A stretch of 64,000 bases of DNA from an uncultured Methanosarcinaceae archaeon (GTDB lineage Archaea; Halobacteriota; Methanosarcinia; Methanosarcinales; Methanosarcinaceae). The position numbers were made by a program, and so were the translations under genes. Of the stretch, positions 1 to 64,000 are shown piece by piece. Location: NCBI GenBank assembly GCA_963727895.1, contig CAVSHT010000004.1, forward strand, positions 64,001 to 128,000. Direction: 5' to 3'. Under the pieces are notes generated by a model. It was not told the origin of the DNA, ran no database searches, and was given only the letters and a program-made list of their open reading frames with translations. Numbering within the stretch: position 1 is the first letter of the stretch; the number at the start of each line of letters is the position of its first letter.

Positions 1-680
1 CGCCCATCCTCCCATATTATCCTGCTGCCATAGATATGAGGATCTGCTTGCATTGATGCATCGGTAGTAATCTGAGTTTCTTTTCGAGTGAAGAGATCAT
101 ACATATAAATATCATAGTTTCCTACAGGTCTGCCCCATTCATTAAAGCTTCCGCCATTACGTCCATCTGTCCATACTATCTTATCACCGTAAATGACAGG
201 ATTATATGCTTTTCCGCTTTTAGTAATCCGAGTTTGTACTTTAGTAGAAAGATCCTGCATGTAAATATCAGATCCGCCATTACGGTCATCTGCCCATACT
301 ACTATGTTCCCATAGACAGCGGGATTAGTCTGATTTGATTTATTGGTAGTATGGATCTCTTTGTGAGTGGAAATATCATATATGTAGATGTCGTAGTTTC
401 CATTGCGTTTATCCTGCCATACTAAAATGTTGCCGTATATATCAGGACAGGATGCTGTTCCATGGGTAGTTATCCGAGTTTCAATGATCTTTGGCACAGC
501 ACTAGTAGACGCACTTGTGACATTTGGATCGGTGATGATCGAAGCGTTGACATTTGAAAAAGTGACATTTTTAAGATCTTGGCTAGTGAGTGCCGAAGCC
601 GTAGATGAAACAAGAATTAAAAATAAGATCAGAGCTGATGATACTGAAGCTAATGAATACAATTTTTTGTTAACTTTCAT
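1..680 (-). CDS. Cell-surface protein with Methanosarcina-type beta-propeller repeats (runs off window start)
   Basis: Manual translation from ATG at 680: signal-like MKVNKKLYSLASVSSALILFLILVSSTASA, then repeated P.IYGN.(L/I)VW.D.RNG..DIY.YD units. Not in the ORF track because it lacks a stop inside the window. Confidence 0.85.
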   Translation of the reverse strand, partial: MKVNKKLYSLASVSSALILFLILVSSTASALTSQDLKNVTFSNVNASIITDPNVTSASTSAVPKIIETRITTHGTASCPDIYGNILVWQDKRNGNYDIYIYDISTHKEIHTTNKSNQTNPAVYGNIVVWADDRNGGSDIYMQDLSTKVQTRITKSGKAYNPVIYGDKIVWTDGRNGGSFNEWGRPVGNYDIYMYDLFTRKETQITTDASMQADPHIYGSRIIWEDG

Positions 681-922
681 TATCTCTACTCCTGTTCTTT
701 AGTTTATTTTTCATATTAAAAATGTTAATATTTTACTTACATACATACTTAAACTATTTTATATCAACATAAATTTCATAAAATAGTTTAGCTTGAAAGA
801 AGTTAACCGTGAAAAAAGAATAGAGATGATAAGAGAGCTTACTTGATTAGGAAGCGGTATAAGGAAGAAAAAAGGGCCGTTGGTGAGAATCAATATACTA
901 TTTCACATAATATTCAAAAAAC

Positions 923-1072
923 GGTTCCGTTGCAAAAATAATTTTTCTGTACTTTGAGGTTATTTTTCTTCCCTTTAAATATAATTTTAACCCAAATTTA
1001 CTCACTAAAATTATCTTATTGTGAAGGTTTTCAACGATTTTGTAAAATGCTCTGATTTTTTGCAACGGAACC
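923..1072. mobile_element. ~150-bp MITE with IS6-type terminal inverted repeats
   Basis: GGTTCCGTTGCAAAAA...TTTTTGCAACGGAACC ends, no ORF. Interior is related to 21547-21695, 46732-46880 and 63686-63834. Confidence 0.8.
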
Positions 1073-1552
1073 ATTGATTTCATGTTAAGTGCAAAACGAG
1101 ACCAAAAAGCAGCGAACAGATTCTTCAAAAAAGCTTTGAACTCTAATCATAATCAAATTCCAAGAGTAATAACAGTTGACAAAAATCCAGCTTATCCACC
1201 TGCTATAGATAAACTGAAAAATGATAAAATACTACCTAGAAACGTAGGCATTCGACAAATCAAATATTTGAATAACATTATAGAACAAGATCATAGATCC
1301 ATTAAACGAATAGTTAATCCAATGTTAGGATTTCAGTCTTTTCGATCTGCTATTAAGACTTTAAAAGGAATTGAAGCTGATTTAAAAAGGACAAGTCAAG
1401 AATCTAAATTACTCTAGTCTTAATGAAGTTAAATATGTTAATCAATTATTTGGAATAGTTCTATAATATTGACACATCTTTTTGAATATTTTAACTTTTG
1501 TTTATTGATTATGGATTTACAGGCTTATTCTAAGATTTTTTGCAACGGAACC
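1073..1552 (+). pseudogene. IS6-family transposase 3' fragment with right end
   Basis: ORF 1082-1417 matches the C-terminal half of 18030-18734 (ITVDKNPAY, NNIIEQDHR). Right IR ends at 1552. Confidence 0.9.
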
Positions 1553-1860
1553 CATTTTGGCGGTATATACCAAAACATCCATGAATAAACAGCAAAAATA
1601 CATAGGTTTTACCATAAACCATGTATTATATACAATGAAATTATACTATTAGTAACAAAAAGAAGTCGAAAGACACCAATATTATAATTTTGAATAATGT
1701 AACTGTCAACCCGCGCAAACGTGGACAAAACATACTCAATGATCAGCAGTTAACAAAAATTAGCCCATAAAATTTTAACGACGATGGCTAATGATGTTGT
1801 TTTTCCCAGGCTGAATAATTATGAAATTTTTACTTGGCTTACCTTTAAGGAAGTTTACAA

Positions 1861-2300
1861 ATGGTAGTTCTAGACGAACCTGTAGATATTCTTTTGGTAG
1901 AGGACGATGAAGGAGATGTTGGATTAATTGAAGAAGTTCTCGAAGAGGTAAAAATCAGGAATACTCTTCACATTGCTGAAAACGGTGAAGAGGCAATGTT
2001 CTTTTTACACGGTGAAGGAAAGTTTTCAGGTGCCCCGACCCCGGATATAATTCTTCTCGATTTAAATTTACCAAAAAAAATGGACGTGAAGTTCTCAGAG
2101 AAATAAAAGAAGATGATAACCTAAAACTTATACCCGTAGTGATTTTAACTACTTCCAATGCTGAAAATGATATACTTAAAGCTTATAATCTTCATACCAA
2201 TGCCTACGTTACTAAACCTCTTGACTTTGATCAGTTCACAAAAGTAGTCAAATCAATAGCAAATTTCTGGCTTGAAGTTGTAAAATTACCATTGAAATAA
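1861..2300 (+). pseudogene. Single-domain response regulator (receiver, Rcp1-like), frameshifted
   Basis: ILLVEDD and DIILLDLNLPKK motifs. After a 1-nt loss in an A run at ~2075 the other frame continues GREVL...PVVILTTS...AYVTKP...FWLEVVKLPLK to TAA at 2300. Confidence 0.85.
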
Positions 2301-2381
2301 GGTTAGAAGAGCTTGTTTTGAAATATATTCACTCCTTCTGAATCAATATTCGGAGAAGTTATTTCACGGTTAACGAACTAA

Positions 2382-2504
2382 GAGCCTATCCGAAAAGTCA
2401 GTAATACATATCGAAAAGTTACAATAGGTCTAAATATCCGGGCATCTATTACGGTTTTGCATATTGTAAAAGTTATAGCAGGTAACCACTTTTCGGACAA
2501 GCTC
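2382..2504. mobile_element. ~125-130-bp MITE with GAGCCTATCCGAAAAG terminal repeats
   Basis: Inverted termini; homologous copies at 51127-51259 (inverted) and 62547-62678. Confidence 0.75.
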
Positions 2505-3146
2505 TAAATGGAATAAATATACGAAATTAATAATGTAGGCTGCCGTTTATTTAAGGTTAAAAGGTATCCTCTTCAAATTCAATGGAGAATTTTCCAACTC
2601 GAAAAATGTGCAACAATTTTATCATATAGTTGTAAAGTTGAATGCATTGCTTGATATTGTTTTTTTGACTGGGTTAAATTTTTAAATTTTCAGCAAATAC
2701 ATGAAATTTACTACATGAAATTTACTTTTACCCATACAATTTGAAGAGAATACGAAATTCCTAAAAAATCAAGTACGAAAACCATTGTGGATTAAAGTCT
2801 CGTTTTAGATAGTTAACAGTCTAATGCTGTTGATTTTTCAGTTTAACTACGTAAGTCCTAAAGATTAAAGAAAGCCTGGAAGAGTTTTGTCCCTTTTACT
2901 GTAGCTCCCGATACAGTAACTCCGAAAATCTCCCATCAATATATTCGGATTAGAACGTTTTCCAGGCAATTCTTTCCTTACATATACTACCAGTCACTTC
3001 CCATTTATGTTGATCCGTCCGTTTTGTCTACCGTGGTTTAATCTATTCGCTTCTTGGAATCGATCATATATGGTATAATCCGTTCACTTTGGTCTGTTCT
3101 TTTCAGTTTATAATCTATAATAATTACCAAATTTATTTATAATTAA

Positions 3147-3903
3147 GGCATTGTTCCTTAACTATATCTAGTTCTTTATTTCTGTATTTCATCAATAGAA
3201 TAACCGAGTACTTTAGCATTTCAAGACTTTTTGTATAACACTTTGTCTTTCGTCTCAATCTTGCTAGAAAATGCCTCAATATGCTGTTATATTCCTCAAC
3301 TGTAAATGTTTCTGCTTTTGATTGAGTATGACTCTTTTCTGGAAGAAACTCTGCATATGCTCTCCAGTGATCTGTCATCACTTCTCCAATCTCTTTTTTC
3401 TTCAATTTTTCCCAGAGTAGTTTTCCAGTTTCCGTTCCTCTGCTACCAAAAGAGCAGTTGATGAACTTTTTCCCAACTCTATCAACAGCAATCCAGATAC
3501 AACAGCAATCCAGATACAGCAATATTTTTTTTGTTACCGACGTAAGTGTGCATCTCATCCATTTCAACAATAGATATAGCATTTTCACTTTTTAGATCCT
3601 CTAACTCCTGACCAAATTTCTTTATCCATTTTTGGACAGAAACATGACTTACCCCTAAAACTCTTCCTATTGAGCGGAAGCCCAATCCTTCAAGATAGAG
3701 TTGTAAAGCCTGTCTTTTTACAGAAGCGGAAAAAGCAGTTGATTTTAGCTCTACTGTATAGTTATAGCCACAATCAGAGCATTTGTACCGTTGACGCCCG
3801 CCAACTATACCATTCTTTTTGTGATTGGAACTATTACATTTTGGGCAGTTCACGCAGAAATATATGTTATAAACATATATATCTATTTTTGTTTACCAAT
3901 GCC
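3147..3903 (-). mobile_element. IS1-family element (insA 3482-3853, insB 3133-3588), degenerate
   Basis: InsA zinc ribbon CPKC...YKCSDC plus HTH, and InsB DEMHTY/TDHW DDE motifs. A8 slippery site at the junction, GGCATTG.. termini, and a ~17-bp tandem duplication near 3485-3520. Confidence 0.9.
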
Positions 3904-4161
3904 CAGGAGAATATTGATGTACCCATCTCATTATCGTACTGTGATCAACTTCTACTCCTCTTTCTGCCATCATTTCCTTTAAATTTCGATAACTTAATGG
4001 ATATTTTAAGTACCATCTGACATTCAATAGGATAATTTCACCAACAAAGTGCTTCCATTTAAAGGAATTAGATAGCATATCACTATCTTTTATTTCATTT
4101 TTATTTTATTATGTCCCTAGCAGATATTTTTTGTAACGGAACCAATTTTTGCAACAGAACC
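3904..4161 (-). pseudogene. IS6-family 5' fragment truncated by IS1, plus second IR
   Basis: MLSNSFKWKHFVGEIILLNVRWYLKY... cut at the IS1 end. IRs end at 4143 and 4161. Confidence 0.85.
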
Positions 4162-4164
4162 GTT

Positions 4165-5049
4165 TTAGGCGTAGGGATTCCGCAGTGCCTTGTTGATGCC
4201 GAAGGTCTTGCGCTCCTCAACTGTCTTCTGATTCTTTTCGATCTTCTCTTTTGCGAGTTTCCTGAGGAGATCGAGACCAGGCTTGACATCCTCAATAGGC
4301 TTTGTCTCAAACAACCCTGCAGCTACAGCTTTGGACCAGATTTCGTTCCCCACCTTGGTGCGGATGAAAACCGTAGACCAGTCGTCTGGGCTACCTACTG
4401 AGCCAGTAGAGATATCTGCGAGGTTTGAGACATAGTCGAGGCAGATATGGCAGCCTGGCTGTTCGTACTTGTGTGTATCCTTGAGAGGCACAGTAGCGAC
4501 GTTTCCGCGTTCAGTGTAGACCCAGAACTTGCCTTTTGTGATCTCCATTTTCTTCACGGAGCCCAGGCTTTGAGCTGCGTGGTCCTCGACAAGGGTCTGT
4601 ATGGATGTATATGGAAAGTTCACCATGCAGAAAAGTCCTACTGTAAGGGCGACCTTGCCCGGGACATCCCGCATATTGATAGGATAGAGCTGAGCCTTTC
4701 TCACTGCCTGCATCTGGCAGCAGACGCCGGTAACCCCTACTTTATCGAGGCCATATGAACGGGTTGCTTCCTTGAGCCAGGAAATTTGAGGACTGATGCT
4801 GTATCTAGTTCCTCTTGCCTTGAGAATTTCCTCACGGTTCACAGCAACGATTGGCTTAGGCTGCCATGGTTTTTCTCCCTCACCTGCAACAATTGTCCCG
4901 TCAATCATCCCTTCTTCGAGGGCGTAGACCATGAGTGTAGTGGCGATTCCGCCATCCTGTGCCTTCTTGAGAATCTCCTTATCCGTGCTCCGTGCCGAAA
5001 CACAGGTAATGTATTTGCCGAGATACGGATCTTCAATCATCACTTTCAC
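4165..5049 (-). CDS. frhB: F420-reducing hydrogenase beta subunit (FrhB or FreB paralog)
   Basis: AQDGGIAT, GVCCQ, GLFCM.NF, GCHICLDY, DISTGSVGSP motifs; last gene of the operon. Confidence 0.93.
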   Translation of the reverse strand: MKVMIEDPYLGKYITCVSARSTDKEILKKAQDGGIATTLMVYALEEGMIDGTIVAGEGEKPWQPKPIVAVNREEILKARGTRYSISPQISWLKEATRSYGLDKVGVTGVCCQMQAVRKAQLYPINMRDVPGKVALTVGLFCMVNFPYTSIQTLVEDHAAQSLGSVKKMEITKGKFWVYTERGNVATVPLKDTHKYEQPGCHICLDYVSNLADISTGSVGSPDDWSTVFIRTKVGNEIWSKAVAAGLFETKPIEDVKPGLDLLRKLAKEKIEKNQKTVEERKTFGINKALRNPYA

Positions 5050-5857
5050 CTTCCTTAAGCGCTCCAGCGATTATTTCGCTGATGTTCTCAAATTCAGGAA
5101 TCACGTCTAAATTGAAGAACGACCTCGGACAGGCACCGTAGCAGGAGCCGCACTTAATGCAGAGGTCACGCTCACCCTGTGGCTTTCCAAACTCAAGGGT
5201 GATCGCCCGCACAGGGCAGGATGCAGCGCAAATTCCGCAAGCTATACAAAGACCCTGATTAATTACGTCGTACATCAGGTCGCCAAAGCTTCCGGTCATT
5301 CCACGCTTCGCAAGAGCCCTAAGGGGCTTTAAGTACTTGTCTGCAAGGACCTTTTGATCCTCATTCCCCTGCAAGAGCAGGTACGACATGATAGTAACGT
5401 TCCTTATGAGCTCCGGGCTCGGGGGGCATCCAGGGATGTAGACATCCACATCGATAATATCCCCAATTGGGAGAAAAGACTCATGCTGTGGCTGGTTGTG
5501 CTGCCCACCGCGGCAGAACCGAGTGATATTCCCGTAACATGCGCAAGAGCCGAGGGCTACCACGATTTTGGCTTTTTTCCGAGTCTCTTTGATATCCTCC
5601 ATCGATTCATGGTCCTGGATGCAGACCGATCCCTCGACGAGCGCCATGTCCATTTCTGGGATATGCCGGACGTCGGCGAGCGTTAGGCCATATACGAGGT
5701 CGGCGTAGTCGTCCAGTATCTTGATGAATCCCAAGTAGTTGTCGGACACGGACACGAGGCAGCCGGTACAGCCGCTAAAGTGTACATGCCCGATCTTGAT
5801 CTTATTTGCCACTGGTTTCGCCTCATTTGTAGCTCCCAACTTCATAAACAGTTCCAT
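5033..5857 (-). CDS. frhG: F420-reducing hydrogenase gamma (small) subunit (FrhG or FreG paralog)
   Basis: SGCTGC, ALGSCA, PGCPP and two CxxCxxCxxxCP ferredoxin motifs. Start uncertain (ATG 5857 chosen; the ORF extends in frame to 5968). Confidence 0.9.
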   Translation of the reverse strand: MELFMKLGATNEAKPVANKIKIGHVHFSGCTGCLVSVSDNYLGFIKILDDYADLVYGLTLADVRHIPEMDMALVEGSVCIQDHESMEDIKETRKKAKIVVALGSCACYGNITRFCRGGQHNQPQHESFLPIGDIIDVDVYIPGCPPSPELIRNVTIMSYLLLQGNEDQKVLADKYLKPLRALAKRGMTGSFGDLMYDVINQGLCIACGICAASCPVRAITLEFGKPQGERDLCIKCGSCYGACPRSFFNLDVIPEFENISEIIAGALKEGESDD

Positions 5858-6035
5858 AATTAATCCCAATCTTTTCAGTATCTTGGATACAGCTTCAGGA
5901 ATGGTTCTCTTTACTTTGTCTGTAAGCCCAATGACCATCTCAGGGTAGAAACGTACTTTTTCTGACATGCAAGGGACTTGGGTCCAGATATCATTTTTGC
6001 TATGCTGAACTCGGATTACGGTGTTTCCATTCCAG
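5858..6035 (-). pseudogene. frhD: Remnant of hydrogenase maturation protease gene (C-terminal ~30 codons)
   Basis: Occupies the frhD position but is only ~180 bp. PEMVIGLTDKVKRTIPEAVSKIL resembles the C-terminal GL..V..AIP.AV helix of HycI/FrhD proteases (from memory). Confidence 0.6.
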
Positions 6036-7403
6036 TCACTGGATGAGCTTCTGAGTGACTATCTTGTTCTCCTCGTCCACCACGATCATGTGGGTTGCGC
6101 ACGATACGCATGGATCATAAGCCCGAACGACCATCTCGGCAATCTGCCAAGGCGCTCCCCTCAGACCTCGACTGCAGGTCGGGAGGTTCCAGGTGGTGGG
6201 CACAAGCAATTCATAACATAGTACTCTTCCGTCCTTAACCCGTGCGAGGTGGACATCGGTCCCGCGCGGAGCCTCGTTCGCAGCCCAGCCCATTGACCCG
6301 TCTCCCTGGGGAATATGATCCGCGAGGACCTTACCCAAGGTCTCCAGTTTGTCAAGGCACTTGAGGATGGTGTAGCAGCAGTCTGGGTACTCCATCTGCC
6401 TGGCGATGTGCTGTGCGAAGGTGCCCTTCTCATTGAAGTTCTTGAAGGTAGCAAGCCTTGCCCTTGGGCCGACCTCAACCGGCTGGCCATCGTAGGTCGG
6501 AACAGTGTTGCAGGCCTCCATCTGGGGATTGGCCTTTGTGCCAGCCTTAGTAGTGCCACCGATTGGGTAGCTTGGGTCCTCAAGATCAATGGTTACCTCA
6601 CCCATGTACCAGTCCCATGGCCGTGTCTCCTTCCATCGGGTGATGTCCCACATGGGCTTCTCATCCAGACTAGATGAGCCATACATCGAGGATGTGGCCA
6701 TGACCCCCTGGTTGTGGTACCCGAGCGTCTTTGGAATCGGGATCTGCTTGCCCGCAACATCGGTGAACTCCCGGTTCTGCATGTTCCTGATGACCTCGAG
6801 CATGAACTCCATCTGCTCGTGTGCAAGGACGAGACCTTCCTTCGCCAGGTCGGCCATCTTCTGCTTTGCCCGTGAGCTTACGTTATGGTACATCCCGCCG
6901 ACCCTTGGGTTGGAGGGGTGAATCGCCTCACCACCTGCGATGGCTCCGATAGTCTGTCCGATTTTGCGGATGCGGATTATCCTCGCAGCAACGCTCCTGA
7001 CAGGCTGCTCCTTGGAGAACGGATTGAACTTCGTCTCTGTCCCAGGGATGTAAAAATCAGGAAGTATCAGGATGTTGTGCAGGGCGTGGCTGTGGAGACG
7101 GTTTGCGGCATGGAGAATGACCCGCAGAAGCTTTGCGTCCGTGGGAATCTCGCAGCCTATCGAGGCCTCCATGGCCTCAATGCCCGCCAAGGTGTGAGCA
7201 ATGGGACAGACACCGCAGACCCGAGAGGCAATTTTTGGGACCTGTTCCATCGTCTTACCTATGGCGAGCTTCTCAATACCCCTGACTGAGGTGATGGAGA
7301 GCCAGTCTCCTCGCTCAACAAAACCCTGATCATTTACCTTCAGTGTGAGCTTGGAGTGGCCTTCATGTCTCGTGGTTGGAGAGATCTCTACAACTTTCGA
7401 CAA
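6036..7403 (-). CDS. frhA: F420-reducing [NiFe] hydrogenase alpha (large) subunit (FrhA or FreA paralog)
   Basis: SPTTRHEGH N-terminus, L1 RVCGVCPIAH, EAPRG, L2 DPCVSCATH followed by a 17-aa extension. Confidence 0.95.
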   Translation of the reverse strand: MSKVVEISPTTRHEGHSKLTLKVNDQGFVERGDWLSITSVRGIEKLAIGKTMEQVPKIASRVCGVCPIAHTLAGIEAMEASIGCEIPTDAKLLRVILHAANRLHSHALHNILILPDFYIPGTETKFNPFSKEQPVRSVAARIIRIRKIGQTIGAIAGGEAIHPSNPRVGGMYHNVSSRAKQKMADLAKEGLVLAHEQMEFMLEVIRNMQNREFTDVAGKQIPIPKTLGYHNQGVMATSSMYGSSSLDEKPMWDITRWKETRPWDWYMGEVTIDLEDPSYPIGGTTKAGTKANPQMEACNTVPTYDGQPVEVGPRARLATFKNFNEKGTFAQHIARQMEYPDCCYTILKCLDKLETLGKVLADHIPQGDGSMGWAANEAPRGTDVHLARVKDGRVLCYELLVPTTWNLPTCSRGLRGAPWQIAEMVVRAYDPCVSCATHMIVVDEENKIVTQKLIQ

Positions 7404-8310
7404 TGGTATCGCCTCGTTTCAATTTGGTGTTCTTAAGACTGTACCGTGATCAAGGCACTCAGTGTAAGATTATTTTAAGTTAGTTACCTGTACATAAAGT
7501 ACGTTGACCCCTGTTCTGTCAAGTTGTCGTCGCCTATTCATTTTTGAGTTTGGTTGATCACAGTAACCCCCTAAAATGGCGAAGACTTGATAGAAGGTGA
7601 CCCATTTATATTAATAGGCAATATTCAGAACGAAACAGCTGCACAATATTTGTACCTAATGTGACATTAACAAATTTCAATTGATTTTCGGATAGGCTAT
7701 GAAGTGTAAGTTCAGGTACTATGTAGTCTACGGGGTCTGGGATAAATATTCGGTATGCTTCGACTTCATTCAGTACTCAAACCACGTCAACGCCACAAAA
7801 CTGCTATTTCAATCATTTTTATATCCCCAATTATTTTTATATCCCCCATTTTATCTTTATATGTGAGATAAATATATAGGATTATTGGTAGGGTTCTGTC
7901 AAGGCATTGCCACCTAATGTTTTATAAATCGTTATATCATTAGTGGTAGCCTTTTCGAAAAGAGCATTATCTATCTAGGTGACAACAACTTGACAAACGT
8001 AAAAAATTTAGAGTTCTTTGGTTAAGTTATGAGAACGTGTGTTTTTTACTGCAAGAAAAAAGAAGCAGAAGCCACAAAAAAGTTGAACCCTATTGACATA
8101 CAAACGTTTATTGATAAAACGTAGCTGTCATTTATTGCAGATGTATCCGAAGGTCAAAGGCATAGACCTTCCGGAAGAGCTTCTATCAGAAGGTCTCATA
8201 TGAAGGGTAATCTTGCCATATTCTGCAGACCGTTTGAATATTTTTACTTTTGCTCATTGTCTATAGATTTACATGCTTATTCTGAGATTTATTTGCAACG
8301 GAACCAGATT

Positions 8311-8410
8311 ATTAGATGAATCTCTGGAGAAGTAAAACGGTAACTGACATCCTTTATTCGTAATGATTATTCTATATTCCTAAAATAATATATTGTCAAC
8401 TAATGACTTT
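8311..8410 (+). repeat. ~90-100-bp direct repeat flanking copB (copy 1)
   Basis: GAAGTAAAACGGTAACTGA(C/T)ATCCTTTATTCGTAATGAT core is shared with 10665-10770. Confidence 0.8.
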
Positions 8411-8464
8411 ACAGGATCGTTTATCAAAATTTTAATATTGTTAAAAATCAGGGGGCATTGGAAT

Positions 8465-10609
8465 ATGCAGACTGGAGAGAAGTCCCGTCATGAAAAGCAC
8501 GGAAAAGGAGAACAGCAGGATCGTAGGCATCACGAAGAAATGAATCATCAAAATCACGAGCAGCATGAGGAAATGAAACATAAGGGTCATGAAAAGCATG
8601 ACGGAATGAAGCATCAGGGCCATGAACCCTCAGACAAGAAAGAGCACGGCAATCATCATACCCATATGCTCTCAGATTTTAGAAAAAGGTTTATTGTTTC
8701 TCTCGTGCTAACTGTTCCGGTTTTACTACTCTCTCATATAATCCAGAGTTTTTTTCATTTTGAACTTCGTGTCCTTGGTGCAGATTTTCTTACTTTTCTC
8801 CTCTCTTCGATTGTTTATTTCTACGGAGGCTACCCGTTTCTTAAGGGGATAAAAGATGAGCTTGCTGAAAAGTTGCCTGGAATGATGACCCTTATAGCCA
8901 TTGCGATCAGTGTAGCTTATTTTTATAGCTCTGCTGTGGTTTTCGGGCTTCCTGGAGAGGTGTTCTTCTGGGAACTTGTGACCCTTATCGACGTAATGTT
9001 GCTCGGGCACTGGGTAGAAATGCGTTCGGTAATGGGAGCTTCGAGAGCCCTTGAAGAACTGATAACAATCATGCCGTCTGTTGCTCACCTGAAAAAAGAT
9101 AGAGAAACTGTTGACGTGAATGTTGACCAGTTAAAAATAGGGGATAAGGTTCTGATCAAGCCCGGAGAAAAAATACCTGTAGATGGCATTGTTGTCGACG
9201 GGACGAGCGGCGTCAACGAATCGATGCTCACAGGTGAGTCAAAGCCTGTTACAAAAAAGCTTGGGGATGAGGTAATCGGCGGTTCAATCAACGGAGAAGC
9301 GGCATTTGTTGTTAAGGTAGAAAAAACTGGAAAAGATACTTACCTGAGCCAAGTAGTCGAACTTGTCAGAACTGCCCAGGGAAGCAAATCAAAAACCCAG
9401 GATCTGGCAAACAGGGCTGCAATGTACCTTACGATCATAGCAATTACTGTGGGTATTCTTACTTTCATCTTTTGGATCTTCTTCGGCAAACAACTTGCCT
9501 TTGCCCTGGAGAGGGCAGTTACTGTAATGGTTATTACCTGTCCGCATGCCCTCGGGCTTGCAATTCCACTGGTGGTTGCAGTTTCAACATCTATTGCCGC
9601 AAAATCTGGACTTCTTATCAGAGATAGGCAGGCATTTGAGAGAGCACGCAATCTTCAGGCTCTCATTTTTGACAAAACAGGCACACTCACGGAAGGACGG
9701 TTCGGGGTCATGGATATAATTTCTCTTTTTGAAGAGGAAAATGAAAGCGGAGAGGAAAACAAAATAATCCTTGGCCTCGCAGCTTCCCTGGAAGCAAATT
9801 CGGAACACCCTATTGCGACAGGCATTCTTGAAAGTGCGCGGGAAAAAGGACTGGAAACCCGACCAGTGGAAGAATTCAGTTCAATCCCGGGAAAAGGTGT
9901 AGAGGGATTGGTGGAGGGAAAGAAGTTCCTTGTTGTGAGTCCTGGTTATCTTGAAGAAAAGGGGATTGCCCCTAAAATCGAAAAAATTGAAGAAATAAAA
10001 GAACAAGGAAAAACTGTTGTGTTCCTGCTTGATGGAGAGAAGATGCTTGGAGCTCTTGCACTTGCTGATATTGTTAGAAAGGAATCTAAGGAGGCTATCT
10101 CGAAGCTCAAAGGTATGGGAATTAAGTGTCTTATGCTTACAGGAGACAACCGATTTGTGGCAGCCTGGGTAGCCCGAGAATTGGAGCTTGATGATTATTT
10201 TGCAGAAGTTCTTCCTCATCAAAAGGCAGAAAAGGTCAAAGAAGTCCAGACTCAATATATTACAGGCATGGTTGGAGATGGGGTTAATGACGCGCCTGCA
10301 CTTGCCCAGGCTGATGTAGGGATAGCCATCGGAGCAGGTACGGATGTTGCAATCGAAACCGCTGATATAGTCCTGGTAAAAAACGATCCCAGAGATGTTT
10401 TGAACGTAATAAGGCTTTCAAGAAGTACATACTCCAAGATGTATCAGAATCTTCTATGGGCGACAGGATATAATATTCTTGCAATTCCTCTTGCTGCAGG
10501 GCTACTCTATGGATACGGAATCTTACTGAGTCCTGCTATAGGTGCAGTTTTTATGAGCCTGAGTACCGTAATTGTGGCTATAAATGCGAGGAATTTAAAC
10601 ATGGAATGA
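8465..10609 (+). CDS. copB: Copper-exporting P1B-3 ATPase with His-rich N-terminus
   Basis: His-rich N-terminal domain, TGES, CPH transmembrane motif, DKTGT, SEHP, GDGVNDAP, YN and MSLST. Start ATG 8465 preferred over the upstream TTG. Confidence 0.92.
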   Translation: MQTGEKSRHEKHGKGEQQDRRHHEEMNHQNHEQHEEMKHKGHEKHDGMKHQGHEPSDKKEHGNHHTHMLSDFRKRFIVSLVLTVPVLLLSHIIQSFFHFELRVLGADFLTFLLSSIVYFYGGYPFLKGIKDELAEKLPGMMTLIAIAISVAYFYSSAVVFGLPGEVFFWELVTLIDVMLLGHWVEMRSVMGASRALEELITIMPSVAHLKKDRETVDVNVDQLKIGDKVLIKPGEKIPVDGIVVDGTSGVNESMLTGESKPVTKKLGDEVIGGSINGEAAFVVKVEKTGKDTYLSQVVELVRTAQGSKSKTQDLANRAAMYLTIIAITVGILTFIFWIFFGKQLAFALERAVTVMVITCPHALGLAIPLVVAVSTSIAAKSGLLIRDRQAFERARNLQALIFDKTGTLTEGRFGVMDIISLFEEENESGEENKIILGLAASLEANSEHPIATGILESAREKGLETRPVEEFSSIPGKGVEGLVEGKKFLVVSPGYLEEKGIAPKIEKIEEIKEQGKTVVFLLDGEKMLGALALADIVRKESKEAISKLKGMGIKCLMLTGDNRFVAAWVARELELDDYFAEVLPHQKAEKVKEVQTQYITGMVGDGVNDAPALAQADVGIAIGAGTDVAIETADIVLVKNDPRDVLNVIRLSRSTYSKMYQNLLWATGYNILAIPLAAGLLYGYGILLSPAIGAVFMSLSTVIVAINARNLNME

Positions 10610-10664
10610 CTGATTCAGAGGAGGATTCTGTGAGATCATCGGTTGATATAACAAGATTAGATGT

Positions 10665-10770
10665 ATCAGATGTATCTCTTCAGAAGTAAAACGGTAACTG
10701 ATATCCTTTATTCGTAATGATCATTCTACTATCCCTATGTAGTATAATTATTGACCGATAACTTCATAGA
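10665..10770 (+). repeat. ~90-100-bp direct repeat flanking copB (copy 2)
   Basis: Same core as 8311-8410. Confidence 0.8.
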
Positions 10771-10841
10771 ATTACCTTTGAGTATAGTAACCTGAGTTCC
10801 GTGTTTTTAGGCACATAAACTTCTATTGATATCAAATTATG

Positions 10842-11505
10842 GGTTCCATTGCAAAAAAGTCTCAAAATAAGCATGTAAATCTATGGATAATGAAAAAATC
10901 AAAATATTCGAGAAAATGTATCAATATTATAGAACTATTCCAAATAATGTATTGACTATTGGAATTATAGTAACAGTTCTGTAAATCACAAGTGCCTATG
11001 TGTTTCTTAAAGGATTTTTGCATTTTATGATACACTAATCGAAGGGAAAATTTTAGAGGTACAAAAGGATAATGTCTCCTGATAATGTTTATAGTGATTT
11101 TTAGGATATTTCATTCCAGAGTCTTTGGAACACAATTAAACTCAAACACATAGTAGGTCTTAGCCAATAATGATTTTAAAAGACGAATAAACACGATACT
11201 ACTTGATATAAGGGAAAATATTCGGTTTTTGAAATAATTTTATAAAATGAATTATTGAGAGTTATAAGCTCAAAACAATTTTTGCAAATAATGTGAAACG
11301 TGTTATGATTTACTACATTTTGTCGTCACATGTAAAACTTGTATTCCATACAATAATTGATTGACTTTCATAGAAATGAAGCTGAATATATTAATCAATT
11401 ATTTAAAATAGTTCTATAATATTGACATATCCTCTTGAATATTTTTGCTTTTGGTTATTGTTTATGGATTTACATGCTTATTCTGAGATTTTTTGCAACG
11501 GAACT
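10842..11505. mobile_element. Non-coding element bounded by two inverted IS6 right ends
   Basis: Both arms match the ~110-130 bp at the 3' end of the IS6 element. The interior resembles the reverse complement of ~21950-22205. Confidence 0.6.
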
Positions 11506-11648
11506 AGGGAATCTACAAAAAAGACCAGAATCGGGGGGCTGATAAGGCATCCGGAGCTAAAAAGCCTTGGTGGGGATTTTGGTAATTCTTAAAAAATAAA
11601 ATGAATTTAGGAATATTTATGAAATGAGTTTAAAATAGGAAAAATATA

Positions 11649-11981
11649 TTATGTTTTGCTACGAATTCCAATTATAATACGGTTATTCCGGACTTCATCA
11701 TTTCCAGATACAACCATAACATCAAGGCCAGCAAATATAGCCTCATATTTATCTTCTTGATGAGCTGGACCAACATCTATACGATCAATTGAGATTTTAT
11801 CATCGCTAATTTTCTGCCAGTGTCCAGTCCAAATTTCAGGTTCGTCATGAACATCGCTTGGAGATGTAAAGTGCCAGATACAGTTATTCCCACAACGAGT
11901 AATTTTTCCATCCACTACTACATCATACATTTTCCATTTAGAGTTAGTTAAAGAGGGAATCGTATTCAGTTTTTCTTTCAT
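11649..11981 (-). CDS. Hypothetical protein (110 aa)
   Basis: ATG-started ORF with protein-like composition; no recognised motif. Confidence 0.55.
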   Translation of the reverse strand: MKEKLNTIPSLTNSKWKMYDVVVDGKITRCGNNCIWHFTSPSDVHDEPEIWTGHWQKISDDKISIDRIDVGPAHQEDKYEAIFAGLDVMVVSGNDEVRNNRIIIGIRSKT

Positions 11982-12048
11982 AATTGTGCATTCATTTTAT
12001 TAACTCCTATTCAGTTATACGACTAGTTCAAAACATTTTAAAAAAAAT

Positions 12049-12788
12049 GGTATTTTTAACTAAATATATCTAGTTCTTTATTTCTGTATTTCATCAATAG
12101 AATAACCGAGTACTTTAGCATTTCAAGACTCTTCGTATAACACTTTGTCTTTCTTCTCAACCTTGCCAGAAAGTGCCTCAATATGCTGTTATATCCTTCA
12201 ACAGTATACGTTTCTGCTTTGGATTGAGTATGGATCTTTTCTGAAAGAAACTCTGCATATGCCCTCCAGTGATCGGTCATCACTTCTCCAATCTCTTTTT
12301 CTTCAATTTTTCCCAGAGTAGTTTTTCAGTTTCCGTTCCTCTGCTACCAAAAGAGCAGTTGATGAACTTTTTCCCAACTCTATCAACAGCAATCCAGATC
12401 CAGCAATATTTTTTTTGTTACCGATGTAAGTGTGCATTTCATCCATTTCAACAATAGATATCTCATTTTCACTTTTTAGGTCCTCTAACTCCTGACCAAA
12501 TTTCTTGATCCATCTTTGGACAGAAACATGACTCACCCCTAAAAATTTTCCTATTGAACGAAAGCCCAATCCTTCAAGATAGAGTTGTAAAGCCTGTTTT
12601 TTGACAGAGGCGGAAAAAGCAGTTGATTTTAGCTCTACTGTATAGTTATAGCCACAATCAGAGCATTTGTACCGTTGACACCCGCCAACTATACCATTCT
12701 TATTGTGATTAGAAACTATTGCATCTGGGGCAGTTCATGAAGAAATATATGTTATAAGCATATATGTCTATTTTTTATTACCAATGCC
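12049..12788 (-). mobile_element. IS1-family element, insA frameshifted, with 8-bp target duplication
   Basis: Near-identical to the other IS1 copies, with an extra A near 12712. AAAAAAAT flanks both sides (12041-12048 and 12789-12796). Confidence 0.92.
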
Positions 12789-12938
12789 AAAAAAATATAT
12801 GCAAAAAGTAAATATGATATGAAATATTTATACTTCTTTCATTTCCTTATACTTTACAGTATCCCAAAATAATTTCGCATTTTAAAGTCATCAAGCAATA
12901 ATTTATTGACTCAGGGTTTTTGTTTTAAAGCCTATGTA

Positions 12939-13069
12939 GAGCTGGTTTCAAAATCCCGACTATTCATGTTTTTGACCACAAACAGGTATTTCATTTAGCC
13001 CTATTGCTTGTAGTTCTTCACTCCAAAATATTGATTCAGAAGGATGGGAGGTAGTTTTGAAACAAGCTT
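12939..13069. mobile_element. ~130-bp MITE with (G)AGCT(T/G)GTTTCAAAA termini
   Basis: Inverted termini. The reverse complement of its right part recurs at ~2309-2360 (CCTTCTGAATCAATATT). Confidence 0.55.
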
Positions 13070-13203
13070 GATATTAAAAATCAAGTATTCTCATTTGCTT
13101 TTATGCTTCTTTTTCTTTTCTTTCCTGATTTTCAACACAGTCTTCGTTTGTATTCAGTTAAGATACTGTTGCACCTATAGAACTTTGGGCACACTGTCAA
13201 ATT

Positions 13204-14103
13204 TTAGTTTCCATGTTTGGAGATATATTGCTCAATTGAGTTTTTTGAGCTATACCATGTTTTTCCTATTTTTACTGCATCTAGAATTCCCTGCCTAGCT
13301 CGTAAGCTGAGATATTCCTGAGAATATAGAGTCATTGGAACAAGTTCTTTGAGGGGGAGTAGTTCATCTTCACCTCCAGAAACAGAAAGATACAAGCTTA
13401 GGCTTTCATCCACGGATTTTGTGATAAAATCAGTAAAGAGATTAAGGTTTCCTGCATCTGCAGCTCTAAGACATTTGTAATATTTCCCTCGGTCCTCTTT
13501 TTTAAGCACTATAGGAGGAAAATTTCTTGAAATTAAATACAGATTTGTTAAGAGTCTAGCAACTCTACCGTTCCCGTCACTGAATGGATGAATTGCAACA
13601 AATATATGGTGTAAGAAAGAAGCAGTTTCAATAGGATGTACCTTACTTTTGGATACATCATCAATCAATTCGTCCATTAGTTTTATTATTTTTGACCAAT
13701 CTGGAGGGGCCCTTACAGCACCGGTTATTCTGACATTTTTTGTGCGATATTTCCCTGCATCTTCAAGTATACTTTTAGTTACTATTTCATGGATTTCTTG
13801 AATTGTAACATGGTTTATTGAACATTTTTTCTTTGCAAGCTCTTCTATTCGATCAAAAGCTTTTGCGTTATTGCTAGCTTCAAGATGCTCTCTAAGAGAT
13901 TTACCACCAATGGTTAGTCCTTCTTCCAGAACTAGTTTAGTCTCTTGAAGTGTTAGTGTGTTTCCTTCTATTGCATTTGAATGATAAGTATGTACTAATC
14001 TCATCTCTTCATGCAACCTTTTTAGTGTATCTGTAGGAATAGGTCGCATAGAACTAAGTCGCTTCATTTTACTATTTATTCTTTCTAAAATATCGGCATC
14101 CAT
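13204..14103 (-). CDS. Fic-domain protein (N-terminal inhibitory helix) with C-terminal HTH-like domain
   Basis: HPFSDGNGRVAR Fic motif, SNAIEGN inhibitory motif, and C-terminal YSQEYLSLRARQG.L.AVKIGKTWY segment. Confidence 0.92.
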   Translation of the reverse strand: MDADILERINSKMKRLSSMRPIPTDTLKRLHEEMRLVHTYHSNAIEGNTLTLQETKLVLEEGLTIGGKSLREHLEASNNAKAFDRIEELAKKKCSINHVTIQEIHEIVTKSILEDAGKYRTKNVRITGAVRAPPDWSKIIKLMDELIDDVSKSKVHPIETASFLHHIFVAIHPFSDGNGRVARLLTNLYLISRNFPPIVLKKEDRGKYYKCLRAADAGNLNLFTDFITKSVDESLSLYLSVSGGEDELLPLKELVPMTLYSQEYLSLRARQGILDAVKIGKTWYSSKNSIEQYISKHGN

Positions 14104-14118
14104 CCTAAACTAGTATAG

Positions 14119-14137
14119 CCGATATATTATATATCGG
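14119..14137. promoter_or_regulatory. Perfect palindrome overlapping a TATA-like element upstream of fic
   Basis: CCGATATAT-T-ATATATCGG, 16-34 bp upstream of the ATG. Confidence 0.6.
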
Positions 14138-14191
14138 TATCGGAAAATTATAAGTAAATCCGATATTAAATTTATGAAATAGACAAAAGCA

Positions 14192-14360
14192 AGTTCCGTT
14201 GCAAAAAATCTCAGAATAAGCATGTAAACTTGTGAATAAAAAAACAAAAATTAAAATATTTAAGAATAGATATTAATGTTATAAAACTATTTCCAATAAG
14301 TAATTAACATATTTAGCTTCATCAAGACTAGAGTTATTTAAATTATTAACTTGTCCTTTA
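14192..14360 (-). mobile_element. IS6 right-end remnant
   Basis: IR plus degenerate transposase 3' end. Confidence 0.8.
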
Positions 14361-14569
14361 TATCTGGAAAATTCCGGCAATTTTTAATATATTGATTTAG
14401 CTTTGGTAATCGATTTTACTTAGATCTCCTAAAGCCTAGTCAACATTTTAGACAATTTGTTGCGTTTTTCTTAAAATTTTCAGTAAAATCTCGGTTTTAA
14501 GGGCAATTATTACTTTAAAAAGCAATATTTTTATGTTATTGTTGCTTTATTATGAAATGAATTATTATC

Positions 14570-14660
14570 ATGGGATATAGCAAAAAATGGCTAACAGAAA
14601 ACGAAATTAAAAGATTGTTGGAATTACCTGACTTTAATGAGAAAACAAATCAAACTGTAC
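14570..14660 (+). pseudogene. N-terminal fragment of a probable tyrosine recombinase/integrase
   Basis: MGYSKKWLTENEIKRLLELPD resembles the (W/Y)LT..E...LL start of integrase catalytic domains; truncated. Confidence 0.4.
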
Positions 14661-14867
14661 TGTGACAGATCAGATCTAAAGCCTTTAGGACTATATTATG
14701 TTTTCAAAAAAGGGTAAACAAGTTGATAGATTTTAGGTCTCTTTATAAGTATAAAAACAGTGATATAAATGTAAATAATTTATGCGAAGACTATAATAAC
14801 TTTTTATCCCCTTATTTTCAACATAACTTTTGAGACACTGTTAAATATGTTTGATCATTTCCAAGAT

Positions 14868-15113
14868 TTATAAGAACTTTTTAATTCGTTCTGCATTATG
14901 AATTCCAAATAACACTGCACCAACGCCATGTTCTGACAAACGGATAAATCCAGGTAATAAAACACTTTTTTCCACAAGTTTAGCACTGTACAGTCTCTCA
15001 ACTACGTTTTCATCTAAATTTGATTGCCTTTCCCAGCCTCCATAGAGATTAAGTACTCCCAATTCATACAAATAAGCAAGTATTTTAATTTCCATAGCTT
15101 CTAACGTACACAT
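14868..15113 (-). CDS. Small hypothetical protein, possibly winged-helix-like
   Basis: 81-aa ORF ending in L...LVEKS....IRLSEHG, a wHTH-like pattern. Confidence 0.35.
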   Translation of the reverse strand: MCTLEAMEIKILAYLYELGVLNLYGGWERQSNLDENVVERLYSAKLVEKSVLLPGFIRLSEHGVGAVLFGIHNAERIKKFL

Positions 15114-15565
15114 TTCTATTAACTCCCCTTTTATTATCCCTATTCTATTGTCTTTAAATCCAGTTAATCCATAAGGAAAATCAGATTAGAAGCTATCAAA
15201 GAGCAAACAAAATCATACAAAAAAAGATAATAAAGTTCGATGACTTCTATCAAAATATGAACCGAAAAGAATGCATAAAACAATTATTAGAATACTTGGT
15301 TGGGTCCATTATCATAGTAGTAATAGTCAAATTAGGTTTTACAATATTTTTGAAACTCTTTAAGTAAATACAGAAACACTTAACAAACTCACAATATCAC
15401 TTATACTATAAAGTTTTTCATTTATTCTAAAAATAACCAGATTTTTTGCAACAGAACCAAGAATTCTACAGAGCCATTATATTATTTTCTATTTTATGCT
15501 AAAGAACTTCCAGATTCAAGATAAAAAACACAAAAGTTAACATTCTGAACGTAAATGTATCCAAT

Positions 15566-16075
15566 ATGCAACAATTAGAAGTAGGAAAACCATATAATGC
15601 AGGATTAAAACGAATTCCTGAAGGCTTCACTTTCTTTTTCAATCAAGGTGGTGGTTTTCTCCAGATAGTTTTTGATAGCCCTCTTGATTCGGAAATTAAA
15701 GAAATCAAAAATGGGGAAATAAAACTCGGGCTCATTGAAGAAAAAGGAATTATATTTCTTCTTTTTAAATTCGGACATTTACCCTGGATGGATACACCTT
15801 ATAATGTTGCTCTTTCTAAGCCTTATGACCTGGAAGAGCTCACAGACGAAAAGACAGGTTATGTGGTTCAAATCGTGTTAATTGACGGAATGACAAGCAT
15901 AGTGAAGGCTCTGAAGTTAATAGAACTTCCCCATGAAATGTCAAAAAGATTCAAAGAATTGATTGAAAACCAAAGAAAAGCTCCGACGACGGATTATGAA
16001 GCAGTTTTGAATCAATTATATTCAACATATGACACTATTGATTTTCTAACCGAAGCTGATACTTATACATTATAA
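15566..16075 (+). CDS. Hypothetical protein (169 aa)
   Basis: Clean ATG ORF with globular composition. Confidence 0.75.
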   Translation: MQQLEVGKPYNAGLKRIPEGFTFFFNQGGGFLQIVFDSPLDSEIKEIKNGEIKLGLIEEKGIIFLLFKFGHLPWMDTPYNVALSKPYDLEELTDEKTGYVVQIVLIDGMTSIVKALKLIELPHEMSKRFKELIENQRKAPTTDYEAVLNQLYSTYDTIDFLTEADTYTL

Positions 16076-16522
16076 TTCCTAATTTTTTTCATTTTGAGAG
16101 ATATACAAGTTTCCAATCACACTTTTTATTCCTTATCTTCTCAATGTGGTATTCTTCTGAATATAGTTTACACGCACATTTTGCGATCTTGAAAGCTTCT
16201 TTTAATTTATGTTGTAAGGCCGGTGAATAATACCTCAATTTAACCGGATTTAAATTCCCCAATTTCCAATCCTCAAGAAAAGCTTGACTAAAATCTCTTT
16301 TTTCCGTAAAAGTTTTCAAGAATTTAGCTTATTTTTTGAGGGTAGATTTCGATTGCAAAAAAAGTAACATGTTTTGAATATCTAAAAAATAAAAGAAGAG
16401 AACAATAAAAACACGGAGACTTTTTTATATTATCGAAACATTAGTTGTAAAAAAGATTAATTGGTAGGGTTCTATGTTTGCCGCATTGAACCCTAACTCC
16501 CCTGCAAATAGGAGAAATCTTA

Positions 16523-16612
16523 ATGATTGGTAGTTGTAATAGAGATAGCATTGCATATATATTTTGCGCACTGTATGATGAATACTGTTTTTATACAGGA
16601 GGCTTAAAATGA
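16523..16612 (+). CDS. Micro-ORF, 29 aa (MIGSCNRDSIAYIFCALYDEYCFYTGGLK)
   Basis: GGAGA RBS upstream; its stop overlaps the next start (ATGA). Confidence 0.4.
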   Translation: MIGSCNRDSIAYIFCALYDEYCFYTGGLK

Positions 16613-16704
16613 GCCTCGCTGATTATGTACATATAAAGTATATCCCTCTATTTTCGGATCCAGAATTTCTCGAGATCATAGGAATGGGGGTAAGATATCT
16701 ATGA
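16609..16704 (+). CDS. Micro-ORF, 31 aa (MSLADYVHIKYIPLFSDPEFLEIIGMGVRYL)
   Basis: GGAGG RBS; ATGA overlaps at both ends. Confidence 0.45.
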   Translation: MSLADYVHIKYIPLFSDPEFLEIIGMGVRYL

Positions 16705-17384
16705 TTTCCCTGTCAGATATCAGTCAAGCCTTTAAAAACGCATCTGAACCGGAAAGGATAGAATTTGTGGATTTGATTGCTCCTTATATGGATAAATTTG
16801 TAAACACCTCTTTTGACGCGAGACTAGCAACTTCAGAGATAAGACCAGTTCAGAGACTTGCAGAAATTGAAACTGTTTTAGGTATTGATGACTTTTCTTA
16901 TGATGATGAAGACCACGAACCTACTATTCCTGATCATATAACCAAACTATATGATATGGTGTCTAAAATAAACACTACATTAAAGCCTGAACTTATTGAT
17001 AGATCACTTGTAGCACCTTCTAAAAATATCACAGAAATTCGCGCTGATTTTCTCGTTGAGTATATGAAAAAAAGTACTGACCTTCCGAAAGCGGTTTCAC
17101 CTTTTGCAAATATAGATATACGAGTCCTGGACTCCAGAAATTTTAAAAAATTCGTTGAAAATTATCTACCTAAGGAGTACCAGCCTGAATCCATGAAGAA
17201 TCTGAGAAAACTAAAACGAGATGTATTCGCAGCTGCTGAAAAGAGATGCTCCACTAATGATATTTTTGTTGACAAAGCAGATCATGGCAGAAGCGAACTT
17301 AGATTAATTTTCGCAAGACAAATCCCAGATGAAGAACTGCCTACGTGGATGACAGGATTACCGGAACAGGCCGTGACTGCGTAA
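16701..17384 (+). CDS. Hypothetical protein (227 aa), probably from an integrated plasmid/virus-like element
   Basis: Long ORF with a basic C-terminal region; context includes an integrase remnant and micro-ORFs. Confidence 0.75.
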   Translation: MISLSDISQAFKNASEPERIEFVDLIAPYMDKFVNTSFDARLATSEIRPVQRLAEIETVLGIDDFSYDDEDHEPTIPDHITKLYDMVSKINTTLKPELIDRSLVAPSKNITEIRADFLVEYMKKSTDLPKAVSPFANIDIRVLDSRNFKKFVENYLPKEYQPESMKNLRKLKRDVFAAAEKRCSTNDIFVDKADHGRSELRLIFARQIPDEELPTWMTGLPEQAVTA

Positions 17385-17943
17385 CAGACAAGCCAGAAAG
17401 AAGGTTGAAAGCAAAAACAAGGATCTCATGAACTTCTGACTAATAAACGAAAAACTATTCAACTATAAAGTCAAGTACTGACTAAATATAATCTGAACAA
17501 CATATTAATATCATAAGATATATATAAATAAAATTATAAAAAGAAATCAAGAAATACTATTCTAAGCTTTTTCTCATAAAGTACGTTACGTAATCACGTT
17601 TGGTCACAGTCTCTCGTTGGATGAATCCGAGGGGTCAAATTTGCCCGCAGAGCCTAAAACTTTTGAGGCGAAGGCAAATACTTAACTATTTTTCTGAACC
17701 CGTTTAAGCGCCTAGAAAAATGCTGTAGAAAAATAGGAGGGTGCAGGAGAGGTGATAGAGAACTCCTGCAATGTTTTTAATGGTAACAAAACTTTTAGTA
17801 AGTGCATTATATTAAATGTATTCCAATATATATACAATGTTTACAATAATATTGGCTGATTTGTTGAAATATTGGTGTGTTCTTCTGGCTGGCTGCTCCC
17901 TGTGCCTTGCACGTCTATATAATCATTTAGAGATACAAAAAAG

Positions 17944-18799
17944 GGTTCCGTTGCAAAAAATTTCAGAATCAGCACGTAAATCTACAGACAATGAACAAAA
18001 ATTAAAATATTCAAAAAAATGTGTCAATATTATAGAACTATTCCAAATAATTGATTAATATATTTAGCTTCATTAAGACCAGAGTAATTTAGATTCTTGA
18101 CTTGTCCTTTTTTAATCATATTCATCGCTTCAATTCCTTTTAAAGTTTTAGTGGCTGTATGAAAAGACTGAAATCCTAACATTGGATTAACTATTCGTTT
18201 AATGGATCTATGATCTTGTTCTATAATGTTATTCAAATACTTGATTTGTCGAATGCCTACGTTTATAGGTAGTATTTTATCATTTTTCAGTTTATTTATA
18301 GCAGGTGGATAAGCTGGATTTTTATCAACTGTGATTACTCTTGGAATTTGACTATGATTAGAATTCAAAGCTTTCTTAAAGAAACGTTTTGCTGCTTTTT
18401 GGTCTCGTTTTGCACTTAACATGAAATCAATTGTATCTCCATTTGAGTCAACTGCTCGGTAAAAATATTTCCATTTACCTCTCACTTTTATATAGGTTTC
18501 ATCAACTCTCCAAGAGTTATTAGTTGGTGTTAAATATCTACGTACCTTCTTTTCGATTTCAGGTGAATATTGATGTATCCATCTCATAATGGTTGTATGG
18601 TTGACTATTATCCCTCTTTCTGCCATCATTTCCTTTAAATTTCGATAACTTAATGGATATTTTAAGTACCATCTAACATTCAATAAAATAATTTCACCCA
18701 CAAAATGCTTCCATTTAAAGGGATTAGATAGCATGTCATTATCCTTTACTTCCCTTTTATTTGATTATATCCTTAACAGATATTTTTTGCAACGGAACC
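17944..18799 (-). mobile_element. Complete IS6-family insertion sequence (~856 bp)
   Basis: Perfect terminal IRs GGTTCCGTTGCAAAAAA enclosing an intact transposase; no target duplication. Confidence 0.95.
18030..18734 (-). CDS. IS6-family DDE transposase (intact)
   Basis: WRVDETY, YRAVDS, ITVDKNPAY, NNIIEQDHR; 234 aa. Confidence 0.95.
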   Translation of the reverse strand: MLSNPFKWKHFVGEIILLNVRWYLKYPLSYRNLKEMMAERGIIVNHTTIMRWIHQYSPEIEKKVRRYLTPTNNSWRVDETYIKVRGKWKYFYRAVDSNGDTIDFMLSAKRDQKAAKRFFKKALNSNHSQIPRVITVDKNPAYPPAINKLKNDKILPINVGIRQIKYLNNIIEQDHRSIKRIVNPMLGFQSFHTATKTLKGIEAMNMIKKGQVKNLNYSGLNEAKYINQLFGIVL

Positions 18800-19713
18800 C
18801 TTTGACTTTTGTTTATCATACATATATTACGTGCTTATTCTGATTTTTTTGCAACGGAACCATAAAAATGTGAAAGTTGGGTTTAAAATGGAAAACCATT
18901 AACAGTGGTAATAATATCAACCAAGTACCAAATGAAAAGCAAATGTTCACCTCAGTTCACTGATACTATATTGTATGTTCATGTTAAAAAAGTTATCCTG
19001 TTATCCAGGCAATAAATAAAACAATGTCACGGTAAAAAAGAAAACCTTTCTTTTGATTGGTTGCACTTTTTGCAGTAAATAAGTCTGCTGTGTGTGTTTA
19101 GTTGTGGATATATTCGCACTAAAAAAAGAGAGTAAGAAAATAATTAATATAATTAAACAATTTCTAGAAGCAACAGTTACTGAGTAACGAGCAGTAATGC
19201 CTGGTGTTTACGGTCTAGGGAAGAGGTGAGACAGAAAACTTAATACCTATCTTCCCATATTTTGTAAGTTCATTCACCCTTTGCACAACCAAGTGACCTC
19301 TAACTCTGTAAAATTTTAAATGTCTTAAAAGTATATAAGAGTTATTAAAGAGATATCCTGATACAAACCTTTTAATGTTCTATTCGTATTTAGTGAAGAA
19401 TATTCTAAATTTCTATAGAAAAATAAGTTATTTTCCCTTAAAATGCGAACTTTGTACCTTAAAAAAGTTCGTAAAATCAAAACATCATTTGATGTTTTGA
19501 AACAGGCTTTAACCCTACTATTTACATGTTTATTCTGAAATTTTTGCAACGGAACCCTAAATATTACAGTCATCGGCAGTAACCCGGAAAAGTCCAGGTT
19601 TTCTAAAATATCAGGTAAATTCACTTCCATGTAATTTTGATATTTTTTTGAGAATATAATAAATGATAACGCAACGATTAGCAACAAGAAGGATATTTTT
19701 TTATTTCATTCGA

Positions 19714-19739
19714 ATACCTCGCAGCAAGCTGCGGGGTGT
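19714..19739. repeat. GC-rich hairpin (REP-like or terminator) downstream of the flippase
   Basis: ATACCTCGCAGC-AA-GCTGCGGGGTGT. Confidence 0.5.
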
Positions 19740-19773
19740 GCCAGTGCAACTTTGATTGTTTTGAATCAGCTCA

Positions 19774-21267
19774 TCAGGCTCGAAGTTCTTTCAGTATCTT
19801 TTTCACATTTGTATCGGTTTTCAAAACATACAAATAATAAATGCCAATAGTCATGCTGGAAAAGACAACAAGCAATGTCTGATTTATTTCCGCAATTTTC
19901 AGGGCAATCAGGACTATTCCTACAGGGACAAAAAGAATAAAATTCGAGAATACGATTTTTAGGGCTCTTGAAATCTTTACTCCGGAATAAGACATCATTT
20001 TCAGGCAAAGGTAGCCGTATACCACGATTCCTGATATTGAAAAAAGAATAAGTGCTATACGTGCGCTTCCAAACAAACCGCCGATAATAAGTGAAAGAAA
20101 ACGTGTAGCTAGGTTGAAAAAATTGTAACGAAAACCAAAATCATACTTTTCAACTACAAGATATATTCCGGTTAGTGGAGATGAGATAAACCAGACAAAA
20201 GCCCAAAGCCCAAGGATTTGGGTATAAACCCCTGCTTCTGCCCAGGCTCTTCCGAAAACCACAGTAAAAACATCACTTCCTACAATTGTCAGGACTAATA
20301 TCGGAAACATACCTATTATTACAAGCATCTTGAACACATTTTCTACAAGGGCAGAGAGAGACCCCCTAGATGAGGCTCTTGATGCCCTCTGGAAAAATAC
20401 CTGTGAAATCGAACTGCCAATTAAACTCATGGGCATCTGAAGAAGTCGAAATCCAAGGGAATAAAAGCCGACGATTGTGGGAGAAAAAAAGGCTGCAAGA
20501 AGGAAAGCTGGAAGTTGCCAGGAGATAGAATTCATAAGGGCGGAAAATGAATCTACAAGTGGGAATTTACGGTACCTTTTAAGTCCTTCATACATTTTCT
20601 TCCAATTAAGACTTTTTCTGATGAGGTTTCTATCATCTCTCCAGATCTGCCCTGCAAGTATAAATGTTGCAACAGACTGACCAGTAAAACTGCCGGTTAT
20701 TAGGCCTGTAGGGCTCTTTTTTTCAACGATTCCTACAATTATCTGTATTGTAGTAGTCGAAATAGAACTCAAGATTCTTGAAAAGGACAATCTCCTGAAA
20801 AGTTTAGTCCTTGAATTCCAGCTATTCAAGGCAAGAAATATTCCATTTACAAGAACAAATGGGGGGACAAGCCAGAGGTAATTTCCTATTTGAGGAGAAT
20901 TCAAAATATTAATTATAACCTCTTTAAAGAACCATATTATTGCTAGAGTTAAAACGGTTACGACTCCTATTGCAATAAAACTCACTCCTAAGAGATTTAT
21001 GGCATCCTCATCCAATTCAGGCAACAAGATGGAGTACTCATATCGCATGCATATTATAACACTGATAACGCTGGTAATAGAACTATATAGAGCCCATACC
21101 CCAAAATTTTCAGGCTGGTATAAGCGGGTTAACACAGGAACCGATAGAATAGTAAGAATTTGAGCAAAGGTTGTCCCACCTGTAAGTGTTAACACATCGA
21201 AAGCAAAGCTTTTCTTCTTGCTATTATCAAATCGTTTTTCTGCTACATTTACTGTCATCTCATCCAT
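19774..21267 (-). CDS. Polysaccharide/oligosaccharide flippase (Wzx/MOP family)
   Basis: About 12-14 hydrophobic segments; VLTRLYQPENFG, GFYSLGFR and FG.AWAEAG motifs. Confidence 0.88.
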   Translation of the reverse strand: MDEMTVNVAEKRFDNSKKKSFAFDVLTLTGGTTFAQILTILSVPVLTRLYQPENFGVWALYSSITSVISVIICMRYEYSILLPELDEDAINLLGVSFIAIGVVTVLTLAIIWFFKEVIINILNSPQIGNYLWLVPPFVLVNGIFLALNSWNSRTKLFRRLSFSRILSSISTTTIQIIVGIVEKKSPTGLITGSFTGQSVATFILAGQIWRDDRNLIRKSLNWKKMYEGLKRYRKFPLVDSFSALMNSISWQLPAFLLAAFFSPTIVGFYSLGFRLLQMPMSLIGSSISQVFFQRASRASSRGSLSALVENVFKMLVIIGMFPILVLTIVGSDVFTVVFGRAWAEAGVYTQILGLWAFVWFISSPLTGIYLVVEKYDFGFRYNFFNLATRFLSLIIGGLFGSARIALILFSISGIVVYGYLCLKMMSYSGVKISRALKIVFSNFILFVPVGIVLIALKIAEINQTLLVVFSSMTIGIYYLYVLKTDTNVKKILKELRA

Positions 21268-21546
21268 ATCCAGTACCTTAGATGAAGTTTCCTTTAGAAC
21301 TGAGCTTCGATTCTCATTTGATAGTTAATTAATTTATAAAGTTATATTGTTAATGGTGTTAGCAAAGTACCTATAGGCAGGAACACGGGAATTATGAGTT
21401 GGGGGTATAGGATAAGCCTGCAAACGGAATTATTTAAATGGCTTAGGTTACGGATTCGCTATAACTAGGTTGTTGTGACTTGAATTCAGGTGGATTTTTA
21501 GAAATCTCTATTTTTCGCAAATGAGAACGCCGATATCGACATCCTG

Positions 21547-21695
21547 GGTTCCTTTGCAAAAAATCTGGCTTTGTTACAAAATAAGTGTAAACCTTTACAA
21601 TTTAGAAAATTAATCAATCTCGTCTACTGGGAAAAGACACATAAAGGTAAGAATATGGTAGCAAACGGCAGAAATATTATTTTTGCAACGGAACC
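21547..21695. mobile_element. ~150-bp IS6-ended MITE (inverted copy)
   Basis: Terminal IRs; its reverse complement aligns by eye to 46732-46880. Confidence 0.8.
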
Positions 21696-22895
21696 TTTTT
21701 TATTCTATTGTATCCTTAGAAAAGATTTTTTGTAACAGAACCAAAAATGTTTATTTTTTGCAGTGGAAATATACCCACTCAAAAATAGGCCAAAATCCTG
21801 AAAAATTCCATTGGAAAAACAGTTCAGGTCATTAACACAATTAGTATTAAAAATTAAATATTTAGTAACACTTAATTAAATATGAATTCTGATTCACCTT
21901 AATTTCCTGTGGAAAGTTTGAGTTTTAAGAAGTCACAAAAAATGACAAATAGACAGGAGATTTTTCTCTAATTTTGTTCACTCGACAAAAATAAACGCTA
22001 TCGTTAAAGCGTGCCTATGTTTTTTGTTCACAAGTCATTCCAAAGACTATAGACAAGGTTTTAGAAATCGTTAGCTAGAGACTTGATATTTTGATATTGG
22101 TATTTATGCCTTCGATAAGTGTCATTCGTTAAGAGCTAAAAAAAGTAAGAAACACATAGTCAATTATGATTTACAAAACTGCCATCAAAATACCGGTAAT
22201 CAATTAATTATTTGGAATAGTTCTGTAATATTGATACATTTAAAATATTTTGCCTTTTGTTCATTCTCCATATATTTACATGCTCATTCTGAAATTTTTT
22301 GCACCAGAACCCGAATATTTTGTAAAATTGGTTTTATTGAGGACTTTAAGTATATTCAGTAAATATATGACAATTTTACTATATTGAATATATCGAAAAG
22401 ATATATAATCTTAAAATTAAATCTATATTTAGAAGGTTCTAATGACTCGATTCTAAAACTACTCGAATCCTGATATAACCACAATAAATCTTATTTTCAT
22501 CATAGCTTCTAAAAACCACTTCCTTGAAAAATCGAGTCGTGGAGCCCTCTTACAGACAGACAAGGCTGCAGGTTGTATCTTGCAGCCACAAGATCAACTT
22601 TTTGATCAAAAGTATTTGCTTTTCTTATATTATTCTGAAAATTGATATACAAGCATATACGAACATAATAGAGAAGGGTTCGTTTTTATTGATTATTCTT
22701 GTAGAATAGGATCGAAAAATCTGCAAAATTTTGTCTAAAATCCGAACGTTCTATGTCAAAAGGTCCGTATCTATAATCTCTTAAAAAATGGAGTTTTAGG
22801 GGATGCATAGGTTTTGCTTTTTACATTAAACTCTATTATTGTAAGTGCGGGATATAAAACAATTGGGATTTATAGAAGAATTGCAATACTATCTT

Positions 22896-23437
22896 TCATT
22901 TTGCTCCAGTAGTTGCTATCGTCCTATAATAATTCGAGTATTCCCGCTGCATTTCATTTATATCAGTGTTATATGCTTCCAAGTCCTCCCGTGATTTATT
23001 CATATCTTCAACAGCTTTTGAACCTTCACCACTTAACGAATCCGTTACATATTGAGTTCCATAAAATCCTGCCCAGTATGCATTATTCATTGCCTTATTA
23101 TACGCAGTTTTTGTAGGTAATAAGTCTTGTGAAACTGCTATAGCTTCGCTATGGTCCATAGCTTTTTGAGCATCTGCAGATAAAGCACTTGAATATGTTC
23201 TATAATTTTGAGTTAATTTTTCAAGATTTGCTGGAGAAATTGAACCAAAATTTACTCCAGCAGTTAATGAATTTATATCTTTGTCAACTGCAGGCTTATC
23301 GATGTTAACCGTATTGATCCATTGAGAATTCTGATTAGTCACAGTTGTCTCAGATACTGCTAAAGTAGGTGTAGTAAAAGCAACTAAACAGATTGTTAAA
23401 AAAAATAAGTTATGTATTTTGCCAATCTAGTTTTCAT
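22896..23437 (-). CDS. Probable secreted helical protein with disrupted 5' end
   Basis: The ORF 22896-23342 extends upstream in frame into a signal-like LFFLTICLVAFTTPTLA. The nearest ATG (23437) is out of frame. Confidence 0.55.
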
Positions 23438-23689
23438 ATCAAAACCCTCCGATTTTTCATAAGAACGCATTATAACATTTTAAAAATATAAATAATGCGT
23501 TAAATATAAAATATACCGTATATTATATCTAACATATAGAATCAGTATTCTTTACATGAATTCACTTTTAACATTTGGATTAAATGTTGGTTTTTTTCCA
23601 GATTCCATTGCAAAAAATCTCAGAATAAGCCTGTAAATCAATAGATAATTGATAAAAGCAGGCAGACTTCATAACTGTAACAAATACAT

Positions 23690-23870
23690 CGCTTGTTGCT
23701 TTTTTTCTGCAATTCTAACTTCAGGAACTGCACCTCCAAACGTCAGTTTTACTGACACCAATAAAGGCACACCTACTAAATGGAAATGGGACTTTGGAGA
23801 TTTAAAAACTTCAAAGGTTCAGAATCCTTCGCATGTTTATAAAAAGCAGGAAAATACACTGTTAGCTTAA
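23690..23870 (+). pseudogene. PKD-domain fragment
   Basis: FSA..TSGTAP.NVSFTD..KGTPTKWKWDFGD....QNPSHVY, flanked by IS remnants. Confidence 0.75.
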
Positions 23871-23931
23871 TAGAAAAGTCTTGAAATGTTAAAGTACTCG
23901 GTTCTTCTATTGATGAAATACAAAAATAAAG

Positions 23932-24160
23932 GGCATTGGTAAGTAAACATTGTTATTTATTATGAGAACCTATATTTCTGCATGAATTGCCTAAGAAACA
24001 TATACGTTTGAAGGTTATAACAGCATATTGAGGCATTTTCTGGCAAGATTGAGACGAAAAACAAAGTATTATGCGAAGAGTCTTGAAATGCTAAAATACT
24101 CGGTTCTTCTATTAATGAAATACATAAATAAAGAATTAGGTATATTTAATTAACAATACC
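23932..24160 (+). mobile_element. Internally deleted mini-IS1 (~229 bp)
   Basis: Both IS1 termini present; the insA start (ATGAATTGCC) is joined directly to the insB 3' end. Confidence 0.8.
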
Positions 24161-24352
24161 TAATTTTTTTTGCAACGGAACCATATAATTTGCTGGGATA
24201 TGGGCAAGAACAAAAAAGCAAACCCAAACAATCATTATCAAACCAAGAAAATAATAAAAAGTTCAAAATAAAAAATGAATTAAAACTAAAAAATAATTAA
24301 ATGTTAATATTTACTCAAAAACCATAAAACAATCTAAAATCATAAGACAGTC

Positions 24353-24658
24353 TTAGACTTTCTTAATCACAGTGACCTTGGTAGCAGTAGCATTTTTGCC
24401 TGCTACTGTGGTCTTAGTTGCAGTAGCATTTTTGCCTGCTACTGTGATCTTAGTTGCAGTAGCATTTTTGCCTGCTACTGTGGTCTTAGTTGCAGTAGCA
24501 TTTTTGCCTGCTACTGTAGTCTTAGTTGCACTTTTGATTCCTGAATTACTTTTTTCCGTCTTCGCGTTTATCGTTGCAGCTGTTACTGATAGCACAAATA
24601 AGACTACTAACAAAATAGCTAGTGTCTTTTTTATTCTACCAAGTGTTTGTTTTCCCAT
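24353..24658 (-). CDS. Small secreted Thr/Ala-rich tandem-repeat protein
   Basis: Signal peptide followed by four TK(T/I)TVAGKNATA units (36-bp repeats). Confidence 0.75.
   Translation of the reverse strand: MGKQTLGRIKKTLAILLVVLFVLSVTAATINAKTEKSNSGIKSATKTTVAGKNATATKTTVAGKNATATKITVAGKNATATKTTVAGKNATATKVTVIKKV
24375..24530. repeat. 36-bp tandem repeat, about 4.3 copies
   Basis: TAGTTGCAGTAGCATTTTTGCCTGCTACTGT(G/A)(G/A)TCT, no spacers. Confidence 0.9.
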
Positions 24659-25005
24659 CTGTTTTCACTCCCATTATTGTTTACAATGATACAATTTTAA
24701 TCAGTTTTTCAATTTGATGACTCAATTTAAGGACATACGGTTAGTCTGAGATATTTCTGATGTGAAATTTCACCACATAAAATACCAAGTTCATAATGTT
24801 TAATTTTGGATTCTTCAAGATGTAAGTCCTTAAATTGTCAATAAATTCTATTTTCATCGCATATTTAATGAAAACTGATTAAAAATTATATTATTAGGTT
24901 ATTATCATCTAAATGATATAATATAATAAGAATTATATATCAGAATATTATATTAATTAAAAAATTGAGCTATTTGTAAAAAGCCAGATTTTTTGCAACA
25001 GAACC

Positions 25006-25279
25006 AGATCATAGATCTATAAAGCGAATTGTTAATCCAATGTTAGGATTTCAGTCTTTTCAATCTGCTAATAAAACTTTAAAAGGAATTGAAGCGATGA
25101 ATATGATTAAAAAAGGACAAATCAAAAACCTAAATTACTCTGGCTTTAATGAAGCTAAATATGTTAATCAATTATTTGGAATAGTTCTATAATATTGATA
25201 TATTTCCTAGAATATTTTAACTTTTGTTTATTATTCATAGATTTACAGGCTTATTCTAAGATTTTTTTGCAATGGAACA
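25006..25279 (+). pseudogene. IS6 transposase 3' fragment with right end
   Basis: DHRSIKRIVNPMLGFQ...QLFGIVL followed by the IR. Confidence 0.85.
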
Positions 25280-25692
25280 GAATTTTTACACCTTTTTTGA
25301 GCTTATAGATGAAATTAAACGTTTTATAAACCTTTTTTAAAGAAAGCCGTTATAAAGCTTTATTCTAATAAGTATCTTTATAAATAAAAAGATAAAGTTT
25401 GATTGTCAATTGGTTGAGAGCTACAAAAACAATGTTTTTGGGGTATAGTTTTGTCCAAACTTATGGCGGTAAAAAATCTAGTTAAAGGTTTTGATAAAAC
25501 TCAAAAAGAACAGCAGGATTCTAAATCCTGAGTGATAAATTTAGTTTCCAATTATGAAAATGGTACTGAAACTTTGATTGATGTCAACGTAAAAGTTGGT
25601 TGTAGGATAGGCTTGAAATGAATCAATAACTCATAATTTTTATAAAAATATTTTTTAGAAGTCATGTGGTGAATCATAACAAGGAGAATATC

Positions 25693-26538
25693 ATGATAAA
25701 CATTCAATCCAATAAATTCGATACAAGCAAAATCGTTCGCAAGGTCCCGGAAATAACGCTTATGTTCTGGATCATCAAGATATTTGCCACCACACTTGGT
25801 GAGACTGGCGGGGACGCCGTTACCATGTCTATGAATTTTGGCTATCTTGCTGGCACAATGATCTTTTCTGTGGTCTTTGTCATTCTGGTTATCACACAGA
25901 TCCGCAAAAAAAAGCTCAACTCGTACATATATTGGATGACCATCGTTGCCACAACAACATTAGGCACGACATTGGCTGATTTTTGTACTCGGTCTTTGGG
26001 GATCGGATATGCGGGAGGATCCTCCCTGCTTTTGGTGCTTCTCATGGGATCACTATTCATTTGGAAGCGCGCCATGGGATCTGTTTCTGTAGATACCGTT
26101 AACTCTCCAAAAACGGAGATGTTCTTTTGGGGAACAATCATGTTCTCTCAAACCTTAGGCACAGCCCTTGGCGATTGGACTGCTGATACGATGGGCTTAG
26201 GTTATTCCGGCGCTGCTATAGTATTTGGTATTCTGTTATTATTTGTTGCGATGGCATACTTCTGGACCAAAATATCCTCCACTATCCTTTTCTGGGCAGC
26301 GTTCATTCTTACGCGACCGCTTGGGGCAGTAGTGGGTGATTTTCTAGATAAACCGATCAGTTCTGGTGGATTGGCGTTAAGCCGCTATTCAGCATCAGCA
26401 GTATTGCTCATTTGTATTGTGGCTTTAATTTTTTTATCTGAACAAAGAGCTAAACACGCTGTTTCACGTAACTATTCAGCCTATCAAAGCATGTCTATAG
26501 ATATTGATTCTGATGGCAACAAGGAATCCAATAAATAA
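25693..26538 (+). CDS. DUF347/COG4705-type multi-pass membrane protein
   Basis: KVPEITLMFWIIKI.ATTLGETGGD, TLGTALGD and LTRPLGA..GD repeats. Confidence 0.85.
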   Translation: MINIQSNKFDTSKIVRKVPEITLMFWIIKIFATTLGETGGDAVTMSMNFGYLAGTMIFSVVFVILVITQIRKKKLNSYIYWMTIVATTTLGTTLADFCTRSLGIGYAGGSSLLLVLLMGSLFIWKRAMGSVSVDTVNSPKTEMFFWGTIMFSQTLGTALGDWTADTMGLGYSGAAIVFGILLLFVAMAYFWTKISSTILFWAAFILTRPLGAVVGDFLDKPISSGGLALSRYSASAVLLICIVALIFLSEQRAKHAVSRNYSAYQSMSIDIDSDGNKESNK

Positions 26539-26784
26539 CTTATGAACAATGAAAAAACGCAGTTAATTGCCAATAAGCAAAGAAAACCAATTTATAGAAA
26601 TTTGTCTGTTGAATCGTAACTATTCAGCCTATGCAAAATCGATCTATTGATAGTGATTTCAGCGTAACTGATATGTGCAAGGGGGTTCCGTTGCAAAAAT
26701 AATTTTTCTGTACTTTGAGGTTATAATTGGTACCTTTATGTACTATTTTTCGGGGTTATTTTCAATCTGCTAATAAGACTTTAA

Positions 26785-27924
26785 TAGTACTTACGCACTT
26801 GAACCGCCGAAAACCTCATGTCATTTAAAATATAATTATATTAGATAAATTCCCCCAAAACGTAGGGAGTTCTGGACATAAATCCGCCCAAGTGTACCGA
26901 CATTAACTACATTGATTTTTTCATTGCAGCTTCTAACGTTTTTAGTTGCACTGAAGCTGCTAGATGTTATCCAAACGTAGCTAATGCTCCTTGTCATGAC
27001 GCTTTCACTCGTTGCGTTCAAAAGCAACCTCTAGACACAGAAGCATTATGGGATGAAGTAAAAAATCATGTCAAGCTTGAGGAAGGTTTTCTAATTGTTG
27101 ATGATTCAACATTAGATAAACCATACGCAAAAGAAATAGCTTTTGTTCGTCGTATGTGGAGTGGAAAACATCATCGTACTGTAAATGGGATAGGGCTGAT
27201 CACCTTAGTCTGGACAGACGGTACAACCATCATACCTATCGATTTTCGAATTTATAACATCGATGAAGACGACAAAACAAAGAATGATCATTTCCTTGAT
27301 ATGCTTGACAAAGCCGAAGAACGTGGTTTTAATCCAGAATTTGTTCTGTTTGATACATGGTATGCAAGTGTAAAAAAACCTTAAAGCAATAAGGAAAAAA
27401 GAATGGCACTTCCTTACAAGGTTAAAGAATAATCGTTTGGTAAATCCTGACAACAAGGGAAATGTTTCACTTGAAACAATAGACATTCCTCCAAAAGGAC
27501 GTGTGGTTCACCTCAAAGCATATGGATTTGTAAAGGTGTTTAGGATAGTTTCAAAAGATGGAGACATGCAACACTGGGTTACAGATGTGCAGAATATGGA
27601 TGAATCAAAACGTGAAGATTTGGCAAAGAAGTCATGGAAAATTGAGGAATATCATAGAGGAATAAAGCAATTCTGTGGTATCGAAAAATGTCAGGCAATA
27701 AAGGAAGAGTCACAAAGAGCACATATAATGTTCTCATTAAGAGCTTTCCTCAGACTGGAATTACAAAGAGTCAAAAGTGGAATATCCTGGTTTGAAAGTG
27801 CTATGAAAATTAGAAAAGTGGCAGTGACAGAATATTTTAATAACCCCCTATACACATTAAATTAATTTGCATATTTGTCAAGTTGCCAAAAACGATGTGT
27901 TAAGAGCCAACTGCGTAACTCCTA
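26785..27924 (+). mobile_element. IS701-family element, transposase pseudogene (~26878-27865)
   Basis: Termini TAG(T/G)A(C/G)TTACGCA(C/G)TTG; motifs LIVDDSTLDKPY, WSGKHH, FDTWYAS and WKIEEYHRGIKQ. Start codon lost, with frameshifts. Confidence 0.85.
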
Positions 27925-27939
27925 TCATATTCGTTTTGG

Positions 27940-28092
27940 TTCCGGTAATTGAGTTTATGCAGATCTCCTAAAGTCTAGTCAACATTTTGGTCAATATGTT
28001 GCGTTTTTCTTGAAATTTTCAGTAAAATCTCGGGTTTTGAAGCAAATATTCACTTAAAAAGCAACATTTTTATGTTATTGTTGCTTTATTAG
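27940..28092 (+). repeat. ~150-bp repeat also at ~14403-14552
   Basis: AGATCTCCTAAAG(C/T)CTAGTCAACATTTT...TATGTTATTGTTGCTTTATTA shared. Confidence 0.8.
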
Positions 28093-28360
28093 ACATTACC
28101 AGAGCCTATCTTTTACAGATTACGAAATGAGGGACATCGAAAATAGGCTCATATAATGGGGAATTCGTAGAAGGGGACTTTGAGAGAATATTGCCCGATA
28201 ACAATAACTATTGGAGGCTACGCCAATATATTACAATAGAAACATACCTTTTGAGCTTACTACTAGAAATTTAGGATTAATGTAAGTGTCCAAAAATTAG
28301 TGTTTGATGATGTCGGTTTTAAGTTCAGAAAAGTAACACTAAAAGAAAAGTAACACTAAA

Positions 28361-28478
28361 TAGAACTTACGCACTTGAATTCCAAAATCAAAAACAATTG
28401 ACGTTGTGACTAATTCGACATTTTAAACAGTTACGGGTTTAATGCTATTGGTTTCTCAACCCAACTGCATAAGTCCTA
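28361..28478. mobile_element. 118-bp MITE with IS701-type ends
   Basis: TAGAACTTACGCACTTG...CAACTGCATAAGTCCTA; homologue at 50311-50428. Confidence 0.8.
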
Positions 28479-28490
28479 ATTAAAATAACT

Positions 28491-29224
28491 GGCTTTGATA
28501 CTTAACTATAATTATTTATTATGAGAACCTCTATTTTTTCATGAACTGCCCCAGATGCAATAGTTCTAATCACAATAAGAATGGTATAGTTGGCGGGCGT
28601 CAACGGTACAAATGCCATGATTGTGGCTATAACTATACAGTAGAGTTAAAATCAACTGTTTTTTCTGCTTCTGTAAAAAGACAGGCTTTACAACTCTATC
28701 TTGAAGGATTGGGCTTTCGCTCAATAGGACGATTTTTAGGGGTAAGTCATGTTTCTGTCCAAAAATGGATAAAGAAATTTGGTCAAGAGTGAGAGAACCT
28801 AAAAAGTGAAAGTGAGATATCTATTGTTGAAATGGATGAGATGCACAATCGGTAACAAAAAAATATTGCTGGATCTGGATTGCTGTTGATATAGCTGGGA
28901 AAAAGTTCATCAACTGCTCTTTTGGTAACAGAGGAACAGAAACTGGAAAACTACTCTGGGAAAAATTGAAGAAAAAATAGATTGGAGAAGTGATGACAGA
29001 TCACTGGAGAGCATATGCAGAGTTTCTTCCAGAAAAGATTCATACTCAATCAAAAGCAGAAACATTTACAGTTGAAGGATATAACAGCATATTGAGGCAT
29101 TTTCTAGCAAGATTAAGAAGAAAGACAAAGTGTTATACGAAGAGTCTTGAAATGCTAAAGTACTCGGTTCTTCTATTAATGAAATACAGAAATAAATAAC
29201 TAGATATATTTAGTTAACAACACC
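28491..29224 (+). mobile_element. IS1-family element, degenerate
   Basis: insA 28541-28792 with a premature TGA, insB fragments, and both termini. Confidence 0.9.
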
Positions 29225-30166
29225 ATATTTCTTTCTTCAAGGATTCAATTTCATTATTGAGATGAGTTATAAGTTTTAGACAGATTTGAAGCCTAAAGAT
29301 AGCACTTTGAGAGATTTCCTTGTTTAGAATCTCTCTAATTTGAGAACTTTTTTTGCGAACATTTGGAGAAAGGCTTTCTATGATTTCATCAATAGCCTTA
29401 CCTGATGTAATTCCAGATAAAATTGCTCTACCATTCTTTCCAAAAATGTCTGTAAGTGTATCCTTTAAATTAAACATTTCAGGAGCAAGAACAGCATGAG
29501 CTTCATTTTTAATATCTGTTCTTTTTTGTACAAGCTCATGACGAAGTCGAACGTATGAACGAAATTCTCTATATTCTTTGGAAAAACTCTTGATGGTTGA
29601 ATCATATTATTCAATGCAAGTTGTGCAATGAATTTTGAGTCTACCTTATCGGTTTTTTTGTGTGTAAAGGCTTTCATATCTCGAGCATTTTCAACTATGA
29701 CAGATAAGTGCTTTATCAAGGAATCATAAATAGGAATCCAAAAATCACTGGTAGATTTACATGCAACAACATTATATTTCTCTGACATAACCAAATTTTT
29801 AAGAGCCAAAATTCCATCTTCATTTTTCTGGAAACGTAACTGCTTTTTTCCCCGGATCTACTCAGGATAGTAGCAATCAAAAAATGCTTATGGATATCAA
29901 GACCACAAGATTTGTTTACAATATCTACCAATTAAAATCACCAAAGTTATTTGGGCAGTGAAATGATCTCAAAGGCAATTTGACATCCGTGATCAAGGTC
30001 ACATTTGAGCCTTCGGCAGCATTTAGTGGTTAGTTTCAGTACGGTTTTGAAAAACCAAAATAAAGACAACCTTACTGCCCAACATTATAAGGGTTTAATA
30101 GTCAAAAAAGAGAAAGGAAAGTACTTTCATGTATTTGTGCCTGTTATTCGAAGAATTTCATGTGTG
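29225..30166 (-). mobile_element. IS110-family element (copy A), transposase frameshifted and 3' end removed by IS1
   Basis: CGLDIHK, AC(K)STS and KKTDKVDS DEDD-type motifs. The ~235-bp non-coding left end is homologous to 58621-58856. Confidence 0.88.
29951..30082 (-). ncRNA. Candidate IS110 bridge/seek RNA (copy A)
   Basis: Closed by a TTGGGCAGT/ACTGCCCAA stem, with internal hairpins and a TATA-like ACTATTAAA upstream. Conserved with copy B. Confidence 0.6.
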
Positions 30167-30259
30167 TTTTAGTGAGACAAGAACGATTTAAATACTAATA
30201 TAAGAGTACGAAAAAAGCAACATAAACTATTTATAAAAGGTAAAATGTTACAACATAAC

Positions 30260-30273
30260 TGACTAATCAGTCA
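30260..30273. promoter_or_regulatory. TetR operator-like palindrome TGACTAATCAGTCA
   Basis: Lies between TATA (TTTATAAA ~30230) and the tetR start; recurs seven more times in the cluster. Confidence 0.7.
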
Positions 30274-30290
30274 ATTACAGAGAATTATAT

Positions 30291-30869
30291 ATGAAAGAAC
30301 AGGTCAAAGACAAAAGAACAGCCATTCTAAAAGCAGCCCTGAAGCTTTTCACTGAAAGGGGCTTCCACGGTACGTCCACTGCCCAGATTTCGAAAGAAGC
30401 AGGTGTAGCCACAGGCTCTCTTTTCAATTACTTTCCTACAAAAGAAGATCTTATCAACAGCCTGTATTTTGAGGTAAAGGGAGACTTAAGCCACGCTATG
30501 GGGAAAGATATTGAAGTTGAAAATATCTTCAAGGATGAGTTAAGAAAAATATGGTTAAATTTAATCAGGTGGGGAATTAACAATCAGGAGGAATTCCTTT
30601 TTGTCGGTCAGTTCTGTTCATCCCCTTATATAACAAATTTTACTCGCGAAGAAGTAATGAAAGAATATATTTTCCTCCATAAGCTTGTGGATGAAGGGAT
30701 AGAAACAGGAGAGATCAGAGATTTTTCTGCGGAACTGATAATTGCAATGTTTTATCAGGGTAGTAGGACGATAGTGAACTTTATCCTTGATTCAGGTCCA
30801 TCACAGGATGAAAATAAGGTTTTGGAGGATGGATTCCAGATTATTTGGAGAGGTCTAGCCAAAAATTAA
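30291..30869 (+). CDS. TetR/AcrR family transcriptional regulator
   Basis: ILKAALKLF.ERGFHGTS...IS.EAGVATGSLFNYF.TKEDL HTH. Confidence 0.95.
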   Translation: MKEQVKDKRTAILKAALKLFTERGFHGTSTAQISKEAGVATGSLFNYFPTKEDLINSLYFEVKGDLSHAMGKDIEVENIFKDELRKIWLNLIRWGINNQEEFLFVGQFCSSPYITNFTREEVMKEYIFLHKLVDEGIETGEIRDFSAELIIAMFYQGSRTIVNFILDSGPSQDENKVLEDGFQIIWRGLAKN

Positions 30870-30949
30870 TTTTTTTTCACTTTCTTTTTGAGTGATCAGT
30901 CAATCATTAATCCTACAAATAGTTATATAATATCAAGTTACGCACTGAT

Positions 30950-30963
30950 TGATTAATCAGTCA
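30950..30963. promoter_or_regulatory. TetR operator-like site upstream of ADH (second site at 30889-30902)
   Basis: TGATTAATCAGTCA ~27 bp after TTATATAA; TGAGTGATCAGTCA upstream. Confidence 0.65.
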
Positions 30964-30991
30964 ATATGCGATTTACGATTGAGGATTTGAT

Positions 30992-32284
30992 ATGAGTTTT
31001 AACATGTATGTACCTACCAGAACTTTATTTGGAGGAGGTCAATTAAAAAATTTGAACACTCCGAAAATGCCTGGCAAAAAAGCTATGATCGTTATCTCTA
31101 AAGGAAAATCCACAAGAGCAAATGGTTATCTTGCAAGAACAGAAGAGCAATTGAAGCTAGCAGGAGTAGAAACTGTAGTATTTGACAAAGTTGAAGCAAA
31201 TCCCTTAAAATCAACAGTTATGGCAGGCGGTACTTTTGCAAAAGAAACTAACTGTGATTTTATTGTCGCTCTGGGTGGCGGAAGCTGTATGGATGCGGCA
31301 AAGGCAATTGCTGTAATGGCCACTAACGATGGCGATTATTGGGATTATATTCCTTCAGGTAGTGGAAAAGGGAAAACGATAGATACCAAACCTCTTCCGG
31401 TTGTAGCTATTACAACAACAGCAGGAACAGGTTCCGAAACTGATCCAGGAACAGTAGTTACCAATGAAGAAAAGCATGAGAAAACCGGATTTGTACATGA
31501 CGATCTGTTTCCAGTTTTGGCAATTGTCGATCCGGAACTTATGCTTTCTGTGCCGCCCAAATACACGGCTTATCAAGGATTCGATGCGTTGTTTCATAGT
31601 GTAGAAGGCTATGTTTCGAATGGTGTCAACCTTATGAGTAATATGTATGCTATCACAGCAATTGAAAATGTAGGACAAAATCTTACAAAAGCGGTGAAAG
31701 ACGGAAATGATCTGGATGCGCGCGAAAAGGTTGCGTTTGGCAACACGCTTTCCGGGACGGTAATGTGTGTTGGTTGTTGCACCAGTGAGCATTCTCTGGA
31801 ACATGCCATGTCAGCCTATCATCAAGAACTTCCGCACGGTGCAGATCTAATCATGATTAGCAAAGCGTATTTTACACATCTTATTGACAGGCACGTATGC
31901 GACGATAGGTTTGTAATAATGGCAAAGGCAATGGGGATGGAGGATGCTAAAGAGCCTATGGATTTCATCACAATGCTGGTGAAATTACAGGAAGAATGTG
32001 GGGTTTCCAATCTCGAAGGTGCCCAATATGACCGAAACTGGTTGGATATTCATATGGTACCGGAGCAATCTGTACAGGCTGATCTGGATGTAAATGGTGA
32101 GAATATGATGCCGATGCATTGGGGAGCATTTATACTTGCGAATCATGGATGGAATGAACCAATAAAAAGAGTACTAAAAGAAGCAGATAAAAGAGACGTA
32201 AATATGATTGCTCCTCTGATTGGTGAAACGGTACTATTAGATTCAGACCTACACATACCTTCAACTCCATGGTGGGATTTTTGA
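30992..32284 (+). CDS. Iron-containing alcohol dehydrogenase with its C-terminus replaced by an MBL-fold hydrolase fragment (chimera)
   Basis: GGGSCMDAAK, GTGSE, DALFHSVE, HSLEH and PHG motifs. After ~32012: EGAQYD..W.DIHM.PEQSVQ...PMHWGAF. Confidence 0.8.
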   Translation: MSFNMYVPTRTLFGGGQLKNLNTPKMPGKKAMIVISKGKSTRANGYLARTEEQLKLAGVETVVFDKVEANPLKSTVMAGGTFAKETNCDFIVALGGGSCMDAAKAIAVMATNDGDYWDYIPSGSGKGKTIDTKPLPVVAITTTAGTGSETDPGTVVTNEEKHEKTGFVHDDLFPVLAIVDPELMLSVPPKYTAYQGFDALFHSVEGYVSNGVNLMSNMYAITAIENVGQNLTKAVKDGNDLDAREKVAFGNTLSGTVMCVGCCTSEHSLEHAMSAYHQELPHGADLIMISKAYFTHLIDRHVCDDRFVIMAKAMGMEDAKEPMDFITMLVKLQEECGVSNLEGAQYDRNWLDIHMVPEQSVQADLDVNGENMMPMHWGAFILANHGWNEPIKRVLKEADKRDVNMIAPLIGETVLLDSDLHIPSTPWWDF

Positions 32285-32483
32285 AAGAGCATTATCTATG
32301 GAGATGGTGCCTGGAATGTGGGAGATATCAAAGTAAACAAAGTCATGGAGTCGGGATATGAATGCGAAAAGCGATTTGATAGAAAGAGAAGAATCTAGGC
32401 ATGTTGGAAAATTACTTTTTAATTTTTTACATTTCACCTTTATTTGTATGGCTTACTTTTATATACTATTAACTCTTATATAC

Positions 32484-32497
32484 TGACTGACCAGTCA
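32484..32497. promoter_or_regulatory. TetR operator-like site
   Basis: TGACTGACCAGTCA ~25 bp after TTATATAC. Confidence 0.65.
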
Positions 32498-32682
32498 CTC
32501 ATGAAGATCGATCAAGTAAACGATTAAAAAAGAATATCGTGAAAATTTTAAAGAAAATAAAATCAGAGAGAACATTTGAAAGTTGTCGATATTAACGGCA
32601 GTCTACAGCTAGTAGACTTTTCAGTAAGAATATTTGACATTCAAGAAATTAGGCATCATAAAAATTTTGAAGGGACCAAAAT

Positions 32683-33105
32683 ATGGACAAATCAAATTTA
32701 AGTGAAAGTGTAATTTTCCCGAAAGGTGAAAAACTTCCAGAACAGTTCAGTAAGTTTTTTTCAGGTAACGCATGGCTTTGCATGTTGGTACCGAGAGATA
32801 ATGAATTTAATTGTCCCATTGGTAATGTGACATTCGAACCTGGCTGCAGAAATAACTGGCATAAACATGCTGGCGGACAGATCCTGCTAGTAACAGGAGG
32901 ACGTGGTTATTATCAGGAAGAAGGAAAGCCTGCACAGGAACTTAATCCTGGTGATGTAGTAAAAATCGCTCCAAATGTAAAGCACTGGCATGGAGCGGCA
33001 CCTGACAGTTGGTTTGTACATCTTTCCGTTGAGACAAACGTTAATGCAGGTCCGGCAGAATGGTTGGAACCCGTAACTGATGAAGAATATAACAATTTAA
33101 GCTAA
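32683..33105 (+). CDS. Cupin-domain protein
   Basis: NVTFEPGCRNNWHKH.GGQIL and HWHGA motifs. Confidence 0.92.
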   Translation: MDKSNLSESVIFPKGEKLPEQFSKFFSGNAWLCMLVPRDNEFNCPIGNVTFEPGCRNNWHKHAGGQILLVTGGRGYYQEEGKPAQELNPGDVVKIAPNVKHWHGAAPDSWFVHLSVETNVNAGPAEWLEPVTDEEYNNLS

Positions 33106-33140
33106 CACTGTTAGATAATTTGACAATATAGAGACGATAA

Positions 33141-34127
<987 letters not shown>

Positions 34128-34147
34128 ACATAATTGGGGGCATAAGA

Positions 34148-34783
34148 TTGAAAGTATTATTAGTAAACGGAAGTCCACATGAGAAAGGCTGTACCTATAC
34201 TGCTCTTTCCGAAGTAGCAAAGACTTTGAATGAAGAAGAGATTGACACAGAAATTTATTGGATCGGAAAAAAGCCTCTTACTGGGTGCACTGCCTGTAAG
34301 AGCTGCGCCAAAACAGGAAGATGTGCATTTAATGACCGTGTCAATGACTTCCTTGACATTGCCAAAGATGCCGATGGATTTATTTTCGGTTCTCCGGTGC
34401 ATTATGCATCCGCAGGTGGTGCGATTACATCTTTTATGGATTGCGTTTTCTATACCGACCTGCAAGGAGGACGACAGTCTTTTTATCTGAAACCAGTGGC
34501 AGCAGTTGTTTCCGCAAGGAGAGCGGGAACGACAGCAACACTTGACCAGCTCAATAAGTATTTCACCATTTCGGAGATGCCAATTATTTCTTCCCGCTAT
34601 TGGAATATGGTTCATGGAGCAAAACCTGAAGATGTGAAAAAAGACCTGGAAGGATTGCAGATCATGCGTGTGCTTGCATGGAATATGGCATGGTTCCTGA
34701 AGTGCAAGGAGGCTGGCACGAAGGCTGGCGTACAGCTTCCGATGAAAGAAAAAAGCATCTATACAAATTTCATTAGGGAATAA
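34148..34783 (+). CDS. Flavodoxin-family / iron-sulfur flavoprotein
   Basis: NGSPH, CTACKSCAKTGRC and GSPVHYA; TTG start. Confidence 0.88.
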   Translation: MKVLLVNGSPHEKGCTYTALSEVAKTLNEEEIDTEIYWIGKKPLTGCTACKSCAKTGRCAFNDRVNDFLDIAKDADGFIFGSPVHYASAGGAITSFMDCVFYTDLQGGRQSFYLKPVAAVVSARRAGTTATLDQLNKYFTISEMPIISSRYWNMVHGAKPEDVKKDLEGLQIMRVLAWNMAWFLKCKEAGTKAGVQLPMKEKSIYTNFIRE

Positions 34784-34838
34784 TCATTAATTGAAATCTT
34801 TGAATGTTAATAGACAAAAAGAAAGTGAGAGGCAAGAA

Positions 34839-35369
34839 ATGACTAACTTAAAAGATCAGAAATGTCTTATTGCTTATTTTTCACGTGAGGGGAATAACTA
34901 TGTCAGTGGCAAGATCGTGAATTTGCCTGTCGGCAACACAAAAGTAGTAGCCAACATGATCCGTGAAATAACAGGAGGCAATGTTTTCCAGATTGATACA
35001 GTAAAGTCTTATCCTAAAGATTATTCTGCAACCACCAACGTAGCAAAAAAGGAATTGAATGAAAATGCCAGACCTGAGCTTACCAGCCACGTGGACGACA
35101 TGGAGTCGTATGACGTGATATTCTTGGGTTACCCTAATTGGTGGGGAACGATGCCAATGGCTGTCTACACATTCTTGGAAGAATATGACCTTTCCGGAAA
35201 GACCATTGTTCCATTCTGCACACATGAAGGAAGCGGAATGGGCCGCAGTGAAAGTGATATTGCAAAGCTTTGCCCTAAAACAACACTTTTGAAAGGGCTT
35301 GCTATTCACGGTTCACGTGTAAGTGCTGCAAAAAAGGATATTGAAGGCTGGTTGAACAAATTAGCATAA
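34839..35369 (+). CDS. Flavodoxin
   Basis: IAYFSR.G...GNT, GYPNWWG and FCTHEGSG. Confidence 0.9.
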   Translation: MTNLKDQKCLIAYFSREGNNYVSGKIVNLPVGNTKVVANMIREITGGNVFQIDTVKSYPKDYSATTNVAKKELNENARPELTSHVDDMESYDVIFLGYPNWWGTMPMAVYTFLEEYDLSGKTIVPFCTHEGSGMGRSESDIAKLCPKTTLLKGLAIHGSRVSAAKKDIEGWLNKLA

Positions 35370-35390
35370 ATTCATACAGGAGGCTAAAAA

Positions 35391-36533
35391 ATGACAAAAA
35401 AATTAGGTTTTGGCTGTATGAGATTGCCACTTCTGGACAAAGATGACCAGACATCATTTGACACAAAGACACTGAACAAATTGGTAGGTACATTTCTGGA
35501 AAAAGGCTTCACTTATTTCGATACAGCTTATACATACCATGGATTTAAGAGTGAGGAAGCTGTCAAAGAGGCTCTGGTAAAAAGACATAACAGAGATGAA
35601 TTCGCTCTTGCAACGAAACTTCCCCCCAGAATGTTAAAATCAGCGGATGATCATGAAAGGATCTTTAACGAGCAACTGGAAAATTGTGGTGTTGAATTCT
35701 TTGATTATTACCTGCTCCACAATGTTGGTGTAAGTGCCTATGAACAGGCATGTAAATATGATACATTCGGTTTTGCATTGAAGAAAAAGGAAAAAGGCAA
35801 AATAAAGAACGTGGGTATGTCTTTCCATGACACTCCGGAATTGCTGGATGAGATTCTGACCGCTCACCCGAAATTTGATTTTGTTCAATTGCAGATCAAT
35901 TACATTGACTGGGAAAATCCAGGTATCCAGTCAAGAAGATGCTATGAAGTGGCAAGAAAACATAACAAGCCAATTGTTGTAATGGAACCCATCAAGGGTG
36001 GAAATCTTGCAGCAGTTCCAAAAAAGGCGGAAGAATTGATGAAAGCATATGACAAGGATGCTTCAGTTGCTTCTTGGGCTATCAGATTTGCTGCCAGTCA
36101 GGAAGGTGTCATGATGGTACTCAGCGGCATGAATACCATGGAACAGGTTCTTGATAATACTTCATATATGGCAGACTTTAAACCCCTGAACGAGGAAGAA
36201 TACAGGATTCTCGACCAAGTAATTGATATTATAAATGAAGATACTGCGATTCCCTGCACAACATGCAGATATTGTGAAGCAGGCTGTCCTAAGAATATTG
36301 CGATACCGGACTACTTTTCATTATATAATAGCGCAAAGCGTGCTGTGACTGATAATATTTCAAGCCAGTTTGTTTACTATCTGAACCTCACTTCAAATCA
36401 TGGCAAGGCTAGCGATTGCATAGACTGTAAACAATGTGAAAAGGCATGTCCTCAGCATCTGAAGATAACAGAATATCTCAAAGATGTGTCCGCGGAATTT
36501 GAAGCTGGAGGACCGGCATTACCGACAAAATAA
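35391..36533 (+). CDS. Aldo/keto reductase with C-terminal 4Fe-4S dicluster
   Basis: LGFGCMRLP, FDTAY, CTTCRYCEAGCP and CIDCKQCEKACP; GGAGG RBS. Confidence 0.93.
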   Translation: MTKKLGFGCMRLPLLDKDDQTSFDTKTLNKLVGTFLEKGFTYFDTAYTYHGFKSEEAVKEALVKRHNRDEFALATKLPPRMLKSADDHERIFNEQLENCGVEFFDYYLLHNVGVSAYEQACKYDTFGFALKKKEKGKIKNVGMSFHDTPELLDEILTAHPKFDFVQLQINYIDWENPGIQSRRCYEVARKHNKPIVVMEPIKGGNLAAVPKKAEELMKAYDKDASVASWAIRFAASQEGVMMVLSGMNTMEQVLDNTSYMADFKPLNEEEYRILDQVIDIINEDTAIPCTTCRYCEAGCPKNIAIPDYFSLYNSAKRAVTDNISSQFVYYLNLTSNHGKASDCIDCKQCEKACPQHLKITEYLKDVSAEFEAGGPALPTK

Positions 36534-36635
36534 AGATGAATGATAATTTGATCGAACAGTTTGCTAAACAAACTGGCGGTTGTGGGGAAATAGTAAGACA
36601 GATTCCGAATATCTTAGCGGAATGAAAGTGAGGTT

Positions 36636-37389
36636 TTGATCATGAGGATTAGTGAAACAGCAAACAAGAACCATGAAGAATTATTTCCCAATCACAAATC
36701 TACACTAAAAGTAACAGATCCAGAACTTATAGAAGTCTTTGATAATTTTGCTTTTGATGAAGTAATTAGTTATGGAAATTTAGATACAAAAACCAGGTTA
36801 ATGGTCATTTTGGGATCGCTGATCGCAAGCCAGACTTTAAGCGAATATAAATTGATGCTTAGTGCTGCACTTAATGTAGGTGTAATTCCGATCGAGGTTA
36901 AGGAGATTGTATATCAATCTGTACCATATGTCGGGATTGCGAAAGCACTTGATTTTATCCATGCCACCAATGAAATACTGGATAGCAGAGGGATAGAACT
37001 TCCATTAGAAGGTCAATCTACAACTTCACCAGAAACACGATATGAAAAGGGGTTAGAAATACAAAAATCAATTTTTGGAGAAATGATTGATAAAATGTAT
37101 GAGGAATCACCAGCAAATCAGGTCCATATTCAAAAATATTTATCTGCAAACTGTTTTGGTGATTATTTACACCAGAAAAGGACTGGATATAAAAACAAGA
37201 GAGCTTTTGACATTTTCTGTGATTTTATCCCTGGGTGGATGTGAGCCACAGTTAAAAGGACATATCCAGGGCAATCTAAATGTTGGAAACAATAAAGAAA
37301 CATTGCTTAGTGCAGTTACGCAGTTATTGCCATATGTGGGATATCCAAGAACATTGAATGCAATAAGATGCTTAAATGAAGTAGAGTGA
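36636..37389 (+). pseudogene. Double carboxymuconolactone-decarboxylase (CMD) family protein, frameshifted
   Basis: Two CMD halves (DNFAFDEV..., CFGD..TRKGLD..TREL) split across frames near 37165. Confidence 0.85.
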
Positions 37390-37582
37390 CCGTTGATCTG
37401 ATCCGCGAGGATGGTTTCGATCATGTGGGCGGTCAGTACCTTTGGATCACCCGATATACCGAGTTTTTCGCGCTGCTAATTGCCCAACTAGCGTACCGGT
37501 TCGAGTGGTTTTGGGCAAGTAGACGTATGGGAGACAGCTAATGATTTGCAAAATGATTTTTGCGCAAAGCAAGTGAGGATAT

Positions 37583-37689
37583 ATGACTGCCCATCCCATT
37601 CACATCATCCCTGAACAAAAATATGAGGTCACTCCGTTGGAGCTTTTCTTCGATCTCGTGTTCGCGTTCGCAGTATCGCAGCTCTCACT
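37583..37689 (+). pseudogene. N-terminal fragment of an LtrA-like membrane protein
   Basis: EVTPLELFFDLVFAFAVSQLS, cut off by the dehydrogenase fragment. Confidence 0.65.
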
Positions 37690-38691
37690 ATGGGAGTTGT
37701 TGAAGAAGTTGGAAATGCAGTTGAGCTGGTTAAACCTGGTGATAGGGTAGTAATACCATTTAACGTTGCCTGTGGATCTTGTTTGAATTGCATTCAGGGT
37801 TTAACTAATCTGTGTCTTACTATGAATCCAGAAATGGCTGGAGCAGGCTATGGATTTCCTGGAATGGGACCATATGCTGGTGGACAAGCAGAGTACTTGA
37901 GAGTTCCTTTTGGAGACTGGGCTTGCTTAAAATTACCCGGTGAACCAGGGGATGAATTTGAAGATGATTTTTTGCTGCTTTCAGATATATTTCCAACAGC
38001 ATATTATGCAACAGAGCTAGCTAAAGTAAAAACTGGGAAAACTGTAGCTGTTTTTGGTGCTGGGCCTGTAGGCTTACTTGCAGCATACAGTTCAATGTTA
38101 AAAGGTGCAAGTGAAGTCTACGTTGTTGATAAATCAGACAAACGTTTAAAACTTGCTGAATCAATTGGTGCAATTCCAATTAACTTTACAGATGGTGATC
38201 CAGTTGAGATGATAATGCAATACCGTCAAGATAATAATAAATTAATGAGTTCTTTAAGGCATGGAGAAGAAAAGGCTTTAGGTGTGAATTGTGCAATTGA
38301 CGCAGTGGGTTATCAAGCATTTGATCGAAATAATCCTGAAGAATTTAAGGCAAATCAAGTTTTAATGGATATAGCAAGAATTATAGCTCCCGGGGGCAGC
38401 GTTGGAGTAGTTGGTGTTTATAGTCCAGATCCTGTTAGTAAGGATGAAAATGAAAAACTAGGACATTTAACGCTTCCGTGGGCTGAATTATGGTTCAAAG
38501 GAGTATCTATAGGTACTGGGCCAACACCTGTTAAACAAATGCATGTGTTTTTAAGAAATTTGATATTCAATGGTAAAGCAAAACCAAGCTTCATAGTATC
38601 TGACCATATCAGCATTGATGAAGCTCCTGAGGCGTATAAGCAATTTGATAAGAGGGATAATGTAGTTAAGCCTATAATCAAATTCCATTAA
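37690..38691 (+). pseudogene. Zn-dependent glutathione-independent formaldehyde dehydrogenase-like gene, N-terminally truncated
   Basis: Structural Zn CGSCLNC...C, LSDIFPT and GAGPVG motifs. It begins just after where GHE should be, so the catalytic Cys/His are missing. Confidence 0.8.
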
Positions 38692-38926
38692 GTCAAAGTA
38701 AGAATTTAAACTATTTCAATTTTTAAAGTCAACTTTTCTTTAATTAATTCTTCCTAACTACAGAAACCACGGACTAAAATCCGTCAATCAGGTATATAAA
38801 TTTATTAAAAACTTTCCTTTAAGTACCCAGCTAATCAGGAGTATAGCTGTGAGTTGTCTCAATTTCTTTTTACACTTCGTCATTGATGGTTGAGCAAATA
38901 GTTATATACTATTAATACCTGATGAT

Positions 38927-38940
38927 TGATTGATCAGTCA
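38927..38940. promoter_or_regulatory. TetR operator-like site
   Basis: TGATTGATCAGTCA ~25 bp after TTATATAC. Confidence 0.65.
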
Positions 38941-39030
38941 ATAGCTAAATTCACGCTACTAATAAACTCGTCTCAAAACTCAAATTACTGAAGTATAAAA
39001 GCATAATCAATAATAGGGAAGATAATACAA

Positions 39031-39564
39031 ATGAGCAAAAAAGTATTAGTATTGTCTGCAAGTCCAAGAAAAGGCGGAAACTCAGACCTGCTGTGCGACC
39101 AGTTTATGCTTGGAGCAAAAGAAGCCGGACACACTGTAGAGAAGATATTCTTGAGGGATAAGGAAATCAATTACTGCACAGGATGTGGAGCCTGTTTGGG
39201 AAAGGACTGTCCTCAAGAAGATGATATGGCTGAAGTCCTGGAGAAAATGATTACGTCAGAGGTGATCTTAATGGCAACGCCAGTGTATTTCTACACAATG
39301 AATGGTCAAATGAAGACTCTAATTGATCGCACCTGTTCTCGTTACACTGAGATCAACGACAAGGACTTTTATTTTATTGCAACGGCAGCCGACGATAGTA
39401 AGCAGGCTATGGAGAGAACATTGGAAGGATTCCGGGGATTTACTTCCTGCCTTGAGGGAGCAAAGGAAAAGGGTATTATTTATGGAACTGGTGTCTGGAA
39501 TATGGGAGACATCAAAGAAAGCAAAGCAATGGAACAGGCATATGAAATGGGAAAAGCGGTTTGA
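39031..39564 (+). CDS. Flavodoxin-family / iron-sulfur flavoprotein
   Basis: SPRKGGNS, CTGCGACLGKDC and TPVYFY. Confidence 0.9.
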   Translation: MSKKVLVLSASPRKGGNSDLLCDQFMLGAKEAGHTVEKIFLRDKEINYCTGCGACLGKDCPQEDDMAEVLEKMITSEVILMATPVYFYTMNGQMKTLIDRTCSRYTEINDKDFYFIATAADDSKQAMERTLEGFRGFTSCLEGAKEKGIIYGTGVWNMGDIKESKAMEQAYEMGKAV

Positions 39565-39634
39565 TTCGGAAGAAGGAACAATGAGCAAGAACAGGTATAA
39601 TGAGCGGAAATAAAGATTATGAGGTGTTAAGACA

Positions 39635-40466
39635 ATGAAAAATGTAATCGTAGTCATTGGTGCAGGGTCAATTGGCCAGGCAATCGCACGTCGTGTGAGT
39701 GCAGGAAAACATGTATTGTTGGCAGATATAAAGAAGGAGAATGTTGACGCTGCGGCAGAAGTCATGATGGATGCTGGATTTGAGGTGAGTACAGCAATAG
39801 TAGATATATCATCACGTGAGTCGATTCATGCATTGGTCCAGAAAGCGACTACTATTGGAGATGATATTACTGGTATAATCCTTGCAGCAGGAGTATCGCC
39901 TTCGCAGGCATCACCAGAAACGATCTTAAAAGTGGACCTGTATGGTACTGCTGTAGTGCTGGAAGAATTTGGGAATGTCATTTCACCGAATGGTTCTGGT
40001 GTTATTATTTCTTCACAATCAGGACATAGGCTCCCAGCATTATCTGTTGAACAAAATAAGGACCTGGCTACTACGCCTGTTGAGGAATTACTTGATCTTG
40101 AGACTGTTGCAATTAGATAATATTACTGATTCGCTTCAAGCTTATCAGCTATCCAAACGTGCAAATTCTCTATGGGTGATGGCTGAGGCAGTGCGCTGGG
40201 GTAAACGAGGTGCAAGGATTAACGCCATAAGTCCAGGTATAATCTTCACACCACTTGCCAGAGATGAGATGAAAGGTCCACGTGGAGGGGGATATAGACG
40301 TATGATTGAAGTATCTGCATCAGGTCGTGGAGGTACTCCTGATGAAGTTGGAGCTGTTGCAGCTCTATTAATGGGGTCTGAAGACACATTTATCACGGGC
40401 AGTGACTTTCTCATGGACGGTGGAGTGACAGCTGCCTATTGGTATGGTGAACTTGCGCCGCAATGA
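39635..40466 (+). pseudogene. SDR family oxidoreductase, frameshifted
   Basis: GAGSIG and AGVS in one frame; YQLSK, INAISPG and DGG in another frame after ~40100. Confidence 0.85.
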
Positions 40467-40471
40467 TAAAA

Positions 40472-40765
40472 ATGAAATCAACTGCTGAAACTGAAATTTT
40501 GAACTTGTCACTAGAGAAATTCAAATGGAAAACAACAGGACAATATGACAAACTTAGTGATTTATTTGATGATAATCTTGTAATTATACATATTTCTGGA
40601 CACACCACAACAAAAAAAGAGTAGATTGATCAGTTAAAGTCAGTAAGGTTTGTTTATAACCAAATTGAGCAAAAAGAGGTTTTAGTAAAATGCTATGGCA
40701 ATACTGCTGTATTAGTTGGAAGAATGGAAGCTGGTGAATCTTCACACAACTTTGGGGGATTATGA
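40472..40765 (+). pseudogene. DUF4440/NTF2-like protein remnant
   Basis: LFDDNLVIIHISGH..TKKE*ID...YGNTAVLVG, with an in-frame TAG and a truncated C-terminus. Confidence 0.55.
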
Positions 40766-40846
40766 TGACTGAACCAATATCATTAGACTGTAAACTGACA
40801 AATATATGGAGACTTCTGACTAAAAATTATTTTTTCACCCCTATTG

Positions 40847-40909
40847 TGAGTGATTAGTCAATCAAAACATATATACTAAAAACCATTTCTACGACTAACT
40901 GCTCAGTCA
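40847..40909. promoter_or_regulatory. Two TetR operator-like sites flanking a TATA element
   Basis: TGAGTGATTAGTCA (40847) and TAACTGCTCAGTCA (40896) around TATATACTA. Confidence 0.6.
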
Positions 40910-40955
40910 GTTACGATACTATGTGATACAATTCTAATATTCAGGAGAACTAATA

Positions 40956-41948
40956 ATGTCGGGAAATATGGGATCTAAAAATGAATCAAGTATAAAAACT
41001 TTTGAACTCCATAAAAAAGTAACTGTAAAAAAAGTATCCTATAAAAACCGGTACGGGATTACCGTTGTAGCAGACATGTACTTATCAAAAGATATGGACA
41101 AGTCAAAAAAATATCCAGCAATTGTCATAGGAACACCTTATGGAGGTGTAAAAGAGCAAGGTGCTGGTATTTACGCACAGAATATGGCAGAACGAGGATT
41201 CGTTGCCATTGCATTCGATGAATCTTTTAATGGCGAAAGCAGTGGTGAACCAAGACATGTTTCTTTCCCAGATATATTTGTTGAAGATTTTAGCTCAGGA
41301 GTAGACTTTTTGGGAACACGTCTTTTAGTGGACAGAAACAGGATCGGCGCTATCGGAATCTGTGGAAGTGGCGGATTTTCAATTACTGCAGCTCAAGTTG
41401 ACCCACGTATCAAAGCAGTTGCTACTGCAAGTATGTATGATATAAGTAGCATGATAAGAGATGGATTTGGAAAAACAATGACTGATGAACAGCGTGCTCA
41501 TACTTTAGTTCAGTTGGGCGAGCAACGATGGAAAGACTTTGAGAATGGTACTCCAGAAGTGCCTATGGGTTTCCCAAGTGAACCAGCTGATTCAATTCCA
41601 GAAGGATTAGATCCAATTTCAAGTGAATTTTTTGAATACTATGGAATGGAGCGTGGACATCATCCTAATGCAGGAGCCTCATTCACTATTACAAGTAGCA
41701 TGTCATTCATGAACTTCCCTTTGATGAACTACATTGATACAATTTCACCAAGACCAATTTTGTTCATCATCGGTGAAAATGCTCACTCCAGGTATTACAG
41801 TGAAGATGCCTATGAAATGGCTGCCGAACCCAAAGAACTTTACATTGTTCCGGGAGCAAGACATATTGATCTGTACGACAGAACCGACATGATTCCGTTT
41901 GACAAATTAGAGTCATTCTTTGCAAAATATCTAGGTTACAAAAAATGA
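40956..41948 (+). CDS. Alpha/beta hydrolase (YcjY-like)
   Basis: PYGGVKEQ, GESSGEPR, GICGSGG nucleophile elbow and HIDLYD. Confidence 0.9.
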   Translation: MSGNMGSKNESSIKTFELHKKVTVKKVSYKNRYGITVVADMYLSKDMDKSKKYPAIVIGTPYGGVKEQGAGIYAQNMAERGFVAIAFDESFNGESSGEPRHVSFPDIFVEDFSSGVDFLGTRLLVDRNRIGAIGICGSGGFSITAAQVDPRIKAVATASMYDISSMIRDGFGKTMTDEQRAHTLVQLGEQRWKDFENGTPEVPMGFPSEPADSIPEGLDPISSEFFEYYGMERGHHPNAGASFTITSSMSFMNFPLMNYIDTISPRPILFIIGENAHSRYYSEDAYEMAAEPKELYIVPGARHIDLYDRTDMIPFDKLESFFAKYLGYKK

Positions 41949-42083
41949 GCAGAGTAGTGTTCTACGAACCTAAATTTGAACAATTATCTGGAGATGACAG
42001 GCTAGAAACTTATTTTTGGTCCTCTGCGAGTAATTGGTCAATCACAATGCAACTAAACAATTAATAAATTCAGGAGAACTAAA

Positions 42084-43287
42084 ATGTTATACAGAAAAAT
42101 GCCAAAGAACGGAGACGAGCTTTCGATACTTGGATTCGGATGCATGCGCCTCCCCGTAAAAGAAGACGGTAGTATAGATGAAGAAAGAGCCACTAAGCAG
42201 GTACGCTATGCAATCGACCAGGGAGTAAACTATGTTGATACGGCTTTGGCCCTATCACATGGGACAGAGCGAGCCTTTCTTAGGTCATGCTCTTGCTGAT
42301 GGATATAGAGAAAAGGTTAAACTCGCTACAAAGCTCCCGTCCTGGCTTATAGAGAGCCGAGAGGATATGGATCAGCTCTTGAATGCTCAGTTGGAGAAAC
42401 TCAATACAGACCAGATTGACTATTACCTTATCCATGCTCTTGTTGGTGACCTGTGGGACAATATTGAAAAGATTGGTGTAGCTGATTTCCTTGACAAAGC
42501 CAAAGCTGACGGCCGAATAATTAACGCAGGTTTTTCTTTCCATGGCTCGGGAGAGGATTTCAATCGGATAGTGGATGCCTATGACTGGGACTTTTGCCAG
42601 ATCCAGTATAACTTCCTGGACGAAAAGAACCAAGCAGGTACCAAGGGATTGGAATATGCAGCTTCAAAGGGACTTGGAGTAGTCATTATGGAACCTCTCC
42701 GTGGAGGAAACCTCACAAATCCAGTACCTTCTGCTGTGAAAGAGATCTGGGATGAGGCTCCGACGAAGAGGACCGCTGCAGAATGGGCTCTTCAATGGGT
42801 ATGGAATCATCCAGAGGTCACGGTTGTCCTCTCAGGGATGAATGAGGAAACACATATTGAAGAGAACCTGAAAATGGCAGGTGAGTCTTACCCGAATTCT
42901 TTGACTGAAGCTGAACTGCAGATAATAAAGAAAGTAGAGCAGAAGTACCGTGAACTGATGAAAGTAGGCTGTACAGGCTGCAGATACTGTATGCCTTGTC
43001 CAGTAGGGGTGAATATTCCACTCTGTTTCGAATTGTACAACAACCTCTACATGTCCGGCAATGCAGACGAGACAAAGTTTCTCTATGCTGCACAGTTGAG
43101 TGGTGCCATATCCGTTGGAGAAACCGGATTTGCCTCCCAGTGCGTACAATGCGGACAGTGCCTTGAAAAATGTCCACAGCATATCGATGTCCCAACGATT
43201 CTCGAATCCGTTGTAGAAGAACTTGAAGGCTCTGATTTGGAGGAGAGAGTTGCTATGGCAAAGCAGCTGTTCAAGAAGCAGACTTAA
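42084..43287 (+). pseudogene. Aldo/keto reductase with 4Fe-4S dicluster, frameshifted
   Basis: LGFGCMRLP...DTA, then an extra base at ~42246; WPYHMG... continues to CTGCRYCMPCP and CVQCGQCLEKCP. Confidence 0.85.
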
Positions 43288-43677
43288 AAACAAGAACAAT
43301 GTTAAGTGCCAAAAAAGCAAAATGAAGATATTGTTTAAGCTAATTTTATTGAAAAATTAAACAATATTTCCATTTTTCGTTGTTTATTCTCAAGTTCAGT
43401 TAATAATACTCATTCAGTTTTAAAATTTTGAATTTTTACTTCAAATTGTAAAACAATGATCCAAACAATTATGAAAATCAAACTTGGAAGAAATAGTTTG
43501 AAACTCTAACGAGCCTCTAATAATATTGCTCAAAAATAATAATATTGCGTGAGAAAATGATATTTAAGCTGTTTATTGCTAAAGCATTTAATTCTTCATG
43601 GTGAAGGGCGGTATATGGATCTCACTGATGTACTTAATTCTGTCAAAGAAGGAAAAATCGATATTGAAACTGCGGAT

Positions 43678-44362
43678 GATGGCAGAAAGAGGGGTAATAG
43701 TCAACCATACAACCATTATGAGATGGGTACATCAATACTCACTTGAAATCGAAAAGAAGGTCAGAAGACATTTAAGACCAACTAATGACTCTTGGAGAGT
43801 GGATGAAACATACATAAGAGTTAAAAGTGAATGGAAATATCTTTACCGAGCAGTTGACTCAAATGGAGATACAATTGATTTCATGTTAAGTGCAAAACGA
43901 GATCAAAAAGCAGCAAAACGTTTCTTTAAGAAAGCTTTGAACTCTAATCATAATCAAATTCCAAGAGTAATAACAGTTGACAAAAATCCAGCTTATCCAC
44001 CTGCTATAGAGAAACTGAAAAATAACAAAATACTACCTAGAAACGTAGACATTAGACAAATCAAGTATTTGAATAATATTATAGAACAAGATCATAGATC
44101 CATTAAACGGGTAGTTAATCCAATGTTAGGATTTCAGTCTTTTCATACAGCCATTAAAACTTTAAAAGGAATTGAAGCGATGAATATGATTAAAAAAGGA
44201 CAAATCAAAAATTTTAATTATTCTGGTTTTAATGAAGCTAAATATATTAATCAATTATTTGGAATAGTTCTATAATATTTACACATTTTTTTAAATATTT
44301 TAACTTTTATTCATTATTCATAGATTTACAGGCTTATTCTAAAATTTTTTGCAACGGGACCC
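43678..44362 (+). mobile_element. IS6-family element lacking its left end and first ~36 codons
   Basis: MMAERG...QLFGIVL near-identical to 18030-18734; right IR at 44362 and an extra IR at 44403. Confidence 0.9.
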
Positions 44363-44597
44363 CATTTATTATATCTTTAGAAAAATTTTTTTGCAATGGA
44401 ACCCGTATGCTTAATCTTAAGCACATAATTCGATATCAATAGAGGTTTATGTGCCTAAAAAGGCGGAACTTATAATATAATATTTTTTAGTTCATGATTT
44501 CCGCAATTTGTACTTTTATATGTAAACTTGCTAATTACGACTCTCATTTAATTTCATACGTAACTATTATATACATCAAAAATGCATATGGCATCAG

Positions 44598-44617
44598 TTA
44601 GTTACATAAGTAACTAA
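44598..44617. promoter_or_regulatory. Palindrome, candidate MarR operator
   Basis: TTAGTTAC-ATAA-GTAACTAA ~30 bp after TTATATAC, upstream of the MFS-marR pair. Confidence 0.55.
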
Positions 44618-44823
44618 TCCATGATATAGCACTAACAGATAACAGTTCAACATATAAAAAAGACAGCTGAATCGAAACAGCCTGTGATCTGGTCAACCAA
44701 CAAATAGATACGAACATATATGCAGGCATTTCCAAATGCAGATCTGGCTTTTCTCAATACATAAAACAAGTGGCACATTCAACTAATTTTAAGAGTTCTT
44801 TAAAAGAAAAAGAGATATGAGAT

Positions 44824-46026
44824 ATGAATTCGAAAAAAATAAAATTATGGACTAAAGATTTTGTAGTCATTTTCATTGAAAATTTTCTAGCCGCTTTAAG
44901 CTTTTACTTATTAATGATAGTTATGTCTGGATATGCAATGAGTAAATTTGACTCATCACCAGTTGAAGCGGGTTTTTCTGCCAGTATATTCATAATTGGC
45001 GGACTTATTGCGCGTCTGTTTATCGGGAGATGGATAGGGCAAATCGGTCATAAGAAGACACTTTGTATGGGAGTCATTTTAAGTTTAATTATGACGGTGT
45101 TATATTTTGAGGTTAATAGTGTAATCCTTTTGCTTACTGTCCGCTTTCTTCATGGTGTAGGATTTGGTATTACTGCTACAGCAACGGCTACAATCGCTGC
45201 GAATATCATTCCTATGGGAAGGAAAGGCGAAGGTATTAGTTATTTTGGATTAAGCCAAATACTTGCTACGGCTATCGGTCCTTTTTTAGGTATTTTCATT
45301 AGCCAGCATGGCAGGTTCAGCACGATTTTTGCTACTTGTATAGTTGCCTCAGCAATCGGTCTTATGATTTTGCCATTTTTATCATCTTTACATAATATGG
45401 ACTTAACAAAAGAACAGTTGGATAAAATGAAAGGATTCAAATTAAACAATTTCTTTGAATCCAGGGTGATTCCAATTTCAATCATTGCTATGTCTATTTT
45501 CATTTGTTATTCGAGTGTTGTGTCCTTCCTTGCAGTGTACTCACAGGAAATTCATCTAGTAAACGCAGCCAGCTTCTTTTTTATAGTATATGCCGCAGTA
45601 ATCTTAGTTTCGAGGCCTATTATTGGTCGATTGTTTGACTTGAAGGGTGAAAATGCAATCATGTACCCGGCAATTCTAATATTTACAATTGGAATGCTTC
45701 TGTTTAGCCAGACTCATCATGGTTATACACTTTTGTTGGCCGGAGCTTTGATAGGTCTTGGATTTGGGGCTATACAATCCAGTACTCAGGCCATTTCTGT
45801 AAAAATAACTCCGCAGCATCGTATGGGGTTGGCGAATTCAACCTATTTTGCGTTTTCAGACATCGGAATGGGGCTTGGTCCTTTGGTTGTTGGATTTATA
45901 ATTCCTTTTACCGGTTACAGAGGAATATATACGGTTCTGGCAATTTTTGCGGCGGTCTGCCTGTTATTGTATTACTTATTATATGGAAAAAAAGCTGTGC
46001 ATGGGAAAGATAAAGCAGGTTTCTAA
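44824..46026 (+). CDS. MFS transporter
   Basis: 12 hydrophobic segments; GRWIGQIGHKK motif A, RFLHGVG and GRLFDLKG. Confidence 0.92.
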   Translation: MNSKKIKLWTKDFVVIFIENFLAALSFYLLMIVMSGYAMSKFDSSPVEAGFSASIFIIGGLIARLFIGRWIGQIGHKKTLCMGVILSLIMTVLYFEVNSVILLLTVRFLHGVGFGITATATATIAANIIPMGRKGEGISYFGLSQILATAIGPFLGIFISQHGRFSTIFATCIVASAIGLMILPFLSSLHNMDLTKEQLDKMKGFKLNNFFESRVIPISIIAMSIFICYSSVVSFLAVYSQEIHLVNAASFFFIVYAAVILVSRPIIGRLFDLKGENAIMYPAILIFTIGMLLFSQTHHGYTLLLAGALIGLGFGAIQSSTQAISVKITPQHRMGLANSTYFAFSDIGMGLGPLVVGFIIPFTGYRGIYTVLAIFAAVCLLLYYLLYGKKAVHGKDKAGF

Positions 46027-46103
46027 AAAGGACCCGACGAGTCAAAATGTTTTTTAAAGTTATCTTAAAGCGATATGACGAGCAAAAAATAGAGGATAAA
46101 ATT

Positions 46104-46570
46104 ATGGTAGATCCAAGAGAAATTTGCGGTCCTATTTCCATTATCTACCGGAGCCATCTAGCATATATGGCAAAGGAACTCAAAGCTTACAGGATCGGAA
46201 GCGGGCAATTTGATTTTTTAATGGTTTTATATCGTAAGGATGGCATCTCTCAAGAAACCCTTGCAAAAATCCTGAAAGTTAGCAAAGCAACAAGTACCAG
46301 AGCAATCCAGAGCCTGGAAAAAGAAGGTTATGTGACAGGGAAAAAGATGAAAATGATCTTCGGGCTTATAAGGTTTACCTTACCGAAAAAGGTATGGAAA
46401 TAAGAGATGTGATTCTGGAAAAATCGATTTATTTTGTCGACACTCTCCTTTCGGATTTCACACATGAAGAAAAAGAAATTTTCAGGCGACTGATCCAGAA
46501 GGCTTCACATCAATTTCATGAAACGAAACTCAAGCCTCCGTATTTAGACAAGTTGGATGATCTGGAGTAG
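46104..46570 (+). pseudogene. MarR family regulator, frameshifted
   Basis: DGISQETLA...KATSTRAIQSLEKEGYV, then REKDENDLRAYKVYLTEKG in the shifted frame. Confidence 0.85.
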
Positions 46571-46731
46571 AAACTAGAAGGAAGCACAAAATATGGGGCA
46601 GTGTACCAAAAGTTTTGTAAGTGCGACAAGAAGTTATGTCATAAATTGCCTTGTGCTACTCTTTCCATTTAGAGTAACCCTATTATGAGGTGCATCAGCA
46701 GTAATGCAGTTGTGCTAAGCTCATAAGGCAA

Positions 46732-46880
46732 GGTTGTGGTGCAAAAATAATATTTCCGCAGTTTGATACTATAATTCTTACCTTTTGTACCATTTTCCTG
46801 GTGATGAGATTGATTAACATTCTTAATTGTGAAGGCTTTCAGTGATTTTATAAAATGGTCTGATTTTTTGCAACGGAACC
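46732..46880. mobile_element. ~150-bp IS6-ended MITE truncating an IS6 copy
   Basis: Family member with IRs; abuts the IS6 5' fragment 46881-47070. Confidence 0.8.
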
Positions 46881-47070
46881 CTCCTCTTTCTGCCATCATT
46901 TCCTTTAAATTTCGATAACTTAATGGATATTTTAAGTACCATCTAACATTCAATAAGATAATTTCACCTACAAAGTGCTTCCATTTAAAGGAATTAGATA
47001 GCATGTCACTACCTTTGATTTCATTTTTATTTTAATTATATCCTTAGCAGATATTTTTTGCAACGGAACC
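46881..47070 (-). pseudogene. IS6 5' fragment with left end
   Basis: MLSNSFKWKHF...MAERG plus IR at 47070. Confidence 0.85.
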
Positions 47071-47074
47071 TTCT

Positions 47075-47260
47075 CCTTTATAGATACGGTCGGATAAAAG
47101 AAGCTGAAGAACAATATAAGCTTGCTCTGCAAGTCAACCCAAATCACGTAGCAACACACTCAAATTATGGCCTTCTCTTTGAAGGAATGGGATGCACAGA
47201 AAAAGCTGAAGAACATTATAAGCTTGCTCTATAAACCAATCCAAAGCATGCCAACAAGTT
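47075..47260 (+). pseudogene. TPR-repeat gene fragment
   Basis: KEAEEQYKLALQVNPNHVATHSNYG...KAEEHYKLAL, between IS6 ends. Confidence 0.65.
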
Positions 47261-47509
47261 CTAAAATTACGATTTATGGTTCTGTTTCAAAAATTATATG
47301 GCAGAAGTAAACTCTGTTATGCAGCAAATAATTTAAAAAGCTATTTTTTCAGGAAGTTCTTATATACGAACATTTTACCTCAAAAAGTTCGTATATCGGA
47401 GTACCCCACAAAATTAGATAGCGTATTACTACTTTTTATTTCCTTTTTATTTTATTATGTCCTTGGAAGATATTTTTTGCAACGAAACCACCGATCTTAT
47501 TCGTCTTGT

Positions 47510-50278
47510 TTAAGTTTTGTTTTTTTGTGTTTCAGACTGAGCTTTGTTATTTGCTTCTAGGTACTTGGTGAGAGGTTTCAATGCTCTCTCATCTCCAATT
47601 TCTATAAGCAGAAGCACAGAGTTCCCTCTGATATTATTGTTTTCACTGCTAAGACCTTTTATAAGAGGTTTTACAGCCTCCCCTTTTCTATCTATAAAGG
47701 CTTTTGAGGCACTGCTTCTTACTTCTTTGTTATTGTCTCCTAAAGCTTTGACGAGAGTTTCTATTGCTTTTTCATCTTTTATCTCTTCTAAAGCAGTAAT
47801 AGCAGAAATCCTAATTCTAGGATCATTATCTCCAAGAGCTTTCTCAAAAGTTCCAATTTCTTTTGGATCGTTTATTTTTCCCAGAGCTTCTAAAGCAGTG
47901 CATCTTACTGTTTCATTTCCGTCTGTTGTAGCGTTAGCAAGCGCATTTTCAGCTGTACTATCACTTATATTTCCAAGGGCCCATGCTGAAGCGATTCTTA
48001 CATTTTCATCTTCATCTTGTAGTGCCACAATTAAAGAGTTTACTGCTCCTTTATCTCCTATTGTTCCAAGAGCCAGAACTGCGCTTTTCCTTACTATTGG
48101 ATCTTTACTGGACAATGTCTGAGTCAAAGGTTCAACAGCCTTGGGATTTCCAATTTCTCCCAGAGCAAGGGCTGCACGACTTTTTACTGAATTATTTTCG
48201 TTCAAAGCCGCGATAAGAGGGTCTACTGCCTGTTGATTTCCTATCTTTCCAAGAGAAGTTGCACTACACTCTTTCACGCTGTCGCATTTATCTATTTTCA
48301 AGGCAAGTGATAAGGGCCCAACTGCCTTTTCACTTCCAATTTCTCCAAGAGAGTAAGCTGCACAGGCTTTAGTTTCATTTAAATCTTTTACAAGTACTTC
48401 AATAAGAGGATCTACTGAATTTTTATCCCTTACTCCTCCCAGTGCAAATGTAGAACTGATTCTCATATAACTGTTTTCATTCTTTAGCGCGTTCAAAAGT
48501 TTCTCTTGTGCTTTTTTATCTTTTGGATCTACCCCGCAAATCTCTTCATATTTATTTATGTCTTGAGGATCAGCTTCTAATGCATTAATAAGTGAGGTTG
48601 TTTCTGATTTTCCAGTTTCTTCAAATGTTTTTGAAACCTCATCTCGGAAGTTTGCGTCTTTTTCTTCTATAGCTTGCAAAAGAGATTGGTTTCCATTTTC
48701 ATTGTTTTTAATTCCCATAAATTCAATAGAAGTGTTTGTTTTTTTCTTAAACAAGTCATTAAGTCCTGAAACAGCTTCCTTGTCTCCTATTTCAATTAGT
48801 GAAAATGTAATGTATTTTCTAGCTGTTTCGTTCTTGTTTTCAAGGGCTTTTGTCAAAGCTGGAACTGCAGGTTTTCCTATTTTTGTCAGAGCCAAAGCGC
48901 AGTTCAGTCTTAAGTCTTCATTTTTAGCTGAAAGATTTTGAATTAGAGGCTCAATGGCTCTTTTATCTCCTATCTGTCCAAGAGCCCAGGCTGCTGTACA
49001 AGATGCATATGTATCGTCATCTGAAAGGGTTTCTATAAGAGGTTCAACCGCCGGTTTTCCAATTCCTACCAGAATGTCTCCAGCATGTGATTTTATATTA
49101 CTATCTCCATCTTTTAATGCCTGAACAATTGGTTTAGTGTTTCTGTTTCCTGACTCCATAAGAGTCTTTTCAGTCATATTTCTGACTTCTTCATCAGGAT
49201 CTTTTAACTGCTTTATTAGAGCTGTTGTTGCTTCTTCATCTCTTACTTCTCCAAGAGCTTTCACAACAGAACCTCTTACTTCAGGATCATTGTCTGAAAG
49301 AGCACTTATCAAAGCTTTTTCTGCTCTCTGATCTCCGATATCTCCTAATTCAATAGCTGTAATACCACGGATTTCCGGATCTTTATCAGAAAGGAGCTGA
49401 ATCAAGGGTTCTGTTGCTTTTTCTTCTCTAAGTTCTCCAAGAGCTACAATGGCTCTTTTTCTTGTCTTGTTGTCTTCATCGTTCAGCTCCTTTATTAAAG
49501 GTTCAGTGGCTTTTTCACTCCCTATCCTTCCGAGGGCTTCCACAGCGTTGCTTCGAACCTCTCTATCTTCATCTGAAAGGGCCTTTATTAAAGGCTCTTC
49601 TACGTTTTTACCCCCCAGTTTTCCCAGTGCTTCTGCTGTACTGGATCTTACATCGCTATTATTATCTTCAAGAGCCTTACATAGAGCCTCAGTAATTTTG
49701 TCATTTCCTACAGACCCTGAGAATAATGTTGCCTTCCAATCGTCTTCCTTTGAAGAAGAACCTACATTTGCAATTTCTCCAAGAGCCCATGCTGAATTGG
49801 AACGCACTCTTCCGTCTTCGTCTGAAAGTGACTGAATTAGTTGTTCTTCTGCCATCTGGCTTCTTGCATTACCAAGAGCTAGAGCTGCATTACTCCTAAC
49901 TTTTGGATCTTCGTCCTGCAAAAGCCCTATTAAAGCTTTTTCTGTTTTTTGGCCACCGATATTTCCAAGAGCTAAAGCTACTTCACACTTTACTTCCGGT
50001 TTTCCCGAATCAATAGCATCTATAAGAGGATCTACAGCTTTTTCTCCCAGATCTTCCAGAGCAAATCTAGCCTCTGTTCTGGTGTTTATATCATCGGCAC
50101 CTAATTCTTGTATCAAAGGTTCTACAGCTTGTTGTGTCTTCGACTCATTTATATCTAATATGGTTCCACTTAAATTTTCATTGAGGTTTCCTTTTTTGCT
50201 TTCGTTGAGCCCTGCAGCAACTCCAACCATTGTCAATATAAATAGCAACAATAAGATTTTAGGTACTGAATGATTCAT
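47510..50278 (-). CDS. Large HEAT-repeat (PBS-lyase-like) protein with N-terminal signal peptide
   Basis: More than 20 VR..AA.ALG.IG...AV.PLI.AL.D repeats; leader KILLLLFILTMVGVAAG. Confidence 0.92.
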   Translation of the reverse strand: MNHSVPKILLLLFILTMVGVAAGLNESKKGNLNENLSGTILDINESKTQQAVEPLIQELGADDINTRTEARFALEDLGEKAVDPLIDAIDSGKPEVKCEVALALGNIGGQKTEKALIGLLQDEDPKVRSNAALALGNARSQMAEEQLIQSLSDEDGRVRSNSAWALGEIANVGSSSKEDDWKATLFSGSVGNDKITEALCKALEDNNSDVRSSTAEALGKLGGKNVEEPLIKALSDEDREVRSNAVEALGRIGSEKATEPLIKELNDEDNKTRKRAIVALGELREEKATEPLIQLLSDKDPEIRGITAIELGDIGDQRAEKALISALSDNDPEVRGSVVKALGEVRDEEATTALIKQLKDPDEEVRNMTEKTLMESGNRNTKPIVQALKDGDSNIKSHAGDILVGIGKPAVEPLIETLSDDDTYASCTAAWALGQIGDKRAIEPLIQNLSAKNEDLRLNCALALTKIGKPAVPALTKALENKNETARKYITFSLIEIGDKEAVSGLNDLFKKKTNTSIEFMGIKNNENGNQSLLQAIEEKDANFRDEVSKTFEETGKSETTSLINALEADPQDINKYEEICGVDPKDKKAQEKLLNALKNENSYMRISSTFALGGVRDKNSVDPLIEVLVKDLNETKACAAYSLGEIGSEKAVGPLSLALKIDKCDSVKECSATSLGKIGNQQAVDPLIAALNENNSVKSRAALALGEIGNPKAVEPLTQTLSSKDPIVRKSAVLALGTIGDKGAVNSLIVALQDEDENVRIASAWALGNISDSTAENALANATTDGNETVRCTALEALGKINDPKEIGTFEKALGDNDPRIRISAITALEEIKDEKAIETLVKALGDNNKEVRSSASKAFIDRKGEAVKPLIKGLSSENNNIRGNSVLLLIEIGDERALKPLTKYLEANNKAQSETQKNKT

Positions 50279-50310
50279 ATTTCACACCATTTCCATGAAT
50301 TCAATATTAA

Positions 50311-50428
50311 TAGGACTTACGCACTTGAAGTACAAAATCAAGAACAATTGACGTTGTGACGAATTCGGCGTTTTAGACAGTTAAGGGTTTAATGCTATTG
50401 ATTTCTCAGTCCAACTGCGTAAGTCCTA
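50311..50428. mobile_element. 118-bp MITE with IS701-type ends and ATTAA flanking duplication
   Basis: TAGGACTTACGCA...TGCGTAAGTCCTA, with ATTAA at 50306-50310 and 50429-50433. Confidence 0.85.
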
Positions 50429-50701
50429 ATTAATTTGATTTAGGGTTGTGTATCTGAGTTATTGATCATTTCCGAAAAAACGAGTACATCTTTCACATTT
50501 AATAAAAAATTAAATATAGTCTTATGTTTACGGTTTTCTATAACTCGGCCCCACGACCTGATTTTGGAATTTAGGATTTAGATTCTCTCCTATGCAGACT
50601 TTCTAAATAAGGAATCTATATTAATCACTAATTAATCTAAATTTAATAGTCTGGCACATTTTCTACTAATATATAGCCTCCTACGATTGAGTTATGTAAA
50701 T

Positions 50702-50955
50702 CGATTCCATTACAAAAAATCTCAGAATAAGCACGTGAATCTACAGACAATGAACAAAAGTTAAAATATTCAAGAAGATTTATCAATATTATAGAACTGT
50801 TTTAAATAATTGATTAACATATTTAGCTTCATTAAGATTAGAGTAATTTAGATTCTTGACTTGTCCTTTTTTAATCCTATTCATAACTTCAATTCTTTAT
50901 AAAGTTTTATTAGCAAATTGAAAAAATTGAAATCCTAACATTGGATTAACTATTT
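50702..50955 (-). mobile_element. IS6 right-end remnant
   Basis: Degenerate IR and transposase 3' end. Confidence 0.8.
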
Positions 50956-51126
50956 TCGACAGTGTAACATAAGTTCGGTTCTATTGCAAAAAATCCTAAT
51001 ATCCTTAGTTTGACATCATACATTTAATTTAGTGAGAAGCCTTAATTTTTGTCAAAAATCAATTGACAGTACTCATAAATTTCATCAAATTACTTCTATT
51101 TTTTTCAACTTCACAATCACTATTGA

Positions 51127-51259
51127 GAGCCTATCCGAAAAGTGGCTAAATGCTATCACTTTTACGATATGCAATATGCAAAACTGGAACGGATACTCTG
51201 TGATATTATAGACCTATTGTGACTATTCCACATACATCGCTGACTTTTTGGATAGGCTC
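51127..51259. mobile_element. GAGCCTATCCGAAAAG-ended MITE
   Basis: Inverted copy of 62547-62678. Confidence 0.8.
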
Positions 51260-51319
51260 TTAGGTTACATCTTCTTTTTTCTTTCCGTTTTTCCCATTAT
51301 ATTTTTATTGTGGGTATTG

Positions 51320-53542
51320 TCACTTTCCCGATCCTTTCTGCCAAAGGAGTATAAGTTCGTTGAGCCTTTCGTTCGTGAGTTTCGCTCCGGTTTCAGGGAT
51401 TCGTAGTCCATTGAGATATATATGGATAGCTTCCTGTAGTTCTTCGGTACTTATGTTTTCCCCTTCCTGAGAATTTTGGTTATCCCAGGGGTTCCAGTCT
51501 CGAACAGTCCAATTCCAGCTCTGAATTACTTTTTCATCCCCGTTTCTGGCTATTGCTGTAACATTATAAAAGTTGGGGGATAGTGTTGTATCTGAATATG
51601 AGTTGTTCTTAACGTTGGATTCTGAGATTATATTTTCTCCATTAAGATACCAGCTTACATCACAGGCATAGTTTGTACTGACACTAAACTCCTGCTTCTC
51701 TCCTTTATAGGTTGTAATATTTCCAGTGGGACTGACTAAGTTAATCAAAAGGGGAGGGACTACTTTTATATAACCAGTTTTTGTCTCGGTGTCTAATCCA
51801 TTGCTATTACCTATAGTCAGAGATACAGTGTAGGTCCCGTAAGAATTATAGGTATAGATTGGATTCTGAGTTGTTGAGTCGATTTTCCCATCACCATTAA
51901 CGTCCCATTTCCAGAAGAGAGCGTTTTTAGAAAGATCTCTAAACTGAACCGTAAGAGGATATCTCCCTGATGTAATATCTGATGAAAAATTAGCCTTGGG
52001 AAACTGACTATTAGTTGTGAAAGCTTTAATGCAGAGGTTTGCTTCCGAGTTGGCAGATATGTCTTCCCACTTAATTCCATCAGGACTCACATAACTTTCA
52101 CCGGGGTTGGCCTGAGCCTTACTACTGTAAAGAGCTATAGGTTCTTCAACTGCAAGGGGACCTGAAGCTAAAGGATTAATAAATTTTATAACTATCGAAA
52201 ATTTCTCTCCTGCATAGATTGGCACTGTGGAATTCAGTACATGTGTATGGTACCCTGGAAAGGAGTATTGCCCATTCTCATGTGCAACGACCCCCTCTGA
52301 TGAGTTAACGGGGCCTGATACAGGATTTTTGTAAACGTATATCTCATAAGCCGTGTTAAGGTCCGTAGTATAGAAGCCTATGGCTTTGAGAGTTTCATCC
52401 CTTTCTGAAGAGAAAATGTTGCTTCCCCAAGCAACCTGAGGATTTTCTGAATACTCTTTCGATGCTGTCCATCCCAAAGGGTCATACTGGTAGATATTAT
52501 CATAATTATCCTGACTTTCAGCTGTGAACACGGCATTTTCATCGTATCCAAGTTTTGTGTCGTAATATGAAATATAGAAGTATCCATCTTCACCCCATGT
52601 ATTACCCCAGCTATTCTTTGCTATAAAAGCTCCGTCTCCGGGGGGAACTTGTATAAATAGATTACGGTTAAAAGAGTCATTCCATCCTACAATAGTTATA
52701 GCGTGATTGACAGACAGGTTTCCTATGTATCGATAGGTATGACTTTTCTCTTGATAATAGGCTGTATTCCAGTACATTATGGAGTACACAGCTCCGTATT
52801 CCATAAGTGCCCTTTTAAGAATCTCGTTATCCAGAGACTCCTCTTTAGCTGGCAAGAATAGTGTCTCTTGCACATGTTTTTGTACTTGAAGTCCTGAAGG
52901 TGAGTATGTAGACGCTTCATTATAAGGGTCATCTGAGTCGTTCACAGGTCCACTCCAGCGGGAAAGGTATGCTGTTGATATGAACGCATTCCCACCATCG
53001 TATGGGGTAAGATCAAATCCTTGAGAATAGCTTTTTGAGACAAGATTTTTCATATTGTTTTCAGAAAAGTCATAGGTTTTTCCTTCTTTTCCTAGGACAT
53101 ATGATTCAAGAGATGCCATACTTGAAAAGGCCCAACAGCTTCCATCTGTTCCCTGATTCTTTACAGCCGTTACTTTTCCTTCCTTACGCAGATCATAAGC
53201 TATCGGAAGTTCTGAAGAACCTGAAGCTCTTAACAAAAGTCTTCCTTCAGGACTTGAACGTCCTGATAGGTTTACAGGTGAAGGTACATACCCTGTTCCT
53301 GAAGTCTGCTCGTAGTTGTTCCCTAGAGTTGGGGATTCAATTGAGCTAGAATACCGTTCTTCTAGAAAGTCAGGATTCATTGGCGCTGTTTCAATCACAG
53401 GTTCAACCATGGATTTAGCAGAATATGTGTAATTTTTTGGCATATCAGTTTTTTCGGTACTTTCTGCAGCAAAACATAGGTTGATCTGCAGGCATAAAAT
53501 TAAGACCATAAATACAAACAGAAAGAATTTTATCCTTTTCAA
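51320..53542 (-). CDS. Secreted papain-family (C1A) cysteine protease with lectin-like and PKD domains
   Basis: Signal peptide; QGTDGSCWAF, NHAITIVGW and KNSWG catalytic motifs; YQYDPLG lectin-like region; PKD WKWDVNGDG. Confidence 0.92.
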   Translation of the reverse strand: MKRIKFFLFVFMVLILCLQINLCFAAESTEKTDMPKNYTYSAKSMVEPVIETAPMNPDFLEERYSSSIESPTLGNNYEQTSGTGYVPSPVNLSGRSSPEGRLLLRASGSSELPIAYDLRKEGKVTAVKNQGTDGSCWAFSSMASLESYVLGKEGKTYDFSENNMKNLVSKSYSQGFDLTPYDGGNAFISTAYLSRWSGPVNDSDDPYNEASTYSPSGLQVQKHVQETLFLPAKEESLDNEILKRALMEYGAVYSIMYWNTAYYQEKSHTYRYIGNLSVNHAITIVGWNDSFNRNLFIQVPPGDGAFIAKNSWGNTWGEDGYFYISYYDTKLGYDENAVFTAESQDNYDNIYQYDPLGWTASKEYSENPQVAWGSNIFSSERDETLKAIGFYTTDLNTAYEIYVYKNPVSGPVNSSEGVVAHENGQYSFPGYHTHVLNSTVPIYAGEKFSIVIKFINPLASGPLAVEEPIALYSSKAQANPGESYVSPDGIKWEDISANSEANLCIKAFTTNSQFPKANFSSDITSGRYPLTVQFRDLSKNALFWKWDVNGDGKIDSTTQNPIYTYNSYGTYTVSLTIGNSNGLDTETKTGYIKVVPPLLINLVSPTGNITTYKGEKQEFSVSTNYACDVSWYLNGENIISESNVKNNSYSDTTLSPNFYNVTAIARNGDEKVIQSWNWTVRDWNPWDNQNSQEGENISTEELQEAIHIYLNGLRIPETGAKLTNERLNELILLWQKGSGK

Positions 53543-53922
53543 GATATTTGGCCTCGGTTAAATAAATTCCAGACCGAATTGTATAAAATTTTTGAGATCT
53601 GGTCAGGATATAAATTTATATCATTATTTTAGGACTAACTTTTATAACTATTTATGAAACTTGCCTATATATCCTTTTCCCACTGATTATTATTTTTTAT
53701 TATTTATATGGACTCAGTCCCAAAATCTAGTGATTTTTGCATTTTTTGATTGAAAATCTGAATTCGCAAGAAGAATCCAATTTTCATCAAAATCAATATT
53801 CGATATATAAAGACTTCAATCCCTAAGTACCCGCAAAGAAATAACTTAGGCACGTTTTTATACTGTACTCAAGTATTTTCGCAAACAAGCTCAATCATTT
53901 ATTTCAAACATAATTGTATCTT

Positions 53923-54033
53923 GACTATGTCACATTACAAGGTAAAACGTTATCATTATCTCATATCACAAGTATATTGTTCGTAGTAAAATCGATAACC
54001 GCAATTGGAATAACTGTCTAATCTGACATAGTC
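53923..54033. mobile_element. ~111-bp MITE with GACTATGTCA termini
   Basis: Inverted termini; near-identical copy at 62318-62429. Confidence 0.8.
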
Positions 54034-54094
54034 TAATTAAAATGAAATAAAAAATAAGAATATTATAGGCAATTTCATTGGTCATCGGTTAAGG

Positions 54095-54214
54095 TTCATG
54101 TCCAGAGACCTTTCGCAGTAAATCTGATTTAAATTTTCTGACATAGTCCAGTGGAAATATGGAATTCATCGGGAGTTTCATCGAGTGTTACTGCAGGAGG
54201 TCTGTGGACATGAA
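54095..54214. repeat. ~120-bp fold-back element with 27-bp imperfect inverted arms
   Basis: TTCATGTCCAGAGACCTTTCGCAGTAA ... TTACTGCAGGAGGTCTGTGGACATGAA. Confidence 0.65.
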
Positions 54215-54464
54215 GATTAATCCAATGTTAGGATTTCAGTCTTTTCAATCTGCTAATAAAACTTTAAAAGGAATTGAAGCTATGAATATGATTAAAAAAG
54301 GACAAATCAAGAAACCTAAATTACTCTGGCTTTAATGAAGCTAAATATATTAATCAATTATTTGGAATAGTTCTATAATATTGATAAATCTTCTTGAATA
54401 TTTTAACTTTTGTTCATTGTCTGTAGATTTACGTGCTTATTCTGAGATTTTTTGCAACGGGACC
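54215..54464 (+). mobile_element. IS6 right-end remnant
   Basis: NPMLGFQ... 3' end plus IR. Confidence 0.85.
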
Positions 54465-54525
54465 CTTTGATTTCCCATATCCCTTTGACTTAAAAGAGCC
54501 TACAACGGAATTGATGCGTGCTTGT

Positions 54526-54981
54526 TTAAAGCTTAGCTGCATTCAAAGCAATCTTTCGAATTATCTCAATAACAGATTGTAGTTCATCTGATTCAAAATC
54601 CTTGAGCAAAAGTGAATTCAGCTCGGAACCTATTTTCCGCATTTCAGGCTTCATTTTTTTGCCTTTTTCAGTAAGGTAAAGTTTTTTTATTCTTTTGTCT
54701 TCTGGATCTGTTGTACGGTAGACAATACCTTCTTTTTCCATTTTCAGTATAGATTTTGCAATCATTGTTTAATCAAATCCTCTCGACTGTGCAAGGCTAT
54801 CCTGGCTCCGACCTTTCTGGCAATATAGGGCCATCAAGATAGAGAAATGGCCCCATCCTATATTGTATGGAGCCAGTTCCTTCGCAAAATGTTTTTGGAT
54901 AGAAAGATATATAAACGATATCAGTGCGGCAACTTTGTCAATATCCTCGATCCACTGGATAGGTGTTTCTTCTTCATTCAT
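54526..54981 (-). pseudogene. MarR family regulator with an internal TAA
   Basis: GRSQDSLAQSRGFD*TMIAKSILKMEKEGIVYR..DPEDKR...LYLTEKG; one in-frame stop at 54769. Confidence 0.85.
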
Positions 54982-55520
54982 ATTTTTTCACTCATGGCAA
55001 TTCAGCATACTTCTAGCTCTTTGAAAAACTAGTTGAATGGTATACTATTTATAATACATAAACAGTAATAAAATTATTTATTAGTTACAAAGCGTTGTTG
55101 AGGATATAGAAAGACTCCTCTGTATCTAATAAATTTAAGGAACTGCATAGGACCTTGGCAATAAGTTTGTAAAGTAAATTAGAGAAGAAATAGAACGGAA
55201 TAGGATGCCTAATCAGGATGAAGCACATTACCAGCCTATGGAATATTTTGCCAATTAGCAAAATTCAATAAAAAACACTTTGTCCACGATTATGAGTAGT
55301 ATATTTAGTAAAAATTAATAAAAATTCAGCCGATGCTCTGGCTCACATTATTAAAAACTGAAAACACATTAAGAAACGGGAATAAGAGAACTAACCCTTA
55401 TTCTTTATGCTGATCAGAAAGAAAGGTTCAGTTCAGATAGAACTCACTTTACAGAGGGTATGCATGGAGTTCAGTGGGATTATAAAGGAATTTAGAACTA
55501 AGCTGAATTCCTTAAAAATT

Positions 55521-56390
55521 ATGAATAAACTTGAAAAAGCTATGGCTTTCAATGAGGAATTAAATAGTGACTTAGAAGGAAATCATCAAGAAGAAGATCG
55601 AAAAAATAATCCATACAGTAACTCCTCCAGTGATTTTGCCAAAATCTTTAGCGCAGTAAAAAATTCTGAAAAAATAGAAATTCCACTTATCAAACTGACC
55701 GATGTCTGGAAAATTTATCAGATGGGAGAGATTGAGTTTGCAGCTCTTAAAGGAATAAACCTTGAAATTTATGAAGGAGAATTCCTTGTTGTTCTTGGGC
55801 CAAGCGGAAGCGGAAAAAGCACGCTCATGAACCTTCTGGGCTGTCTGGATTTGCCTTCAAAAGGTACTGTTTGTCTGAATTCAAAGGATATTTCAAAACT
55901 TAATGAGTCTGAACTTGCTAATATCAGAGGACAGATGATAGGATTCATTTTCCAGAGCTTTAACCTTATTCCAACTTTAAACACCTATGAAAACGTGCTT
56001 TTACCTCTGGAATTTCAGGAAGAAAATTCATATACAGCTCGAAAAAAAGCCTTATATCTACTTGATGTTATTGGGCTCTCGGAAAAAAATAAGAATCTTC
56101 TTTCTCAACTCTCAGGGGGACAGAGACAGAGAGTTGCAATAGCTCGTTCTCTTGCTGTGAATCCACCCATTATTCTGGCAGATGAACCTACAGGAAACCT
56201 TGATACAAAGACTGGAAACTACATTCTAGACTTCTTGAATGATTTACATGAAAGAGAAGGTAAGACAATTATTATTGTGACTCATGATCTGGATATTGTA
56301 AAATACGCTACAAGAGTTGTGTACATCAGAGATGGCGAGATAGAAAAAATCGAAAAACGAATGAAGATCGAATATGAGGGGTCAAAATGA
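55521..56390 (+). CDS. ABC transporter ATP-binding protein (LolD/MacB-type)
   Basis: [25 protein letters not shown] and VTHD; start uncertain. Confidence 0.92.
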
Positions 56391-57775
56391 AAAAATTATC
56401 TCTACTAACATTTTTACTTTTGTTTTCAACTTTCCTTTTCCTTTGGGTCGGAACAGCATTTGGTGCTTCAAATGGGAATATAAATTCTGCAGATCTGCAG
56501 GTAAGTGTAACTAATCAAAACCCTGACACTGCTAGGCCTGGGGAACCTGTTGAACTTACTCTCAGCATTCAGAATATAGGAAATACTGACCTGAAAGACA
56601 TAAATGTTGCACTCAATCCAGAATATCCATTCAGCCAAATTTCTGGAGAAGACTTTGAAAAGGATATCTCTTTTCTAAATGCACGTCAGGAGGATGATGA
56701 AGCTGGAGTTCTGAAATTCAGACTTATGACCGATGCAAATGCTTCCGAAGGCACTTATAATCTCGATATTGTCACCACTTATAAAAGCTCAGGGTCTTCA
56801 GAAACTACTTACACCACTACAAAAACAATCCAGGTTCAAGTTCAAGGTAAAGAATACGCTCAGGTTGTAACTGTTAGCAAGGCTGATATTGACATAGCAA
56901 AGGAAGAACCTCTAGAGTTTGTTGTTACAAATACAGGAACTTCTCCCTTGAAAAATCTGGTTTTCTCCTGGAATGATCCAAAAGGCATTATTTTGCCTGT
57001 ATATTCAGATAACACAAAATACATTAAGTATCTAGATGTCGGCCAATCTGTAAAAGTTGACTATACTGTAATGGCAGACGTAAGTGCTACTCCCGGACTT
57101 TATCCCTTGAATGTAAATCTTTCATATGAAGACAATGAATCCAACGCAAAAATCATTAAGACTACAGCAGGCATTTTTGTAGGAGGAGCAACGGATTTTG
57201 ACGTTTCTTTCTCGGAAAGCAGTGCTGGAGAGACTTCTCTCTCAGTAGCAAACGTGGGTAATAACATAGCATATGCTGTAAAAGTTTCTATTCCCGATCA
57301 AGACGGATACCAAGTGTTAGGAAGTCCGTCAACAATTGTGGGAAATTTAGAGAAGGGAGATTATACAATTGCATCTTTTAATATCACAAACACATGGGAT
57401 GGAAATAGTAATTCAGGGACATCACTTGATACTGCAAATAAAAGGTATGCAGCAGGAGATAATGCAAGTTCATCTTCAATGAACTCAAATCCATTAAAAG
57501 TCCAGATTGAATATACAGATGCAAAAGGAGAAAGAATAACAGTTGACAAAGATGTAGTAATCCAGATGTCTGCATCTATGGGATTTGGCACTGGAGATGG
57601 GACAGGGACACGAGGTAACAGGAGCAGTGGTCTCAGTTCAAATCTGCTATATATTTTAGGAATAGTGATTGTAGGTGCAGGAGTTTTCCTGTATCGCAAA
57701 CGAAAAAAAGGAGCTAAAAAAGCTGATGGTAAAACATCCTTAGATGACTCCAGTTTAGGAATGTCAAAGTATTGA
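56387..57775 (+). CDS. COG1361-type S-layer-domain membrane-anchored protein
   Basis: Signal peptide, Ig-like repeats (NQNPDTARPGEPVEL..QNIG), C-terminal TM plus basic tail; ATGA overlap with the ATPase gene. Confidence 0.85.
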   Translation: MKKLSLLTFLLLFSTFLFLWVGTAFGASNGNINSADLQVSVTNQNPDTARPGEPVELTLSIQNIGNTDLKDINVALNPEYPFSQISGEDFEKDISFLNARQEDDEAGVLKFRLMTDANASEGTYNLDIVTTYKSSGSSETTYTTTKTIQVQVQGKEYAQVVTVSKADIDIAKEEPLEFVVTNTGTSPLKNLVFSWNDPKGIILPVYSDNTKYIKYLDVGQSVKVDYTVMADVSATPGLYPLNVNLSYEDNESNAKIIKTTAGIFVGGATDFDVSFSESSAGETSLSVANVGNNIAYAVKVSIPDQDGYQVLGSPSTIVGNLEKGDYTIASFNITNTWDGNSNSGTSLDTANKRYAAGDNASSSSMNSNPLKVQIEYTDAKGERITVDKDVVIQMSASMGFGTGDGTGTRGNRSSGLSSNLLYILGIVIVGAGVFLYRKRKKGAKKADGKTSLDDSSLGMSKY

Positions 57776-57803
57776 AAAGACAGAAAAACTGGAGGAATGC
57801 TCA

Positions 57804-58123
57804 ATTAGAAATGGAACTTACTCAAAATTGGCTTTGAATATGCTCGTGCACAGCAAACTTAGAAGCTGGCTTACTATCATTGGAATCGTAATAGGAGTTG
57901 GCGCAGTAGTAGGAGGGATAGTCTCTCTGGGGGATGCTATGCAGGCACAGGTGCAAAGCAGGCTTGCAACCTTAGATTTAGCGCACATCACCATCTCACC
58001 AGGATATTCAAGAGCTCAAGCAGGAGGGTTTGGTGGATTTAGAAGAGGAACTACTACAAATGATGTTCAGTTGACAGATAAAGATATTGATGCGCTCCGT
58101 GGTATAGCAGATCTAAAATATAT
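57804..58123 (+). pseudogene. ABC transporter permease (MacB/FtsX-type), truncated by IS1
   Basis: KLRSWLTIIGIVIGVGAVV...SLG, cut off at the IS1 terminus. Confidence 0.88.
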
Positions 58124-58620
58124 GGTATTGTTACTTAAATATATCTAGTTCTTTATTTCTTTATTTCATCAATAGAAGAACCGAGTACTTTAGCATTTCA
58201 AGACTCTTCGTATAACACTTTGTCTTTCTTCTTAATCTTGCTAGAAAATGCCTCAATATGCTGTTATATCTCTCAACTGTAAATGTTTCTGCTTTTGATT
58301 GAGTATGAATCTTTTCTGGAAGAAACTCTGCATATGCTCTCCAGTGATCTGTCATCACTTCTCCAATGTCTTTTTTCTTCAATTTTTCCCAGAGTAGTTT
58401 TCCAGTTTCCGTTCCTCTGCTGCCAAAAGAGCAGTTGATGAACTTTTTCCCAACTCTATCAACAGCAATCCAGATCCAGCAATATTTTTTTTGTTACCGA
58501 CGTAAGTGTGCATCTCATCCATTTCAACAATAGATATCTCACTTTCACTTTTTAGGTTCTCTAACTCCTGACCAAATTTCTTTATCTATTTTTGGACAGA
58601 AACATGACTTACCCCTAAAA

Positions 58621-60150
58621 CGCACATGATATTCTTCGAATAACAAGCACAACTAATGAAAGTACTCTCCGTTCTTTTTTTTGACTATTAAGCCCTCATT
58701 ACCTTGGGCAGTAAGGTTGTCTCGATTTTGGTTTTTCAAAACCGTCCTAAAACTAATCAGTGAATTGCCATCGAAGGCTCAAGTGTGACTTTGATCACGG
58801 ATGCTAAGTTGGCCTTTTAGGCAATTCCACTGCCCAAATAAATTTGGTGATCTAATTTGATTGAAGTCATAAACAAAGCTTGTGGTTTAGACATTCACAA
58901 ACTCTTTTTCATTGCTACAATTCTCAGCAGATCTGGTGAAAAACAACAGCAACGTTTCAACAGAGACGATGAAGGAATTTTAGCCCCTAAAAATTGGGTA
59001 ATATCAGAAAAATGTGATGTTGTTGCATGTGAATCAACCAGCTACTTTTGGGTTCCGATTCATGATTCATTGGTAAAGCATCTAACTGTGATAGTTGGAA
59101 ATGCGCGAGATATGAAGGTATTTACCCATAAAAAACAGATAAAATTGACTCAGAAGTCATTGCACAACTTGCACTTAATAATATGATTCAGCCATCAAGA
59201 GTTTTTCCAAAGGATCATATAGATTTTAGATCATATGTTCGACTTCGGTTAACACTTGTACAAAAAAGAACAGATTTAAAAAATAAAGCTCACTCAATTC
59301 TTGCATCTGAAATTCAATTCTTGCATCTGAAATGCTACACCTGAATAATGTGCTGACAGACGTTTTTGGCAAGAATGGCAGAATGATCTTATTAGGAATC
59401 TCTTCAGGTAAGAGTGTTGATCAGATTATTGCAAGCCTCTCTCCAAATGTTCGGAAAAAAGCTGCTCAGATAAGAGAAATTCTTGATCGAGAAATTTCTC
59501 AAAGTGCTGCATTCAGACTTCAGATCTGTCTGAAACTCATAAAAAGTCTTGATGATGAACTCGAAGCTTTAGAAACAGAAATTTTCAATTATGCTTCTCG
59601 AAATCATAAGCGAGAAATGGAGATTTTAATGTCAGTTCCAGGTATAGGGGAACTTGGTGCGGCAATTTTACTTGCTGAAATAGGCAACTTTAAGGATTTT
59701 TCTTCTGGAAATAAGCTTGCTTCTTGGCTTGGTCTAGTTCCTAATGTGTATCAATCTGCAGATAAATACTATAACGGCAGAATCACAAAGAGGGGATCAA
59801 AAGTAGCAAGGTGGATTCTGACACAGATTGCTCAAGCAGCAGCAAGAAAGAAGAATAGCAGGTTAAAAGAGTTTTTTAACAGAAAAAAGAAGTCGATTGG
59901 ACATGCAAAAACAATTATTGCCTTAGCAAGGAAAATTGCAACGATACTATGGCATCTTATTACAAACGATGAGATGGACGAAGATGAAACCGGATATCAA
60001 AAGGGAGAAATCCAAAAGAGAAAGATTATTGAAACTGAGCTTTTTTCGGTTGATGAACGGATTAAAATAATTAGTGGAATATTTGCGATTATGGGGAAAA
60101 AGGATCAAGAGAGCACGTGAGGATAATCTCCTCATGTACTTTCATGCTAA
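58621..60150 (+). mobile_element. IS110-family element (copy B), full length, transposase frameshifted (58857-60120)
   Basis: CGLDIHK, CESTS, SVPGIG and GLVP..YQSA...G.ITKRGS motifs. Frameshifts at an A run (~59130) and a 20-bp duplication (~59294-59333). Sub-terminal IR ATGAAAGTAC/GTACTTTCAT. Confidence 0.92.
58704..58837 (+). ncRNA. Candidate IS110 bridge/seek RNA (copy B)
   Basis: 9-bp closing stem and two hairpin/internal-loop units whose loop sequences match the insertion site and the element end; TATA-like ACTATTAAG upstream. Confidence 0.65.
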
Positions 60151-60486
60151 ATCATCCTATTGAGCGAAAGCCCAATCCTTCAAGATAGAGTTGTAAAGCC
60201 TGTCTTTTTACAGAAGCGGAAAAAGCAGTTGATTTTAGCTCTACTGTATAGTTATATCCACAATCAGAGCATTTGTACCGTTGACGCCCGCCAACTATAC
60301 CATTCTTTTTGTGATTAGAACTATTACATTTTGGGCAGTTCATGAAGAAATAGAGGTTCTCATAATAAATAACTATAGTTAATTATCAAAGCCTTATTTT
60401 GCATATTTGTTATATTTCTATGAGAAGTATGTTTATCTATAAATAAATTAATATTAACTTGTTAACCAGTAGAAGAGGCGCATGAG

Positions 60487-62175
60487 TTGAAGATAACAAA
60501 GATAACTGCTTATGTGATTGTATTTTTGTTAATAGTATTAGCAGCACTAATTTGTATTAGAGGATTCGGCTTTTACTCTAATAGAAACAACTCAGAAATA
60601 AATAATAATTGCAATCAAGACACTCTTACTTTACTTTCACAGAATTATTCTGAAGTAAGTAACATTCCAAGCAATATTTTTATTGACAAAATTGAAAATG
60701 CTACTAATCCTAACAACTCACATTCGATGCTCTCTGGAAACGAGAAATCGGAAATCTTTTTAGATAATGTTTCAAAAGAGTTAGTATACGCAACTACAAG
60801 AAGTTCTAATGACTCGTCAACTCCAATAGCTAACCACGCAGCTGAAAGACTCAAGAATAAGTCTCTTTATATATGTAATTTTACTCCGATGTTTAAATGC
60901 ACATATGATATCTCTATGGGTATAAGCACAGACAATTCACTAAGTTATATAGAACTTTATAGTCCAGGGTCAAAGCTGGTAATCCGTGAAGTAAATAGCA
61001 ACACTGTATTGAAAAGTTATTTCCAAAATGTTTCAGGGAGTATGAAGTCTAAAACTATAACTATCGGTAATGCTGAGAAATCAAATTTAAAAATTATTTT
61101 TGATGGAGTGAACAAGACAAATACTATCGTCACAGAAAATGGCAACTATATAATTACACCATTTTATAAAATTGATAGACAAAAGTTGCCATATGTCGAT
61201 TTTTCAAATGGATATATCAAGTTTATATCTTTTATCGATGGAAATGGAAAATATCTTGATGTTAATTTATTCAGCATAAGCCAGAAAGCAAACCGTAAAT
61301 TAATAACTCCAATTGGAGATAGCAAAATGATTGCATATGGGCTTGACGGTCCTTATCCGAGAAATCTGACTGGACAGGGAATTAATTATCTTAATAGTAA
61401 AGGTGATAGTGGCACAATCTGGTTTGATGTGGGAAATATTGCTAAATGCAATCAAACAGATCTTGAATATTTACGGAATCTAGTTACTAATGATTCATGG
61501 GGAGTAGGTATACATTTCTCTAAAGGGCTAGGTACTCTTCCTCCTGATGAAGTTAATAAGACAATAGATACGGAATATGAATACGTTTATGAAAAAATAG
61601 GGAAAAAACCAACAAGTTGGTGCTCCTTGAGAAATAACGATAGTATAAGCCAGGCAATTTATGCATATGATAAATACGGAATGTACTGGAGAAATGGAGA
61701 TTCAGGAGTCGAGGCAGAAGAAATTATTGGGAATTTAGATGATGACACATGGCCTTGGTGGGAACTGGCATCTCATGCAGGAATGACTCATCCAGTTTTT
61801 ACACATCAAACAGACAAAGAGCCAGCTATAAAATATTCAATAAGTATATCGAAATTAAAGACCTGGGTAGATAATTATTATTCAAATAATATATCTATAG
61901 TACCATTTTATGAATACAGTCTAATAAATCGCAATACACATGATGCATATTTTGATAATATAAGATCTAACGAAACTTTTACCAAATTTGATGCACATAC
62001 AAATGGTTTCAGGTCTCTAATAAATGTGGCTATAAGTGCTGGAAATAATACAAAAGTTTATGACGATACAGTAGATAAATATTTAAATTTCAAGGTGGAA
62101 GCGGATAAATCAATTACTTTTTGGGTTGAAAACAATCATACTTATGATGTATACTGTTCTTTTACCTCAAAATAA
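60487..62175 (+). CDS. Membrane-anchored protein with a C-terminal polysaccharide-deacetylase-like barrel
   Basis: N-terminal TM; YGLDG, GTIWF, WGVGIHF and VFTH pattern resembling NodB/CE4 folds. Confidence 0.6.
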   Translation: MKITKITAYVIVFLLIVLAALICIRGFGFYSNRNNSEINNNCNQDTLTLLSQNYSEVSNIPSNIFIDKIENATNPNNSHSMLSGNEKSEIFLDNVSKELVYATTRSSNDSSTPIANHAAERLKNKSLYICNFTPMFKCTYDISMGISTDNSLSYIELYSPGSKLVIREVNSNTVLKSYFQNVSGSMKSKTITIGNAEKSNLKIIFDGVNKTNTIVTENGNYIITPFYKIDRQKLPYVDFSNGYIKFISFIDGNGKYLDVNLFSISQKANRKLITPIGDSKMIAYGLDGPYPRNLTGQGINYLNSKGDSGTIWFDVGNIAKCNQTDLEYLRNLVTNDSWGVGIHFSKGLGTLPPDEVNKTIDTEYEYVYEKIGKKPTSWCSLRNNDSISQAIYAYDKYGMYWRNGDSGVEAEEIIGNLDDDTWPWWELASHAGMTHPVFTHQTDKEPAIKYSISISKLKTWVDNYYSNNISIVPFYEYSLINRNTHDAYFDNIRSNETFTKFDAHTNGFRSLINVAISAGNNTKVYDDTVDKYLNFKVEADKSITFWVENNHTYDVYCSFTSK

Positions 62176-62317
62176 TTTTTATGGCTTTGATACTGAAATA
62201 TAGTTATTTATTATGAGAACCGGTTCCGTTGCAAAAAAATTATGAAAGGAATTTAGTGAAATAAGTAAAAAGTTAAGAGGGTGCCGTTGCAAAAAAATTA
62301 TGAAAGGAATTTACCTT

Positions 62318-62429
62318 GACTATGTCACATTACAAGGTAAAACGTTATCATTAGATCTCATATCCCAAGTATATTGTTCATAGTGAAATCGATAACTGCA
62401 ATGGAATAACTGTCTAATTTGACATAGTC
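62318..62429. mobile_element. GACTATGTCA-ended MITE
   Basis: Copy of 53923-54033. Confidence 0.8.
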
Positions 62430-62546
62430 GAGTTAAGTTTAAAAACTAATTTGAAAGCTTCATAATAAATAACTATAAAAAGTAGAATTTATATAATAAA
62501 AAAGATTGATGCTTTTTTAATAAATGTATGTTTATCAAATAATAAT

Positions 62547-62678
62547 GAGCCTATCCGAAAAGTCAGTAATGCATGTTGAAATGTCACAATAGGTCTATAG
62601 CATCAAAGTATCCGTTCCGGTTTTTGAGTATTGCATATTGTAAAAGTCATAGCAAGTAACCACTTTTCGGATAGGCTC
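62547..62678. mobile_element. GAGCCTATCCGAAAAG-ended MITE
   Basis: Perfect 17-bp terminal IRs. Confidence 0.85.
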
Positions 62679-62814
62679 TTAGAGGACTTCTTCAGAGCCG
62701 TATTTTTGGTACTGTGTAGTCTATGGGGTCTGAGAAAACTTTTGGCATCCAGTAACATCTGTCAAAAGGGCAAATCCCATCAACTACACAGGACCTTAAC
62801 TTCTCTGTGTAGTT

Positions 62815-63084
62815 TTAGTACCAGGATGGTCCCATGTAGACTGTTTTGTATACATAGATAACAGTCCATTGGTTGTTCCTGAACTCTCTGTGGCCTACTC
62901 TGTGTTTTTCCCAGTGACCTGGATGAAAGTGTTTGTGGTCGTTGTCGAATTTCTTGTCATTGTCACCGAATTTCTTGATATCTTTATTTACTGTATTTGG
63001 TGTTGCGCCTACTGTTGCAGCTGTCACTGACATTACAAAACAGAGTGCCAGCAAAATACCGAGTATTTTTTTTATTCTTAACAT
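62815..63084 (-). CDS. Small secreted His/Lys-rich protein (89 aa)
   Basis: MLRIKKILGILLALCFVMSVTAATVGA signal; HKHFHPGHWEKH. Confidence 0.7.
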   Translation of the reverse strand: MLRIKKILGILLALCFVMSVTAATVGATPNTVNKDIKKFGDNDKKFDNDHKHFHPGHWEKHRVGHREFRNNQWTVIYVYKTVYMGPSWY

Positions 63085-63685
63085 TTTTTTTCCTCTGAAA
63101 TATTTCAAAAAAACCTCCTTTTCTGCTGGTTGTTTATATAAAGTGTATAAACAATTTGTTGAAATCAAAGGTTTATCGAAATTCTTTTTATTGATCAATT
63201 TCGGACTATACAGATGAAATGAAAAATCAAATACAGCCACCTATAACTTTTGCGAGTTCAATTGCATAAATCCTATTTTGATCAACTTAGTCTTGTTGAT
63301 TCTATGTCAACAGTTCCTAAAGCAATTAGATAAAATATAATATTACTTATATACTCAAAAAAAGTATAATTTATTTTTAAATACGTTATTTGAGCTCTAA
63401 TTTCAAAAAAATCAGTAAATACTAAAATTAATTCTTTTTAGGGCAATTTTAGGCATTATTTACTAAAGAGGACGCAAATTTGCCTTTTATTTTTTATATA
63501 TTATTTATCAATTAATTATAAACCAAGCTATAAAAATTGAAAGTCTGAGAAATGAACTTACAAAACTTAAAGGATTGCAATTAAACCAAGATGACGAGTT
63601 AAATATAGGACCTACAAAGCATTTGATATCACTCTCCAAATAAAAGTTTTAAATGGGTCTACATTTAATAACTATGTACTTTTTG

Positions 63686-63834
63686 GGTTCTTTTGCAAAA
63701 AAATGGTTGGTTTACAGAGTAAGTAAAAAAAGTTACAATTAGATAAGTTAATTATTCTCATTACTAAGAAAAATGATAAATAAAAATGCCAATTATAGCT
63801 TCAAAGTGTAAGAGATGAATTTTTGCAACGAACC
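63686..63834. mobile_element. Diverged ~150-bp IS6-ended MITE
   Basis: Degenerate IRs at both ends, same length class. Confidence 0.6.
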
Positions 63835-64000
63835 CTAAAATAATAAAGACTATTGGACTTATCTCAAAAGGACAATGGAATAGCCAAGATTTTTTGCAAC
63901 GGAACCGATATATTCACTTAAAGTAATAACCGTGACTTGCGGCAAATTGAAAGATCTCATTGATTGCAGCTGTTATACTTTCGTTAGTCAGAGTAGTTAA

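Follow-up and report, generated by a model that had tools for sequence, protein, structure and literature searches.

Since 2024, IS110-family elements have been known to recombine under RNA guidance, a capacity now being developed into a genome-writing tool. Two studies have demonstrated experimentally that the DEDD enzymes of this family use RNA guides (Durrant et al., 2024, PMC11208160; Siddiquee et al., 2024, PMC11187229). In IS621, the long left non-coding end, which precedes the gene of a recombinase with DEDD and Transposase_20 domains, encodes an RNA of 177 nt; behind a separate 5' stem-loop, this RNA has a target stem-loop and a donor stem-loop, each with an internal loop (PMC11208160). 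In the IS1111-family elements ISEc11, ISKpn4, ISPa11 and ISPst6, the RNA (seekRNA) lies downstream of the transposase gene, the complement of the top strand stands 5' of the match to the bottom strand, and the junction is flanked by subterminal inverted repeats, usually of 11–13 bp and with terminal extensions that measure 7 and 3 bp (PMC11187229). Siddiquee et al. (PMC11187229) also mention uncommon IS1111 relatives, ISMtsp17 among them, whose non-coding region lies upstream, in a passage that does not extend to their guides. 'Translocation of the bridge RNA between ends' was proposed by Durrant et al. (PMC11208160).

Here we describe an IS110-family element from a methanogen, located at 58621–60148 of the window (the whole 64,000-nt stretch of DNA analysed) and referred to below as copy B. 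The segment 58704–58837 in its left end is very probably the bridge (seek) RNA gene that guides its insertion. The mechanism is the one known since 2024, here in an archaeal setting and with a changed order of the guide segments. A first-pass annotation had put forward a ~133-nt segment as such a gene, and this proposal is upheld by the DEDD transposase alongside it, by helices that covary, and by loops that covary with the flanks and the right end. The stems, hairpins, ACTATTAA, CGATTTT, CCTAAAA and flanks that it had named for copy B all lie where it placed them. Coordinates are collected in Table 1.

Table 1. Features of copy B, its insertion site and the second copy in the window, with the basis for each assignment.
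Feature	Position	Strand	Basis
Host IS1-family element, left part split by the insertion	58115–58620	-	Repeat families I2, I9, I25; PF03400 DDE_Tnp_IS1; InsA-like zinc ribbon
Left copy of core dinucleotide AA (final two bases of left target plus core)	58619–58620	+	Contig joints and empty site
Left non-coding end (LE), 236 nt	58621–58856	+	Boundary from 21 aligned full-length copies and flanks
Short subterminal inverted repeat, left arm CATGATA	58625–58631	+	Reverse complement of TTTCATG 60140–60146
LE-internal inverted copy ATGAAAGTAC of right-end sequence 60136–60145	58656–58665	+	By eye, unscored
T8 run, then TATA-like ACTATTAA (58684–58691); possible archaeal promoter, or oligo-T stop for read-through, or both	58674–58691	+	Sequence
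Putative bridge RNA core: closing stem P1 around target and donor modules	58704–58837	+	RNA model R1, 167.5 bits
Closing stem P1, TTGGGCAGT / ACTGCCCAA	58704–58712 / 58829–58837	+	Compensatory changes at 7 of 9 pairs
Predicted target-binding module: P2 58715–58719 / 58754–58758, internal loop, hairpin P3 58730–58743	58715–58758	+	Covariation
Target loop, 5' strand; CGATTTT 58723–58729 complements core plus right target on the top strand (AAAATCG, empty site)	58720–58729	+	
Target loop, 3' strand; CCTAAAA 58746–58752 equals left target plus core, pairs with bottom strand	58744–58753	+	
Predicted donor-binding module: P4 58762–58769 / 58820–58827, P5 58776–58778 / 58812–58814, hairpin P6 58784–58799	58762–58827	+	Covariation
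Donor loop, 3' strand; ATGCTAA equals last 5 nt of right end plus core (60144–60150)	58801–58807	+	
Shine-Dalgarno-like GGTGATC, 4 nt 5' of TTG start	58846–58852	+	Sequence
IS110-family transposase gene, broken	58857–60120	+	Three frames; indels relative to relatives
Hairpin TGAGGA / TCCTCA over stop codon	60118–60134	+	Sequence; kept in Methanosarcina relatives
Right non-coding end (RE), 28 nt, with inverted-repeat arm TTTCATG 60140–60146	60121–60148	+	Sequence, aligned copies
Right copy of core AA	60149–60150	+	Contig joint and aligned copies
Copy A: diverged IS110 copy, truncated on 3' side, abutted by IS1-like element (28491–29233)	29227–30166	-	77% identity over 963 nt

Aligned copies and their flanks delimit the element, with the 2-nt core AA on both sides, and place it within an IS1-family element whose remaining part occupies 60151–60393. 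The left flank ends in CCCCTAAAA at 58620, and the right flank reads AAATCAT from 60149. Contigs from three of four runs (X1, X2 and X3) pass directly from 58618 into 60149 and lack the 1530 nt between, the joint being ambiguous by 2 nt; all four are RNA libraries in contig form, each containing 6–9% of the sampled words, in which carry-over of DNA is possible. An empty IS1-like site within the window has five A's, and the filled site has four plus three. Set against the guides CCTAAAA and the reverse complement of CGATTTT, the empty site reads CCTAAAAATCG. Its 11-mer occurs 48 times in the genome, where composition predicts 2.6, and 46 of these occurrences are in IS1-like copies. This target preference would account for the repeated interruption of the genome's IS1-family elements at one site. 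The right flank of three copies is longer by one A than that of any empty site seen. The left end is present at 24 places in the genome at 83–100% identity. Its subterminal arm reads CATGAAA in the majority of relatives, and both sides of the pair formed by ATGAAAGTAC and the right end are altered in Methanospirillum (L086) and in L092 (by eye, unscored).

The left-end segment folds as a closing stem around two modules. Pairing was counted on a hand-drawn structure applied to two alignments: 90.2% of cells were paired in the model-fitted alignment (24 distinct homologues), compared with 31–53% in its slid controls, and 88.0% in the MAFFT alignment (21 sequences). Compensatory changes were found at 20 of 35 pairs in the model-fitted alignment (9.0 in shuffled alignments) and at 13 pairs in the MAFFT alignment (6.7), values that none of 500 shuffles reached in either case. 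P2 is 98% paired, with three of its five pairs compensatory, and P4 is compensatory at six of eight pairs. Hairpin P3 is formed by GGTTT and AAACC; P6, which contains the GTGA-N6-TCAC hairpin, is 100% paired and has two compensatory pairs. RNAalifold recovered only 18 pairs from the raw MAFFT alignment because the closing stem is misaligned in distant sequences. A single-sequence fold of 58690–58860 (z = −2.48) has the guides partly paired and is of little use alone. Searching 58500–60300 against Rfam 15 with E up to 10 returned three chance-level matches, far under gathering and none within 58704–58837. The hairpin over the stop codon gave a weak RAGATH-31-like match of 18.3 bits (gathering score 71.8), which makes it a non-member.

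Judged by its wobble pairs, the RNA is on the transposase strand, since a G·U pair conserved in P2 (22 of 23 sequences) and a U·G pair conserved in P6 (23 of 23) would be A·C mismatches on the opposite strand. These pairs also bear on the idea that the guides act as DNA, with single-stranded left-end hairpins pairing with the target in the manner of the subterminal guide sequences of IS200/IS605. The same complementarities are present at the DNA level, but wobble pairs at fixed places fit an RNA helix on one strand only, and the enzyme is an IS110-family DEDD recombinase, for which RNA guides have been demonstrated (PMC11208160, PMC11187229). We therefore consider DNA guides extremely unlikely.

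Three guide segments of the loops covary with the DNA that they would recognize, as had been suggested as a check for the flanks in the first-pass annotation. Since the lineages are related, permutation figures overstate independence, most of all for the donor loop because it is inherited together with the right end; with this in mind, the target loop's 3' strand agrees with the left flank of its own element at 6.34/7 versus 4.76 permuted (16 lineages; 0 of 100,000 permutations), the 5' strand matches the right flank at 6.63/9 versus 5.55 (14 lineages; 0 of 100,000), and the donor loop matches the mapped right ends at 6.86/7 versus 5.91 (14 lineages; 1 of 100,000). The right-flank signal is weaker than the others, its best single couple holding in 10 of 15 and own_main scoring 5.92/9 versus 5.53 for others; individual lineages reach 9/9 (L030, permutation scoring) and 10/11 (L061, by eye). 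For the left flank, an unbiased column-by-position scan found RNA columns 58–61 equal to flank positions −7 to −4 in 11, 16, 17 and 15 of 17 lineages, and these four top couples form a single diagonal. A boundary-free test, to which eight more distant lineages were added, found the target 7-mer exactly in 11 of 23 own upstream zones versus 41 of 506 foreign ones (0 of 100,000). About a dozen different target guides occur across the lineages. Within the genome, the left flank ends in CCTAAAA in 18 of 21 main-family copies, and there are guide variants that mismatch their own flank: CATAAAA versus CCTAAAA in C4_33197, and TCTAAAA in four copies.

For the donor loop, the boundary-free comparison found its 7-mer exactly in the own right-end zone in 19 of 20 lineages versus 82 of 380 foreign pairings (0 of 100,000), and at least 11 different donor 7-mers occur among the lineages with an exact right-end match. 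The methanogen RNA, unlike that of IS621, yielded no guide to the left end of its element (the right donor): a column-by-position scan of the left end's first 12 nt gave no diagonal, and the best couple, column 128 with position 2, stands isolated. A discontiguous 9-on-7 pairing of 58783–58791 with AA plus the left end's first five bases fits copy B; we rejected it, as it fails in Methanospirillum, Methanoculleus, L092, L116 and L121 and the other lineages show no covariation.

A structured segment at this position could be merely a cis-acting 5' leader of the transposase mRNA, affecting its translation or stability, with the protein choosing the target and the flank matches being incidental. 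The RNA ends 8 nt before GGTGATC, which we take to be a putative ribosome-binding site, and no T-run longer than three separates it from the transposase gene; with no such terminator ahead of the start codon, it is likely to lie within the mRNA. A leader, however, has no reason to track DNA outside the element, whereas these loops follow both flanks and the right end in 14–23 lineages, and the stems are kept by compensation while the loop strands vary. Moreover, leader and guide are compatible, as a long form of seekRNA is co-transcribed with the transposase gene (Siddiquee et al., PMC11187229). A leader without guide function thus appears very improbable. The candidate bridge RNA probably forms the 5' portion of the transposase transcript or arises from it by processing.

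The T-run and TAT-like box upstream of the closing stem are conserved in the Methanosarcina lineages compared. ACTATTAA ends 13 nt before P1, and the usual archaeal TATA spacing would put the transcript start within the 5' arm of P1 or beyond it. Because such a start conflicts with the covariation of P1, ACTATTAA seems too near to serve as its TATA box, provided that the stem is transcribed; the T8 run is at a better promoter distance. The sigma-70 promoter that spans the circle junction in IS621 cannot apply in an archaeon.

Differently programmed copies in one genome had also been suggested, and the genome does hold two guide families, a main one with CCTAAAA and the copy-A family with ACT[A/G]AAA, each beside a matching flank. 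The RNA gene of copy A (29940–30090, minus strand; left end 30166) scores 143.9 bits with the RNA model, and copies A and B are 89% identical over 315 aligned columns. Guide and target were said to have changed together in copy A. This holds insofar as an ACT-type guide stands beside the left flank ACTAAAA (30173–30167), and fails at one base, the guide reading ACTGAAA with G versus A in the flank. In a sister copy on contig C4 (left end 54050), guide and flank are both ACTAAAA.

Compared with described systems, the methanogen element resembles IS621 in having its RNA in a long left non-coding end upstream of a DEDD and Transposase_20 recombinase, in the two stem-loops with internal loops for target and donor, in target guides that both include the core dinucleotide and so overlap on the target, in a longer guide on the 5' side, and in a target that is a repeated element of the host genome (PMC11208160). 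It differs in that one closing stem, P1, encloses both modules of a core of ~134 nt, shorter than the RNA of IS621, and in that the guide order is reversed in both loops relative to the IS621 rule (PMC11208160). With the IS1111 seekRNAs it shares the order of top-strand complement and bottom-strand match, and the subterminal inverted repeats flanking the junction (PMC11187229). Here these repeats, TTTCATG and CATGA[A/T]A, are read by eye as 7 bp long, shorter than is usual in IS1111, and as standing 2 and 4 nt away from the core; a second repeat of 10–13 bp lies further inside the left end (by eye). Unlike the IS1111 RNA, the methanogen RNA is upstream, and only 28 nt follow the stop codon. 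The core is AA, which differs from the CT of IS621. The donor loop (58801–58807) and the reversed guide order had been overlooked in the first-pass annotation.

The reversed order would be an artefact if an ordinary IS621-type bridge RNA had been read on the opposite strand or with left and right swapped. The A/T-rich guides and the A-run of the core permit a 1-nt slide, and the strand was deduced from the sequence. Against this, the opposite strand would turn the conserved wobble pairs into mismatches, guides on that strand would base-pair to the 5' half of either DNA strand, which the IS621 guides do not do, and left and right are fixed by the direction of the transposase gene together with 21 copies with mapped ends. 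An artefact of this kind is thus highly unlikely, and we retain the reversed order. The compact layout mixes features of the IS110 and IS1111 groups and bears on the relation between them. Tentatively, the methanogen elements may represent a third architectural type, with the RNA upstream as in IS110, the guide order of IS1111 and a 7-bp subterminal repeat. Such an element might be an IS1111-like cassette whose recombination core, once behind the RNA gene, now stands in front of it, a living intermediate of the proposed translocation, with archaeal transcription and with frameshifted copies spread by their own guide RNA and a recombinase acting in trans; we hold this composite picture to be possible rather than likely.

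The transposase gene of copy B is split into three frames (58857–59186, 59183–59344 and 59332–60120). The first lesion is in an A6 run (59130–59135), which is A7 in relatives, the extra A being seen in X1, X2 and X3. The second is a 20-nt tandem duplication at ~59295–59334, absent from relatives in all four runs and common to 17 of 21 copies. None of the 21 full-length copies keeps the full 416-aa frame in this 84% complete assembly, and relatives carry intact 416-aa orthologues. The fragments of copy B score 95 bits with PF02371 and 21.6 bits with PF01548, the latter falling under the cut-off of 29 because the frame is broken. A near-intact paralogue of 390 aa (L011:335–1504) reaches 261.3 bits with NF033542, 'IS110 family RNA-guided transposase' (cut-off 140), 63.5 bits with PF01548 and 91.8 bits with PF02371 (cut-off 21.3), and matches the IS621 transposase 8wt6 with E 3.6e-9, the likeness being detectable in the C-terminal half only. 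Since its gene is broken, copy B could supply RNA at best. A tblastn search among plasmid annotations found 1875 records, labelled only 'IS110 family transposase' or by IS name, which gave no subgroup for the element.

Transcription, protein binding, a circular intermediate and chemistry we infer by analogy with IS621, ISEc11 and ISEc21. Read in the direction of the transposase gene, the RNA folds as the closing stem holding two modules. The internal loop of the first module would present two guides to the target, and the 3' strand of the second would likewise pair with right end plus core of the element. A DEDD/serine recombinase would bind the RNA and bring the excised circle, in which AA joins the right end to the left end, to a matching site, in this genome CCTAA-AA-ATCG, mostly inside the abundant IS1-family element, where strand exchange would occur at the AA core. 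Methanosarcina is a genetically tractable methanogen, and the system is a candidate native programmable recombinase for it.

Searches of the literature that joined bridge RNA with Methanosarcina found nothing, and those on bridge RNA, IS110 and archaea found no description of this RNA family; a 2026 bioRxiv survey with 86 bridge-RNA models may contain it. The protein table of Durrant et al. (2024) has a Euryarchaeota cluster that includes ISMac14, ISMba7, ISMba20 and ISMma5, so that Methanosarcina IS110 proteins were in their set (PMC11208160). The guide relations that covary span 14–23 lineages, among them Methanosarcina, Methanospirillum, Methanoculleus and Methanoperedens, and provide a well-supported natural series of re-programmed archaeal guides over several genera of methanogens and methane oxidisers. 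In a sample of the phylum, the RNA model detects the family in 11 of 151 genomes and in 7 of 62 genera.

The segment upstream of the transposase had been read in the first-pass annotation as a candidate IS110 bridge RNA, and this reading is supported by covarying helices and by loop strands that track the left flank, the right flank and the right end of the element. The motifs on which that reading drew were all found where they had been placed, and the segment is indeed shared by two IS110 copies, since copy A, which is diverged and truncated and has its left end at 30166 on the minus strand, is 89% identical across the region to copy B, the element studied here. Overall, sequence comparison supports a real bridge RNA gene whose mechanism is ordinary and whose layout and host are unusual, and copy B itself is decayed.

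Homologues were collected from the same genome (24 left ends), from loci of the same family, from 185,579 scanned species genomes (54 loci) and from our own covariance-model scan of sampled genomes of the phylum, which gave matches in 11 of 151 genomes and 7 of 62 genera. They include Methanosarcina species, Methanospirillum purgamenti, Methanoculleus and Methanoperedens. Six helices make up the RNA: P1 is the closing stem, P2 and P3 are the outer stem and the hairpin of the target module, and P4 and P5 (stems) together with P6 (hairpin) form the donor module. In a MAFFT alignment of 21 sequences, 88.0% of cells were paired and 13 pairs were compensatory, against a shuffled expectation of 6.7 (reached by 0/500 shuffles). 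These figures agree with those of the model-fitted alignment of 24 distinct sequences, which is biased towards the structure (90.2% of cells paired; 20 of 35 pairs compensatory, 9.0 expected, 0/500 shuffles). Slid controls paired just 31–53% of cells. Because a G·U wobble in P2 (22/23 sequences) and a U·G wobble in P6 (23/23) are conserved, the RNA is assigned to the transposase strand. Four loci (L063, L084, L085, L091) lie on short contigs in bacterial MAGs (Oricola, Deltaproteobacteria, Cloacimonadota) and carry the same RNA with a protein 54–84% identical to that of the archaeal element, which could be mis-binning or transfer.

Covariation between guide and flank, proposed as a check in the first-pass annotation, was borne out across lineages. 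Each guide was scored against its own and other lineages' DNA in 100,000 permutations, the lineages sharing kinship: the loop 1 3′ strand scored 6.34/7 against its own left flank (4.76 permuted; reached by 0/100,000; 16 lineages), the loop 1 5′ strand 6.63/9 against core plus right flank (5.55; 0/100,000; 14 lineages) and the loop 2 3′ strand 6.86/7 against the right end (5.91; 1/100,000; 14 lineages). The right flank was the weakest of the three relations. When all variable RNA columns were scanned against all flank positions, the top four left-flank couples fell on one diagonal (11, 16, 17 and 15 of 17) and the top right-end couple lay within the donor loop (14/15); a scan of variable RNA columns against element and flank positions found no guide for the left end. 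In a further test that needs no boundary calls, and includes eight more distant lineages, 19 of 20 right-end zones contained an exact copy of the donor 7-mer of the same lineage (11 distinct 7-mers), and the target 7-mer was matched exactly in 11/23 own upstream zones versus 41/506 foreign ones. By eye, the core of one distant lineage (L120, G163:C27) is apparently GA rather than AA, with GA in both loops and both junctions; its target resembles a tandem CGCCAAGA-type repeat. Another locus (L067:2388–2470) carries two termini that resemble a right end, spaced by about 24 nt; the outer fits its own donor loop and the inner that of another lineage.

Within the source genome, the left flank ends in CCTAAAA, identical to the loop 1 3′ strand, in 18 of 21 main-family copies, and the right flank starts A(A)TC in 14 of 22, consistent with the complement of the 5′ strand. 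The suggestion of two differently programmed copies also holds: copy A and a second diverged copy (C4_54050) have the guide ACT[G/A]AAA and the flank ACTAAAA. Guide variants in some same-genome copies mismatch their own flank, and three copies have one surplus A at the right junction.

Features of the window
Feature	Position	Strand	Remarks
IS110-family element (copy B)	58621–60148		1528 nt; AA on either side
Left non-coding end			236 nt
Bridge RNA core	58704–58837	+	in left end
Loop 1 (target), 5′ strand	58723–58729
Loop 1 (target), 3′ strand	58746–58752
Loop 2 (donor), 3′ strand	58801–58807
Transposase gene	58857–60120
Transposase A-run	59130–59135
Tandem duplication	59295–59334		20 nt
Right end			28 nt
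Hairpin	60118–60134		across transposase stop codon
Inverted repeat	58656–58665; 60136–60145		10 nt
IS110 copy A	29227–30166	−	diverged, truncated
IS1-family element	3141–3903; 12040–12787; 28491–29233; 58115–58620 + 60151–60393
36-nt unit	24369–24548		four to five tandem copies; unrelated to bridge RNA

Element ends were set from 21 full-length same-genome copies aligned with their flanks, an empty host copy and contig joints. The empty host-element copy in the window has five A's, against 4 + 3 at the filled site, and contigs from three of four RNA-library runs pass directly from 58618 to 60149, so that 1530 nt are missing, with an ambiguity of 2 nt. The host of the insertion is an IS1-family element (DDE_Tnp_IS1 and InsA-like zinc ribbon domains), present with its derivatives as about 234 copies or fragments in the 3.7-Mb genome. 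Its IS110 target occurs mainly as four A's then CTCTTCC (n = 124) or five A's then TCGTCC (n = about 46), and 13 IS1-family copies are filled. The exact target 11-mer is unoccupied at 48 places, 46 of them within IS1-like copies; the IS110 element is therefore mainly resident inside another insertion sequence. Copy A is cut at 29227–29233, precisely at the end of an IS1-like element, and copy B lies within one; the two kinds of insertion sequence each interrupt the other. Several IS110 copies (C4:394533, C11:266262, C3:101625, C9:235776 and others) have one IS1-type flank and unrelated DNA on the other side, which suggests rearrangement via recombination between copies.

The copy B transposase gene is doubly broken, by an A-run shorter than that of relatives (A6 instead of A7) and by the 20-nt tandem duplication. 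A paralogue with a 390-aa frame matches NF033542 ('IS110 family RNA-guided transposase') at 261 bits (cut-off 140), PF01548 and PF02371, each over cut-off, and the IS621 transposase (8wt6; E 3.6e-9), and by these matches is clearly an IS110-family protein. The frameshifting duplication is common to 17 of the 21 full-length copies, and therefore a defective element has multiplied, either mobilised in trans or as a passenger inside IS1 copies. The A-run is A6 in 6/21 copies and A7 in 15/21, as in relatives from RNA-library contigs; either simple decay or a site prone to slippage could account for the difference. The hairpin across the stop codon is kept in Methanosarcina relatives and resembles RAGATH-31 weakly, below threshold.

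By analogy, the mode of action is most likely that of IS621 and ISEc11. The element would be excised as a circle joining right end, AA and left end; the RNA, bound by recombinase, would use loop 1 to pair with the site CCTAA-AA-ATCG and loop 2 to pair with the junction, and strands would be exchanged at AA. Siddiquee et al. (2024, PMC11187229) place the seekRNA of IS1111 elements downstream of the gene, with the top-strand complement coming first, and give ISEc21, of IS110 type, the opposite order and an upstream RNA. The methanogen RNA is likewise upstream, as in ISEc21, but both its loops have the top-strand complement first, as in IS1111. The circle order RNA–gene–junction would be that of an IS1111 element whose core had moved so that it lay ahead of the RNA instead of behind it. 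The same authors mention rare relatives of IS1111 whose non-coding region lies upstream, with no guide analysis of them in the text available. The methanogen layout may already be catalogued in a 2026 preprint, which derived 86 models of bridge RNAs from 32,190 loci and notes many structures that differ from IS621.

The element has a 7-bp subterminal inverted repeat. The 10-nt repeat has one arm 36 nt inside the left end and the other in the subterminal right end; where a transcript or circle spanned the junction, the two arms would form a hairpin around the core. This 10-nt repeat is kept despite changed sequence in Methanospirillum (L086) and in a second homologous locus (L092, 13 nt).
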